From NCBI GenBank assembly GCA_024720975.1, contig JANJXX010000001.1, positions 223,408-287,407 of the forward strand: a DNA stretch of 64,000 nucleotides, written 5' to 3'. Origin of the DNA: Thermoproteota archaeon. Its GTDB lineage: Archaea > Asgardarchaeota > Njordarchaeia > Njordarchaeales > Panguiarchaeaceae. Within the stretch, counting starts at the first letter, position 1; each line of letters begins with the position of its first letter. Below are positions 1 to 64,000 of this stretch, in pieces. The notes beneath the pieces were generated by a model. The model was not told where the DNA came from and made no database searches. It was given only the letters and a program-made list of their open reading frames with translations. Made by a program: the position numbers and the translations under genes.

Positions 1-9784: not shown

Positions 9785-10243
9785 GTGGAAAAAATGGAGA
9801 ACTCCGAAGTTCGGGACAAGAGCCCAACCGTTGCAGGTCTATCCTATTCACAAATGTTGGAAAGAGCCCTAGAAGCAATTCCTAAAGCAACTAAGGTCTC
9901 TGAAAGCTCTGAGATGCCTCAATTTGAGATCGAAAGAGAAACTCATAGAACGATAGTACTCAATTGGGGAGAAATTATCGATAAATATAAGATTGATGAA
10001 AAACTACTTTTGAGATTTCTCCAAAAGAGACTAGGAACAATAGGAATGCCACAGCATGGAAGGCTATACTTGCAGGGATCATTTACAAAGGCCAGACTTA
10101 ATAAGCTACTCGAAACTTTTATAAAAGAATATGTGGTATGCGACGTCTGCGGACGACCACACGGCATCATTATTAAGGAAGGCGGCCGATTAATAAAGAA
10201 GTGCACTGCCTGTGGTGCATGGCGTGCTATAGAAAAACCATAG
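9785..10243 (+). CDS. eif2b: translation initiation factor aIF2 beta
   Basis: Y..MLERA, EYVVCDVCGRP, CTACGA Zn ribbon. Confidence 0.93.
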   Translation: MEKMENSEVRDKSPTVAGLSYSQMLERALEAIPKATKVSESSEMPQFEIERETHRTIVLNWGEIIDKYKIDEKLLLRFLQKRLGTIGMPQHGRLYLQGSFTKARLNKLLETFIKEYVVCDVCGRPHGIIIKEGGRLIKKCTACGAWRAIEKP

Positions 10244-10255
10244 TGGTGCTATCTA

Positions 10256-11770
10256 TTGCTTAAGTCAAAGGATGTTTATCGTTTGGATATAAATTCACGT
10301 TGGTTAGGAGTTAATACAGAACTCCTCATGGAAAATGCGGGAAAGAGTGTAGCTGACGTTATTTTTGAAAAATATCCAACTGCAAAGAAAATCGTGTGCA
10401 TCTGTTCTCGAACCAATAATGGGGGGGATGGCTTAGTAGCGGCAAGGCATTTAAGCGCGAGATACGATGTTATAGTTATCTTTATAGGCGATCCGGAAAC
10501 TATTAAGACAGCTGAGACAAGAAAAAACTGGCAAAGAGTGTATAATCTACATACTGTAAAGAAAGTTATAATTAAGTACCCAGAAGATCTAAAAATCCTA
10601 GAAGATATTATAAAAGACGCTGACATCATAATCGATGCTATATTTGGCGTTGGTGTTAAGGGCAAACCAAAAGGCTTGGAAGGTGAAACCATAGCCAAAA
10701 TAAATGCTCTGAAGGAGAAGTATGGATTCAAAATCATAAGTGTTGACGTTCCCAGTGGATTCGATACCGAGGAGGGTAAACCCTCCGAATTAATGATTAA
10801 TGCCGATGTTATAACTACATTTCATGCCATGAAGCATGGCCTTGAAAAACTGGGAAGAGAAGTTATAATTAAGCATATTGGTATTCCAAAAGACTCTGAA
10901 ATCTTTGTAGGACCGGGTGACTTTATAGAATTCATTAGAGAAAGGGATCCCTGGTCGCATAAAGGCGATTTCGGACGCATACTAGTTATTGGAGGCTCCG
11001 AACACTACACAGGAGCACCTGCACTTTCTGCCATGGCAGCTTTAAGAACAGGTGCAGATCTGTCTATAATATACGCCCCAGAAGCCGTGGCATCAACCAT
11101 CCGCTCTTTCTCACCTAACGTTATTGCCGAGTCTTATCCGGGAAAATTCTTCAATGAGGATTCCATGAAAAGAGCGTTAGAACTTTCCGAAAAAGCCTCA
11201 GTAGTAATAGTTGGTCCTGGACTTGGCTCAGAATCTGAGACTCTCAAAACTACATACAAATTTATTACTGAGCTCGCAGGTAAGAAGCCATTAGTTGTTG
11301 ATGCTGATGCTCTTAAATCGCTGGCAATATATGGCATCCCAAGAAGCAGAGACATCATAATAACCCCCCACGCGGGAGAGTTCAAATTAATATTCGGCGA
11401 AGAACCTTCAAAAGATTTATACATGCGAGGCGAACTCGTTAAGAAGCATGCAAAGGCGCTGGATAATGTAACCATACTTCTCAAAGGGCATATTGATGTA
11501 ATAAGCGATGGAGATCGACTGCTGTTCAATAGAACTGGAAATCCGGGAATGACTGTTGGTGGTACAGGTGACGTTTTAACGGGCATTGTAGCCGCTATAC
11601 GAGCGCAGTGTTCTGACTCGTTCAAGAGTGCGGCTATGGGTGCCTTCTTATGCGGCTTTGCCGGTGACTTAGCATTTGAAAAATACGGATACTGTCTAAC
11701 TGCAACTGATGTGATAGAGCAAATACCAGTTGCAATTAGAGAAATCAGGAGGATAATTTATCAGGAATAA
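10256..11770 (+). CDS. nnr: bifunctional NAD(P)HX epimerase/dehydratase
   Basis: LMENAG, NNGGDG, HKGDFG, VDADAL, TPHAGE, GGTGDVL. Confidence 0.95.
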   Translation: MLKSKDVYRLDINSRWLGVNTELLMENAGKSVADVIFEKYPTAKKIVCICSRTNNGGDGLVAARHLSARYDVIVIFIGDPETIKTAETRKNWQRVYNLHTVKKVIIKYPEDLKILEDIIKDADIIIDAIFGVGVKGKPKGLEGETIAKINALKEKYGFKIISVDVPSGFDTEEGKPSELMINADVITTFHAMKHGLEKLGREVIIKHIGIPKDSEIFVGPGDFIEFIRERDPWSHKGDFGRILVIGGSEHYTGAPALSAMAALRTGADLSIIYAPEAVASTIRSFSPNVIAESYPGKFFNEDSMKRALELSEKASVVIVGPGLGSESETLKTTYKFITELAGKKPLVVDADALKSLAIYGIPRSRDIIITPHAGEFKLIFGEEPSKDLYMRGELVKKHAKALDNVTILLKGHIDVISDGDRLLFNRTGNPGMTVGGTGDVLTGIVAAIRAQCSDSFKSAAMGAFLCGFAGDLAFEKYGYCLTATDVIEQIPVAIREIRRIIYQE

Positions 11771-11818
11771 TCAGATACCTCAGGGTTCATCAGTTTTCAG
11801 ACTGGGACGGCATCATCC
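11771..11818 (-). ncRNA. box C/D methylation guide sRNA
   Basis: minus strand reads GATGATG CCGTCCCAGT CTGA AAAC TGATGA ACCCTGAGGTAT CTGA (C, D', C', D boxes); TTTAAATA about 30 nt upstream; guides complementary to conserved 23S segments. Confidence 0.85.
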
Positions 11819-11957
11819 TCTCTGTTTATCTTACTGACTTCTTTTTTATTTAAAGTTTTTGATTTCATCGCTCCTGAACTTACCAAAACTATTGGAAAGT
11901 TGATCGAAGTCATCACTATCATTGAGTCAAATTGAAAACTCAAAATAGCTCCTTGAC

Positions 11958-12653
11958 TTAGGGCTTCCATCTACCAATGAACATTATATGATCTTTAGCG
12001 TATGGGTCAAGGCGTATTTCCTCTTCTATCCTGAAACCGTTTGACTCGAGAATCTTCTTTTGTTCCTCAAATATTTTTTCGGGAGGACGCGCTACATCTA
12101 TACTTCTAGCTTTTATAGCAATAAAGCCATAGCCGTTGGTTCTAACAAACATTCTACAGTTTCTTATGAATATCTCGCTTTGATCTGGTTGTGCTATATC
12201 AGCATAAATACCATCGACGGATTCTCCTATAATATAGGCATACTCGTATGGTTTTCTAGCATCCTTAAGTAGGGGAATGATGTTTTTTCTCTTCTGAGCC
12301 ACAGCAACAAGGTCCCGCATTGGCCTTGGAGCAAATTCGATACCATATATTATCCCTTTTGGACCTATGATATCTGAGATATGTGATGACGTCGTTCCTG
12401 ATGCTATACCTAAATAGAGTATCCTGTCTCCCTCGGATATTCTAATGTCCTTCAAACCATTGATTATTGCTGCAGCCAGCTTGGATCTATAAGGTACCCA
12501 CTCTCGATACTCAACTCCTTGAAAGTTCATTAGTCTCTCTCCATAAACGCTAACGCCAGCTACGAGATTCCTAGTGGCTAATCTCTCTGTTCCCAGTTCA
12601 TCAGTTACAACAAAAACTCCCTTGAATATCTCCTTTACACTTACTATTTTCAT
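11958..12653 (-). CDS. flpA: fibrillarin (rRNA 2'-O-methyltransferase)
   Basis: VYGER, YREWVPYRSKLAAAI, LYLGIASGTTSSHISDI, DIAQPDQ, KARSID; start moved to ATG after GGTG. Confidence 0.97.
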   Translation of the reverse strand: MKIVSVKEIFKGVFVVTDELGTERLATRNLVAGVSVYGERLMNFQGVEYREWVPYRSKLAAAIINGLKDIRISEGDRILYLGIASGTTSSHISDIIGPKGIIYGIEFAPRPMRDLVAVAQKRKNIIPLLKDARKPYEYAYIIGESVDGIYADIAQPDQSEIFIRNCRMFVRTNGYGFIAIKARSIDVARPPEKIFEEQKKILESNGFRIEEEIRLDPYAKDHIMFIGRWKP

Positions 12654-12715
12654 TTCAAGACACCATCTAAAGTATATCACCGACAATGCAATTATTAATA
12701 GAGAACAAACTTGAG

Positions 12716-13186
12716 TCAAACACTAAAATATCTCTCAATAGCGCCTCTGGTCCAGTTCTTTATTGCCAATCGTCCCTCTGCCAGAATACTTCCGATATTC
12801 TCGAGCTTTTGGATGATTGCTGTAATGATGCTAGGATTTGCACTTGGATCGCTATGAAGTATAAAAAGCGTCATGTCATAACCGCTCTCAGGTTCATCTG
12901 CTACGAAACGATATTTGGCCGAAAGCTGCCGTACAATTTCAGCTGCTAGTGCCCTGTTGATGGGATCTTCCCCAATCGCTATAAGTTTTATGTTGATTTG
13001 CATGGAATTCTTCGTTACTTTAACCACACCATCTTCGTACTCTAGTTCTCTGTATCCAGCTTTGTCGCATTCAAGGCAAAATAAACATGCTAGGTCAACC
13101 TTTTTGGGACAATCAGAGACCTTTCTAAGGGATCTAATTAAACTTAATATGTTCGGCAAATCTTCTGTTATTCGCACAATATACAC
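12716..13186 (-). CDS. ARPC4 (Arp2/3 complex subunit 4)-like protein
   Basis: NSMQINI..., PESGYDMTLFI and C-terminal helix II..LE.I...LAE.RL.IK...R...E.YF match ARPC4 NSVRVSI, PVEGYDISFLI, VI.FMEEID.EISEMKLSVN.RAR...EEFL. Confidence 0.65.
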   Translation of the reverse strand: MYIVRITEDLPNILSLIRSLRKVSDCPKKVDLACLFCLECDKAGYRELEYEDGVVKVTKNSMQINIKLIAIGEDPINRALAAEIVRQLSAKYRFVADEPESGYDMTLFILHSDPSANPSIITAIIQKLENIGSILAEGRLAIKNWTRGAIERYFSV

Positions 13187-13260
13187 CCCCAGCTAAGGCA
13201 ATAAATAACGTGCACATATATGTTAATACAAATTATGATAGTGATTATATTCGTGATATT

Positions 13261-14403
13261 ATGCTTCGATTATCTCCTAAAGCATACAAAAAGAGCTGCG
13301 CAATTTGCAAGAATGAGAAACTGTTAAGCTCGGTGTTGTCGGTCTGTCGAGATTGCATCATAAATAGGTTTGAGGACGCTAAGGATTACATAATTAATGC
13401 ACACAGAAAAGTCAGAGCGCGCTACCTTCTTCCCTACCCTGCACCTTCTGATGGTAATATCATATGCTCATTATGTTCTAACAACTGCAAAATGAAAAAT
13501 GGTGACATAAGTTTCTGCGGTTTAAGATGGGTTGAAGAAAATAAACTCAGATCTTACGTATCACCGAACCAGGCTCTTGCTTACGTCTATTTAGATCCGC
13601 ATATAACAAATTGCTGTGCAGCCTGGTTCTGCCCGGCTGGAACTGGATTAGGCTATCCAGAGTATTCTGTCACAAAGGGTCCTGAGTATGGATATAGTAA
13701 CTTGGCTGTGTTCTTTTATGGCTGCAATTTTAATTGTCTCTTTTGCCAGAACTGGGAACATAAAGATGTTTCGGGAGCCCCTGTAGTACAAACAGAGGAT
13801 CTAGTTCAAGCAGTTATTAAAAATGACAAGATCACTTGTATCTGTTACTTTGGTGGGAGTCCAGAGCCTCATGCTCCATTTTTCTTGAAAGTTAATGAGG
13901 AATTGCTTGAGAGAAAAGGCAAGAGAATAGTTAGGATATGCTATGAATGGAATGGTGCAGGAAATTCCACGATCGTAAGAAAAGCTGCAGAGTCAGCATT
14001 GCTGACGGGCGGAGTAATAAAGTTTGACTTGAAGGCTCCGCCGGGTTCACCTTTATCAATGGCATTGTCTGGCGTTGACAACAAGAGAGTTTATGAAAAT
14101 TTTGAGATGGTTTATAGAGAGTTTTGGTCTGAGGCAAAAATTCCAATTTTGACAGCAACTACTCTCCTGGTTCCTGGATACATTATGCCAGAGGATGTGG
14201 AAGAAATTGCACAATTCATCGCAAGTCTAAATCCTGAAATTCCATACTCTATTTTAGTATTTCATCCGGATGGTGCCATGACTGACTTACCAATTACACC
14301 AAGACAAATCGCCGAGGAGTCAGAAAGACGCGCGCGAAAGTATCTAAAGCACGTAAATGTTGGAAATAAGTTCCTTCTGACAATGGCACCGGAGAGAATT
14401 TAG
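13261..14403 (+). CDS. radical SAM protein (PFL-activase / AmmeMemoRadiSam-like)
   Basis: GCNFNCLFCQN CxxxCxxC, GGSPEP, KFDLKA, N-terminal Cys clusters. Confidence 0.85.
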   Translation: MLRLSPKAYKKSCAICKNEKLLSSVLSVCRDCIINRFEDAKDYIINAHRKVRARYLLPYPAPSDGNIICSLCSNNCKMKNGDISFCGLRWVEENKLRSYVSPNQALAYVYLDPHITNCCAAWFCPAGTGLGYPEYSVTKGPEYGYSNLAVFFYGCNFNCLFCQNWEHKDVSGAPVVQTEDLVQAVIKNDKITCICYFGGSPEPHAPFFLKVNEELLERKGKRIVRICYEWNGAGNSTIVRKAAESALLTGGVIKFDLKAPPGSPLSMALSGVDNKRVYENFEMVYREFWSEAKIPILTATTLLVPGYIMPEDVEEIAQFIASLNPEIPYSILVFHPDGAMTDLPITPRQIAEESERRARKYLKHVNVGNKFLLTMAPERI

Positions 14404-14463
14404 GACTAGAAAAATGCTAGATAGTTTTGGATTATTAGCTAAAATTGGTACACGTCTCTACGA

Positions 14464-17400
14464 TTACATCATTTCTGACGTTTTTAGTTGAACCTTAATA
14501 CCAAGGCTTTGGAGTTCTCTGATTAATAGAACAAATGCATATGGAACTGTGATGCGAGCAAGTGAGCTGGTTTTTTCTTTGCAGAACGGGCAGATCCAGC
14601 GTTTGAGTCGCGGGTCATAGTGCGCTATTGCACCGTGTTCTTCGCAAACGAAAATTTCAATTCCATCACTAGAGTCAACAAAGCGTTCGCGCAAGAATAG
14701 ACTCAATCCGTGGCCTACTAGAGCATCTTTTTCCATTTCTCCCAGTCTAAGGCCACCTCCATGTGCCCTTCCCCCTGGTGGTTGCAATGTAAGAAGCGTA
14801 TATTTCCCTGAAGATCTTACGTGGATCTTGTCTCGAGCTAGATGTTTGAGTCTCTGATAATACATTGGACCAACTAATATGTGTGCCTTATACATCCTTC
14901 CTGTTTTACCATCGTACAGCGTTTTCTCACCATAATAATTCAACCCTAGCTCTTTCGCCTTCTTTATCAGGTATTCCATCCAATTTTCAGATTCGAATGT
15001 AGTCCCGTCAACCGGGTGTCCAAGCTTACATGCTATGCTTCCAGCGAGAGCTTCGAGTATGAATCCAACTGTCATCCTGCTTGGAATTCCGTGCGGGTTG
15101 AATATTATGTCTGGGATTATTCCATCTTCAGTAAATGGCATGTCCTCTTGCGGAATTATCAAGCTTACTACGCCTTTTTGTCCACTGCGACTGGCGAATT
15201 TATCTCCTAACTCTACCGGTCTTGGTTGCCTTAGTTTTACGTAAACTTTGATTCCTTTTTGTCCAAGTTCACCTAATGATGATATAACTATTGAATCTAT
15301 GTATCCTGCTTCTCCAGGTCTAACTTTCTCTGACGTTTCCTCTTTAACTCGAAAAGCTCTCAGAGAGGCACCCTTTATTGGTGTCAGTCTTCCTACGATC
15401 TCCTCCCCTTCTTGCACGGATAAGCCTTCCCAAGTCAAGCCATCTTCCGCTAGAGTTTCTAACTTTCCTTTGATAATATCCCTCTGCTCTACTGGTAGCT
15501 TTATTTCGTCTTTTGCTCCTCCTGTGTGCGTTCTTTCAAGAACTTCGTAGATTCTTATTAGTGCTCCATTAAATAGGCCACGCTCTATTGCCGCTTTGTT
15601 TATTATTATCGCATCCTCTATATTAAACCCTTCGTATGAGAGGACGGCTACTATGGCGTTCTGTCCAAAGCCTCTTTCTGATATGCCCAGGAATTCTAGA
15701 GGTCGGGTAGTAACTATTGGCCGTTGAGGATAATACATTAGGTAAGTTGAAGTTTCTGGCCGGATCCTATAATTAAGTCTGGGTATAGTTAAAGCCTGTT
15801 TCGCCATTGAGGTCTCATGTATTATTTTCGGTGCCTGGTTTGTATCTGCAAATGGTATCAGGTTAGGTATGAGATCCAAGGTGGCCGCGGGTGCTATCTC
15901 CAAGTGCGTATGGGCGGGCGAGAGATCCTTTTCCCAGATAGCTATGTATGCGTCTTCCTCTTCCTCTGCATCAAGCATTTCTATTATTCCATTTTTTATG
16001 AGATCAGTGAACTTCATTTCCCCTTCGAGTAGTTTCTTTGCATGCGCCTTTGTGAGCTTAGGTTTGCCATTTTCAACTATTATCAGTGGTCTTAATATTC
16101 TGCCAGAGTCCGCATTTATGTGGACCTCATTCCATTCTTCCCAGTATTTTATGTTAGCTTCCCAAGGCACTATACCTTTCCTCCTATATTCTCTGAACCT
16201 TCTTACGAAATCTTTGGGATTCCTACAAACTCCTACTATCACACCATCTATAAACACCGGTGTGAGGCCTACCGGGAACCAGCCAGTTTTTATTTCTACT
16301 GCTTCAAGTCCTATCTTGGGGAGTATTTCTTTGATCAGTTGTTCTCGTTCTTGCTTCCTAAGACCAACACTTACATATGCCGAAAGAGCTAATTGTTTCG
16401 TTAAACCACACATGGTACCTTCAGATGTTGTAGTTATGCATATGCGTCCCCATTGGGTTGGATGTAAGTCTCGAGCTTCTGGTTTACCGTGTTTTGCTTG
16501 AACTCTCGAGATAAGTATATTTTTGACACGCCTTAGATGACTTATCATCTCTATTTGGTTAAGTTGTCCGAATGTTTCAGTAACTCCGGTCACCCTCGTG
16601 GGCCATGTTCCAGTGGCGAGTGATCTATTAACAACCTCTGAGATTTTCTCGGTCTTCAGGATGTCTTTGTGAGAAAATCTTCCTGCTTCAAAATCCGCTG
16701 CTCTTGTTGCAAGAGCTGTTCTTGAAGCCCTTATGAATTCTCTCCAGGCAAAACTAAAGAGTTCTCGAAGAAAGTCTCCTACCATTTTAAGGCGCTTGTT
16801 TTTATAGTGATCTCTATCATCCGCTTGCGCGTAGCCTAGATAAACCATCGCTGCGCGCCTAACTATGCGCGCTAGATAGTATGCTTTGAGGTAATATGAA
16901 TCCTCAGATGTTCCTAGATGTGAGAGGAAGTATCTATTCAAAACGTCCTTTACAAGTGCTATCTTTTGTGCATCGGTTGCGACTCGTATTAGTCTACTCA
17001 AGCCTACTCTTTGAATGTACTTGAAAAGTTCTTTCAGCGCTTCTTCCTGGGATTTAAGAGCTTCCGTAGGCGCCATTTTGATGTTAAGGAACAGTAATTG
17101 AACGATATCGTGATATTTGCCTTCACTAAAATATTCTGGAACCACCAGCCTTATGAAATCCCCTATAGTCAGTCCCAGAGCTCTAACGAGAACCATGAGT
17201 GGTACATATTTATTCAGTGATACTTGCGGGAACCTCACAACCACTTGCATGTCTTTTCGAGAGATGTATACACTTACTCTGTTTCTATATATACCTGGCG
17301 TTGTTATCCAAGCTGATACTTTGAACTTGCTTGAAACTGCGGATGTTCCCTTGAGTTCTTCAACAATGATTCTGCCTCTAACGGTCTCTTCTCTCGGTAA

Positions 17401-18063
17401 GAATACTCTCTCAGAACCGTTTATGATAGCATAGCCGTCCGGTATTGTGGGATCCTCTCCTATTGAGAGCATCCATGCAAAGTCCTTTCTCATGTACTCA
17501 TTTAGGTATGGATCATGCCTAGAACCTATTATTAGCGGGAGATCACACAGTTTGATAACGTCCCTTTTAATGTCCTCCTCAATAGTTTCTGGTCCATAAG
17601 GAGTTTCTTGGAAACGTAATTTTTTAACAACAAACTCTACACGAAGGGGAATTGAGTATGTGATCTCCATCCACCGGCATTCTTGTGGTGTGAAAATTAA
17701 ATCTTCACCTACCTGAGGCTTAGTATCAATTTTTACTTGGCCGTCAACTTTAAAATCCACATATACCCCTACTTGGGCGTCGACTCGACTATTTTGCTCA
17801 ATTATTGAGACAAGGTCTTCGTCTATGAATCTATCAAAGGAGTGGACATGAAATCTCGTAAGTCCGAGTTCTTTTAACATCGCCTCTATTACTGCCCATC
17901 GAGAATTAGCATCAAGGCTTATATCTCCCGGACCCTTCTCTGTAAACATTGGGTCTATTTTTATTCGCTCTAGTCCGTAAGTTTTTTTATCTGTGGATTC
18001 TGACAGCTCTTTCTTGGGAGTCTTTCGTGTTCCATGACTAGACAATTTAACCACATTAAGCAA
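14464..18063 (-). CDS. rpoB: DNA-directed RNA polymerase subunit Rpo2 (unsplit B)
   Basis: IINGSERV, DDRDHYKNKR, GFNIEDA, GDKFASRSGQKG, NPHGIPSRMTVG, GLRLGEME, C-terminal Zn finger. Confidence 0.97.
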   Translation of the reverse strand: MLNVVKLSSHGTRKTPKKELSESTDKKTYGLERIKIDPMFTEKGPGDISLDANSRWAVIEAMLKELGLTRFHVHSFDRFIDEDLVSIIEQNSRVDAQVGVYVDFKVDGQVKIDTKPQVGEDLIFTPQECRWMEITYSIPLRVEFVVKKLRFQETPYGPETIEEDIKRDVIKLCDLPLIIGSRHDPYLNEYMRKDFAWMLSIGEDPTIPDGYAIINGSERVFLPREETVRGRIIVEELKGTSAVSSKFKVSAWITTPGIYRNRVSVYISRKDMQVVVRFPQVSLNKYVPLMVLVRALGLTIGDFIRLVVPEYFSEGKYHDIVQLLFLNIKMAPTEALKSQEEALKELFKYIQRVGLSRLIRVATDAQKIALVKDVLNRYFLSHLGTSEDSYYLKAYYLARIVRRAAMVYLGYAQADDRDHYKNKRLKMVGDFLRELFSFAWREFIRASRTALATRAADFEAGRFSHKDILKTEKISEVVNRSLATGTWPTRVTGVTETFGQLNQIEMISHLRRVKNILISRVQAKHGKPEARDLHPTQWGRICITTTSEGTMCGLTKQLALSAYVSVGLRKQEREQLIKEILPKIGLEAVEIKTGWFPVGLTPVFIDGVIVGVCRNPKDFVRRFREYRRKGIVPWEANIKYWEEWNEVHINADSGRILRPLIIVENGKPKLTKAHAKKLLEGEMKFTDLIKNGIIEMLDAEEEEDAYIAIWEKDLSPAHTHLEIAPAATLDLIPNLIPFADTNQAPKIIHETSMAKQALTIPRLNYRIRPETSTYLMYYPQRPIVTTRPLEFLGISERGFGQNAIVAVLSYEGFNIEDAIIINKAAIERGLFNGALIRIYEVLERTHTGGAKDEIKLPVEQRDIIKGKLETLAEDGLTWEGLSVQEGEEIVGRLTPIKGASLRAFRVKEETSEKVRPGEAGYIDSIVISSLGELGQKGIKVYVKLRQPRPVELGDKFASRSGQKGVVSLIIPQEDMPFTEDGIIPDIIFNPHGIPSRMTVGFILEALAGSIACKLGHPVDGTTFESENWMEYLIKKAKELGLNYYGEKTLYDGKTGRMYKAHILVGPMYYQRLKHLARDKIHVRSSGKYTLLTLQPPGGRAHGGGLRLGEMEKDALVGHGLSLFLRERFVDSSDGIEIFVCEEHGAIAHYDPRLKRWICPFCKEKTSSLARITVPYAFVLLIRELQSLGIKVQLKTSEMM

Positions 18064-18161
18064 CTAGAAAAGAATCTAAGCTGTATGTAGTTATTAAGTT
18101 TTTTCCTTCATTTTTAAAGCTATTACCTTAACTTTGAAAACTTTGAACACTACTGGAGATT

Positions 18162-21002
18162 TCACTTAGAGAGCTTTGCATAATTGATTTCTGCTTCAAG
18201 AAGTTTTTGAAGTAGAATATCGAGACTATTATACCTATTCAATAAAGAAACCGCAAGCTCTAAATTCGCCATCGAACTCACGGCATAAAGCGTCTCCAAT
18301 GGTCTAAACTTTAAAAATCTACTTATCGCATATAGCAAATCAAGACGTCTCGACTCATTTCTATCAAGTTGAAGCCTCTTTTTAATTTTCTCAAGTATGA
18401 ATTCTGTTGAATCGCGAGGCTTTGTTACTGACAATAAATGAGATCCACAATTGGGGCATTTCTCAAGAACACCGTCAGATATACACCTTATTTCCCAGTG
18501 TCCGCAATGAAGGCACACCCATTTTATTCGACGCTTGTTTAGCCTTTCTTTGTAGTGCTGAATTGTATCATGTTGCAGTCTCTCCTTTTCTTCAGTGCTA
18601 ACTATCTGCATTTCTGGATTAACTAATATTGATATTCCTCTTCGAATCAACAATTTTATGTCCCCAGAAAATATTCCATCAAGCACCCTAGTTAAGTTTG
18701 CTAAGTCACCTCGCAGCGCTAAAAATTCGTTTATGGCCTCTTCCATGACTATTGTGTCCTTGTATTTATCCATCACCGTGAAAATGTACCTCTTGGGATA
18801 GCTCTCTTCTCCAAGTACACCGAATCTTCTTGCTACACTAAGGAAGTACCATGCTAACTCTCCGAAGCTTCTCTTAATTGTTTCTCTAACATAACTTTCC
18901 AACATACCCGTGACTCGAAGTTCTTTGAGTCTTTGGATGGCTTTTTGAATGGCCTTCTCTACAATCTCGGGCCTGTGGATTCCAGGATAAAGTTCAACTA
19001 TGATGCGATATGCATCAGATGAATATCCCAAAACCGGTAGGCTTGTCTCCTCTAAAAAGATCCTAAACAAAACCATAGAAAGCAGTTTATTGACTTGATT
19101 ACCCGCGCACAGATGCACGATTAGTAGACCTTTTTCGAATAATTGGTAGCTTGATTCAAAGATTATATGCTCGTCATCAGGAATTACATCGATGCTACTT
19201 AACAAGTTTTTTATTCTTTCTATATCGCTTGCAGATTTTTCATCCACGAGCTCACCAAGTACATCCTCGATTTTAATGTCACTTGCGATAGTTCTTCTAA
19301 GCACGCCAACTTGCTTGGCGGTTGTGTTCGAGACAGGCATTAATTCTCCAACCCATGATGGAGCCTGTGATATTTCGCTTGCTTGGCATACTAGTACCTT
19401 CTGCAGGCTGTAATCTACGCTAATAACTTCCCAACTCCGGCCTGCGAGCACAAATTTATCCCCAACATTTAAATCTAGGACGAATTTCTCATCCAACTCA
19501 CCCAGTTGTTTGTTAGAAGCCATATCAATAACTTTGTACTTTGGCGATGTTGGTATCATAGAAATGTTATTGAAGTAGAATTTCACTCCTCCCCTACCAA
19601 TTTTAAGGACGTTATTTTCTATCTTTATCACTCTAGACTTCTCGCTTAGGAATTTGCATAATGCTGTGAATTCATTTTCCTTCAGATCTCTATATGGATA
19701 CGCCCTAGTAGTAATACTATATACAGTTTCCATCGTTGGATATTGCTTACCATCGAGTGCAAAATCTCTTATTATCCCCACTATTTGGTGTGCTAAAACG
19801 TCAAAACTTTTTGCTAGAGCAGTCGTGGATTCCACTTCCCATTTTTTTCCAAGCGATACTATTGCTAGGGATTCGAGAAAGTCGTCGATTGTTAAAGCAT
19901 AAATTTTTCCTTTGGATACTTTGCTTATAAAATGCCCGGCTCTACCCATTCTTTGAAGCATTGTCTCTATTCTTCTCGGAGAGGAAACTTGAATTACGTA
20001 TTCTACGTCTCCTATATCTATTCCTAACTCGAGGGAGCTAGTCGCTATTACTGCTTTTATCTCACCTTTCCGAAGTCTTTCCTCAATATTTATCCTCAGC
20101 TCTTTTGATATTGACGAATGATGTACAGGAACATCCAAATTATGCAACTTCCTCAATAAAATGGCTATTATCTCCGCCATTTCTCTAGTGTTGGTGAAGA
20201 CTATTAGTTTACCATCAGATGTTGTTATATCCTCATAAAGTCTCCTAACGAGTTCTTTCATGTCGGGTTTTATGATTAGGGTATTTCCAACGGCTTCTAT
20301 TTTTGGAGGTATATAACGCACTTGCACATCATAAATCTTTTGTTGGCTGGCGTTGATGACTTTCCCGCCAATACCTCCCGTGAAGTATTTTAAGATGAGA
20401 TCTGGATCAGCTACTGTTGCACTTAATAAAACTACCTGCGGTGAACCACAGAGTATTTTCAAGCGTTCAAGAGCCAAGGCAAGCTGAACTCCTCGTTTGT
20501 TATCAACAAGACTATGGACTTCGTCAATTATCACGTATCGGACGTTTTTAAGGTGGCGCCTAATTTTTGGACTCCATAGCAAAACGTTTAAAGTTTCAGG
20601 AGTAGTTATCAGAGCTACTGGTGGTTCTTTTGCTTGCTTTTTTCGCAAGGATTGAGGTGTGTCTCCGTGTCTGACATCAACCGAAACACCGATTTGATGA
20701 AAAATCTTCAGCAGCCTACTTAGAAGGTCCCTATTTAGGGCTCTGAGAGGTGTTATGTATATGAGAGTTATTGGCTTTAACTCTGATCTATCAAGCATTT
20801 TGGATAGAATAGGAAGTACTGCTGCTTCAGTTTTTCCAGCCCCTGTAGGTGCAACTAGTATAGCGTTCTCATTTGATCTTAGAATAAAGTCTACAGCTAA
20901 TTTTTGGACGAGCGTTGGTTGTTTTAATCCGATTTTATTCAGTATGCGCACTATTCTCTCGTTTAATCTAGAAAAGACGTTATCACGTTCCATTATAAAC
21001 AC
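18162..21002 (-). CDS. lhr: Lhr-family SF2 ATP-dependent helicase
   Basis: APTGAGKTEAA, TPLRALNRD, DEVH, SAT, TSSLELGIDIG, QRMGRAGH, C-terminal CxxC pair. Confidence 0.93.
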   Translation of the reverse strand: MFIMERDNVFSRLNERIVRILNKIGLKQPTLVQKLAVDFILRSNENAILVAPTGAGKTEAAVLPILSKMLDRSELKPITLIYITPLRALNRDLLSRLLKIFHQIGVSVDVRHGDTPQSLRKKQAKEPPVALITTPETLNVLLWSPKIRRHLKNVRYVIIDEVHSLVDNKRGVQLALALERLKILCGSPQVVLLSATVADPDLILKYFTGGIGGKVINASQQKIYDVQVRYIPPKIEAVGNTLIIKPDMKELVRRLYEDITTSDGKLIVFTNTREMAEIIAILLRKLHNLDVPVHHSSISKELRINIEERLRKGEIKAVIATSSLELGIDIGDVEYVIQVSSPRRIETMLQRMGRAGHFISKVSKGKIYALTIDDFLESLAIVSLGKKWEVESTTALAKSFDVLAHQIVGIIRDFALDGKQYPTMETVYSITTRAYPYRDLKENEFTALCKFLSEKSRVIKIENNVLKIGRGGVKFYFNNISMIPTSPKYKVIDMASNKQLGELDEKFVLDLNVGDKFVLAGRSWEVISVDYSLQKVLVCQASEISQAPSWVGELMPVSNTTAKQVGVLRRTIASDIKIEDVLGELVDEKSASDIERIKNLLSSIDVIPDDEHIIFESSYQLFEKGLLIVHLCAGNQVNKLLSMVLFRIFLEETSLPVLGYSSDAYRIIVELYPGIHRPEIVEKAIQKAIQRLKELRVTGMLESYVRETIKRSFGELAWYFLSVARRFGVLGEESYPKRYIFTVMDKYKDTIVMEEAINEFLALRGDLANLTRVLDGIFSGDIKLLIRRGISILVNPEMQIVSTEEKERLQHDTIQHYKERLNKRRIKWVCLHCGHWEIRCISDGVLEKCPNCGSHLLSVTKPRDSTEFILEKIKKRLQLDRNESRRLDLLYAISRFLKFRPLETLYAVSSMANLELAVSLLNRYNSLDILLQKLLEAEINYAKLSK

Positions 21003-21035
21003 AAAAAAGCAGCGTATTCGCTGAAGTTTTTGATA

Positions 21036-21560
21036 CTATTCGGATACCGGTTCTACATCTTCAGGTTTAACTTCTATTATCAGAGTAGCACCAACCATCA
21101 GGTCTAGGAATAACTTCGTCTTTGAGACGCTAACTATTCTTGCAGTCCTATCTTTAAAGGGACCATGTATAATACGTACTATTTGCCCTACCTTGAATTC
21201 TATTTCTTTCTTTTCTTCAACCTCCCTAGAGTGTTTAATCGCATCTTCGATCGATCTTCTCAGCTCATCAAATTCGAGCGCATCAAGGGGAGTCTCGAAA
21301 GCACGTGCATAGCGGAAGTACGCTATAGCTTGAGCTACAGCGCTGTAATCATCAGCTTCAACATATATCAAGTCTGGATGTTTGTCGATGATAATTGCCG
21401 AGTAAATTGGCAAGTTAAGGATTTGCGCCCTTTGTTTTATGAGGATTAGTGCGTCTATTGCCCGATTTTTAGGAACACTAACTATAAATATTGGTTTTCT
21501 ATCTCTTTCCGGACTCCCTGATGCCTCCGTAAATTTCTTCACTTCATTCTCTTTGTCCAT
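21036..21560 (-). CDS. spt5: transcription elongation factor Spt5/NusG
   Basis: NGN domain (LIYVEA) plus KOW (GQIVRIIHGPFK); downstream of secE. Confidence 0.9.
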   Translation of the reverse strand: MDKENEVKKFTEASGSPERDRKPIFIVSVPKNRAIDALILIKQRAQILNLPIYSAIIIDKHPDLIYVEADDYSAVAQAIAYFRYARAFETPLDALEFDELRRSIEDAIKHSREVEEKKEIEFKVGQIVRIIHGPFKDRTARIVSVSKTKLFLDLMVGATLIIEVKPEDVEPVSE

Positions 21561-21563
21561 GCA

Positions 21564-21776
21564 CTATCCGCCTGGTCTTATTATCGTTTGTGTGATTATT
21601 CTTACTCCGAAACCAAGAAGACCTAGCATAACTATCAGTATGAGTACTATCTTGAGTACTAAGAAGAACTCTCGTGTGGAGGGTTTTGTTGATAGTTTAG
21701 TTAATTTCCAGGCTCCCATAAAGAAGCCTTCAAGTCTTGCACCTAAACTCTTCTTGTTTGACACAACTACCACCAA
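21564..21776 (-). CDS. secE: protein translocase subunit SecE / Sec61-gamma
   Basis: KPSTREF followed by one TM (LGLLGF); secE-spt5 synteny. Confidence 0.9.
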   Translation of the reverse strand: MVVVVSNKKSLGARLEGFFMGAWKLTKLSTKPSTREFFLVLKIVLILIVMLGLLGFGVRIITQTIIRPGG

Positions 21777-22064
21777 TATCTATGCTACTATAATCCTATG
21801 TTCAGACTACTTATTCAAAGGAAAGGATTCTGCTAATAAGATGGTTTACTAGTTTTTTGAGTTTTAATTGCAAGTGATATAATGCTCAATTGGATAGTCC
21901 TATGCGGTTACTTCTTGTTCCTTCAAAGAATTATTCACTATTCGCTTGATGCTGTCTCACTATTAACATCAGCTGATCTTGTTACCAGGATTTTAACTAT
22001 CTGCATTATAATCAGTCAAATCAATTGTCTATTTAGTGCCTTAGAATTTTTTGGTGCTTTAAAA

Positions 22065-23129
22065 TTGAGCGACCAAAGCGTGAACTTAAAGTGCATAGGT
22101 GTCGATTTAGGAACTTCTACTATTAAGGTTTCGTTTGGAGATAAGAGGTACAGAATACCATCAATTATAGGCGAACCGAATCCGGGTGGATTTGCAGGAA
22201 TTACTCAGGACACCAGTTGGGAGAACAACTTGGTTGCTATAATTGACAATCAAGAGTGGTATGTCGGTGAGTTGGCTCGAGTTCAAAGTGTGCTGAAAAT
22301 ACCTCTCGCTCGTGAAGGCAAAGTAAAGAGTACGAAAGAAGCAAAAATCGCAGTACTTTCTGCACTAGGAATAATACACGAACCGCATCAAGATATCAAG
22401 TATGTAGTAGGTACAGGTGTTCCTGTCGCTACTGGTACATCCGAAATGCAAGAACTTAGTAAAGCTATCGTAGGGAAACATAAGTTTACACTTAAAAATG
22501 ATGCTACTGGAGAGGTAAAAACAATAAATTTACATGTGGTAGCGGCCCCTGTGTTACCAGAGCCCTATGGATGCTATTACTATGTACTCAAAAGTAGGGG
22601 TATCGAAAAAGCATTTGATGCTGTCATTATAGATGTCGGCTTTGGAACGACAGACATACTTTCGATTCATAGAGGTACTATAGTGAGACCTGCTAGTGGA
22701 TCCACGCCTGACGCAATAGATACCCTGGCTGAGAAGTTAGCATCATTTCTAGAGGAACACACTGGCTATATAGTAAAGCTTGAAAGCCTGGCTGCTGCCC
22801 TTGAGAAAGGAACAAAAATCACGATTGGTGGCGTAGTATATGACATAAAACCTCAGTTGGAGAGAGTCGCACAAATTGTCGCAGAATCAATACTCGATAC
22901 ACTAGATCGATTAATAAGAAATCTACCACCTCAGGCCTCAGTGAAATACTACATCCTGACAGGAGGAGGCATCTACATACTTGGGAAATATTTGAAGGAT
23001 GCGTTAATAGAAAGAAAACTTGCAACGAAAGAGCAAATACTCATTCCAGATGATCCTGTGATGGCCAATAGTATTGGCTTTGAGCTTGTAGCGAGATACT
23101 TTGCCGAGAAGAAGCTTCCCTCGACTTAA
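22065..23129 (+). CDS. ParM/StbA-family actin-fold ATPase
   Basis: phosphate-1 VDLGTSTIK, connect-1 PEP.G, phosphate-2 IIDVGFGTTD, adenosine LTGGG, connect-2 ANSIG; TTG start after GGTG. Confidence 0.85.
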   Translation: MSDQSVNLKCIGVDLGTSTIKVSFGDKRYRIPSIIGEPNPGGFAGITQDTSWENNLVAIIDNQEWYVGELARVQSVLKIPLAREGKVKSTKEAKIAVLSALGIIHEPHQDIKYVVGTGVPVATGTSEMQELSKAIVGKHKFTLKNDATGEVKTINLHVVAAPVLPEPYGCYYYVLKSRGIEKAFDAVIIDVGFGTTDILSIHRGTIVRPASGSTPDAIDTLAEKLASFLEEHTGYIVKLESLAAALEKGTKITIGGVVYDIKPQLERVAQIVAESILDTLDRLIRNLPPQASVKYYILTGGGIYILGKYLKDALIERKLATKEQILIPDDPVMANSIGFELVARYFAEKKLPST

Positions 23130-23175
23130 TGACTAAAATGTTATTCCCTAGGGATTCATTAATGGAATGATAAGG

Positions 23176-24510
23176 CTAGGTTAATAGCTCATACCTGAAC
23201 TTTATTTCATTGGCAATATCTCTAAGCAGTTCTCCCCAATGCAATACGATATCCCTCTCTGAGACATCCGCGATCTTGATACCCCTTCTCTGAACTCTAC
23301 TGAAGACACCATCAAGTATCTCTTTAGCCGATGAATACCTGATAGACAATGAACTAGAAATCAATTTGCGTAGAAAGTCATTCCTTTTCTCTAGCACTGC
23401 CGGGGATACCTTTAAAGCTCCTAGAACTAGCCCGTATAGCATACATGATGAAACTACGTACTCCATTGGAATGACCCCGTTTTCTCCCAAGTCTACTGCT
23501 ATTGATGTGCGCAAGAAAGCTTGCAACAAATCTAGGTTAAGTAACTTATATACTGAGCTACTTTCGCTAATCCTCCTAACGCACCGCAGAACTTGAACTA
23601 AGCTTTTTCTTAGCGGATATATAAGCAGAGTATTTTTTCTGTCGGCAAAATATCCCATTGTGGAAAAAATGTCACTAATTGCCAGCTCAGTATCACCCTC
23701 ATACATAAAAATAGCGAACTTACACATGTCTAAGAGTTTCTCGAGAGAGCGTGTTAACCGTATATTGAGACTGAATTCTTCTCCATTAAATTCGTACAGT
23801 ATCTTTAGCTCTTCTTCGGAGCTGATAGCGACGTTCTTAATGGTGATCTCGTGATCTAAATCTAACGGAAATACCAAGCCACAAACCTTGCTGAGAATGC
23901 TTAGTACGCCTCTCACCACAGGTAACAATTCCTCCGAAAGGTCTTTATGAATTCCTACAAGAAACCCCCACGTTCTTAATATGTTATTTATACACCCAAA
24001 TTTTTCGCTTGATAATAGGTCCATCGAATTTCTAATGAGTGTCTTAGCCACGCTTTTATTCACACCATGTTTAATGAGATTTAGAGTATACATGCGCTGA
24101 GCCTTTTTCTTAATGATCTCACACTCACTAGCTGATAATACAACTCTCGCAGCAATGTTTTCGCGGAGATCTATGGGAATATCTTGAGCGGAACCGCAGA
24201 CAAAAGCAATTACCTTGGACGTTGGAAGCTCCAAGAATTGACGAAATTTATCCCAATCAGCAGCTGCACTAACAGCAATGATAATACTGTATTTAGATAC
24301 AGCATCGCTGAGTTCTCTAGTACCAACCAGCTTGCATGAAACATTCCACCTGTTTAGAGCGTCACTTACAAGTTTTGAGAGGACGAGAAGATGCCTGTCT
24401 TTGACTACGACAATTCCCAGTGACTTGTCCCATTTTAGTATCTTCCTTGCAACGGTAGTAGTTCTACGTTTGAGAAGATTATTCAGGATGCTACTGTTGC
24501 GATTGCCCAT
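23176..24510 (-). CDS. hypothetical protein
   Basis: 444-aa ORF overlapping the upstream gene; no recognisable motif. Confidence 0.6.
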   Translation of the reverse strand: MGNRNSSILNNLLKRRTTTVARKILKWDKSLGIVVVKDRHLLVLSKLVSDALNRWNVSCKLVGTRELSDAVSKYSIIIAVSAAADWDKFRQFLELPTSKVIAFVCGSAQDIPIDLRENIAARVVLSASECEIIKKKAQRMYTLNLIKHGVNKSVAKTLIRNSMDLLSSEKFGCINNILRTWGFLVGIHKDLSEELLPVVRGVLSILSKVCGLVFPLDLDHEITIKNVAISSEEELKILYEFNGEEFSLNIRLTRSLEKLLDMCKFAIFMYEGDTELAISDIFSTMGYFADRKNTLLIYPLRKSLVQVLRCVRRISESSSVYKLLNLDLLQAFLRTSIAVDLGENGVIPMEYVVSSCMLYGLVLGALKVSPAVLEKRNDFLRKLISSSLSIRYSSAKEILDGVFSRVQRRGIKIADVSERDIVLHWGELLRDIANEIKFRYELLT

Positions 24511-24958
24511 CGGCAGCTTTATCCTCCTTTTTCTTTAGCTCTGATGAGTCTATTTCAGCAACAATAATTGAATCAAGCACACTCTCAAGGGGAAGCGGCT
24601 CCTCGTAGCTCTCGGCGGCTTTAGTTACTTGAACTGGAGGCATCTCAAGCTCGATCTTTTTTGGCTCTACTGATGCACTAGCAGGACTCATTGTTAAAAG
24701 TCCGGTCAACTTTTGTTCAATGGCTTGTATGAGTTCATTTACATTAATTTGTGGGGATTGTTCCTTTAAGGATTCACCACCAAATAATTGAGCATGCTCT
24801 CTCTGAATGGCTTTAGTTATAGCTTCATCAATTGAACCTACTACATCAGCGATGTCTTCAAGCATCAAAAAAGTTTCAAGATCTAGGTACACGACAATAC
24901 CCACGAAGTTTTTCTGACCTTTCTTTTTTGTGCCTAAAATTCTTGCGGACAAGTCCAA
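24491..24958 (-). CDS. putative ribbon-helix-helix protein with acidic, Pro-rich tail
   Basis: IVVYLD-LETFLMLEDIA-(GS)IDEAITKAIQ strand-helix-helix pattern. Confidence 0.5.
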   Translation of the reverse strand: MDLSARILGTKKKGQKNFVGIVVYLDLETFLMLEDIADVVGSIDEAITKAIQREHAQLFGGESLKEQSPQINVNELIQAIEQKLTGLLTMSPASASVEPKKIELEMPPVQVTKAAESYEEPLPLESVLDSIIVAEIDSSELKKKEDKAADGQSQQ

Positions 24959-24978
24959 CTTCTACACCAAAGCAGTAG

Positions 24979-25070
24979 CGGGCCCGGCGGGATTTGAACC
25001 CGCGACAATGCCCTTTGAAGTTAAATTGGGCTCCGGAGGCCCACGTGCTATCCTACTACACAACGGGCCC
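24979..25070 (-). tRNA. tRNA-Arg(CCG) with 18-nt intron at 44/45 (25008-25025)
   Basis: GGGCCCG acceptor, TGGGC-CTCCGGA-GCCCA anticodon arm, GGTTCAAATCC; GCCC/GGGC 4-bp helix with 3-nt bulges. Confidence 0.9.
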
Positions 25071-25592
25071 CTGGATAGTTAACTAGATGGTAGAATAAAA
25101 TTTAAGTGATGATACTTAAAGTCTTCTAGAAAAATGACCAACAATAGCATAAGCTCTTTCTGTATAAAATTGGATAAGCAATTAATATGAACACAGACAA
25201 ACTCATCTAGCAGATGATCACGATGAACTTTATTGCTTAGAATTTCTGCCAGAGGTCTTTTAAGGATGAAGCTAAAACTTTTTGTTAATGTTCATATTGA
25301 GGGATTAGATTGTGTTTTTGAACCAATACCACTCCAAGATCACGTGCTTCTAAAGTAAGAGTTTTAAGAAAGCCGGCTGATAAAATCTCCTTGATATTTG
25401 CTCGAATTCTTTTATGCGGCTTTTCTCTTTTCAGAGTTAAAGAGTTATTAGCATACTAATTCTTAGTCTTGCGAGTACTTCAAATCTATTCGATAAGGCA
25501 TTGTGTGAGGTAATGTATGTTTTTATTACAGGGTATGCTTCGTGTTACCTCAAAGTTAAGCGAATTTATCGTTCTGACAGGAGGAGAATTAG

Positions 25593-25706
25593 TGGTAGCG
25601 GGGGGTGGATTTGAACCACCGACCTCCGGGTGTCTCATCCGCCAGTGATTCTTGTAGAGGCCAGATTATGAGCCCGGCGGGCTCGACCTAACTACCCTAC
25701 CCCGCT
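25593..25706 (-). tRNA. initiator tRNA-Met(CAT) with 35-nt intron at 37/38 (25632-25666), CCA encoded
   Basis: A1-U72, three consecutive G-C pairs in anticodon stem, CTCA/TGAG BHB helix. Confidence 0.93.
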
Positions 25707-25989
25707 TTGATGAATTGACTCTATTACTAGTACTCCTATGTCGCTATGGCATTTTTTAAAGTTTACATTTTTATCTCTAATTCAAGTCGCTTTGAATGCA
25801 ACTTTAATCGACTTTCTATTGAACATTAATTGGTCAGAGTTTACGCTTTGGTTGGTATTGAGAACTGCTTGCTTATCAAATCAATCTATGACACTTGGAT
25901 ATCGTTTCATTTAAATTGATCCTATCATTGTACTCGCTTGCTGGTTGGTCTGTCAAATATGAAATCATGCAAATCCTGGTATGATTTCA

Positions 25990-26838
25990 CTAGACTTTAC
26001 TTATATCTATTACTACTATCTCGTTCTTTCCCGTAAGTTTTGCTATTTTTGGCTCTAGTATTCGACCTACGTATTCTGTTGGTGAAAATAAGCTCAGAAG
26101 CCTCCTCTTAAAGTACCATCTTGCCCCCTGGGGTAAAAATGTATGGGCTCTGATTATCTTCTTGAGTCCCTCTTTCTCTATAAATTCTTCAAATGCTTTT
26201 TCTCCGAATATGTATATGTTCGCGCCTCTGTAGGATGGTGCAAAGTAATCTATACCTTCTTCGGGGTCATTCCAAAGTACTTGCATTAGCACCATATTCA
26301 TTCCTTCGAGATCTCCCTTGGGTATTCTCCTTATGTCACTAAATGTCGCATCTTTCGGTACGCCGCCATGTAGACATAGTATCTCAGAGTTTATTATTGC
26401 TGCTACTGGCATCTGAGAAAATACCTTGTTGAATTCTCGATATAGTGTATTCGTATGGGTTGGGTATTTGTAGTGGAGCTCGTCAAGGAATCCATATACC
26501 TCATTGACTGGTGCTGTTTCGTGATTTCCCCTGAGCATTACTATCCTATCTGGTTCGCTTAATTTTAATCTAAGTATACCTACCATAACCTCAACGCTAA
26601 AAGGACCTCGGTCTATGTAGTCACCTAGAAATACAAACTTTGCATTGGTTTGCTGAATTATTTGAAATATCTTCGTCGCGGATTTTAGATCTCCATGAAT
26701 ATCCCCTATAAAGAATGCCTCCTTTGCGTCAATATCTAGTACTATCTCCTCATCTTTGAAAACTTCTTCAGCTTTTTCCAGAATATCAATGATTTCCTCG
26801 ACAGGTATTGGTTTTAGGCGGAACATAATTAACACCAC
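25990..26838 (-). CDS. PPP-family Ser/Thr protein phosphatase
   Basis: GDIHGD, GDYIDRG, RGNHE, LHGG, LWNDP, RG..FG, IRAH. Confidence 0.93.
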   Translation of the reverse strand: MVLIMFRLKPIPVEEIIDILEKAEEVFKDEEIVLDIDAKEAFFIGDIHGDLKSATKIFQIIQQTNAKFVFLGDYIDRGPFSVEVMVGILRLKLSEPDRIVMLRGNHETAPVNEVYGFLDELHYKYPTHTNTLYREFNKVFSQMPVAAIINSEILCLHGGVPKDATFSDIRRIPKGDLEGMNMVLMQVLWNDPEEGIDYFAPSYRGANIYIFGEKAFEEFIEKEGLKKIIRAHTFLPQGARWYFKRRLLSLFSPTEYVGRILEPKIAKLTGKNEIVVIDISKV

Positions 26839-26912
26839 TTGTTTATTCTTAAGAATTATGAAGATCGTTTTTATTCAACTATGTGATTCCAATATGCATT
26901 AGGGTGGGTTCA

Positions 26913-27536
26913 ATGGAAACAATAACCCCTGGACTAATCACAGGCCTAACCATTGGGCTCCGCGGAAAGGACTTCGTGATCATCGGTTCTTCTAAACGAG
27001 AGTTATACGGATCCTTAGTAATCTCAGATAAAGGAAGCTTAATGAAGTTCTTCAATAACAGAATTATTGTTTGTTTCTCAGGTCATGTGCCGGATATACA
27101 ACACATATTCCGAGAGTTAAATTGGTTCTTACGTACAGAACAACTCCAGCGAGAGAGGGAACTTAGTATCGCCGAAGTCATTGGTTTTCTGGGTATACTC
27201 ATGTTCTCATACAAGCTATTTCCAAACATCGCTTGGGGAGTTGTTGGAGGATTTGAATTAACAGGCGAGACTAAACTATACGATTTGGATCCTTTAGGTT
27301 CAGTTTTAGAGGAAGACTATGTTGCCTCTGGAATCTCTGCCGAGGTCGCATACGGTCTTTTAGAGAAGGAGTATAGACCAGATATAAGTTTTGACAATGG
27401 AAAAGATTTAATTACTAGAACGCTTAGAAGCGTAGCTAAGAGAGACGTGATAGTAGGTAAATACGCAGATATAGCGTACATCCGCATGATTAATGGAGTA
27501 AAAGAATGCAAAATCGAAACCATTGCATTGTTGTAG
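26913..27536 (+). CDS. psmB: proteasome beta subunit, predicted non-catalytic
   Basis: IGLRGKDFVIIG..KR, SG..PDIQ, LYDLDPLGS, ASG...AYGLLE, RD; lacks the G-T-T-T nucleophile motif. Confidence 0.88.
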   Translation: METITPGLITGLTIGLRGKDFVIIGSSKRELYGSLVISDKGSLMKFFNNRIIVCFSGHVPDIQHIFRELNWFLRTEQLQRERELSIAEVIGFLGILMFSYKLFPNIAWGVVGGFELTGETKLYDLDPLGSVLEEDYVASGISAEVAYGLLEKEYRPDISFDNGKDLITRTLRSVAKRDVIVGKYADIAYIRMINGVKECKIETIALL

Positions 27537-27550
27537 CAGAGAGAGGCTAA

Positions 27551-28183
27551 TTATTCCTCTTCCGGCCTAGCACCAGGTTTTACTGTAACTCCCATTTCCC
27601 TTAGGAAAATTATTACATCTTCTCTAGTTAATCTGTGTCTTAATGGAATCTTACTAGTTTTCAGTCTTCGCCTCATAACACGATATCCGTTTCGACAGAA
27701 TGTAACACAAACATCAAAGCCTATTGTGCCGAGTTCGGGAATATACTTAACTCCAGGTATTTCGATGTGCTCTTTAACACCGAAGGAAAAGTTGCCATAT
27801 TTGTCTATTTGTTCTTCATAAACTGTGTAATCGATAACTTTCATTAGACGCTTTAGCCATTGATATGCCTCTTCACCACGGAGAGTTAATTTCCAACCAT
27901 GAGTTTTTCCACGTCTTATGCCCCATGTATGTATTGTTTTTTTAGCCCTCACTAGAGCTAACTTTTTGCCGAAAATTCCTTCTAGTATAGTCTTAGCGCG
28001 TTCTAATTTCGATTCATCTGGACCACACGAGTAATTTATTACCACTTTCTCAAGGCGTGGTATTAGGTTGGGATTTGGGTATCTATCCTTATACTTTTTT
28101 ATAATAGCTTCGGTTATCTCGCTGAGACTTTTAGCCAACGTCACCTCTTTCTTCTCTTCTACCCTTCTAGCTCTCTTGCTCAT
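27551..28183 (-). CDS. rpl5: 50S ribosomal protein uL5
   Basis: LEKVVIN, WGIRRG, GNFSFGVKEHIEIPG.KY. Confidence 0.96.
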   Translation of the reverse strand: MSKRARRVEEKKEVTLAKSLSEITEAIIKKYKDRYPNPNLIPRLEKVVINYSCGPDESKLERAKTILEGIFGKKLALVRAKKTIHTWGIRRGKTHGWKLTLRGEEAYQWLKRLMKVIDYTVYEEQIDKYGNFSFGVKEHIEIPGVKYIPELGTIGFDVCVTFCRNGYRVMRRRLKTSKIPLRHRLTREDVIIFLREMGVTVKPGARPEEE

Positions 28184-28196
28184 CAGAATCACCAAA

Positions 28197-28949
28197 CTAT
28201 GGTAAAGATATTTCTGGGCGGTCTCTTCCAACGACTAGGATGTACCTAAGGCTCGTCGAAATTGTTTCTTCAGTTTGTGTTTTAATCATTGCCGTATGAT
28301 ACTTTCTCATAAGTTGCTTAGATATCTTGAGAATTTTGCCATGTTCACCTGCATGAGCTCCGCCTACTATGAGGCCATAGGCGCCTTCTTCTAGTTTGAA
28401 GTGATCGAGTATCTTTTGTTCAGGCAATGTTATTTTCAATGCATCCCAAGTTTTATATGTATCAAGTACCTTCTTTCTATCGTCTTCTTTACTCACCTTG
28501 AAGAGAATATTGCGACCATCCTCCAGATTTAACTGTATCCACCCATTGTTGACATAGCGCTTCCCAATAATTCTCACGATCTTTATATTTGCTTCTGTGG
28601 GGGCTATCTCGTGAAGAATTATTCTTCGCTTGTGTGGGAACACCCTCCAATATTTCTCAGCACCTTTTATGTACAGGACATCCATTATTCCCACTGGGAA
28701 TTTATAATCAGTAATCACGCGACCATCTACGTAGATAAGTCGCTGAGCTAAGATTTTACGAGCTTCTCGCAATGATTTAGCGTAATTCAAAATGTCCCGT
28801 AGAATCACTGCTATCGGAATTGAATATTCCATTGGATGCGGTCCGGGACTGGGGCGTATGGTATACTTACCATGTCGACGCTTTCTTGATATCGGAAAGA
28901 CCGGAGGGGCGGCCAGCCTTTTGATGTGACGAGTTCCACCTAGTTTCAT
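28197..28949 (-). CDS. rps4e: 30S ribosomal protein eS4
   Basis: HIKRLAAP, PSPGPH, VDGRV.TDYKFPVG.MDV, DGRN. Confidence 0.97.
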   Translation of the reverse strand: MKLGGTRHIKRLAAPPVFPISRKRRHGKYTIRPSPGPHPMEYSIPIAVILRDILNYAKSLREARKILAQRLIYVDGRVITDYKFPVGIMDVLYIKGAEKYWRVFPHKRRIILHEIAPTEANIKIVRIIGKRYVNNGWIQLNLEDGRNILFKVSKEDDRKKVLDTYKTWDALKITLPEQKILDHFKLEEGAYGLIVGGAHAGEHGKILKISKQLMRKYHTAMIKTQTEETISTSLRYILVVGRDRPEISLP

Positions 28950-28966
28950 GCACAAATCACCTCAGA

Positions 28967-29374
28967 CTACTCTGTTTTCGTAGCTTCTTCACTTTTAGAC
29001 ACTTTCTTCCTTTCTATCATCTCCTTCCTTCGTGAATCAGAGAGATCAAGCTCAATTATTTTAACATTCCACGGATATATTGGGTAATATCTGGTAGCTC
29101 CTCCAGCACGCTTGATAGTAACCCCTTCAACGTACACTCTAAGCTTCTTTGGAAGGAGTTCCACGACCTTGCCTACTACGCCTTTGAATCTGCCCTTTTG
29201 AATTATAACCGTATCTCCTTTCCTTATTGGAATCCTTTTTATGCCATACTTTTCCCTGGCCTCCTTGGTTAATGGTGCTACCATCATTTTGAGCCTCATA
29301 TGATGTGGAAGGTTGTATAAATATTTACGCATCTTTCTTGGCTGAGATGAAATTCTGGAATTTAGCTTCATCAA
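28967..29374 (-). CDS. rpl24: 50S ribosomal protein uL24
   Basis: SSQPRK.RK..YN.P.H, IRKGDTV. Confidence 0.96.
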   Translation of the reverse strand: MMKLNSRISSQPRKMRKYLYNLPHHMRLKMMVAPLTKEAREKYGIKRIPIRKGDTVIIQKGRFKGVVGKVVELLPKKLRVYVEGVTIKRAGGATRYYPIYPWNVKIIELDLSDSRRKEMIERKKVSKSEEATKTE

Positions 29375-29435
29375 TATCCCCAGCGACTATGCGAATTCAC
29401 ATGATTAAAATTTTTACTACAATAAAAGTAAAAGG

Positions 29436-29732
29436 TTATTCATCCAAAACCTCAAGCCAAGCCAACGGTATTAGCTGGTACTCACCAGTAGGCAAATAGC
29501 GACATATTGTTAGAGGAACTTTCTTCTTACTTATCTCCATTTTTGCGATCTGAATGGGATTCGATGAATCTATCATTTTCAATTCATCTTTCGAGAGGAA
29601 AGCGGGAGCTCCATATGCTATTTGAATGGCCCTAATGGCAACAAGTGTTGCGTATTCATATCTAGTGAGATGGGGTGGTCCAATAACGACGTGATTATCT
29701 GAAATTCGTTTCTTGAGGGCCATAAAAATCAC
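29436..29732 (-). CDS. rpoK: RNA polymerase subunit Rpo6 (K)
   Basis: LTRYE.A..VA.RAIQI.YGAP, RYLP.G. Confidence 0.93.
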   Translation of the reverse strand: MIFMALKKRISDNHVVIGPPHLTRYEYATLVAIRAIQIAYGAPAFLSKDELKMIDSSNPIQIAKMEISKKKVPLTICRYLPTGEYQLIPLAWLEVLDE

Positions 29733-29736
29733 CTAG

Positions 29737-30483
29737 TTACTTCTTGAATCCTAGCTCATGAAGGTACTGTAAGATTTCATTGAATTTATCAGGAAGCCTT
29801 TCCTTAACGAAATTTAGTATGTCCTCCACTTCGCCACTACTTGCAAATTTACAGTATATTCTTAGTGCTTTTTTAAGTTCCCCAACGGCACGGTTAGTTT
29901 CACCCATCGTTACATATATTTCCGCAAGAAAGAGCAGTAACTCAGCGTATTGAGGATCATCACTTAAATTTGAATACTTTCCAACTAATTCAGTTAAAAC
30001 ACTTTCAACGCGTTTTATGTCAGTTTTTGCTATTTCTGGACCCCAGAGAATTAGGATGAATGCGATGTAGTATCTCAAAATGTCAAGTCTATTGTTACTT
30101 TCGAGCAGAAGCCTCTCAAAGTCACTGCGGATTCTTTCGAGCTCATCTAATAAGTCTCGCCCCTGTGCAAGTCCTAACTTTACCTTTTCCGATCTTAAGA
30201 TCAATTTATAGAGCGCATAGTCCGTTGAATTTTTGTCCTTGAGTTCCTCGTAGATTGAATCAAGCAATTCCATCGATTTATTCGAATCCCCAATTAGTGT
30301 ATAAGCCCTTGCAAGTTGAATGAAGGCAGCAGATTTCTTTTTTGGATCCTCAATGGAATCCGCCAACTCAAGAGCGGCATCTAATGTGTACTTAGCTTTC
30401 AGAATTTCGCCTTTCTTTGCCAACTCAATTGCATGACTAACAGCAATGACCAGTAGATTATAATTGGATAATTCGCTGCTCAC
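29737..30483 (-). CDS. TPR-like helical repeat protein
   Basis: LARAY..IGD..KS, LAEIY..MGE...AV..LKKAL TPR patterns. Confidence 0.6.
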   Translation of the reverse strand: MSSELSNYNLLVIAVSHAIELAKKGEILKAKYTLDAALELADSIEDPKKKSAAFIQLARAYTLIGDSNKSMELLDSIYEELKDKNSTDYALYKLILRSEKVKLGLAQGRDLLDELERIRSDFERLLLESNNRLDILRYYIAFILILWGPEIAKTDIKRVESVLTELVGKYSNLSDDPQYAELLLFLAEIYVTMGETNRAVGELKKALRIYCKFASSGEVEDILNFVKERLPDKFNEILQYLHELGFKK

Positions 30484-31015
30484 GCGTTATCACTTGATCC
30501 TCAGTTAATTCATAAATGACTATTTGAAGGCACCTATCCTCAATAGTTATTTTTCCCCACGTAGGAATTTCGTAGCCGCCCGCTCCTCCCCAGACACCAC
30601 AAACCGAGCCTGGATTTAATATAATTGCATCATGGTACGCAAGTATAGCAGGACTATGTGTATGACCAGTGATTATGACCCTGGCGGATCTTTTCCTTGC
30701 AATGCTTAATAATTGCTCGGGATCACCTCGGGGGTATATGCCGTGACCGTGGAATACACTAAACTTTATATCACCTATGGTGAAATCAGCCACCAATGGC
30801 AGTTTCATAGCGTCGCCCTCATCCATATTACCTCTCACGGCATAAACGTTTTTTGCTAGATGTCTTACAGAATCAAGCACGCTGTATATCACTAGATCGC
30901 CCGTTACGACCATTATATCAGGCCGCTCTTGTATAAGAAATTCGATAAATCTCTTTGGTAGCCTGTTTGATCGATAAGGAATATGAGAATCTCCCCAAAA
31001 AACTATCTTCGTCAA
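30458..31015 (-). CDS. Vps29/YfcE-family metallophosphoesterase
   Basis: GDSHIP.R...LP, GD, RGNMD, HGH, GHTH, NPGS; TTG start after GGTG. Confidence 0.9.
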   Translation of the reverse strand: MTKIVFWGDSHIPYRSNRLPKRFIEFLIQERPDIMVVTGDLVIYSVLDSVRHLAKNVYAVRGNMDEGDAMKLPLVADFTIGDIKFSVFHGHGIYPRGDPEQLLSIARKRSARVIITGHTHSPAILAYHDAIILNPGSVCGVWGGAGGYEIPTWGKITIEDRCLQIVIYELTEDQVITREQRIIQL

Positions 31016-31062
31016 AATGTCCACCGGATGACTAGAAAAGTGAGAGTGATGAGTGAAAAATG

Positions 31063-31527
31063 CTATTGAGATTTGCCTTTGGGTGTCCATCCAAGTAATC
31101 TGCACAAGGCTTCGAGGTATATAAATTTGTATTTGCCAGATTGCGGATCTATCATAGCATCTCTAATTGTTATTTTCTGAACATTTTTAAATTCATCTGG
31201 AACGCCAATGTATACTTTAAGACGCCTGAATAATATTCTAGAACGTTTTCGCTTCCAATACGAAGGCAGCATCCCTCTTATTCTTCGCTTAAGAAATAGA
31301 TCCGGGCGGACATTGTGGAATGGCCCCCTTCTCGGATTGGTTAGAGTTCTCAGTTCCATCCAGCTTCTCCACTTTTCGATTATTCTCTTTGGTTCACCAA
31401 CGAAGACTGCCTTCTCTGCATTCACGATGATGACACTTTTATTTTCTAGGAGCATTTTTGCAACTCTAGTCGCCAATCGTCCAACTTTATGATTTGTCGC
31501 ATCTATGAACACTGTATCAATACTCAC
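31063..31527 (-). CDS. rpl13: 50S ribosomal protein uL13
   Basis: IDAT...GRLA..VAK.LL, NAEKAV..G, GPFH..RPD, RGMLP. Confidence 0.96.
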   Translation of the reverse strand: MSIDTVFIDATNHKVGRLATRVAKMLLENKSVIIVNAEKAVFVGEPKRIIEKWRSWMELRTLTNPRRGPFHNVRPDLFLKRRIRGMLPSYWKRKRSRILFRRLKVYIGVPDEFKNVQKITIRDAMIDPQSGKYKFIYLEALCRLLGWTPKGKSQ

Positions 31528-31537
31528 AGCGGCTCAC

Positions 31538-31915
31538 CTATAGCAGAATTTTTACGTTAGAGCCTTTTGGATTTCTCTCAATGAGTTCTTTGATACTCAT
31601 TACCGTTCCTCCAGCATCAAGTATCTTCTTTTTTGCCGTGTCGCTAAATGCAAATGCTGCAACGTTAACCTTGTGTTTTAATATTCCTGCGCCTAAGACT
31701 TTTCCGGGGACTAATACTGTGTCTCCTTCCTGTGTGTATCTGGATATTTTCGAAATATTGACTTGCGCTCTTAGCCTGCGAGGCTTTCCTAGTAGTTCCG
31801 CGGCGCGTCTCCATATACTAGCTTCATTTTCTCTCGCTTTCTTCTTCAGGAATTTGATTAGTGCAAGTAGTTGAACATTGGTTATCCTTTCATATCTGCG
31901 AGTCACGATCATCAC
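31538..31915 (-). CDS. rpl18e: 50S ribosomal protein eL18
   Basis: IW.R.AE.L.KPRR, VNISKI.R, VPGKVLG.G. Confidence 0.96.
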   Translation of the reverse strand: MMIVTRRYERITNVQLLALIKFLKKKARENEASIWRRAAELLGKPRRLRAQVNISKISRYTQEGDTVLVPGKVLGAGILKHKVNVAAFAFSDTAKKKILDAGGTVMSIKELIERNPKGSNVKILL

Positions 31916-31944
31916 CGTGCCTTAGAGGTACTTTTGGATTTTAT

Positions 31945-32319
31945 TCAAGATATAAATAGCTTTATTTGGCTTGTTTCTTGCAATCGAGAAATTACTTTGT
32001 CGAGAAAAGATGCATCCAGGAGTTGAGCATTCCAATAGGAGGCCATTGGCTCAGATTCATCAATAAGGATTCTCAGATCCCAATTGCCAATTTCAAAAAC
32101 ATTCATTATAGCATATCTCATAGCTGCCGCTATAGGAATTACAAGAGGGCACAACGGTGATGTAGGTATCCACCTTATTTCGATTTTCTTGTGCTCTTCG
32201 TCAACCGTTACTTCTTTTATCAGTCCCAAATCCACGACATTGATACCTATTTCTGGATCCTTAACTCTTTTCAGGGTCTCCATTATTTTTTGTTTTACTA
32301 GCTCCACCATTATAGTCAC
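31945..32319 (-). CDS. DUF59/SufT/MIP18-like Fe-S cluster assembly factor
   Basis: L..VKDPEIGINVVDLGLI, T.P.CP. Confidence 0.85.
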   Translation of the reverse strand: MTIMVELVKQKIMETLKRVKDPEIGINVVDLGLIKEVTVDEEHKKIEIRWIPTSPLCPLVIPIAAAMRYAIMNVFEIGNWDLRILIDESEPMASYWNAQLLDASFLDKVISRLQETSQIKLFIS

Positions 32320-32371
32320 GCATAATGAACTAGGATCTTAACCTGTTAAAAAAAGTCTCAATACTAAAAAG

Positions 32372-33289
32372 GTGCTTCAAACAATGAAAATAACTATCAA
32401 ATCTGCAATATCGAAAATACTTTACGACAATCGGTTGGATCCCGCAGAATTTCGAGTAATTTTCAAGCATCAGGACGGTGAGTACTGGGACGTCCCTTTC
32501 AATTACCTAAGATTCCAGGGAGGATTCTTTCAGTACTCTAACCTTGATACACTGTATCCCCTCCATAGAATCGTTGCTATATACTCTCTAGATGGAGGAT
32601 ATCTTGTAAGGCGCAAGTTTAATCCTGATCTAGTCGTGATTAAGCCACAAACAATAGAAATCACTCCAGGTATTCCCATAGAACAGCAGTACGACTCATT
32701 CACTGTTGCAAGATTTGGGTGGCTCATTATTAGACATTTAGAGTCTATGCTATCAGACAAAAATGACGAGATTGATAGCATACTCGAGACTTTAGGCGAA
32801 ATTGATGAATTGGGTACAGACGATTCTTACCTTGTTAGGAGTGGTTATTTTGCCGGAACAATAATCAGAGATAAAACGATAATACGTGGGGCTTCGCCCC
32901 TGAATTTTCTTGAGATTAGAGATCACCTATATTTTCAGAGGGTGTATCTATTCGACGCTGATGATTTATTCATCATTCACGAAAAAATTGCATGCAGGAC
33001 AACACCGACGAGGAGAGTAGAAAAAATGGATTCTATGAGTAGTTTTTCGTTTATTTTGAACATTGCTGAGAAGTACTCGTTACTAGCCGCAAATGGAAAG
33101 ATATTAACACTCGTAGACCAACAATCGAAAATGATCCTACCACCTAAATTAGCCAGCAAAATCGTTGGAACTCTGGGTGGCGATTCACTCCTTGCAGAAT
33201 TTGAAGTTAGCCAGAAGCGCTGGATTTATCAGAGGAACAAACTGGCCCTTGTGGCTGACCATGACACTATAGTTTCATACATCGCCTAG
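32372..33289 (+). CDS. DUF504 (MJ1316-like) domain fused to unknown C-terminal region
   Basis: I...I.KILYD...VPF...PLHRIVAI N-terminal motif. Confidence 0.55.
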   Translation: MLQTMKITIKSAISKILYDNRLDPAEFRVIFKHQDGEYWDVPFNYLRFQGGFFQYSNLDTLYPLHRIVAIYSLDGGYLVRRKFNPDLVVIKPQTIEITPGIPIEQQYDSFTVARFGWLIIRHLESMLSDKNDEIDSILETLGEIDELGTDDSYLVRSGYFAGTIIRDKTIIRGASPLNFLEIRDHLYFQRVYLFDADDLFIIHEKIACRTTPTRRVEKMDSMSSFSFILNIAEKYSLLAANGKILTLVDQQSKMILPPKLASKIVGTLGGDSLLAEFEVSQKRWIYQRNKLALVADHDTIVSYIA

Positions 33290-33314
33290 AAAGCGTCCAA
33301 GCAATTTACAATCA

Positions 33315-33881
33315 CTACTTGATGAACGTCCGTATGAACTCTATCATTAATTTCACAGCTTTGGCTCTGTGGCTGTGCATATTCTTCTCTGCGGTGCTCA
33401 TCTCACCGAAAGTTTTCTGACTACCCTCCGGGATAAATATAGGATCAAACCCAAAGCCGAAATGCCCCCTAACCTCGTTGCTTATTTTACCCTTACATAC
33501 ACCTCTAAACACTTTGATTATTCCCCTAAAGCACAACGCTATTATGCTTCTGAATTCAGCATTTCTATTTGTTATTCCATTCATTAGCCTTAGTATGCCC
33601 TCACAACCAATAGTCCTATAGACATAATTCGAATATGGACCTGGAAATCCTCTTAAAGCATCTATAAACAAACCTGCATCCTCTATAAAGAAGTCCACAC
33701 GAATCTCTCTGCTTAAGTTTTCTGCCGCAAAAAGGACTATTTCATCCAATGAATCCCCCTGTATCTCCAACTTCCTTATATTGCCAAGTGGCTCTAGTTG
33801 GATGCCAGACTCAAGCTCCTTAACTAAAGCTAGCACCTCCTCAAATTTATGCCTATTACTAGTTACAAAGTAAAGCTTCAT
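33315..33881 (-). CDS. rdgB: non-canonical purine NTP pyrophosphatase (RdgB/HAM1)
   Basis: TSN.HKF.E, EDAGL.I.AL.GFPGPYS, GFGFDPIF, EKN..SHRA. Confidence 0.96.
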   Translation of the reverse strand: MKLYFVTSNRHKFEEVLALVKELESGIQLEPLGNIRKLEIQGDSLDEIVLFAAENLSREIRVDFFIEDAGLFIDALRGFPGPYSNYVYRTIGCEGILRLMNGITNRNAEFRSIIALCFRGIIKVFRGVCKGKISNEVRGHFGFGFDPIFIPEGSQKTFGEMSTAEKNMHSHRAKAVKLMIEFIRTFIK

Positions 33882-34366
33882 TTAACCACACCAGATCCAA
33901 GCTCCTTTTCTATGTCTAAAATCTCCTCATCATATGGGTTTAATTTTCTTGCTTTCTCTATCTCTTTTCTCGCTAAGTCCAAATTTCCCATTTCCAGCAA
34001 GATTCTAGCCTTGAGGATCAAAATCTCATAGTCTTCATACTCTTCAAAGACCTGACGCAGTTCGTAAGCTTTATCAAGTGATTCCAAAGCTTCAGCAGGT
34101 CTGCCCATCTTGTGTAGAATCTTAGCTCGCAATACCCAAGCTTCAAAGAGTTTCGCATCGGAGTTTATTGTCTCTTCTATAGCCTCTAGGGCACTCTGCA
34201 GCTCTGACTCTTGAAAACATATCCATGCAAGGAGGAGCGTTGCTTTGGGATCTTTTCCCTTCTCAAGGATTCTTTTGACTATTTGTTTAGCTTCTTTAAC
34301 TTTTCCTTGGAAGAATAAGGTGTACGCAAGTTCTACAGTCAACTTAAGGACCTTAAACAACCACAA
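33878..34366 (-). CDS. TPR repeat protein
   Basis: EAW...A..L..MGR..EAL...DKA repeats. Confidence 0.85.
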   Translation of the reverse strand: MWLFKVLKLTVELAYTLFFQGKVKEAKQIVKRILEKGKDPKATLLLAWICFQESELQSALEAIEETINSDAKLFEAWVLRAKILHKMGRPAEALESLDKAYELRQVFEEYEDYEILILKARILLEMGNLDLARKEIEKARKLNPYDEEILDIEKELGSGVVK

Positions 34367-34424
34367 TAAATCTAATTAAATAGATTACACAAATACTAAA
34401 GCAGCTAGTAGAACGTGAGTCGGA

Positions 34425-34964
34425 ATGACAAAAGAAATCCGCACTATACTTTTAGCACTATTTTTGCTGACAGCACTTGTGTTAACAGAGGTACATTCTC
34501 TGGAAGTTCTTATTGGGCACTCCTCCTTGAAGGATGTATACTATCAGGGGGAGGACTTAATAATCGATGTTTCAGTTTGGAACAATGGGACATCGGCGCT
34601 TAGAATAATTCACTTTAACTTGACAATCTGGAGAGTGGAAAAGCGCTACGATAGGTTGCGCAATGTAGAGCTAGTTTACAACTCAACAATAAAAAAGAAC
34701 GAGACGATATCACCAGGACAAATATACTCACTACGAATTCTTGTAACGGTCACATTTCAACCTGCACAGTATAATTTATCACTAGCGGTGGTAACTAGAT
34801 TTGCTTTAGGAGCAGCAGGCGAAAGGGAGGATTATATTATACCCACATATCTGTTCTGGGTTAAGCCAACATTTGAAGTCCCCACGATAGTCTGGGCTAT
34901 TGTCGTCGAAGTTGTCCTAATAGGGCTCGCCATTTACATCTATAGACGCCTAAGGGTATCCTAA
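34425..34964 (+). CDS. signal peptide + Ig-like domain + C-terminal TM; TRAP alpha/beta-like candidate
   Basis: G.DL.I.V.V.N.GTSA and I.PG..S motifs, five N-x-S/T sequons, W before the TM and basic tail. Confidence 0.45.
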   Translation: [179 protein letters not shown]

Positions 34965-35082
34965 GCCACAACTAGCTCATATTCCTGAAATAATTTCTGC
35001 GCCTCACTGATGAATCCATTGCACTCTCATTGAGTTCCGATTAGGTCTCATTATGTTAGAGTGCGCTATTAGTGCTATTTCT

Positions 35083-35943
35083 ATGCTTAGGCAAAAACAT
35101 GTTAAAGCTCTTAAGCTCTTATATCGCCTCCTACGTAGATATGAATATGTTCCTATACATGCCTTGGCCTCGAAATTGGGAATGAAAGCAGATACCACCC
35201 GAAAAATACTCGAATACTTAATGAACATGGAACTTATTGAATCTAGAAAGAGAGACTATGAAGGATATAAGCTTACTTGGTGTGGATTAGATACGCTTGC
35301 TCTTCATAAGCTACGGAACTTAATAGAGTTAAAGGAAATATCACATAGAATCAACGTTGGAAAAGAGGCGGACATCTACGCATGCCGCGGGATTGACGGT
35401 CGTCTCTATATTGTAAAGACTTATAGACTTGGTCGAACGAGTTTTAGCAAGGTTAAGGCTAAAAGACCCATTTATGAGACAACAGCCGGTTGGTTAGTCA
35501 TGAGCTCCAAGGCTGCTAAGAGAGAGTTTCAAATATTAACAAAATTGTGGGAAGTTGGCGTCTCCGTTCCCAAGCCTATAGCACATGCATACCATATGAT
35601 ATTGATGGAATTTGTCCCTGGGCGCGAGTTATATAAGGCACGTCTTAAAAATCCGCTAAGCGTGTTTAGAACAATCATAAATGAAACTCTCAAGGCGTAT
35701 ACGAAAGCTGAAATCGTTCACGCAGATTTAAGTGAGTATAACGTTATTATTAATGAAGCCACAGAGGACATATGGATCATTGACTGGTCTCAGTGGTTAC
35801 CAAGTGATCATTTGGAAGCTGAAAATTATTTTAGAAAAGACATGGAAAATATTGTTAAGTTTTTTCATAAAAAGTATAGAATTGACCTGAATACACTGCG
35901 AGGAATTTTAGAAGATACCATTAGAGCATTTGGTAAAGACTAG
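35083..35943 (+). CDS. rio2: RIO2 atypical Ser/Thr kinase
   Basis: N-terminal wHTH (GYKLT..GLD.LAL), GKEAD, RLGRTSF, HADLSEYN, IDW. Confidence 0.95.
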   Translation: MLRQKHVKALKLLYRLLRRYEYVPIHALASKLGMKADTTRKILEYLMNMELIESRKRDYEGYKLTWCGLDTLALHKLRNLIELKEISHRINVGKEADIYACRGIDGRLYIVKTYRLGRTSFSKVKAKRPIYETTAGWLVMSSKAAKREFQILTKLWEVGVSVPKPIAHAYHMILMEFVPGRELYKARLKNPLSVFRTIINETLKAYTKAEIVHADLSEYNVIINEATEDIWIIDWSQWLPSDHLEAENYFRKDMENIVKFFHKKYRIDLNTLRGILEDTIRAFGKD

Positions 35944-37574
35944 GGCAGTATAGCAAGAACGTACTCCTGAATAAAGCGAATAATTATTGGTAGAAGACCT
36001 ACTCTTCTTCTTTCAAATTCACGAAGAGAGAACTCTGTATATTCTCTTGCTCTCGCAATATCATGTTTCAATAATGCATCCGCGGCTACACCTAAGTACT
36101 CAAGTATCTGAAGCCTTATTGTCTCGGGAATATTTGCTTCGTAGGCATATTTTAATATGTAGTTGAGAACGAAACTCCCATCGCGCTTTTCTAGTAGATT
36201 CAGGAGAATTTCCTTTGCTGACTCTTCTAGTTGTTTTATGTTTATTGCTCTGAAATCCCTTATGATTTCATTTATAGCTCTATCTAAGCCTATTTCCTTG
36301 TATACCTCAGTGAGGTATGCCATGTTGTCCTTGTGAATCTTCACCTCTATTCCTATCATTTCTGTGGGTCGTAGTTCGTTTGCATATTTCTCAGCTAAGG
36401 AGGTAGGAATACTCTCGGGAAATTCATTAATGACAAACAAGAGACTTGAGGCAGAGTCTATTAGAAGCGGTGTTCGTATAATAGGATCAACCTTTGATAA
36501 TTCATCAAGGCAGTAACTTAAAAGTGCGCTCGTATAGTCAAAATCGCCATATTTAGCATAAATCCTTGAAAGTCTGTTGGCAATAAAAACCTCTGATGAA
36601 GAATCCGTTTTTTGGAGATTAACTTTAATGTCATCGAGAAATGCTTGCACTTCCTTTCTATATCCAAATTTTAGGAGGATGTCTATTAGATCTGGTATTG
36701 TGGACAGGAACTCCTTCTTGTATAAATTTTGAATTATCGATGATTTTATTTTCTTGCACAACGAGGATACCTCAGGCTGGTCTATTTTAGTCCCTCCAAT
36801 AAGGTATATATGCAATGCATTTATCAACGCTCGTAGATGGTCTATTATTGATGTATCGGCCTGAACAAGCTGAAGTATCTGCTCTGCGAGCTCTTTTGTT
36901 TGGCCCTTGGTTTTATTAGCTAGCGCCAGAAACAATTCAGATAATATATATGCTTTCTTTTCCTTGGAGGCAAGAGGTAATAGGACTTTAACATCGATGC
37001 TTTCACCTTTTGCTATGGCCATCTTTACGAGTTTGACTATGGCTTCAACACGCTTGATCTCATAGGTTATTCTCTGAAGAAACTCTAAGGCTTTATTGAA
37101 TCCATAGAGTTCATATATAAAAGGTAATATCCTCGCTAGTGCTATTGAACGATCAGATCTATCTGGAATCTTTAGAGCGTACTCAATACTTTTATCTAAA
37201 TACTTCTTGGCCAGATCTTTATTATTTGCCCTCAGGAAAGCTTGAGACAGAATACCATATGCTAGCGCGGCATCAAAATCCCACTCGAATAACACATTAG
37301 CTTTCGAATCTATTTTGTTAGCAAGCTCAATAGACTTACTAATTTTATTCTGTGATAGGATTCCGGCTAATATTGCCAGTGTCATGCCCGATTCTTCCTT
37401 ACTAAGAATGTCTTCACTTATGTGCTCTAACAATATCAATAAACCTGCCCATTTGATGTGCTCAAGTTCATCTGCAAGTTGCATTAAGATGAGTTTTTTC
37501 TTTCCTGCATCTTCTAGCTGATTGTACAATTTAACGAAGGTTGAAAGAATTTCTTCGTAAGCATTTGTTTCCAT
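35940..37574 (-). CDS. alpha-solenoid (TPR-like) hypothetical protein
   Basis: 544-aa all-helical amphipathic repeats. Confidence 0.55.
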   Translation of the reverse strand: METNAYEEILSTFVKLYNQLEDAGKKKLILMQLADELEHIKWAGLLILLEHISEDILSKEESGMTLAILAGILSQNKISKSIELANKIDSKANVLFEWDFDAALAYGILSQAFLRANNKDLAKKYLDKSIEYALKIPDRSDRSIALARILPFIYELYGFNKALEFLQRITYEIKRVEAIVKLVKMAIAKGESIDVKVLLPLASKEKKAYILSELFLALANKTKGQTKELAEQILQLVQADTSIIDHLRALINALHIYLIGGTKIDQPEVSSLCKKIKSSIIQNLYKKEFLSTIPDLIDILLKFGYRKEVQAFLDDIKVNLQKTDSSSEVFIANRLSRIYAKYGDFDYTSALLSYCLDELSKVDPIIRTPLLIDSASSLLFVINEFPESIPTSLAEKYANELRPTEMIGIEVKIHKDNMAYLTEVYKEIGLDRAINEIIRDFRAINIKQLEESAKEILLNLLEKRDGSFVLNYILKYAYEANIPETIRLQILEYLGVAADALLKHDIARAREYTEFSLREFERRRVGLLPIIIRFIQEYVLAILP

Positions 37575-37585
37575 AGATTGAACAC

Positions 37586-38029
37586 CTATTCAAGGAAAAG
37601 GATTTTTCTAATTCGGTGCTCCTCTTCACTTGAAATGCCTTCCAAATCGTCATTTTGATAAACAAGCTTGAATTCATAGTTATATATGAACATCGAAATT
37701 CCATCCGTTAAAACGACGTACCAAGGCCTCAGAATTTGAATATACGGTAATACTAAAAGCTTCTCAAAGCGCCCCCTAACTGTTGGATCTCTAATGTTTA
37801 CCTCTGGATCCATAACCTCAACAACAACGACAGGAAAATTATTATGGACCCAAACAAGATCGGGTTGTAGTTCATTATAATTATCCATAACTATTAGATT
37901 GCTGCGCGGAACACCAGATTTTTCAAAGTACATCTGAAAGAGAGCAACAATAAAATCGTGCTTTCTGTTTTCCGTTTTTACAATTCTCGCGATTTTCCTA
38001 AGGGATAAACTTTCTATCATAACAAACAC
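37586..38029 (-). CDS. PD-(D/E)XK restriction-endonuclease-like protein (HsdR N-terminal-like)
   Basis: PDLV...VVVEV and YVVLTDG...F.Y motifs. Confidence 0.5.
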   Translation of the reverse strand: MFVMIESLSLRKIARIVKTENRKHDFIVALFQMYFEKSGVPRSNLIVMDNYNELQPDLVWVHNNFPVVVVEVMDPEVNIRDPTVRGRFEKLLVLPYIQILRPWYVVLTDGISMFIYNYEFKLVYQNDDLEGISSEEEHRIRKILFLE

Positions 38030-38070
38030 GGGATCTAGTTTGCTTAAGCGATCAGGTCATAGCAGAGTAG

Positions 38071-38179
38071 TGGGCCCGGCGGGATTTGAACCCGCGACAC
38101 AGGGCTTAGGAGGCCCTCGCGCTTTCAGATTCAACAAATTTTATCAACATAGTAATTATCCTGGCTGCGCTACGGGCCC
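38071..38179 (-). tRNA. tRNA-Arg(CCT) with 34-nt D-loop intron (38124-38157)
   Basis: GGGCCCG acceptor, AGGGC-CTCCTAA-GCCCT; CAGG/TCTG helix with 3-nt bulges. Confidence 0.9.
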
Positions 38180-38206
38180 TCGCATTTTTTGGGTCATAAA
38201 AATCCA

Positions 38207-38281
38207 TGGTGGAGGGGGCGGGATTCGAACCCGCGGCCTCAGGCTTGCCATGCCTGCGAGATACCTCTACTCCACCCCTCC
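38207..38281 (-). tRNA. tRNA-Ala(GGC), CCA encoded, A3-U70
   Basis: GGAGGGG/CCCCTCC-ACCA, CAGGC-ATGGCAA-GCCTG, GGTTCGAATCC. Confidence 0.9.
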
Positions 38282-38477
38282 TCCTTTTTGTTTTGATCCC
38301 AGTTGAATTAGACTATATCTACTATTTAGTGATTTAAAAATATTTCATGTCACCCACGACTCCTTTTGCAAACAAATTAAAGCCGCTTTTTAATTCTCCA
38401 TAAGGACCAGAATTTGTTCAATAACTTTGAGTAAATTCTTTCTAAGATTTTGAGAAGGAGTTAATTAAACCGCTGAG

Positions 38478-38551
38478 TGGGCCCGGGCGGATTCGAACCG
38501 CCGACCGTCCGGTTATGAGCCGGACGCTCTACCTGGCTGAGCTACGGGCCC
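38478..38551 (-). tRNA. tRNA-Ile2(CAT) (agmatidine type; elongator Met less likely)
   Basis: CAT anticodon, with acceptor and anticodon stems identical to the Ile(GAT) gene at 40768-40857. Confidence 0.88.
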
Positions 38552-38620
38552 TATTTTCAAGCGCTACCAGACATTATCCATAAGAGTAACATAATTCAAT
38601 ACACTTTTTTTAAAAATTTG

Positions 38621-40513
38621 CTATATCCTGAGGCTTTTGACAATTTCTATACCTTTTTCATTAGCTTCTGCTATTATCAAGTCGTATGATTGCAGATCAA
38701 GAACACTGAAGTATCCTATTGTCGGAACTATACCTATGTCTCTTTGCCATGCAGTCAAACCCTCAAAGCTTCCTGCCGTTAATACAACTGTTCCTCGATG
38801 CCGTGCGTGACTTGATATATGTACGTGACCCATCAGTAGAATGTCAGGTTCCTCCTCTATTACCAAATGATCTTCTTGAGTAGGGGCTTGTGGTATCAAT
38901 CCCCATTGGGGGCATAAGTGTCTCCACCTCAGTAGTTCCGTCGTTACCTCATGTACATTTTCAAGTTTGACTCCAAATAAGCCCGCTATTCGCTCCAGAC
39001 CCTGACCATGGTATAATAATATTTTCACCCCATGTATTTCTACCATCGCGGGATTAGAAAGAATTTGCACTGTTGAGAGGTCATAGAGAGCATCTGCAAA
39101 TTTTTCGCTGATTGGGGGCTGTGGAATAAATCTCGTAGAAGCATCATGATTCCCGGGTATTGCTATTACCAGCTTGTCGTCTGGTATTTTACTTAGGTAC
39201 TCTGCCAGAATTCTATACTGACTCTTTTGGTCAAATATTGCAAGTTCATCCTTTTGTTGAGGATATATCCCAACACCATCTACAAGATCTCCAACAAGGA
39301 TTATGTATTCGATTTCTCCTGCTATTTCATTTAATTCTGGGCTTTTTGTCTCTCCCCTCAGGAATTCTATGAGCCGCTCAAATCGATCCTTCATAAATTG
39401 CTTACTGCCTACGTGTAGATCTGCTGCTACTAGTATTTTCGTTGGTTCAGTCGATTTATTGCGGGTCCTCACTCTAGGTAAGTCGGGAAATATTATATTA
39501 GAGGCAATGACAAACCTTTCTGACTTTACTGATTTTATTTCAACTGCGATAACCGTATCTTCTAGTATTCTATCAAATTTTGCTTTAAGATCCGGATCAG
39601 CGTCGAAAGGTACATATATTTTGAACCTAGAGTATGTGTCATCACCGACGATTAACCCTCCTTTACCATTCTTAGCTATTTCCTTTGAGTCTACCATAAT
39701 CACTACATACGTATCCTGATACTCACCCGGCTTCAGGTCTAAACTTTCTATGATGCGTCCGCCTACATTCTTCTCAAGAATTTTTAGAAGTTTCTCATAT
39801 CGACTGAGGAAATATGCTCTGAAAGCTTCTGGGGAGTCACTTAAATTATACCAAGGAACTGTTTTTACAATTCTAACCGATGCTTTAATTTGATCACGTT
39901 TCTTAGAGAATGCTGCTTTATCAGTCCCGACAGTTTCTACTGCTTTTTCTTGAATTGCCTCAATAGACGCAGCCCTAAGTTTTTCAGTCGAATCTTCCTC
40001 GCGAATATGAGCATTGAAAATTTTATTTAAAGGTTCCTCGTAAGATGCCTCCGGTTGACGCTGCTTTGATGCTAATACATTTTCTTTAACCCGCCCGCGA
40101 GTTTCAACGCTGAATTCCAGTACCTGTTGAGGGGTCTGCTCCATTTGATGTAATATTGATTTGCAGCTGGCTTCTGTTTCTCGCCCATGTTTCTTATTTT
40201 CCCTCTTTGTTGCCTTTTCTAATATTTCGCTAATACCAATCATTGGAGATTTGGTTCGCGTCTTGGGTAGAGCTCGAGATTCATACAACACCGATTTTAT
40301 TGCATCTTGAACGTAGCTCTTATCTATGACTGAAATATTATGTCTTTCTACACGATAGGCCAGTTGTTTCATTATTTCTTCAAAAAGACTCTTGGGAAGA
40401 ATTTCAAACATCACTGAAAGTATGTTTAAAGCGTCTGGTGTTATGTTTGTCTTTAGTTTTTCAAATACTATTTCTAGTATACTCAGAGCGCACTTTGAAA
40501 GCTTGCTTACCAA
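38621..40513 (-). CDS. polB: DNA polymerase D small subunit DP1
   Basis: ADLHVGS, GDLVDGVGIYP.Q, PGNHDA, YHG, RHLCP, GHVH. Confidence 0.95.
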   Translation of the reverse strand: MVSKLSKCALSILEIVFEKLKTNITPDALNILSVMFEILPKSLFEEIMKQLAYRVERHNISVIDKSYVQDAIKSVLYESRALPKTRTKSPMIGISEILEKATKRENKKHGRETEASCKSILHQMEQTPQQVLEFSVETRGRVKENVLASKQRQPEASYEEPLNKIFNAHIREEDSTEKLRAASIEAIQEKAVETVGTDKAAFSKKRDQIKASVRIVKTVPWYNLSDSPEAFRAYFLSRYEKLLKILEKNVGGRIIESLDLKPGEYQDTYVVIMVDSKEIAKNGKGGLIVGDDTYSRFKIYVPFDADPDLKAKFDRILEDTVIAVEIKSVKSERFVIASNIIFPDLPRVRTRNKSTEPTKILVAADLHVGSKQFMKDRFERLIEFLRGETKSPELNEIAGEIEYIILVGDLVDGVGIYPQQKDELAIFDQKSQYRILAEYLSKIPDDKLVIAIPGNHDASTRFIPQPPISEKFADALYDLSTVQILSNPAMVEIHGVKILLYHGQGLERIAGLFGVKLENVHEVTTELLRWRHLCPQWGLIPQAPTQEDHLVIEEEPDILLMGHVHISSHARHRGTVVLTAGSFEGLTAWQRDIGIVPTIGYFSVLDLQSYDLIIAEANEKGIEIVKSLRI

Positions 40514-40668
40514 AATTTTCCCTCGGTCTTATTTCTTTGTCTATTCGTCTTATTAGGAAAATATGCGTCTTAATACAATCCTTCATCTTAGCCCATTTCA
40601 ACTCTAAATTGTTATTACCAAACAAGAGGATCCTCATCTGAGATTTTCTGATCGGTTGCGATATAAGA

Positions 40669-40741
40669 AGCCCGGGGCGGGATTTGAACCCGCGACCTCG
40701 GGATTACAAATCCCGCGCTCTAACCGCTGAGCTACCCGGGC
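40669..40741 (-). tRNA. tRNA-Thr(TGT)
   Basis: GCCCGGG acceptor, CGGGA-TTTGTAA-TCCCG, U73. Confidence 0.95.
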
Positions 40742-40767
40742 AATGGTCTTTCTTAAGAGAATTTTAG

Positions 40768-40857
40768 TGGGCCCGGCCGGACTCGAACCGGCATAAGGTT
40801 AACCCTGTTGTCCTTCCGGTTATCAGCCGGACGCGCTAGCCACTACGCTACGGGCCC
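40768..40857 (-). tRNA. tRNA-Ile(GAT) with 17-nt intron at 48/49 (40793-40809)
   Basis: TCCGG-CTGATAA-CCGGA; AAGG/CCTT helix with 3-nt bulges before the T-stem. Confidence 0.9.
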
Positions 40858-40932
40858 CTACATGTTGATACTCTCCAAAAATAACAGTATACTAGTACTT
40901 CAATTTTAAAAATGAGGGACGATGCAAGTAAC

Positions 40933-41412
40933 TTAAACTCTCCTACCTCGCCGTCCTCCAGGTCTTCTAATAGAATCATGAGGAATTGGCGTTACGTCAT
41001 CTATGGAAATTATTTGCAGCCCCGCTCTTGCAATTGATTTTATCGCTGCTGCAGCAGATGCTGAATTTATGTTTGGAGAGCGATTACCTCCTCTTCCTCG
41101 AAGTTTTATCATAACTTTTGATATTCCAAGCTCTCTTGCTCTCTGGGCCGCGTGACGTCCGACCATTAGTGCTACCCAAGGTGTCGGCTCATCCCTCGCA
41201 GTTTCTGCGAATAGACCACCAGAGGCACGTGCTATTGATATTGCACCCGTTGCATCTGTTATCGTCAGCAATGTGTTGTTTTTATGGCAGAATAAGTATG
41301 CTATCCCAATTTTTAGTGGATCCGCTGGGAGAGCTGCTACCTCAGCCTTCGCTTCCGCTTCTTCGGGAGTCTTTTTTACCTCTTCTTCGCTTTCTTCGGC
41401 ATTCTCAGACAT
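40933..41412 (-). CDS. rps11: 30S ribosomal protein uS11
   Basis: NNT..TITD.TG, DVTPIPHD..R..GGRRGRRV. Confidence 0.97.
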   Translation of the reverse strand: MSENAEESEEEVKKTPEEAEAKAEVAALPADPLKIGIAYLFCHKNNTLLTITDATGAISIARASGGLFAETARDEPTPWVALMVGRHAAQRARELGISKVMIKLRGRGGNRSPNINSASAAAAIKSIARAGLQIISIDDVTPIPHDSIRRPGGRRGRRV

Positions 41413-41494
41413 GTAATCCTCACACTAGCAGTAGTTTTGACTTATACAATATTGTATGTTTAGCCGTTATAAATACTAGCCTTTGGAGGATTAG

Positions 41495-41917
41495 CTATCT
41501 GTAGCTTGTTTGGAATCTGGCACGCGCCCCCGGACCGCCAAATTTTTTCATTTCTTTCTGTCTGGTATCCTCAACTAGCAAGTATCTGTCGTACCATCTG
41601 AAAAGTTTTTCTAGACGTGGATCCTGGAAGTATTTAACAACAGCTCTAGCAATAGCACACCTGGCAGCATATAACTGCGAGACTAAACCCCCTCCTCTTA
41701 CTTTCACTCTCACATCTATCTGCTGGGCTAATTTTCCTATCAATAGCAAGGGTTCAAGCACTAATAGGCGCAGGTATTTATTTTCTATGAATGTAACTCG
41801 CTTTCCATTAATTCTCACGACTCCCGTTCCGGGTGTTATTATACAGCGGGCTCTTGCTGTTTTTCTTGTAGCACTTGCCAAGATTGCACTAACTGTTGTT
41901 GTACTCATTGCATCCAC
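41495..41917 (-). CDS. rps9: 30S ribosomal protein uS9
   Basis: RKTA.AR, V.GGG..SQ, KKFGGPGARARFQ.SYR. Confidence 0.97.
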   Translation of the reverse strand: MDAMSTTTVSAILASATRKTARARCIITPGTGVVRINGKRVTFIENKYLRLLVLEPLLLIGKLAQQIDVRVKVRGGGLVSQLYAARCAIARAVVKYFQDPRLEKLFRWYDRYLLVEDTRQKEMKKFGGPGARARFQTSYR

Positions 41918-41918
41918 C

Positions 41919-42968
41919 TTACCTTCGGCTTAAACGCAATATTCGTGATGGGATACCCATTACTGCTATGTCAATGACTTTTTCTGCCTTATTAAAGACA
42001 AAATCTACATCGATATCCGCTCTTACTATTAAGACTGCTTCCTCCCAAGTATCGTTATTAGTTAGTAGACAGTTCACTCTGTTCAGGACCTCTCTTTGTT
42101 TTTCTTTTCCAGGAAACAGGAGCGTTAAATTAGAAAGCAGTGCACTTACTGAAACCGATCGCAGGCTTTCAATTGATTGCATGCGTATTTCTCTATATTT
42201 TATTTTCGTTGTTTTGCATTCGTCTGAAAAACAGAAGACCTCTACCATTTGTTTTCTCCAGCTTTTAGCCACTAGATCAAGAATCTTTTGATAATCAACA
42301 TTCAGTAAGTTGACGATTGCTGATTCTAAGATCCGCTCTTTTTGCGGTTCTTGATTAAAGAATTCAAATGCTGATTCACAAATTCCAGCATGGAAGATTT
42401 CACCAATCCCTGTTACTTTGTTACAGCATAGAGTCGCAAGCCTATTTACAGCCTCTGTGACTGTGTTCATTTCATTCTTGAAAAGTTTAATTGCTGGAAC
42501 GAACTTATTCCGAACGATAAAAGCTGCAATTTCTAGCTCTGGGGATTTTAAATCGACAGCTGGCCGCTTTTGAGTATCCTCTAAAAATCTATCTATGACT
42601 CCTTGACCAACTAATCGCCCAACGACTTTTTTGTCGATATCCGTAGTTTTAGGAACAACAGCGAAGGATTTTTCAAAGCTGAATATATCCGGCCATGGAA
42701 TGCTTTTAGACAGTTGGTATAAGTCCTCAATACTTTCGCATTCTTCAACCTTTGGTGCGAAATATAAGTTAATCACTGCTCGAGAGAACAAGGAAAGCAG
42801 TGTCGCATCTTCACTGATATCATCACTTTTAACGAGGAGTAGATTGGGCGTCAAATCGAAAACTTCTCTCTGACCTAATATCCTGCGGATTTCTCTTTCG
42901 ACGAGTTTGCTTGTACCTGGAATTATCTCTAGGCACAGAAACATAGAGACATCACAGATTAATCTCAT
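41919..42968 (-). CDS. THUMP-domain protein with degenerate methyltransferase region (Trm14-like)
   Basis: IPW..IF...KSFAV, VG..V.D......RP.VDLKSP; no DPMCGSGT or NPPYG. Confidence 0.65.
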   Translation of the reverse strand: MRLICDVSMFLCLEIIPGTSKLVEREIRRILGQREVFDLTPNLLLVKSDDISEDATLLSLFSRAVINLYFAPKVEECESIEDLYQLSKSIPWPDIFSFEKSFAVVPKTTDIDKKVVGRLVGQGVIDRFLEDTQKRPAVDLKSPELEIAAFIVRNKFVPAIKLFKNEMNTVTEAVNRLATLCCNKVTGIGEIFHAGICESAFEFFNQEPQKERILESAIVNLLNVDYQKILDLVAKSWRKQMVEVFCFSDECKTTKIKYREIRMQSIESLRSVSVSALLSNLTLLFPGKEKQREVLNRVNCLLTNNDTWEEAVLIVRADIDVDFVFNKAEKVIDIAVMGIPSRILRLSRR

Positions 42969-43030
42969 GTTAACAAGAAAGAAAAGAATAAGAATTATAG
43001 TAATTTGGAAAGTAGTCTTGACTTGGTGCT

Positions 43031-44200
43031 ATGATTGATATTTTGGGTGATATTCAAGTGCTAGAAGCATTTGAAGATGCCTTTATAACGTTCACTGACG
43101 CCGGAGAACGCATGCTAAAATATGCTTTAGATCAAGCTGAAATTCTCCTCAAGATTAGAAGCTTGCTATTAGAAGCCCGACAAAATAATAGAAGAGTTCA
43201 CACGGTAGGAATGGGTAGATCTGGACTCTGTGGTAAATTCCTCGCTGAATTACTAAAACTCAGACGTGTAAAATCTTCTGTTATTGGCACCACGTTAGCA
43301 AAGCCGGTCAATAATGGCGATGTTGTTTTTGCAATCTCTGGAAGCGGATGGACTAAGACCACGACCCTCTATACTGAGTTATGCCTAGAGAGAGGAGCTA
43401 CTGTTATCGCATTCACTGCAACTAAAGGATCGAAACTGGACAGACTATCTGACTATTCGTTGTACCTGCTTGGAAAACCTCTACCGACGTCTACAGACTA
43501 CATTGCAAGAAAAATCTCTGGAGATTACAGATCACCACTTGCGCCCATGGGATCTATATCCGAGTTTTCCACACTTCTTGTTTCCGCCGGGATAGCTAAT
43601 ATGATTGACTCTGAGGAACCTATAGAAGAATTTAAAAGGACATTGACAACGATAATCAATGTAGCAAAAAGCTCGTTAAGCAAACTACTGATTCATAGAG
43701 ATAACCTAAATAGACTAATAGCTTATTACGAAGTTGCTAAGAAAAAAAACCATTCATGCTTCTTTGGCGGTATGGGTCTTTTAAGTTACATCAGTGATAT
43801 CATATCCATAAGATTCCAACACCTTGGAATAGACGTTAGCGATATCTCGGATTGGATCCTACGAAAGAAAGAAGACGTTCTAACGATTCTTTCTGGATCC
43901 GGAGAAGCATCCATACTTAAAATCTTAGCAGAAGAAGGAAAACGGAGCGGAATGAAAATATTAAGCATCGTTGGAAATGATGAAAGCACTATAGCTAAGT
44001 TATCTGACGCGTTCTTGTTGTTAGAGGATATCGAGGAGCGCAAGAAATACTTTGAACTTGGACGCGAGGAACTTGGACGTTTCATACCCGCTTTTGAAAT
44101 TTCATGCTTCATACTGTACGAAAGCATTATCGCCGAACTAGCAAATAGATTCGGTATCACAGAAGAAGCTATGAAAGAAATGCACGCAAACATTGAATAG
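43031..44200 (+). CDS. tandem SIS-domain protein, 6-phospho-3-hexuloisomerase-like
   Basis: GMGRSG, SGSG.T, APMGS..E in first half; GMG, SGSG, S.IAKLSD, FE repeated; ends HANIE. Confidence 0.8.
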   Translation: MIDILGDIQVLEAFEDAFITFTDAGERMLKYALDQAEILLKIRSLLLEARQNNRRVHTVGMGRSGLCGKFLAELLKLRRVKSSVIGTTLAKPVNNGDVVFAISGSGWTKTTTLYTELCLERGATVIAFTATKGSKLDRLSDYSLYLLGKPLPTSTDYIARKISGDYRSPLAPMGSISEFSTLLVSAGIANMIDSEEPIEEFKRTLTTIINVAKSSLSKLLIHRDNLNRLIAYYEVAKKKNHSCFFGGMGLLSYISDIISIRFQHLGIDVSDISDWILRKKEDVLTILSGSGEASILKILAEEGKRSGMKILSIVGNDESTIAKLSDAFLLLEDIEERKKYFELGREELGRFIPAFEISCFILYESIIAELANRFGITEEAMKEMHANIE

Positions 44201-44242
44201 GTGAATATGAGGTAATAGAACCATACTTTCTAGGAGAATAAA

Positions 44243-44896
44243 TTATAAGAGGCGATACAATTTTCTTAGTGCGTCGTACGTCGCGTACACAAAGCTAATT
44301 GCTGTTCTAGTCCTACCAAAGCTTTTAGTCCAACAATCTTGCACTCCAGCAAGCTCGAGAACACGCTTCGCGGCTTCTCCAGCAACAAGACCTGTTCCTC
44401 TAGGTGCTGGCAGTAAATGAATCCTTACGCTTCCACACTCACCAACGATTTTAAATGGAACTGAATGTGGCATATTACAGCGACATTCCCAACTACCACA
44501 ACCCCTCATTATTGGTATTAGGTTCTTTTTCGCATTAGTTATTGCCTCTTGTATTGAAAAGCGCATTTCTGGGTTTCCGCCTTTTCCAACACCAACTAAC
44601 CCATCTTTATTACCAATAACTGCAACAGTCCTAAAGCTAAATCTTCTTCCGCTGTCGGTCATTCGTGCTGTTACAATAACGTTCAAAATGTAGCCATAAA
44701 TTTTATCTCCAACGAACCAATCTACTATTTCAGGCTCTGGTATGCTGCTAGTGTAGTAAAGTAATTCCTGTATAGTCCCAATTTTACCCTCTTTTACAAG
44801 CTTGCCAATTGTTGTTCGCGGCTTCCAAAATTCTTCTAATTCTTCCCGGGGCCTTACTATAGATTCTGGAGGTACTTCCCTAACTTTTATAACCAT
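44243..44896 (-). CDS. rps5: 30S ribosomal protein uS5
   Basis: WKPRT..G.LV, MTDSGRR, GCGSWEC.C..PHS, PAPRGTG. Confidence 0.98.
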   Translation of the reverse strand: MVIKVREVPPESIVRPREELEEFWKPRTTIGKLVKEGKIGTIQELLYYTSSIPEPEIVDWFVGDKIYGYILNVIVTARMTDSGRRFSFRTVAVIGNKDGLVGVGKGGNPEMRFSIQEAITNAKKNLIPIMRGCGSWECRCNMPHSVPFKIVGECGSVRIHLLPAPRGTGLVAGEAAKRVLELAGVQDCWTKSFGRTRTAISFVYATYDALRKLYRLL

Positions 44897-44899
44897 CCT

Positions 44900-45529
44900 T
44901 CATTCACCTACTCTTTTGATCCAGTCGGGTAGGCTGGTATTGTATTCCTTCGCTATTTTACTCAATACTTCAATGAAATTATTAGTTATTTCTTCTGGCC
45001 TAATACCATTAGCTAGATAAAAACTAAACTGTCTGTCATAACGTTTAGGGTCTTTTTCCTTAAGTCTCCTAGAAAATTCAGCTATATGCTTTCCAACTAT
45101 ACGCTCAGCTGATGGAAGTATGTCTGGGTCATATGGAATCTGCACTCCAGAGTCTATGAGTCCCTTGAGAGCAGCATAAAGCCTATTACCTCTAGTAGAT
45201 CTTTGAGGACCTATATCTAGTATCGCTTCGTTGATATTAGCTTTTCTAGCTTTCAGACCCGCTAAGAATCCTGTTAGATATGCTGCAGGCACATTACCAC
45301 AGCTGTATTTCCAACCGTACCTTCTTAATTCAGACGAGTGTGTATAAGATAGAGTTCTATCACCTAGTATCGCTCCCTCAGCGAATTGAACGATGACATT
45401 TCTGAGACTTTTTCTTACTACTGCTCTAATTTTCCTGGAGAGCAACATTTTATATCGGGCGCGATAGTCAGTTTTGCCTTCTCTTCTTCGCCGCCATGGA
45501 ACTTTGTACGCTTTTCCGAACTTCTTCAT
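44900..45529 (-). CDS. rpl18: 50S ribosomal protein uL18
   Basis: RRRREGKTDY..R, N.PAAYLTG, G.HIAE. Confidence 0.97.
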   Translation of the reverse strand: MKKFGKAYKVPWRRRREGKTDYRARYKMLLSRKIRAVVRKSLRNVIVQFAEGAILGDRTLSYTHSSELRRYGWKYSCGNVPAAYLTGFLAGLKARKANINEAILDIGPQRSTRGNRLYAALKGLIDSGVQIPYDPDILPSAERIVGKHIAEFSRRLKEKDPKRYDRQFSFYLANGIRPEEITNNFIEVLSKIAKEYNTSLPDWIKRVGE

Positions 45530-46050
45530 TTCTCACCACCATACTTTATGAGAATTTCCTCCTTCCAATTTTCTGGTATTGGTTTGGTGTTGAGCTTACG
45601 TTCTAATATGTAGCTAATGACATGACCTTTACTCTTAAATGTTCCAGCTTTCGCAAGTCTGCGAAGATAATTGTATGTTTTTGGAGTTATTATTCCGGCG
45701 AGTTTCAATGCTCTTAGCGTGCGCCTAATTGCTCTTATTTTGGTAACCCAAATGTACGACCCGCCTGCGCGGACATAGTAGGAACCCTTTCTTTTTCCAG
45801 GGCCTCTTCTACGCCCTTTTCTTCGTTTTTCTGCCAACTTGTTGGCTCTAATATGACTAGTTCCTTCAATTGGACGCTTCCAGATTTTTCTCTCTTTTAT
45901 TAACTTTCTTATCTCCTCGCTTGTAACCGCAGAAGAAACAATGTCAGTGGCATCAGGATCTATCCAAACTCTATTAATTCCACATTTTAGAATTCTAGCC
46001 GCTACTCGTCTTTGTAGGATAAGCTTTCTTGTCATAGAAATCCCCAACAA
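45526..46050 (-). CDS. rpl19e: 50S ribosomal protein eL19
   Basis: QRR.AA.ILKCG..RVWIDP, KGRRRGPG.RKG. Confidence 0.97.
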   Translation of the reverse strand: MLGISMTRKLILQRRVAARILKCGINRVWIDPDATDIVSSAVTSEEIRKLIKERKIWKRPIEGTSHIRANKLAEKRRKGRRRGPGKRKGSYYVRAGGSYIWVTKIRAIRRTLRALKLAGIITPKTYNYLRRLAKAGTFKSKGHVISYILERKLNTKPIPENWKEEILIKYGGEK

Positions 46051-46073
46051 GCTTTTTATCTATTCCCTTCCAA

Positions 46074-46610
46074 CTAGGAGCCTCCAGATTCACTAGTAGT
46101 TTTTCTCTCGGACTCGGTTTTGGGTCTTTCTTCAGCTTCTATTTCCTCAACAAGTTTTTCGAGTTTTTCTTCTAATGGTTGGGGAGGAGTCTCAAGACGC
46201 ATCTCGGGCGGTTTTCTTGGATTAAGAATGTGAATACCAAAATTTTTAGCAAATTGAATGATTTGCAATCGTTTTCTCTGGCCCACACTGGATGCTATTC
46301 TCGCTGCTTCCGTAGCTGGATCTATTATAAATAAGTCCTCCACTCGACGTACTAGAACTTCTCTTCTACCTGATGGGTGAAGGTATCTAACGAGTTTAGG
46401 AGCGCGGTATCCAACTTTCACCTTAGGTGGGTAGCCTTTGTATTGTAGTCTAACTTTATTATCCCGTCCTTTAGGATACCTCCAGGAATCATCCAGTTTC
46501 GTCCAACGCCAAGATAAGTACCGTCGGAATTCTTTGCGATTTCTTTTCCTTACCTTAAGCAATCTACGTATTTCTCGTACTTGAGTTTCGTTCAACTCTT
46601 TCAATGCCAT
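46074..46610 (-). CDS. rpl32e: 50S ribosomal protein eL32
   Basis: SWR.PKG.DNK.R, GY..P..VR.LHPSG. Confidence 0.96.
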   Translation of the reverse strand: MALKELNETQVREIRRLLKVRKRNRKEFRRYLSWRWTKLDDSWRYPKGRDNKVRLQYKGYPPKVKVGYRAPKLVRYLHPSGRREVLVRRVEDLFIIDPATEAARIASSVGQRKRLQIIQFAKNFGIHILNPRKPPEMRLETPPQPLEEKLEKLVEEIEAEERPKTESERKTTSESGGS

Positions 46611-46703
46611 TAGCTACACCACCAGGATCAAGTAACCTTAGATGAACCTTAGACAATTTATAACGAAACAATAAATTAGGATATTAGATATTTTATCCTT
46701 ATC

Positions 46704-47046
46704 TTGGGGGGAGCTTAGGCCTAGCGGGTTTCCATTTCATGGTGGAAAGTCCCCCGCCCCAAATTCAGGCAGGGCGGCGCAAGCCGCGGAGGAGAAATCC
46801 TCCGTAAGGGCAACAGAAACGACACGTCCTCCTGCAGATGCCAATGCGGCAGCGAAGGGCATGGCAACATGCCCGAGTTAACCTGCCGAGAATGCAGGAG
46901 GGAACGATGAAACGAGGCCCTCCCTGAGGGGCTAAGGAATGAACCGTCGGCTGTGAAGCCTGAGCCGACGCGGACCGCTTAGTCTGATCCCGCTAGGGTA
47001 TCAAACCCGAAACAAAAGGGGGCTTATGGGCCTAGGCTCCTCCCAA
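46704..47046 (+). ncRNA. rnpB: RNase P RNA (archaeal, type A-like)
   Basis: GGAAAGTCCCCC pairs with ACAAAAGGGGGCTTA (P4); GCAACAGAAAC and GATGAAAC conserved regions; P1 terminal helix; GGC-GCAA-GCC (P8) and GAAA-capped P9. Confidence 0.93.
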
Positions 47047-47058
47047 CATCTGAGTACT

Positions 47059-47133
47059 GGGCCCGTGGCGTAGTCAGGATATCGCGCGGGCTTTCGGAGC
47101 CCGGGGTCGCGGGTTCAAATCCCGCCGGGCCCA
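47059..47133 (+). tRNA. tRNA-Arg(TCG)
   Basis: GGGCCCG acceptor, CGGGC-TTTCGGA-GCCCG, GGTTCAAATCC. Confidence 0.95.
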
Positions 47134-47204
47134 ATTCGCTCTGTAATTCTAGTAGGGTCCGAGATCTTGGTACTCTGGCTCAGAAATTCTAAGAAACATG
47201 CTAA

Positions 47205-48425
47205 TCAAGGTTGCGCCAACACGCAAGCTAATTCTTGGTATATCTCCGCAAAAAGGGGATCTTTGAGTAGGATATCCTCGATGACTTCCACCGGTATCTC
47301 TAATTTGATTATTCGCGTACGTCCGTGTCTGCCAAACGAAACTATTGTTGAACTTATTATTCCAAGTGTCTCTAACTCTGCCAGGTAATCGTTAATTCTT
47401 CTGAGAGTTATAGGCTGCCTTCCTATCTGTGAGAGTAGCCAATCATAAGTCTGTTTTATCCTACCTGTTACTATCTTACTACTCGTCTTGGACAGTCCTG
47501 CTATTCCCAGTAATAAAAGTTGCTGATTTGGCGGAAGAGTTAATATAACCTCCTTTATTATATTTCTCTCTACCTCTTCAGATGCCTGCATTACGTGATC
47601 CACTGCAACTTTTGAATCACCCTTTCTCTCTGCAATCTCCCCCGCTACTCGAAGCAAATCTATGGCTTTTCTAGCATCACCATCTCTGGCTGCCACTGCT
47701 GCAGCATATCTTATTGCTTCGTCATCTATTACTCCCTCCCAGAAGGCTAACTTTGCTCTCTGCAGTAATATACCATACAGCTGGTCCTGTGTGTATGGTT
47801 GAAAGATTATAGTTTCCTCCGACAAACTTGAGAGAACCCTAGCATCTAGATATTCCCTAAAGCGTACATCATTTGTAATGCCAATTAACGATATTTTCGA
47901 TTTTGCAAGTTCGGAGTTCAGTCGCGTGAATTGATAAAGAATATCGTCCCCAGAATATTTAACCAGCCAGTCTACTTCATCAAAAACAACAAGGAAAAAC
48001 ATGTAATTTTCCTCTAGTCTTTTCATAATCAAAGAAAGAATTACATCTGGAGGAAGCCCCGTTTTAGAAATTTTAAGCTCAAGGTCTGTGGCTATTTTTA
48101 CGAGTGCGCGATAATTGGTGCGATAGAACCGGCAATTCACGTACGAATAGCCGAAAGGAACCTTAGCTTCGTCTGTTTTTTCCTTTAGCTTTCTCAGAAC
48201 TAGCTGTGTAACTGCTGTTTTACCAGTGCCTACAGGACCATACTCAAAAATGTTACTGGGTCGCGTCCCCTTGAGTATATTTACTAAAATATCGGCAAGT
48301 TTTAATATTTCCTTCTCTCTGTAGGGGAGATCATCTGGAACGTAGTCTACAGATAGGTACCTTTTGTCCTTAAATACGCTTCTTCTACTAAGTGCTTGCT
48401 CAAGAAATTTGTCTAATAGACTCAT
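47205..48425 (-). CDS. cdc6: Orc1/Cdc6 replication initiator
   Basis: YVPD.LPYRE, GPVGTGKT, DEVD, LDARVLSSL, GDARKAIDLLR, C-terminal wHTH GRHGRTR. Confidence 0.96.
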   Translation of the reverse strand: MSLLDKFLEQALSRRSVFKDKRYLSVDYVPDDLPYREKEILKLADILVNILKGTRPSNIFEYGPVGTGKTAVTQLVLRKLKEKTDEAKVPFGYSYVNCRFYRTNYRALVKIATDLELKISKTGLPPDVILSLIMKRLEENYMFFLVVFDEVDWLVKYSGDDILYQFTRLNSELAKSKISLIGITNDVRFREYLDARVLSSLSEETIIFQPYTQDQLYGILLQRAKLAFWEGVIDDEAIRYAAAVAARDGDARKAIDLLRVAGEIAERKGDSKVAVDHVMQASEEVERNIIKEVILTLPPNQQLLLLGIAGLSKTSSKIVTGRIKQTYDWLLSQIGRQPITLRRINDYLAELETLGIISSTIVSFGRHGRTRIIKLEIPVEVIEDILLKDPLFAEIYQELACVLAQP

Positions 48426-48672
48426 CTTTACGAGGACCCACTAGACTTGTGCGTATATAGAGCTCCTGAGGAAGCTTAAACAAGAAGGCATTACCTATAC
48501 AATACATCTGAAATACACGATAATGCATACGCTAGGACAACTGTTCAGACTACTAGAATAATTAGGAAAAGCAAACTTTTGCTTTATCTTCAGGCAGTTG
48601 TCATTTTTAAATTCATCCAATAAATTTTTTGCAAATTTTGTACCTGTTGGCTGCATTGTAGCGGGCTGGATT

Positions 48673-50283
48673 ATGGAACCTCGCAAAAAATACGTCATTG
48701 ACATAAGTCTTATAACGTCAGGAGGTTTGGAAACGGAAACCACACAGGAGTTGGCGAAGGACAATGCTACCTTTTATGTTCACTCCTTAATAATACGAAA
48801 ACTAAAAAATATGGCCGACGAAGGTCTAGACGAGGGTCGCATAGGTATTTCGCTACTCGAAAACTTCGGGAAAAAAGCTCGACTTGAATTTGAATTCTCC
48901 GATGTTCCCGACAGAGTTTCCATCACTGAAGCAATTTTAGAGCTCGCAATGCGACTATCTGCCACTGTATTAACTAGTGATGAAAACGTCCACAAGTTAT
49001 GCAGGGGTTTCAAAATAGACTCTATTCTAATAAAGAAAGATGTTGATATCAATACGTTGAAACTCCTACAATTCTTTGATGATGAAACATTGAGCATTCA
49101 TTTAAAAGAGAAATGCAAGCCATTTCGAAAGAAGGGGGTGCCTGGAAATTGGGTGTTTGAAGAAATACGTGACAATCCTATTACGGCGGATGAACTAAGA
49201 GAATTAATAAGAGAAGTTATAGAGGCTGCAAAAATTCATCCTGGAAGTTTCATCGAGATTGAAAGACCTGGCAGTACAATAATTCAATTGAGGGATCTCA
49301 GAATAGTGATAACAAGACCTCCGTTCTCCGATGGCCTTGAAATAACCGCTGTTAGGCCTGTGAGAAGACTACATCTAGAGGACTATCATCTTCCGGAAAA
49401 ACTGATTCGAAGACTTGAGCTTCGAGCCGAGGGAATTCTGATTTCTGGCAGTCCTGGTGCCGGAAAAACTACTTTTGCGCAGGCTTTAGCAGAGTTTTAT
49501 CGCAGAAAGGGTAAAATAATAAAAACTATAGAAGCACCGCGAGACATGCAGCTAAGTGAGGATATAACTCAATACTCAAAAAGCTATGGAACACCAGAGG
49601 AACTCCATGACATTCTTTTGCTCTCTAGACCTGATTATTGCATATTCGACGAAATACGCAATCCGGAGGATATAGAACTATTCTCTGACCTTAGGCTCGC
49701 CGGTATAGGCATGGTTGGTGTTATTCACTCAACGACGGCTATAGACGCCATACAACGATTTATAGGCAAGGTAGAACTCGGGATGATACCTAGCATTATT
49801 GACACAGTAATCCATATGAAGCATGGCCAAATTGAAAGGGTCCTAGCTTTGAGAACAATGGTTAAAATTCCGCACGGGTTAACAAGTGAAGATCTAGCTC
49901 GTCCTGTGGTCGTAGTTTACGACTTCCTCTCAGGTAGACCTCTTTTTGAGATTTATACATTTGGAGAGAGAACGTTCGTGGTACCTATTTCAAGGGAGGC
50001 TAGTAGAGAAATTTATGGTGAATCTATGGAAGGAGCTTTAGAAGCCCCAACCCAGGAGGGGCTGATATTTACATTAAGAGAAACCAAACGCGCATATATA
50101 TTTGACTTCGGAAAGAAATACGGATCCAAACACGTGGTTGGTTACGCTGGATCGAAAATCATCGCGAGAGGCGTAACATCAAGAAGTGGCAAGTTAGTAG
50201 TTTCTAAAAGATCTCATTCAGGCAGAGCAATCGAAGAAGCTCTAAGCGCCGGGGAAGAGCTTAAGTTTTATATGGGACAATAG
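48673..50283 (+). CDS. PINA-type ATPase (PIN domain + P-loop + C-terminal domain)
   Basis: PPFSDG.EITAVRP, GSPGAGKTTF, LLSRPDY..FDE, DLRLAGIGMVGV.H. Confidence 0.92.
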   Translation: MEPRKKYVIDISLITSGGLETETTQELAKDNATFYVHSLIIRKLKNMADEGLDEGRIGISLLENFGKKARLEFEFSDVPDRVSITEAILELAMRLSATVLTSDENVHKLCRGFKIDSILIKKDVDINTLKLLQFFDDETLSIHLKEKCKPFRKKGVPGNWVFEEIRDNPITADELRELIREVIEAAKIHPGSFIEIERPGSTIIQLRDLRIVITRPPFSDGLEITAVRPVRRLHLEDYHLPEKLIRRLELRAEGILISGSPGAGKTTFAQALAEFYRRKGKIIKTIEAPRDMQLSEDITQYSKSYGTPEELHDILLLSRPDYCIFDEIRNPEDIELFSDLRLAGIGMVGVIHSTTAIDAIQRFIGKVELGMIPSIIDTVIHMKHGQIERVLALRTMVKIPHGLTSEDLARPVVVVYDFLSGRPLFEIYTFGERTFVVPISREASREIYGESMEGALEAPTQEGLIFTLRETKRAYIFDFGKKYGSKHVVGYAGSKIIARGVTSRSGKLVVSKRSHSGRAIEEALSAGEELKFYMGQ

Positions 50284-50308
50284 TAGTTGGCTAAGTATTA
50301 TTTCATTT

Positions 50309-51769
50309 TTATTCATCAATATAATTCAAAATCTCACGCCTTATTACAAGACTATACATGTCTTGGAGCATTTCCTCCTCCCTAGCGACCTCCAGCATTT
50401 TGCTAGGTGAATCGATTATTTCGAAGGAAGTAAATGATGGTTCAATCTTAATGGTCTTCACGTATTCTTCAAGAAAGTCACTCAGCAAAACTGACTCGTC
50501 CACTAAAAAAACAATTCTTTGACCCTCAATCCATGGTCCAGCAATGGATCTGCCACGATATTTTCGAATAAATGACAATATGTTTTCAGTGCTAGCGCTT
50601 GTTGGAGGGCCACTAACTATTCTAGGAGTAGGCGTCGCATGAAATCTTGTCTCAATTAGAATTATCATTGAATTCTTCCCTTCGCTTATTCCCAGAAAAA
50701 TTGGGGAGAACTCACTGCGTTCTAGTACATTTTTAATCTTATGCATAATTCTAAGCGCCTGTCCCCAGTACACGTCTGGCGGTACGTTACTCCTCCTTAG
50801 AACTAACATACATAATTTTCTCCTGGAAATCTCGCTTATGATAGACTCATCTTTGGGTAAGTCCGGAGCTTTCGGGAAGAAGAACTTACTACTCGGTTTT
50901 GCTAGGAATAGTTTGGATAACAACTGAAATCGACATATGGTCTCCCTCCTTAGCGCATTCGTTACATTCCTATTCCTATCTACTGGATCTACGAGTATGA
51001 ATGAGTGGTTGAATTTCTTAAACGCATCCTCAGGAGACCAGGTGCGCGTTAAATCGATAAGTATTCTTTTCTTTCTTGACAATTCCTTTACAGCCTGTAG
51101 GAATGAGCCATAATATATTATCAGTAACTCACAGGCGTACCCAGAGAAGCCGCCAACTTTTATCTCTGCGCCGTATACTCCTATTCCTTTTAAAAACCCT
51201 TTGAGCAACCTAACCTCATTTCTTAGATCATCGTTAAGCATTGATCGCACATAACGTGTATGGTAGGGCGTTCTATCAACTGCGGATATTATTTTTTCTG
51301 GGTGGGATTCAAATGCCGGTACGATATCAACCTCATAGCCTTCAATCCATACGTGTAAATATGGATGCTCAGCGTACCTCATTTGGCTACGAAGATCGAG
51401 TTCTCTCATAACCTTCATTACAAGATCTTCAAGCATACCTTTATATTCATATTCACTAGTAGGCGGTGGCGGCAGTAGAATGAATATATCAAAATCCACG
51501 GATCCAGAGATCCAAGTACCTCTAGCAACAGATCCCTCGATTTCAACTGATGCTTGAATTTCGAGCTTTCTTAATGCTTCCTCAACCTTTAATTTAATTT
51601 TCTCGGCTAGCTCTCTTACTCGCTTATCCTCCTCATCTGATGGTACTATTCTATGAAGAACTTCAAGAAGTGTATTAACGAGGTCTTCTCTACCTTCTTC
51701 GCGTGCTATCCTTATTGATGGAAGCTCTAGGAATCTTTTTTGAGCTCCAGATGGTTCACCATGGAACAT
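50309..51769 (-). CDS. cca: class I CCA-adding enzyme
   Basis: GSVARGTW....DFD, YAEHPY, SAVDRTPYH, GFSGY.CELL, DPVD..RNV. Confidence 0.97.
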   Translation of the reverse strand: MFHGEPSGAQKRFLELPSIRIAREEGREDLVNTLLEVLHRIVPSDEEDKRVRELAEKIKLKVEEALRKLEIQASVEIEGSVARGTWISGSVDFDIFILLPPPPTSEYEYKGMLEDLVMKVMRELDLRSQMRYAEHPYLHVWIEGYEVDIVPAFESHPEKIISAVDRTPYHTRYVRSMLNDDLRNEVRLLKGFLKGIGVYGAEIKVGGFSGYACELLIIYYGSFLQAVKELSRKKRILIDLTRTWSPEDAFKKFNHSFILVDPVDRNRNVTNALRRETICRFQLLSKLFLAKPSSKFFFPKAPDLPKDESIISEISRRKLCMLVLRRSNVPPDVYWGQALRIMHKIKNVLERSEFSPIFLGISEGKNSMIILIETRFHATPTPRIVSGPPTSASTENILSFIRKYRGRSIAGPWIEGQRIVFLVDESVLLSDFLEEYVKTIKIEPSFTSFEIIDSPSKMLEVAREEEMLQDMYSLVIRREILNYIDE

Positions 51770-52298
51770 TCTTGAGCCCTGCTAGATATGCGATTGTGTT
51801 GGATAATGGATGTATGAGTAAAGTAAAGAGCAAACACACCATTAGTTCAAATGAACTTAGAAGCGGGTAAAAAGGATATGAAAACAGTAGTGCAAAAACA
51901 GCGAATCCCAATTGATCCATTAGAGGCAATGTTGATCCAGGCTTCAAATTCAACCGACGTTTAATAAAAGATCCTAAGAGATCCCCCGTGTGCGTTCCTA
52001 AACTCAGGAGAAATGCTAAAAGTAAAGCATCTGATACTAAAATTTCATCAAGACTAACCAGAGGGAATATTAGGGGCAGAACTAATCCCGTCAAAGTTCC
52101 CAGAGTTAGACCTCCAAAAAAACCACAAATTGTTTTATTATCCCCAAAAATGCGCTTACCATCAACGAATTTTTTGCCAAAGTCTAAAGGAGGACCTCCG
52201 CGAGTTATTACTGGCGTGGCATTCGCGATGTACGCTGGCAGAATATACACTAAAGCCCGAAGGAAGCTTAACAGAAGATCGCTCATTAGTTTTCTCAC
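51756..52298 (-). CDS. carS: CDP-archaeol synthase
   Basis: PAY.ANA.P, P.DFG..F.DG.R.FGD.KT, GDL.GSFIKRR, DQL, K.VPW. Confidence 0.95.
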   Translation of the reverse strand: MRKLMSDLLLSFLRALVYILPAYIANATPVITRGGPPLDFGKKFVDGKRIFGDNKTICGFFGGLTLGTLTGLVLPLIFPLVSLDEILVSDALLLAFLLSLGTHTGDLLGSFIKRRLNLKPGSTLPLMDQLGFAVFALLFSYPFYPLLSSFELMVCLLFTLLIHPLSNTIAYLAGLKNVPW

Positions 52299-52675
52299 CT
52301 TATTATCCGCTTGAGCATTTTGTCGGCTTGAGTTTCCTTCTTTACCTCCTTAACAACAACCTTACCCTCACGTATTTGGTTTATTTTATGCGCCAACAAT
52401 TTAAGCAACTTATGCTTGCTTACCTTAGCGAGCTTCGGAATTTTTATTCTGCCTTTTCCCTCAATCCAGTTACTAGGATGCGATTTATTCCTTTCGACAA
52501 TAACGGGAATATTTAAAAGCTCACATGCTTTAATTAGCTCATTCAAAGTAGGGTTTTCCACAGCAAGACTAAGCGGAACCTTTCTGCCAAGTTTTCTTGA
52601 TAACCGATAGTCCACATGCTCGGGATAAATAATCCAATACTGATTGCGTTCAGTGATGTATTCACTCAAAGTCAT
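52295..52675 (-). CDS. srp19: signal recognition particle protein SRP19
   Basis: IIYP...D..LSR..GRKVP..LAV.NP, K.HP..W...GR. Confidence 0.95.
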   Translation of the reverse strand: MTLSEYITERNQYWIIYPEHVDYRLSRKLGRKVPLSLAVENPTLNELIKACELLNIPVIVERNKSHPSNWIEGKGRIKIPKLAKVSKHKLLKLLAHKINQIREGKVVVKEVKKETQADKMLKRIIR

Positions 52676-54522
52676 CCACCGCTTGGCTCTCTAATGAGCT
52701 CTTCAACAAGCCCCAATATGTAAGCATGAGCAACGATAAACTCATCATCAAATTCCTTAGCAAGTTCTGAGTATACTAAGCGATGAACATTAAGTCTATC
52801 TAGTATTCCGTAATAATCGGATGCTGTCTTGAGCTTTTTGATGAACATCAGAGCCTTTATTAATTTAGCTGCGGATCCAACAAAGTCAGAAGGCAAGTTG
52901 CATTCTGTTCTCACTTTTTCCCACAGTTCACGCTCTAGCTTAGGAGCACACAAAATAATCAATCTCTTTTTTTCTACTAGAACTCCGAGGAATTCGTGAC
53001 ACTCAAAACCTAAAGAACGTTTTAGCTTTGTAAGATCAAAAACCTCGAGAAATGCATATGGTTCTTTGTAAATTTTATACCTTAGGTTGCGACCACTCGC
53101 CTCCAGGTTATCAGTTTCAACAACACATAAGTAGTGCGCATATATTTCAGAAAGTAGGAACGGTATACCTTTTTGGAGGCAGTAAAGAAAAACATTGGAT
53201 GGCCTTAACGCTGAACCTTCAGTTATCTCTGAACTTATGCCAGATCGTGCAATCATGATCCTTAAGCGCCAGTAAGCCTCTTCAACGCTTTTTCCACTCC
53301 TTATTATCTTAAGTGCTTGGGCAATCTGGTTTCGCTCCTCCTGACTCAGATCTTTATGCCTAGAAAGGTACAGAAAAATGTTCTCAACGAATTTTATATC
53401 TGGCATAGGTTCACCGTTCTTGTCTTGCCTCATGCAGATGAGAACCCTTCCAATACCAGGCAGGAACGTTTGAGTAAGCACTTGGAGGTAGTTATTTCCC
53501 ACCTCAATTAAGCTACCTATTACGCTCTCCGGGAGCATCTTTATTGATGGGCAACGTGTGAAATTTTTAGAAGGTTCTTTTAAGAGGGTTCTTTCCACAA
53601 GCAGTACACCCCTCTGTTCCCTCAAGTTTTCAGCACTGACATAACCCAACGGTTTGTACCTTGGTTGCAGCTTGCTCAGAGTATCAGAAGATAAGTAATT
53701 CAAATAACCCTCGACACCTAGGAAATGCCTTATTGTCGAAGGCTTTAATTCCTGTTTACCGATTCTAGCCTGCATGCGCCTGACGAACTTAGCGCGGAAG
53801 TCTGATACATCTGTAGCCATGAAATCAAAGCCAAGATCTTTGTACAAAGCATCTAATACTGTACTATCAATCTCCTCCTCTGAAGCTACTTCTAGAAAAA
53901 CTTGCCCTTCCGCACTTATGTAGAGATCCGTAACTAGAGCGAGCTCGCCATCAGGTTCTAAACGTACATTTTGACCGATCATTCTCTTGAATCGAAGTAC
54001 TATTGTCGGATCTACTGCCGAGATATTAGAAAGTATGTTTAGAACTTTTAGTAATTTCTCTGCTTTAACCAGTAACTTCTGAAGATGCGATGAACGCTCA
54101 TCCTGGTATTTACTTTGGAGATTTTTTATTGTCTCCAGACTCCTCCTAAGATCATCTGAGAGCTTGATAATCGTGTCACGGTTGCTTTTAATGGTATTCC
54201 ACAAAACCTTAAGATTAAGCTGACCAGTGGAGATTGCTGAAAGGTAACTCCTAATCCTGGAAACATATTCCTCAACTGCATCGATGCTCTTAATGGCTTC
54301 GGGCTTACTTTCGCTGAGTCTATGCTCTGTTGCAGATTTTTTTGCGTATAATTCCCCCATTTTTTGAAGTAAAATTGCCATGTAATGCCTTAGTTTGCTT
54401 AGCGATTCTGCACTTAATTTCCTCTGAGCTTCTTCTACCAACTTTGTAACGTACTGCAATTCATCATTGATTTCCTGGAGATTTTTAGCAAGTAATAGAT
54501 ACAAATCAAAGTCTTCACTCAT
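52672..54522 (-). CDS. hypothetical protein: N-terminal coiled coil plus putative PRC-barrel-like domains
   Basis: helical bundle, then IGQNV...DG.L..V.DL.I...G.V.LEV (PRC-barrel pattern). Confidence 0.5.
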   Translation of the reverse strand: MSEDFDLYLLLAKNLQEINDELQYVTKLVEEAQRKLSAESLSKLRHYMAILLQKMGELYAKKSATEHRLSESKPEAIKSIDAVEEYVSRIRSYLSAISTGQLNLKVLWNTIKSNRDTIIKLSDDLRRSLETIKNLQSKYQDERSSHLQKLLVKAEKLLKVLNILSNISAVDPTIVLRFKRMIGQNVRLEPDGELALVTDLYISAEGQVFLEVASEEEIDSTVLDALYKDLGFDFMATDVSDFRAKFVRRMQARIGKQELKPSTIRHFLGVEGYLNYLSSDTLSKLQPRYKPLGYVSAENLREQRGVLLVERTLLKEPSKNFTRCPSIKMLPESVIGSLIEVGNNYLQVLTQTFLPGIGRVLICMRQDKNGEPMPDIKFVENIFLYLSRHKDLSQEERNQIAQALKIIRSGKSVEEAYWRLRIMIARSGISSEITEGSALRPSNVFLYCLQKGIPFLLSEIYAHYLCVVETDNLEASGRNLRYKIYKEPYAFLEVFDLTKLKRSLGFECHEFLGVLVEKKRLIILCAPKLERELWEKVRTECNLPSDFVGSAAKLIKALMFIKKLKTASDYYGILDRLNVHRLVYSELAKEFDDEFIVAHAYILGLVEELIREPSGG

Positions 54523-54711
54523 ACACAACTTCCCTCCAGGATTAAAGTGATGGAAAATGCTATCCCCTTTAGGAAATTTAATACTTAGAGACAAATTGCG
54601 TTAAAATCCATAGAAACATAAGCAATTCAGGCCTATTGAGAGTACTTTTCTAATAAAACTTTAAAAGTAATAGTTTGACACTACTATATTACTTTCTGTG
54701 GTGGTGCCGTT

Positions 54712-54978
54712 TTGCGGATGTGTCCACAGTGTGGAACCCCACTTGAGAGGAGAGAAAGAAAAGGTAATTATGTGTTATTCGTTTGTCCTATTTGTGGCTT
54801 TTCAGAGACAGCTAAAATTAAAAAACCCGTAACTGATGAGAAGCAGGGGATAAGAATCAAGATTGAACAAAAGGGAGAGGGAGTTATTGAAGAGAAAAAG
54901 AAACGCGTTGAAATAAGCGAGGAAGAAATTGAGAGTGTACTCGAGATTCTAGAAAGTTCAGAGAGTACCGGTGGGTAA
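54712..54978 (+). CDS. TFS/Rpb9-like single Zn-ribbon protein with acidic tail
   Basis: CPQCG..L ... CPICGF.E; no second Zn ribbon, no ADE motif. Confidence 0.65.
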   Translation: MRMCPQCGTPLERRERKGNYVLFVCPICGFSETAKIKKPVTDEKQGIRIKIEQKGEGVIEEKKKRVEISEEEIESVLEILESSESTGG

Positions 54979-56913
54979 GTGAGATATTCGGGATAGATAC
55001 TCAAAGATTCGTTTTTCCTCGTTTTCATTCGCAATTCTAAATCCCCAATATTCTAATTGAACACTTGCTCGTCCATGCGTAGCATTCCTCAAGGCCTCTG
55101 CAAATCCTAAGGAATCCAGAACTGAGATCCGTCCTGATATCTCACATAAATCGGTGCTAGTTACATTTTCTATCTTTGCATTACGTGATGACAATAAGCT
55201 AGTCACTTGACCTATGAACTCATGATCAGTGATTATGCTAAAAGAATAGTATGGTTGTGCTACATATGTTTGCAAACTAGAGAGGGCTTCATATACTTTT
55301 TGAATGATTTCGCTCTCCGGAATTTTCTCTTTAATTTTAACCGAAATTCGAGTTGCTACTATTGGCTCTCTTATCCTTGGGCCTGCTCTCAAGCTATTTA
55401 ATATTATCGATTCGAGCGCTGATTTTTTGTCAGGTGGCAAAACGCCAGTGATTTCAACACGATTCTCTAAATTTTTTATTGCGTCAACCGATGTCACATC
55501 TTCAATCGGTTCAATAATGATCTCAAGTGCATCTGTCGAAATCTTAACTTTCTCTTTGGGAATCTCTTTGAATGCTACTATAGGTTCTGTTGTAAATACA
55601 GGCACAGTCTCATTCAAGTTTTTGATAGCAAGTTCAAGGTGAAGTTCCCCCAAGCCATGCAGGATTATTTGTCCGGTCTCCTCTGATACTCTAAATGATA
55701 AGTTTGGATCTTCAATTACAAGCCTCTCGAGAGCCTCGAGGAGACGCTTTATTTCACCATAATTCTTTGGACTAATTGCCACCACAAGGACTGGATAAGC
55801 CGTATACATTGGTGCAACAAAATATCCATCAATAGGTTTTTCGGAGTACGTTTCACCAGGAAGTGCATTCATTACACCCCCAAAAATGTTACCTGCAGGA
55901 ACTTCAGCGATACTCTCTAACTTGTTTGCGTGAATTAAAAATACTGACTGCAAACGTCTTCTTTCTCCTTTACTAGAGTTTATATACTCACCTGGTTTGA
56001 CTGTCCCAGAGAAAACACGAGCTGTGATATAACTCAATCCTCTTTCTATAGAAACCTTACTCACATAGAATATAACCTCGCTATCTGGAGAGCATAATAA
56101 AGCATTTTCTGGAAGTTCTCCATTCCATAGATACTTAACTCTAATCTTTTGAGCATATACTGGGGGTGGACACTTATCTAAAATCACGTTAATGATTTTT
56201 TTGCCCAGTGGAAATTCGCCTTGGAGCTCCTGGATTTTTCCACTACGGTAATAATTAATTACGTCTTCGAATTTTAGGCCATACCTCCTGAAATCGCTAT
56301 ATACTAGTCCCCAACCATGCAAAGCAGATCCGAATATTATTGTGTCATCCTTTGGATTTATTTGCCAAGTACTAGCAAGTTCCGGGAATGCATATCTTTC
56401 TAATATCGAGTTAAACCTCTTAATTATCGAGGACAGCTTGGAATAGATTTGAGCGGGACTTGCCTTTATCTCATTGATGAGTCTATCTATCTTGTTAATA
56501 AATAGAATCGGGCGCACCACTTCACGAAGTGCTAGACGGAGGTATGACTCTGTCTGCGCCATAACTCCCTCGACTGCATCTACAACAAATATCGCTGAGT
56601 CTGCTAACCTTAAAGCTCTAGACACCTTTCCAGAGAAGTCTACGTGTCCAGGTGTATCCACCAGATGCACCAAATACTCCGAGGAGTTTCTAGTTATTCT
56701 GAGGCTCATTACTGTAGTCTTCATAGTTATACCGCGTCGCTGCTCTTCAAGCCAATAATCTAGAAATCTCGCCTTGCCTGCTAATGATTTCGCTATCACA
56801 CCTACCTCAGCAAGTATATAGTCAGCCATTGTTGTCTTTCCATGATCAATATGCCCAGCTATGGCAACGTTTCTAACCTGCTCACTTGGCGGAAACTTTT
56901 TCAATGCATCCAC
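54958..56913 (-). CDS. EF-2 paralog (aEF-2p-like) lacking the diphthamide loop
   Basis: GHIDHGKT, RGIT, DTPGHVDF, NKID, GLGELHLE, LR.AT.G.A; no HRG motif in domain IV; only 651 aa. Confidence 0.85.
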   Translation of the reverse strand: MDALKKFPPSEQVRNVAIAGHIDHGKTTMADYILAEVGVIAKSLAGKARFLDYWLEEQRRGITMKTTVMSLRITRNSSEYLVHLVDTPGHVDFSGKVSRALRLADSAIFVVDAVEGVMAQTESYLRLALREVVRPILFINKIDRLINEIKASPAQIYSKLSSIIKRFNSILERYAFPELASTWQINPKDDTIIFGSALHGWGLVYSDFRRYGLKFEDVINYYRSGKIQELQGEFPLGKKIINVILDKCPPPVYAQKIRVKYLWNGELPENALLCSPDSEVIFYVSKVSIERGLSYITARVFSGTVKPGEYINSSKGERRRLQSVFLIHANKLESIAEVPAGNIFGGVMNALPGETYSEKPIDGYFVAPMYTAYPVLVVAISPKNYGEIKRLLEALERLVIEDPNLSFRVSEETGQIILHGLGELHLELAIKNLNETVPVFTTEPIVAFKEIPKEKVKISTDALEIIIEPIEDVTSVDAIKNLENRVEITGVLPPDKKSALESIILNSLRAGPRIREPIVATRISVKIKEKIPESEIIQKVYEALSSLQTYVAQPYYSFSIITDHEFIGQVTSLLSSRNAKIENVTSTDLCEISGRISVLDSLGFAEALRNATHGRASVQLEYWGFRIANENEEKRIFEYLSRISHLPTGTL

Positions 56914-56979
56914 CTTTGTTTTTCTATTATAAAGCCTTTTCAGTAGTTAAGTATTAACAGTATCTCGAAGGGGGAGCTA

Positions 56980-57297
56980 TTGGCTTCAAAACTACCACCT
57001 AAGAAACCCCTCGACTTCAAACAGCGGCTTGCTCTAGTCACTAAAAAAGTACGCGTTTTCACTGAAACAAGAAAGAAAACACACGTAGTAACGATAATAC
57101 AAGGACTTGACAGCAAAAGTACTAATCTCGAGGATATAACAAGCAAACTCAAAAAGCATTGCGCCACAGGAGGCACATATAAAAATGATTCCAGATATGG
57201 AGAGATAATCCTTCTCCAGGGCGACCAGGTAAACAAAGTAAAACAGTTCTTGACAAAGGAACTGGGAATTCCAGAGGAGAACATAGAGACCGTGTGA
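56980..57297 (+). CDS. sui1: translation initiation factor aIF1 (SUI1)
   Basis: VTIIQGL, LKK.CATGGT.K, I.LQGD. Confidence 0.95.
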   Translation: MASKLPPKKPLDFKQRLALVTKKVRVFTETRKKTHVVTIIQGLDSKSTNLEDITSKLKKHCATGGTYKNDSRYGEIILLQGDQVNKVKQFLTKELGIPEENIETV

Positions 57298-57343
57298 GAA
57301 AACTAAGTACGAAGGATATCACAAATAAAAATATTCCATTTAT

Positions 57344-58276
57344 TTACAACTTGCGGGTTAGTATTTCTATTTCTTCCTTTTTTACTAAGATTGTTTCTTC
57401 AGACTGAGCTACCGAACCACTTCTCTCCTTAAGAACGGGGTATTTTATTAAGAGTCCATTTTGATCCAGTATAGAGAGAGCTATTCTTACTGTGGTATTA
57501 TCAAAAACCTTATTCAAATGCCTAATACTCACGGGTAATGCCTTTCTGTTTTTAAACAACCAAAAGAAAACTTCGCGAACATCTCGCAAGTGTATGGGTA
57601 GTTTGAGTCTACCAGAGACCTCTGCAAAAACGCTGGGTAATGAATATATTCTAACGTCGTCCGAAGGATAAGCGAATCCTTCACCATTTGTAACAAATAC
57701 TTCTATGGCATAGATTTCTCCCTCTTTGAATGTCCCTTCGACGTTAATGCTAGGATCTATTGGTACCTCTTTGTCTGTGTGAAGCTTCCACCTCTCTATT
57801 TTGTGCCCATGCAAATTCGAGATCACTTTGAAACCCCTCGACTTTACGAAGTCATGCACTGCACTTGCAACATTAGCAATGGGTTCATTAGCTTTAATGT
57901 TCTTAAGAGCAACTTCCAGGGCTTCGTTAGCAGTTTCAATAAGGGCTTTTTTATCTGTATCCTCACCTAAGTAAAGCGAGAATGCTTTGTCAAGTATGTA
58001 TCCATCAACACACACTCCAAGATCTATTTTCACAATTTCATCTTCTGGTATTACCGTGTTCTCACCCATTAGCGGCGTGTAGTGCGCAGCGATATTTCCT
58101 ATAGCTATATTTACCGGAAAAGCCCACATGCCACCGAGCTCGATTATTTTTTGTTCTATCCCCTCTGCAATGTCGAGTATTTTACTGCCACTGGTGATAT
58201 TTTTCGAAATTGAATCAAGCACATCAAAAAGAATTCTTTGAGCTTTTTCCAGACATGATTTTTCATAGTCTTCCAT
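57344..58276 (-). CDS. map: methionine aminopeptidase type II
   Basis: AFPVNI, AAHYTP, KIDLGV.VDGYI.D.A, NLHGH, AIEVF. Confidence 0.95.
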   Translation of the reverse strand: MEDYEKSCLEKAQRILFDVLDSISKNITSGSKILDIAEGIEQKIIELGGMWAFPVNIAIGNIAAHYTPLMGENTVIPEDEIVKIDLGVCVDGYILDKAFSLYLGEDTDKKALIETANEALEVALKNIKANEPIANVASAVHDFVKSRGFKVISNLHGHKIERWKLHTDKEVPIDPSINVEGTFKEGEIYAIEVFVTNGEGFAYPSDDVRIYSLPSVFAEVSGRLKLPIHLRDVREVFFWLFKNRKALPVSIRHLNKVFDNTTVRIALSILDQNGLLIKYPVLKERSGSVAQSEETILVKKEEIEILTRKL

Positions 58277-58299
58277 ATTTTAAGTCCCCTTGGAAATGG

Positions 58300-58710
58300 C
58301 TATTCCGTCCGCCGGGCCCGAGTGATAATAGGCTTGCCACCCATAAACCAGACTTCAACCATTGTTCCCTCTTGAAGCTTCCCAAGGAGCTCGTCATCAG
58401 CCACTGGTGCTTCGAATTGCTCAAAGGTTTCCAGGTCCATAAGTTCAACATATCTTCCGCGAATACTCAGAACTTGGGCCTCTTTTCTCGCAACTATTGG
58501 TACTTCAATCTTATCTCCAGTAGACTTAATTATGGTGCGTTTTTGACCAGTAAAGACGCCTACAGCAACAATTCTCGCTTTCGCAGCTCCATGCTTACCC
58601 AGCTTCGATTTTGAGATTTCAACTATTTTGCAGGGCTCACCGTCGATCATAATGTACGTTCCAGTTTTTAGGGCACTAACTGGTTTGTAGGTTATCTCTT
58701 CTTCGGACAT
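58300..58710 (-). CDS. eif5a: translation factor aIF5A
   Basis: IDGEPC, SK.GKHG.AK hypusine motif. Confidence 0.97.
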   Translation of the reverse strand: MSEEEITYKPVSALKTGTYIMIDGEPCKIVEISKSKLGKHGAAKARIVAVGVFTGQKRTIIKSTGDKIEVPIVARKEAQVLSIRGRYVELMDLETFEQFEAPVADDELLGKLQEGTMVEVWFMGGKPIITRARRTE

Positions 58711-58835
58711 AACTTGTCACCTTCATCCTAACGCAAACTTCAATATTAAAGCTTTGAATAAACCTAATATTAAATGTAGTGTTATTTTAAATCCTACCAC
58801 ATAGCATTTATTTAAACCATCTATTGGACACTCAT

Positions 58836-58885
58836 ATGATGACACGAACAGACTCTGACTAATGATGATGGAAGAGCCACTCTGA
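58836..58885 (+). ncRNA. box C/D methylation guide sRNA
   Basis: ATGATGA CACGAACAGACT CTGA CTA ATGATGA TGGAAGAGCCACT CTGA: all four boxes consensus; TTTATTTAAA upstream. Confidence 0.92.
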
Positions 58886-58912
58886 AAAATTCTTTCAACG
58901 GGTGCGGGGATT

Positions 58913-61843
58913 ATGGAAAAGCTCACTTTGGAGTACTTACGCACAATTGAGAGGAAATGGCAACAAATATGGAAGGAGAGAAACATCTATGAGGCTGACG
59001 CTGATCCTAAAAAACCTAAGTTCTTCCTGACTGTTCCATATCCTTATACATCGGGTCCTTTACATATAGGACACGGTCGTACATATGTTCTAGGCGACAT
59101 TATTGCGCGATTTAAGCGATTGCTTGGCTTCAATGTTCTCTTCCCAATGGCTTTTCACGTTACAGGAATGCCTATACTCTCCATAAGTGACCGAATAAGT
59201 CGAGGGGATAGAAAAACTATAGACCTGTACCGGACTTATGTTCGGCTTTACATTGATAATGAAGAGGAAGTCGAAAGAGTTTTAGAATCCTTCAAGGATC
59301 CTATTAATGTTGCAACATTCTTTGCCGATAACATTCAGAAGGATTTTGAGTCTATAGGATTAAGCATTGACTGGAGGAGAAAATTTCACACGGCTGAACC
59401 AATATATAATAAATTCATTGAGTGGCAGTATTATCGCTTGAAAGACCTGGATCTATTAAAGAAAGGCACACACTACGTACGTTACTGTCTTCTCCATAAA
59501 CAACCAGAAGGCGAGGATGATATAGAAGATGGTGATGTTAATCCAGTTCATATACAGGAATTCGTAGCAATAAAGTTTAAATACGAGGATGGATACATAC
59601 TAGCATCGACTCTTCGACCAGAAACCCTTTATGGAGCAACTAACATGTGGGTCAACCCAAATGCGACATACGTCAAAGTGCGCGTTCATAACGGTGAAAT
59701 CTGGTACATTTCGAGGGAGAGTCTAATCAAACTGAAACACCAATATCCCTTTGAGTTCGAGGCCATCGAGGACACCATAGGGAGTGCATTCGTTGGTAAA
59801 TACGTAGAGAGCCCATTAGGAGACAAATTAGTCATATTACCAGCATCATTTGTTGATCCTGACAGGGTTACCGGCTTTGTCTACTCAGAACCAGCTGATG
59901 CTCCGTATGATTATGCTGCCCTAATGGATCTTAAGAGAAACCCTGATACCCTGAGAAAGTATGGTGTGGATCCCTCGATTCTGGATAGTATCAAACCTAA
60001 GAAGATTATCGAGGTCAAGGGCATATCTGGACTTCATGCCGAGTATGTAATAAATAAATACAACATTAAGAATCAGTTAGATCCATCACTTCAAGATGCT
60101 ACTGAGGAGGTTTATAGGGAGCAGTTCTATAATGGCACTATGAATGAGAATGCAGGCGAGCTGGCTGGCTTACCTGTAATTATTGCACGGGATAGAATAA
60201 GAGAAAAGCTAATCAGAGAAAATAAGGCAATAATCTTCTATGAAACCTCTCGAAAAGCTGTTTGCAGGGGAAAAGGCAAGATCATTATCGCACGAGTAGA
60301 TAATCAATGGTTTTTGGATTACTCCTCTGAGTGGTGGAAAAAGAAAACAAAAGAACATTTTAAGAGAATGTTAATTGTTCCAGAGAAATACCGAAAAGTC
60401 TTCGAGGACGCCATAGATTGGCTTAAATTCAGGCCTTGTGCTAGATTAAGAGGTTTAGGAACACGTTTACCTTTCGATAAGGAGTGGCTAATAGAGTCAT
60501 TAAGCGATTCAACGATTTATATGGCTTTTTACACAATAGTCCATATAATAAGAAGCTCCAATATAGACCCAGAACAATTAACTCCAGAAGTCTTTGACTT
60601 CATCTTTCTGGGACACGGCGATCCGGCGGCGATATCCACTAAAACAGGTATACCCATAGATACCTTAGAGAAGATGCGAAGAAGTTTTGAATACTGGTAC
60701 CCAAACGATCTAAGACACACGGCAACACCGCACATATCAAATCACCTAACGTTTTTCATCATGCATCACATAGCATTGTTCCCAGAAAAATACTGGCCTA
60801 GAGGAATTTCACTCAACGAATTAGTTATATGCGAAGGCCAAAAAATGGCGAAATCTCGAGGAAACGTTATACCTCTAGTAGATATAGCTAAGAAGTATAG
60901 CGCAGATTTATTTAGATTATACGTTGCTAGCAGCGCCGATCTCGATGGTGTTGTAGATTGGCGGGAAGTCGAAGTAGCTCGGCTTGAAAGAAGTCTATTA
61001 TCATTCATGAGAATTTGTCTAGATGCGACAAAAATTGAGGAAGCGGATACTAGCGTTATTGAAAAGCCTGCAGTTCGATGGTTCTTATCAGTTTTCTATC
61101 GGCATCTTGAAAACGCTAAAACTTTGCTCGAAAATTTCAAGATAAGAGACTACATAACCTCAATGTACTATGAGATCATAAACTACATAGACAAGATAAA
61201 GAAGCGTATCGGGGAGCATGATGCGCTGAAAGCCGTTAGATTGATTCTAAAGGATTGGATTATAGCATTAAGCCCGGTTATTCCACATATTGCAGAGGAA
61301 ATTTGGTCAAGGATAAACCGCGATCCCCTTAAATGGAGCATTAATTTAGAGCGTTGGCCAGAGACTCGGAAAGAATTCATAAACGAGAGGCTAGAAGCTC
61401 TTGAAGACATCTTAGGGAACCTAATAAGCTTGGGTAGAGAACTTAAGAGACTACTTAAAAGCCCCGTGAGCTCCGCCCTAATAGTTGTTGCTGCCGAATG
61501 GAAATTTGAAGTACTAGATCTCTTACGTGAAAAATTCCTCAAAGGTGGCACAAGGGATCTAAAGCAAATGCTTGGCCAAGTAAGAGAGAAGGAGAGTTTA
61601 AGAAAGCATATTGAACAAGTCGCGGAGATATTAAAGAAGGTGTTTGAAGGAAAGATAAAGGTACCAGAGGTTGAGTTAACCCAAAGAGATGTTTATGAAT
61701 ACTTACAACAGAATCGGGAACACATCGCTCGCGAGTTGGATGTAGCCTCAGTTGAGATAATAATCGAAGAAACTGCTACACCTGATATTAGGGATAGAGC
61801 ACAAAGATCACTTCCGGACCGACCAATAATAGTTTTTGCATGA
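58913..61843 (+). CDS. leuS: leucyl-tRNA synthetase (archaeal/eukaryotic type)
   Basis: PYPY.SG.LHIGH, TLRPET..G.TN, WLIESLSDSTIY, KMAKS. Confidence 0.97.
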   Translation: MEKLTLEYLRTIERKWQQIWKERNIYEADADPKKPKFFLTVPYPYTSGPLHIGHGRTYVLGDIIARFKRLLGFNVLFPMAFHVTGMPILSISDRISRGDRKTIDLYRTYVRLYIDNEEEVERVLESFKDPINVATFFADNIQKDFESIGLSIDWRRKFHTAEPIYNKFIEWQYYRLKDLDLLKKGTHYVRYCLLHKQPEGEDDIEDGDVNPVHIQEFVAIKFKYEDGYILASTLRPETLYGATNMWVNPNATYVKVRVHNGEIWYISRESLIKLKHQYPFEFEAIEDTIGSAFVGKYVESPLGDKLVILPASFVDPDRVTGFVYSEPADAPYDYAALMDLKRNPDTLRKYGVDPSILDSIKPKKIIEVKGISGLHAEYVINKYNIKNQLDPSLQDATEEVYREQFYNGTMNENAGELAGLPVIIARDRIREKLIRENKAIIFYETSRKAVCRGKGKIIIARVDNQWFLDYSSEWWKKKTKEHFKRMLIVPEKYRKVFEDAIDWLKFRPCARLRGLGTRLPFDKEWLIESLSDSTIYMAFYTIVHIIRSSNIDPEQLTPEVFDFIFLGHGDPAAISTKTGIPIDTLEKMRRSFEYWYPNDLRHTATPHISNHLTFFIMHHIALFPEKYWPRGISLNELVICEGQKMAKSRGNVIPLVDIAKKYSADLFRLYVASSADLDGVVDWREVEVARLERSLLSFMRICLDATKIEEADTSVIEKPAVRWFLSVFYRHLENAKTLLENFKIRDYITSMYYEIINYIDKIKKRIGEHDALKAVRLILKDWIIALSPVIPHIAEEIWSRINRDPLKWSINLERWPETRKEFINERLEALEDILGNLISLGRELKRLLKSPVSSALIVVAAEWKFEVLDLLREKFLKGGTRDLKQMLGQVREKESLRKHIEQVAEILKKVFEGKIKVPEVELTQRDVYEYLQQNREHIARELDVASVEIIIEETATPDIRDRAQRSLPDRPIIVFA

Positions 61844-61952
61844 TTCTAAAGGTATCAATTATTAATTGCTCCGTTATATACACTTTTATACACTGTGGGC
61901 TAAGTCTAAACGTGCATATATTGCCTAATTGCAATAAATCTTAGCTAGCAGG

Positions 61953-63860
61953 ATGGTTCACATGTCCAGTTCGAGTCTTTTAGATGTGCTTAAAATTATT
62001 GAAGACCGTGAGCTCAAAATCCAAGAGCGTCTTGCGGCAATTAACAAAATACCACAATTAGATTCAAATATTTTAATCGCTAACATTAGACGCATACTAG
62101 AGACATTGACCTATCTAGGAAAGTACGTAGAAATGGGAATTCCATCGGAGCAGGAAACCTATGGAACCCTGCTTTTAATTCTTTCTGAAGTCTTAAAGTT
62201 AGCTCCTAAGTACATTGACGAAACATTTAAATTCCTGAGGAAAATCCATGAAGCGTTCCCGAAGACTCTCTCTGGAAGAGCCTTAACAATGACATTGCAT
62301 GCATTAAAAAATTTTGTGGGCATCAAACACGAAATTATCTTTGACCCTTATGTTAAAGATTTATTTAGAAAAGCTCTAATGAGCAAAGAGCACTATGTGA
62401 GACTGGAGGGGCTCCGCTCATTAATAGATTCTCTATGGATCGTTCCCTGGGCGACTAGTTACTACATGGATCTGTTAAATCTATTAATTTCAAATGAGCA
62501 AGATCCTTTACATGCAACCTTATTCGAAGAGTTAGGTAAAATCGCTAAGAAAAGTTACCTCCCAGTCAGACCTATAGTGCAAATGCTTCTCAAAGAGTAT
62601 ACGATTCCGACAAATATTCCGAAGCATGTAGTGAGATTTATTGCAAACCTCAATATTCCGATATATAAAAGGGAAGACATAAACTCCGTAGGCAAATTGC
62701 TAGAGGAGATAGCGCTCTTACATAAAGATAGCGAGCTGGGGATAATTAGCATATTTGGCTTAGCCAATATGTATAGAAATCCCGCACTTATTGAAGAAAA
62801 ACAACGACTGATTAAACTGCTGGAGCAACTTTCAACGGAGGCTACTAAATCAGCAAATATAAATCTTGCACTGGCTTGCCTAAAGGCCCTATCTATACCT
62901 GCTTGGGGTGATTTAGAAATTCCCGAGAGTATTATAGAAGGACTGTTGTCTGCATATAGTAAGATACAGGACCCCCACCAATGCCACTTATTCATTGATG
63001 CGTTGTTCAGTGTCTATTCGAATTTACCTAGGCTTTCTAGGTTAATCATAGGATTTCTAGTGAACGAGCTTACTAGAATTACGGATATCGAGCTAATGAG
63101 AAAGTTCACTGACACATTAAGTGCAATCGCGAGTTCCGCTCCTCAGGAAAATATAATTAAAGATATCTTGAAGTTCACTTTAGCGGCTTATAACCGCTCG
63201 GATGAGGAGTTTAGCGCATTCATGCGTATTTGGGTTGCAGAAAACGTCTTACTACGCATTGCTAGGACTAATCCACGTATAATACTGGATTCTGCTGATG
63301 AGCTTTTGGATGCATATAGAAAAGTACCTAGTGCAACACTCTACGAGATTTTCTGTAGGATTTTCTTCGAAGCCTTAAAGCTACATCCCAACCATGAAAA
63401 TGCCGTTAAACTTTTGGACTACATCCTCGATGCACCTAACTATGAAGAAACCTATGATACGATACTCAGAATAATTTCAGAACTGGCACATAAATTTAAA
63501 GAACACTTGACTGAGAAATTGGATAAGTTTAGTGCCATTCTAGATGTTATACTAAGAAAGCAAAGGGAAATAACGGATGTTCGGGAGAAATACTACCTAA
63601 TTGACAATGCAATGAAGAATTTAGCACGAATATTGAACACTATAAACCCTGCGGTTAAACCTGAGGTTCTACCAGATTACTGCGATATTTTGCTACTGAT
63701 GTTAATCAACGCGTCAGAAGATGTACTAAAAGATGTTGAATTCTTGCTCAAGAACTTTATAACGGAATCAAATAAAAGGTCCTTTTTAAGTGAGAAAGCC
63801 CGAGAGAAAGCCATTCCTCCTAGAGGATTGGAGGTACTCAAGAGAATAGGGGTTCTTTAA
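61953..63860 (+). CDS. HEAT/ARM-like alpha-solenoid protein
   Basis: 635 aa all-helical; L.S....VR..GL.SL HEAT-like unit. Confidence 0.55.
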   Translation: MVHMSSSSLLDVLKIIEDRELKIQERLAAINKIPQLDSNILIANIRRILETLTYLGKYVEMGIPSEQETYGTLLLILSEVLKLAPKYIDETFKFLRKIHEAFPKTLSGRALTMTLHALKNFVGIKHEIIFDPYVKDLFRKALMSKEHYVRLEGLRSLIDSLWIVPWATSYYMDLLNLLISNEQDPLHATLFEELGKIAKKSYLPVRPIVQMLLKEYTIPTNIPKHVVRFIANLNIPIYKREDINSVGKLLEEIALLHKDSELGIISIFGLANMYRNPALIEEKQRLIKLLEQLSTEATKSANINLALACLKALSIPAWGDLEIPESIIEGLLSAYSKIQDPHQCHLFIDALFSVYSNLPRLSRLIIGFLVNELTRITDIELMRKFTDTLSAIASSAPQENIIKDILKFTLAAYNRSDEEFSAFMRIWVAENVLLRIARTNPRIILDSADELLDAYRKVPSATLYEIFCRIFFEALKLHPNHENAVKLLDYILDAPNYEETYDTILRIISELAHKFKEHLTEKLDKFSAILDVILRKQREITDVREKYYLIDNAMKNLARILNTINPAVKPEVLPDYCDILLLMLINASEDVLKDVEFLLKNFITESNKRSFLSEKAREKAIPPRGLEVLKRIGVL

Positions 63861-64000
63861 TGATTCACAATAATACCACGCTTTAATCGATCCTGCAATT
63901 GAATAACTTTACCAAAATTTAATACATGACCTGCGGTGGATACCAAAATAACCTCATAGTCATTTAAGTTGTCCTCAAGTAATGGGGACTTGTACTCATC

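What the first reader, a model, noticed from the sequence alone, without database searches (positions are those of the whole stretch)
12716..13186. ARPC4-like (Arp2/3 p20) protein with a Cys cluster, upstream of fibrillarin
The C-terminal two thirds align with ARPC4 (NS.....I, D.I...L, P..GYD(M/I)(T/S), long terminal helix ending E.YF). The N-terminus instead has C-x7-C-x2-C-x2-C, a possible metal site absent from eukaryotic ARPC4. This is a eukaryotic signature protein implying an actin-regulatory or other ancestral role. The co-orientation with fibrillarin is unexplained.
Basis: partly seen in the sequence, partly recalled or inferred. Interest (0 to 1): 0.75.

Follow-up and report, generated by a model that had tools for sequence, protein, structure and literature searches.

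The report
Asgard ARPC4-like protein, four-cysteine site
This hot-spring Asgard archaeon (Njordarchaeota type) encodes a genuine full-length relative of ARPC4, a core subunit of the eukaryotic actin-branching Arp2/3 complex. It carries a conserved four-cysteine metal site and is predicted to pair with itself, but the family is already catalogued in Asgard archaea and its function is untested.

Summary
ORF 12716-13186(-), more likely starting at GTG 13177 (153 aa), is a real, conserved gene.

- **Homology:** alone it scores just under Pfam's ARPC4 cut-off (18.7 vs 22.2 bits). A profile of 26 Asgard homologues hits solved ARPC4 chains at E=4e-14.
- **Fold:** the AlphaFold model (pLDDT 91.9) overlays ARPC4 end to end (Z 14.5, TM up to 0.74), with ARPC2 next.
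- **Cysteines:** the four are the most conserved positions of the family. The motif occurs in 25 of 28 Asgard-type representatives and 1 of 125 eukaryote-type hits.
- **Self-pairing:** a symmetric homodimer through the ARPC2/ARPC4-type helices is predicted (score 0.78, best control 0.00). This may partly reflect the model's memory of solved Arp2/3 structures.
- **Partners:** the genome has one actin, but no other Arp2/3 subunit was found.
- **Fibrillarin:** the adjacency is real. It is gene order specific to one order (9 of 11 related genomes keep Nop5 or fibrillarin within 3 kb; none of 12 loci from other Asgard families). The apparent 4-nt overlap is an ORF-calling artefact.

Asgard ARPC4 homologues have been listed in the literature since at least 2020. 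This scan has already met the family, with its cysteine cluster and predicted self-pairing, in at least eight other genomes. This is a new member of a known kind.

The parts
12716..13177 (-). ARPC4-like gene (153 aa plus stop; the longest ORF reaches GTG 13186, 156 aa, and residue numbers in this report use the 156-aa form)
   Evidence: ORF list. Homologues in 73 of 201 Asgard genomes. Profile vs PDB ARPC4 E=4e-14. Model pLDDT 91.9, Z 14.5 to ARPC4. Start inferred from relatives and P0001.
13067..13111 (-). Four-cysteine cluster C26-x7-C34-x2-C37-x2-C40, a probable metal site in the loop after the N-terminal helix
   Evidence: Invariant in A1. The four lowest-entropy full columns of A2. Motif in 25 of 28 Asgard-type and 1 of 125 eukaryote-type proteins. 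Metal binding itself is inferred.
12719..13042 (-). Core that matches eukaryotic ARPC4 by sequence (residues 49-156: three strands, helix 75-91, strand 105-110, C-terminal helices 118-154)
   Evidence: HMMER alignments. Pfam stretch 51-155. Secondary structure of the model.
12914..12964 (-). Helix 75-91, first half of the predicted homodimer interface
   Evidence: complex prediction interface list.
12719..12829 (-). C-terminal helices 120-156, second half of the predicted symmetric interface, including W145 (W in 38 of 45 homologues)
12654..12715 (-). 62-nt spacer between the ARPC4-like stop and the fibrillarin ATG. It holds an A/T-rich TATA-like run (12691-12700) and GGTG (12661-12664) before the ATG.
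   Evidence: Sequence read directly. Promoter and ribosome-binding roles are inferred, not shown.
11958..12653 (-). Fibrillarin gene (neighbour, not shown to be functionally linked). True start is ATG 12653, not TTG 12719.
   Evidence: Pfam PF01269 E=1.8e-95, match from residue 28 of the long ORF. MKIV start conserved in relatives.
5644..6876 (+). Nop5 (Nop56/58) gene, fibrillarin's usual operon partner, here about 5 kb away on the other strand
   Evidence: the genome search with PF01798: G000:C11:229495-230199, 211.8 bits.

Best explanation
The gene encodes a member of the Asgard ARPC4-like family, a true full-length homologue of the eukaryotic Arp2/3 subunit ARPC4.

Shown by computation:
- homology to ARPC4 and the ARPC4 fold over the whole length;
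- strict conservation of four cysteines in the loop after the N-terminal helix;
- single copy in this genome;
- no other Arp2/3 subunit detected in this genome.

Inferred:
- The four cysteines hold a structural metal, most likely zinc. This would brace the N-terminal loop that in eukaryotic ARPC4 is an unbraced segment.
- The protein forms a two-fold symmetric homodimer through helix 75-91 and the long C-terminal helices. This is the same helix pairing that joins ARPC4 to its paralogue ARPC2 in Arp2/3, so it would act as a dimeric adaptor rather than as part of a seven-subunit complex.
- Its most likely ligand is the organism's actin filament, bound on its side as the ARPC2/ARPC4 pair binds the mother filament. 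I put this last step at only about 35-40%, because nothing but homology supports it.

The position upstream of fibrillarin is inherited gene order within one order (Njordarchaeales-type), not a functional coupling.
For: - **Homology:** profile of 26 Asgard homologues vs ARPC4 chains, E=4e-14 to 3.7e-13. 25 of 26 members hit PF05856, best 9.6e-11. The same profile retrieves over 200 eukaryote-type ARPC4 proteins among 239 hits in 1.84 billion proteins, all aligned from about position 49 onward.
- **Fold:** pLDDT 91.9, pTM 0.85. Foldseek's top nine hits are ARPC4 chains with TM 0.66-0.74. VIA-align gives Z 13.6-14.5, rmsd 3.0-3.7 A, 150-153 residues aligned, model 1-156 on chain 3-167, with ARPC2 next at Z 5.3-7.5.
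- **Cysteines:** invariant or near invariant and the most conserved columns, and specific to the Asgard form.
- **Homodimer:** score 0.78 against a best control of 0.00. That mark was reached by 20 of 30 proteins solved as pairs of one chain and 1 of 23 solved as single chains. The three runs agree in at least 97% of contacts, and partner pLDDT is at least 86. The interface is symmetric (141 with 141, 134 with 153) and contains the conserved W145.
- **Lone subunit:** one actin (374 bits) is present, and no match was found to the ARPC2, ARPC3 or ARPC5 models in G000.
- **Gene order:** Nop5 and/or fibrillarin lie within 3 kb in 9 of 11 genomes of the order, in at least five arrangements, together with eIF2-beta, YjeF and RpoB. 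They are absent from all 12 loci of seven other Asgard families.
Against: - No experiment exists for any member of the family in the literature I could search.
- The homodimer pass may come from the model's memory of solved ARPC2-ARPC4 structures. My own alignment and a riding zinc also depart from the tool's calibration.
- Interface positions are only slightly, and not significantly, more conserved than other positions of the same helices (2.42 vs 2.73 bits, p=0.06).
- The metal is not identified. C(P)...C-x2-C-x2-C also resembles a [4Fe-4S] motif.
- No actin gene lies near the gene in 22 loci.
- The family was not found in three large Asgard families (0/43, 2/41 marginal, 0/19). Asgard phyla are reported to have actin throughout (PMC7444086); I did not survey actin in those genomes myself. 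If they do, a core actin role looks less likely.
- The protein evolves fast: 38-58% identity within the genus, against 61-83% for its neighbours.
- G000 is 81% complete, and the control genomes hold no Arp2/3 subunits, so 'no other subunit' is weak.
Confidence: 0.6

Rival explanations
1. Same fold and dimer, but the ligand is not actin. The ARPC4-like module is a general dimeric adaptor that eukaryotes later recruited into Arp2/3, and in Asgard archaea it serves other partners.
For: There is no actin linkage in 22 loci. Distribution within the phylum is patchy. Other lineages fuse the module to unrelated domains: an ATC-hydrolase/V4R-like domain plus a Cys-rich tail in P0010, and long C-terminal extensions in P0014 and P0027. 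Apart from ARPC4 and ARPC2, the nearest folds are small dimeric chaperone or adaptor proteins such as CesT, SicP and YbjN, at Z 3-4.
Against: The only known function of the fold's clear homologues is in Arp2/3. The weak chaperone matches are at noise level by the tool's own note. Searches for stand-alone copies of the fused domains in G000 found nothing, so no alternative partner is named.
Confidence: 0.3
2. The four cysteines ligate an iron-sulfur cluster rather than zinc, making the protein redox- or oxygen-sensitive.
For: In this protein and most close relatives the motif reads C-P ... C-x2-C-x2-C. That matches the ferredoxin-type three-plus-one cysteine pattern (established knowledge of [4Fe-4S] motifs). 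The organism comes from hot-spring metagenomes.
Against: The spacing to the last cysteine varies from x2 to x5 among homologues, and the proline after the first cysteine is often replaced. A structural zinc site tolerates this better than a cubane site. The fold is predicted with high confidence without any cofactor (pLDDT about 89-90 over residues 21-40).
Confidence: 0.15
3. In this order the protein works with the box C/D methylation machinery (Nop5-fibrillarin), and the adjacency reflects co-regulation or a physical link.
For: The gene stays within 3 kb of Nop5 and/or fibrillarin in 9 of 11 genomes of the order despite at least five rearrangements. It is immediately adjacent to and co-oriented with fibrillarin in five of them. 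No terminator-like site lies between the two genes here.
Against: The linkage is confined to one order; 12 loci from seven other Asgard families lack it. Other unrelated genes (eIF2-beta, YjeF/Nnr, orf4983, RpoB) stay in the same block equally well. The 62-nt spacer has a TATA-like run and GGTG before fibrillarin's ATG, which suggests a separate promoter. Related genomes are not independent samples.
Confidence: 0.06

Closest known systems
Eukaryotic ARPC4 (p20-Arc, Pfam PF05856; chain F of 1K8K, 1TYQ, 3DWL, 6W17, 9M64)
   Same: Same fold over the whole length (Z 13.6-14.5, 150-153 residues aligned). Significant sequence homology over residues 49-156, including the NS, PE.GY(D) and terminal-helix motifs. 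Similar size (153-156 vs about 168 aa).
   Different: It carries a four-cysteine cluster in the N-terminal loop that eukaryotic ARPC4 lacks. No Arp2, Arp3, ARPC2, ARPC3 or ARPC5 was detected in the genome. It is predicted to pair with itself rather than with ARPC2. A conserved Trp (W145) sits in the pairing helix where the eukaryotic sequences shown have Arg or Ala.
Asgard ARPC4-like eukaryotic signature protein family (listed as 'Arp2/3 complex subunit 4' in PMC7522288 and PMC7444086, and as a catalogue-matched cluster in bioRxiv 10.64898/2026.10.28.762692)
   Same: It is a member. Full-length matches to homologues in 73 of 201 Asgard genomes, with the same cysteine cluster and length.
   Different: This is the plain single-domain form. 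Odinarchaeum-type relatives are fused to an ATC-hydrolase/V4R-like domain and a Cys-rich tail, and others carry 200-270 aa C-terminal extensions. Placement next to fibrillarin is peculiar to this order.
Eukaryotic ARPC2 (p34-Arc, PF04045), paralogue and partner of ARPC4
   Same: Second-best structural match (Z 5.3-7.5). The predicted self-interface uses the helices that pair ARPC4 with ARPC2 (and knowledge of the Arp2/3 structure).
   Different: ARPC2 has two tandem copies of the domain and is about twice as long. Sequence similarity is not significant (E about 1). No ARPC2 match was found in G000.

Membership tests
ARPC4 superfamily (PF05856) | Statistically significant sequence homology to ARPC4 over the alpha/beta core and C-terminal helix | tested here: met
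   Profile of 26 homologues vs PDB ARPC4 chains gives E=4e-14, and 25 of 26 members hit PF05856. The single sequence alone is below Pfam's gathering score (18.7 vs 22.2 bits, E=0.0013).
ARPC4 superfamily (PF05856) | ARPC4 fold over the full length | tested here: met
   Foldseek TM 0.66-0.74, prob 1.00. VIA Z 13.6-14.5, model 1-156 on chain 3-167. The model is confident (pLDDT 91.9).
Arp2/3 complex subunit in the strict sense | Co-occurrence with Arp2, Arp3 and ARPC1, 2, 3, 5 in one genome | tested here: not met
   PF00022 finds one actin only. PF04045, PF04062 and PF04699 find nothing in G000. Caveats: the genome is 81% complete, the controls hold no positive genome, and ARPC1 (WD40) was not searched.
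Arp2/3 complex subunit in the strict sense | Heterodimer with ARPC2 through the long C-terminal helices | tested here: inconclusive
   No ARPC2 was found. A symmetric homodimer through the equivalent helices is predicted instead (0.78 vs control 0.00), but this is a prediction only.
Arp2/3 complex subunit in the strict sense | Binding to actin filaments or a role in nucleating branches | not testable with these tools
No actin gene lies near the gene in 22 loci.
Asgard ARPC4-like family | Full-length similarity to other Asgard members, single domain of about 150-165 aa | tested here: met
   E 2.6e-59 to 1e-7 across 23 of 41 relatives. 73 of 201 genomes match with the profile. About 30 full-length representatives at 50% clustering.
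Asgard ARPC4-like family | Four conserved cysteines after the N-terminal helix | tested here: met
   C26, C34, C37 and C40 are invariant in A1. The motif is present in 25 of 28 representatives.
Cys4 structural zinc site | Four cysteine ligands close in space that bind one Zn | not testable with these tools
   Conservation is shown. A weak, non-significant resemblance to UBR-box zinc fingers (E 1.3-6) counts for nothing.
Box C/D RNP accessory protein | Conserved genomic or physical association with Nop5-fibrillarin across lineages | tested here: not met
   Linked in 9 of 11 genomes of one order only, and in none of 12 loci from seven other Asgard families.

The most novel reading that the evidence does not exclude
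The Asgard ARPC4-like protein is the surviving single-gene, homodimeric ancestor of the ARPC2/ARPC4 heterodimer at the core of Arp2/3. It already binds the side of Asgard actin filaments, and its four-cysteine site acts as a metal- or redox-dependent switch lost in eukaryotes. That would place a filament-anchoring step of branched actin nucleation before eukaryogenesis.
Probability: 0.15. Interest if true: 0.75.

Novelty: new member of a known kind. Interest (0 to 1): 0.33.

Why it matters
ARPC4 is one of the few Arp2/3 parts with a prokaryotic homologue, so what the lone Asgard form does bears on how branched actin networks arose. This copy adds a clean single-domain example from a thermophilic Njordarchaeota-type genome. 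It has a confident model, a testable four-cysteine metal site and a testable homodimer. It also shows that the family is patchy within the phylum. It does not by itself answer the functional question, and the family and its main features were already known or already noted in this scan.

Tried and rejected
- **Family and atlas look-ups.** NCBIfam has no family for the protein. The ESM Atlas feature search gave no usable hit.
- **Naming organisms.** Lineages other than the Njordarchaeota-named P0004 could therefore not be named.
- **Partner search through fused domains.** I searched G000 for stand-alone copies of domains fused to the module elsewhere (P0014:190-361, P0010:1-160, P0027:300-435). 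Nothing was found with these queries.
- **Other actin regulators.** Pfam models for profilin, gelsolin, ARPC2, ARPC3 and ARPC5 found nothing in G000. The control genomes were also empty, so this does not show absence.
- **Expression.** No RNA holder is listed for this stretch, so co-transcription with fibrillarin could not be examined. The laid runs are DNA contigs only.
- **Promoter and terminator scan.** The scan uses bacterial sigma-70 consensus and is not informative for an archaeon. It reported no terminator-like site.
- **Interface conservation.** The test was not significant (p=0.06).
- **Conserved neighbours.** All-against-all comparison of neighbouring ORFs found no neighbour shared across Asgard families apart from the ARPC4-like gene itself.
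- **Literature.** Searches for a characterised archaeal ARPC4 found only listings, no experiments. The library lacks most subscription journals.
- **Phylogeny.** I considered an Asgard-versus-eukaryote tree and dropped it. About 110 alignable positions and no usable outgroup would not give a direction.

Full report
**What is there.** The window is G000:C11:223408-287407 of a 1.36-Mb, 81%-complete assembly. A protein 45% identical to the target is named by NCBI as coming from a Candidatus Njordarchaeota archaeon (P0004), and it comes from a genome of the same genus (L003/G002). Near-identical DNA occurs in hot-spring metagenomes of several studies.

The minus-strand ORF 12716-13186 encodes 156 aa from GTG 13186. 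Relatives begin at the equivalent of the second GTG (13177), which is preceded by GGGGGTG, and the database entry P0001 has 153 aa. The gene is therefore most likely 12716-13177. Residue numbers below use the 156-aa form.

**Is it ARPC4-like?** The single sequence gives a borderline signal:
- Pfam PF05856: E=0.0013, 18.7 bits, below the 22.2-bit cut-off.

The family settles the question:
- A profile of 26 homologues from the phylum (A1) hits ARPC4 chains 3dwl_F, 9dlx_F and 1k8k_F at E=4e-14 to 3.7e-13. This covers profile positions 49-156 against chain residues 57-166. ARPC2 is far behind at E of about 1.
- 25 of the 26 members hit PF05856, the best at 9.6e-11.
- Against 1.84 billion representatives the profile finds 239 proteins. 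About 30 match over the full length (Asgard type). The rest match only from position 49 onward and are eukaryote-type ARPC4.

The AlphaFold model is confident (pLDDT 91.9, pTM 0.85). Foldseek's nine best PDB hits are all ARPC4 chains (TM 0.66-0.74), followed by ARPC2. VIA-align gives Z 13.6-14.5, rmsd 3.0-3.7 A and 150-153 aligned residues, covering model 1-156 on chain 3-167. ARPC2 follows at Z 5.3-7.5, and everything else scores 4.1 or lower. The whole protein therefore has the ARPC4 fold, not only its C-terminal two thirds.

**The cysteine cluster.** C26, C34, C37 and C40 are invariant in A1. In the 45-sequence set A2 they are the four most conserved full columns, ahead of the NS motif. A loose pattern (C-x6-12-C-x2-C-x2-6-C) is found in 25 of 28 Asgard-type representatives and in 1 of 125 eukaryote-type hits. 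That single case looks like a chance match in an odd N-terminus.

The cysteines lie in the loop and short helix (34-37) between the N-terminal helix and the first strand. They are outside the predicted dimer interface. A structural metal site is the natural reading.

I favour zinc because the spacing to the fourth cysteine varies from x2 to x5 between lineages. C-P...C-x2-C-x2-C also recalls a [4Fe-4S] motif, so I keep that as a rival. No tool here could test metal binding.

**Self-pairing.** Two copies (with A2 as alignment and zinc riding along) gave a score of 0.78 in the median run, against 0.00 for the best of three controls.
- The mark was reached in the tool's calibration by 20 of 30 proteins solved as pairs of one chain and by 1 of 23 solved as single chains.
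- The three runs agree in at least 97% of contacts, and partner pLDDT is at least 86.
- The interface is two-fold symmetric, built from helix 75-91 and the C-terminal helices 120-156 lying antiparallel (141 with 141, 134 with 153).
- It includes W145, which is Trp in 38 of 45 homologues.

This is the helix pairing that joins ARPC4 to ARPC2 in solved Arp2/3 structures, so the pass may be partly from memory. My alignment and the riding ligand also depart from the calibration. Interface positions are only marginally more conserved than the rest of the same helices (p=0.06). I treat the dimer as likely, not shown.

**Genomic setting of the actin system.** G000 has one clear actin (374 bits to PF00022, C19:74295-75410). 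No match was found to ARPC2, ARPC3, ARPC5, profilin or gelsolin models. These blanks are weak because the genome is incomplete and the controls were empty.

No actin gene lies within about 4 kb of the ARPC4-like gene in any of 22 loci examined. Apart from the gene itself, no neighbour is shared across Asgard families.

With the A2 profile the family is found in 73 of 201 sampled genomes of the phylum, usually as a single copy. It is present in roughly 14-15 of 27 families. It was not found in three large ones (0/43, 2/41 with marginal E of 1e-4, and 0/19), some represented by genomes 98-100% complete.

The protein is the fastest-evolving gene in its block: 38-58% identity within the genus, against 61-83% for its neighbours.

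**The fibrillarin question.** The neighbour is fibrillarin (PF01269, E=1.8e-95). Its longest ORF overlaps the ARPC4-like stop by 4 nt. Relatives all begin at a conserved MKIV, which puts the start at ATG 12653 and leaves a 62-nt spacer. The spacer holds an A/T-rich TATA-like run (12691-12700) and GGTG 8-11 nt before the ATG. A separate promoter is therefore plausible, though this is inferred. Contigs from two other studies bridge the junction, so it is not an assembly artefact.

Across the 11 genomes of the order that have the gene, 9 keep Nop5 and/or fibrillarin within 3 kb, in at least five arrangements:
- ARPC4-like then fibrillarin;
- Nop5, a gap, ARPC4-like, then fibrillarin;
- ARPC4-like, fibrillarin, orf4983, then Nop5;
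- ARPC4-like, a gap, Nop5, then fibrillarin;
- Nop5, fibrillarin, then ARPC4-like;
- and one arrangement on opposite strands.

The same block also retains eIF2-beta, YjeF/Nnr, orf4983 and RpoB. None of 12 loci from seven other Asgard families has fibrillarin or Nop5 nearby. The simplest reading is a locally shuffled but inherited block in one order. I give a functional link to box C/D RNPs about 6%.

In G000 itself Nop5 sits about 5 kb away on the other strand (window 5644-6876).

**What is known.** Asgard homologues of 'Arp2/3 complex subunit 4' are listed in PMC7522288 and PMC7444086. The latter calls it a distant homologue in some Heimdallarchaeota. ARPC4 is also among the catalogue-matched clusters in bioRxiv 10.64898/2026.10.28.762692. 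I found no paper that tests the protein or mentions its cysteine cluster, but the library lacks most subscription journals.

Earlier follow-ups in this scan reached the same reading on other genomes: Odinarchaeum-type fusions, Atabeyarchaeia, Jordarchaeales and a 'probable zinc-bound homodimer'. I re-derived each point here independently.

**Verdict.** This is a real gene and a true ARPC4 homologue with a conserved four-cysteine site and a likely homodimeric state. It is a lone subunit with no demonstrated tie to actin or to fibrillarin. It is a new member of a known kind. Interest is moderate to low for this particular copy. The open question, which only experiments can settle, is what the lone Asgard form binds.

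Noticed in passing
window 5644-6876 (+) and 11958-12653 (-): Nop5 and fibrillarin, which form an adjacent co-oriented pair in relatives of family f3 (L030, L031, L034, L035), are separated here by about 5 kb and lie on opposite strands. Within the genus the pair has been broken or reordered in every genome looked at.
   Followed up: partly
window 12654-12719 (-): The longest fibrillarin ORF carries 22 extra N-terminal codons from a TTG. Relatives show the real start is the ATG at 12653 (MKIV...), so the apparent 4-nt gene overlap is an ORF-calling artefact.
   Followed up: yes
L011-L013 (G025, G014, G035) about 3500-4950; protein P0010: In a family of small (1.3-1.4 Mb) Asgard genomes the ARPC4-like module sits inside a 383-394 aa open frame. 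It lies between an ATC-hydrolase/V4R-like domain (Pfam E=3.1e-6) and a C-terminal CPYC-containing tail, with a fifth cysteine in the cluster. Earlier scan notes describe this as the Odinarchaeum-type fusion.
   Followed up: partly
L020, L021 (G034, G024); proteins P0014, P0027: Other Asgard families carry the module at the N-terminus of 361-435 aa proteins. These have a low-complexity linker and a conserved helical C-terminal domain with no Pfam match. No stand-alone copy of that domain was found in G000.
   Followed up: partly
phylum survey: With the 45-sequence profile the family is not found in three large Asgard families (0/43, 2/41 marginal, 0/19), although many of those genomes are over 95% complete. 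Two genomes of family f22 (G069, G102) have two copies.
   Followed up: no
window 13210-14403 (+): The divergent neighbour is a 397-aa radical SAM protein. It has a Cys-rich N-terminal extension and only weak similarity to AmmeMemoRadiSam and glycyl-radical activases, all far below their cut-offs. It keeps this position in G003 only. Its real start may be the ATG at 13261.
   Followed up: no
window 12743, 12823, 12851: Among hot-spring metagenome contigs the gene shows two synonymous differences and one replacement (T122A). The replacement is present in all four runs laid, so the window's allele is the minority one.
   Followed up: partly
window 12716-13186 versus its neighbours: The ARPC4-like protein is the fastest-evolving gene of its block: 38-58% identity within the genus, against 76-83% for fibrillarin and 61-72% for Nop5, YjeF and eIF2-beta.
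   Followed up: yes
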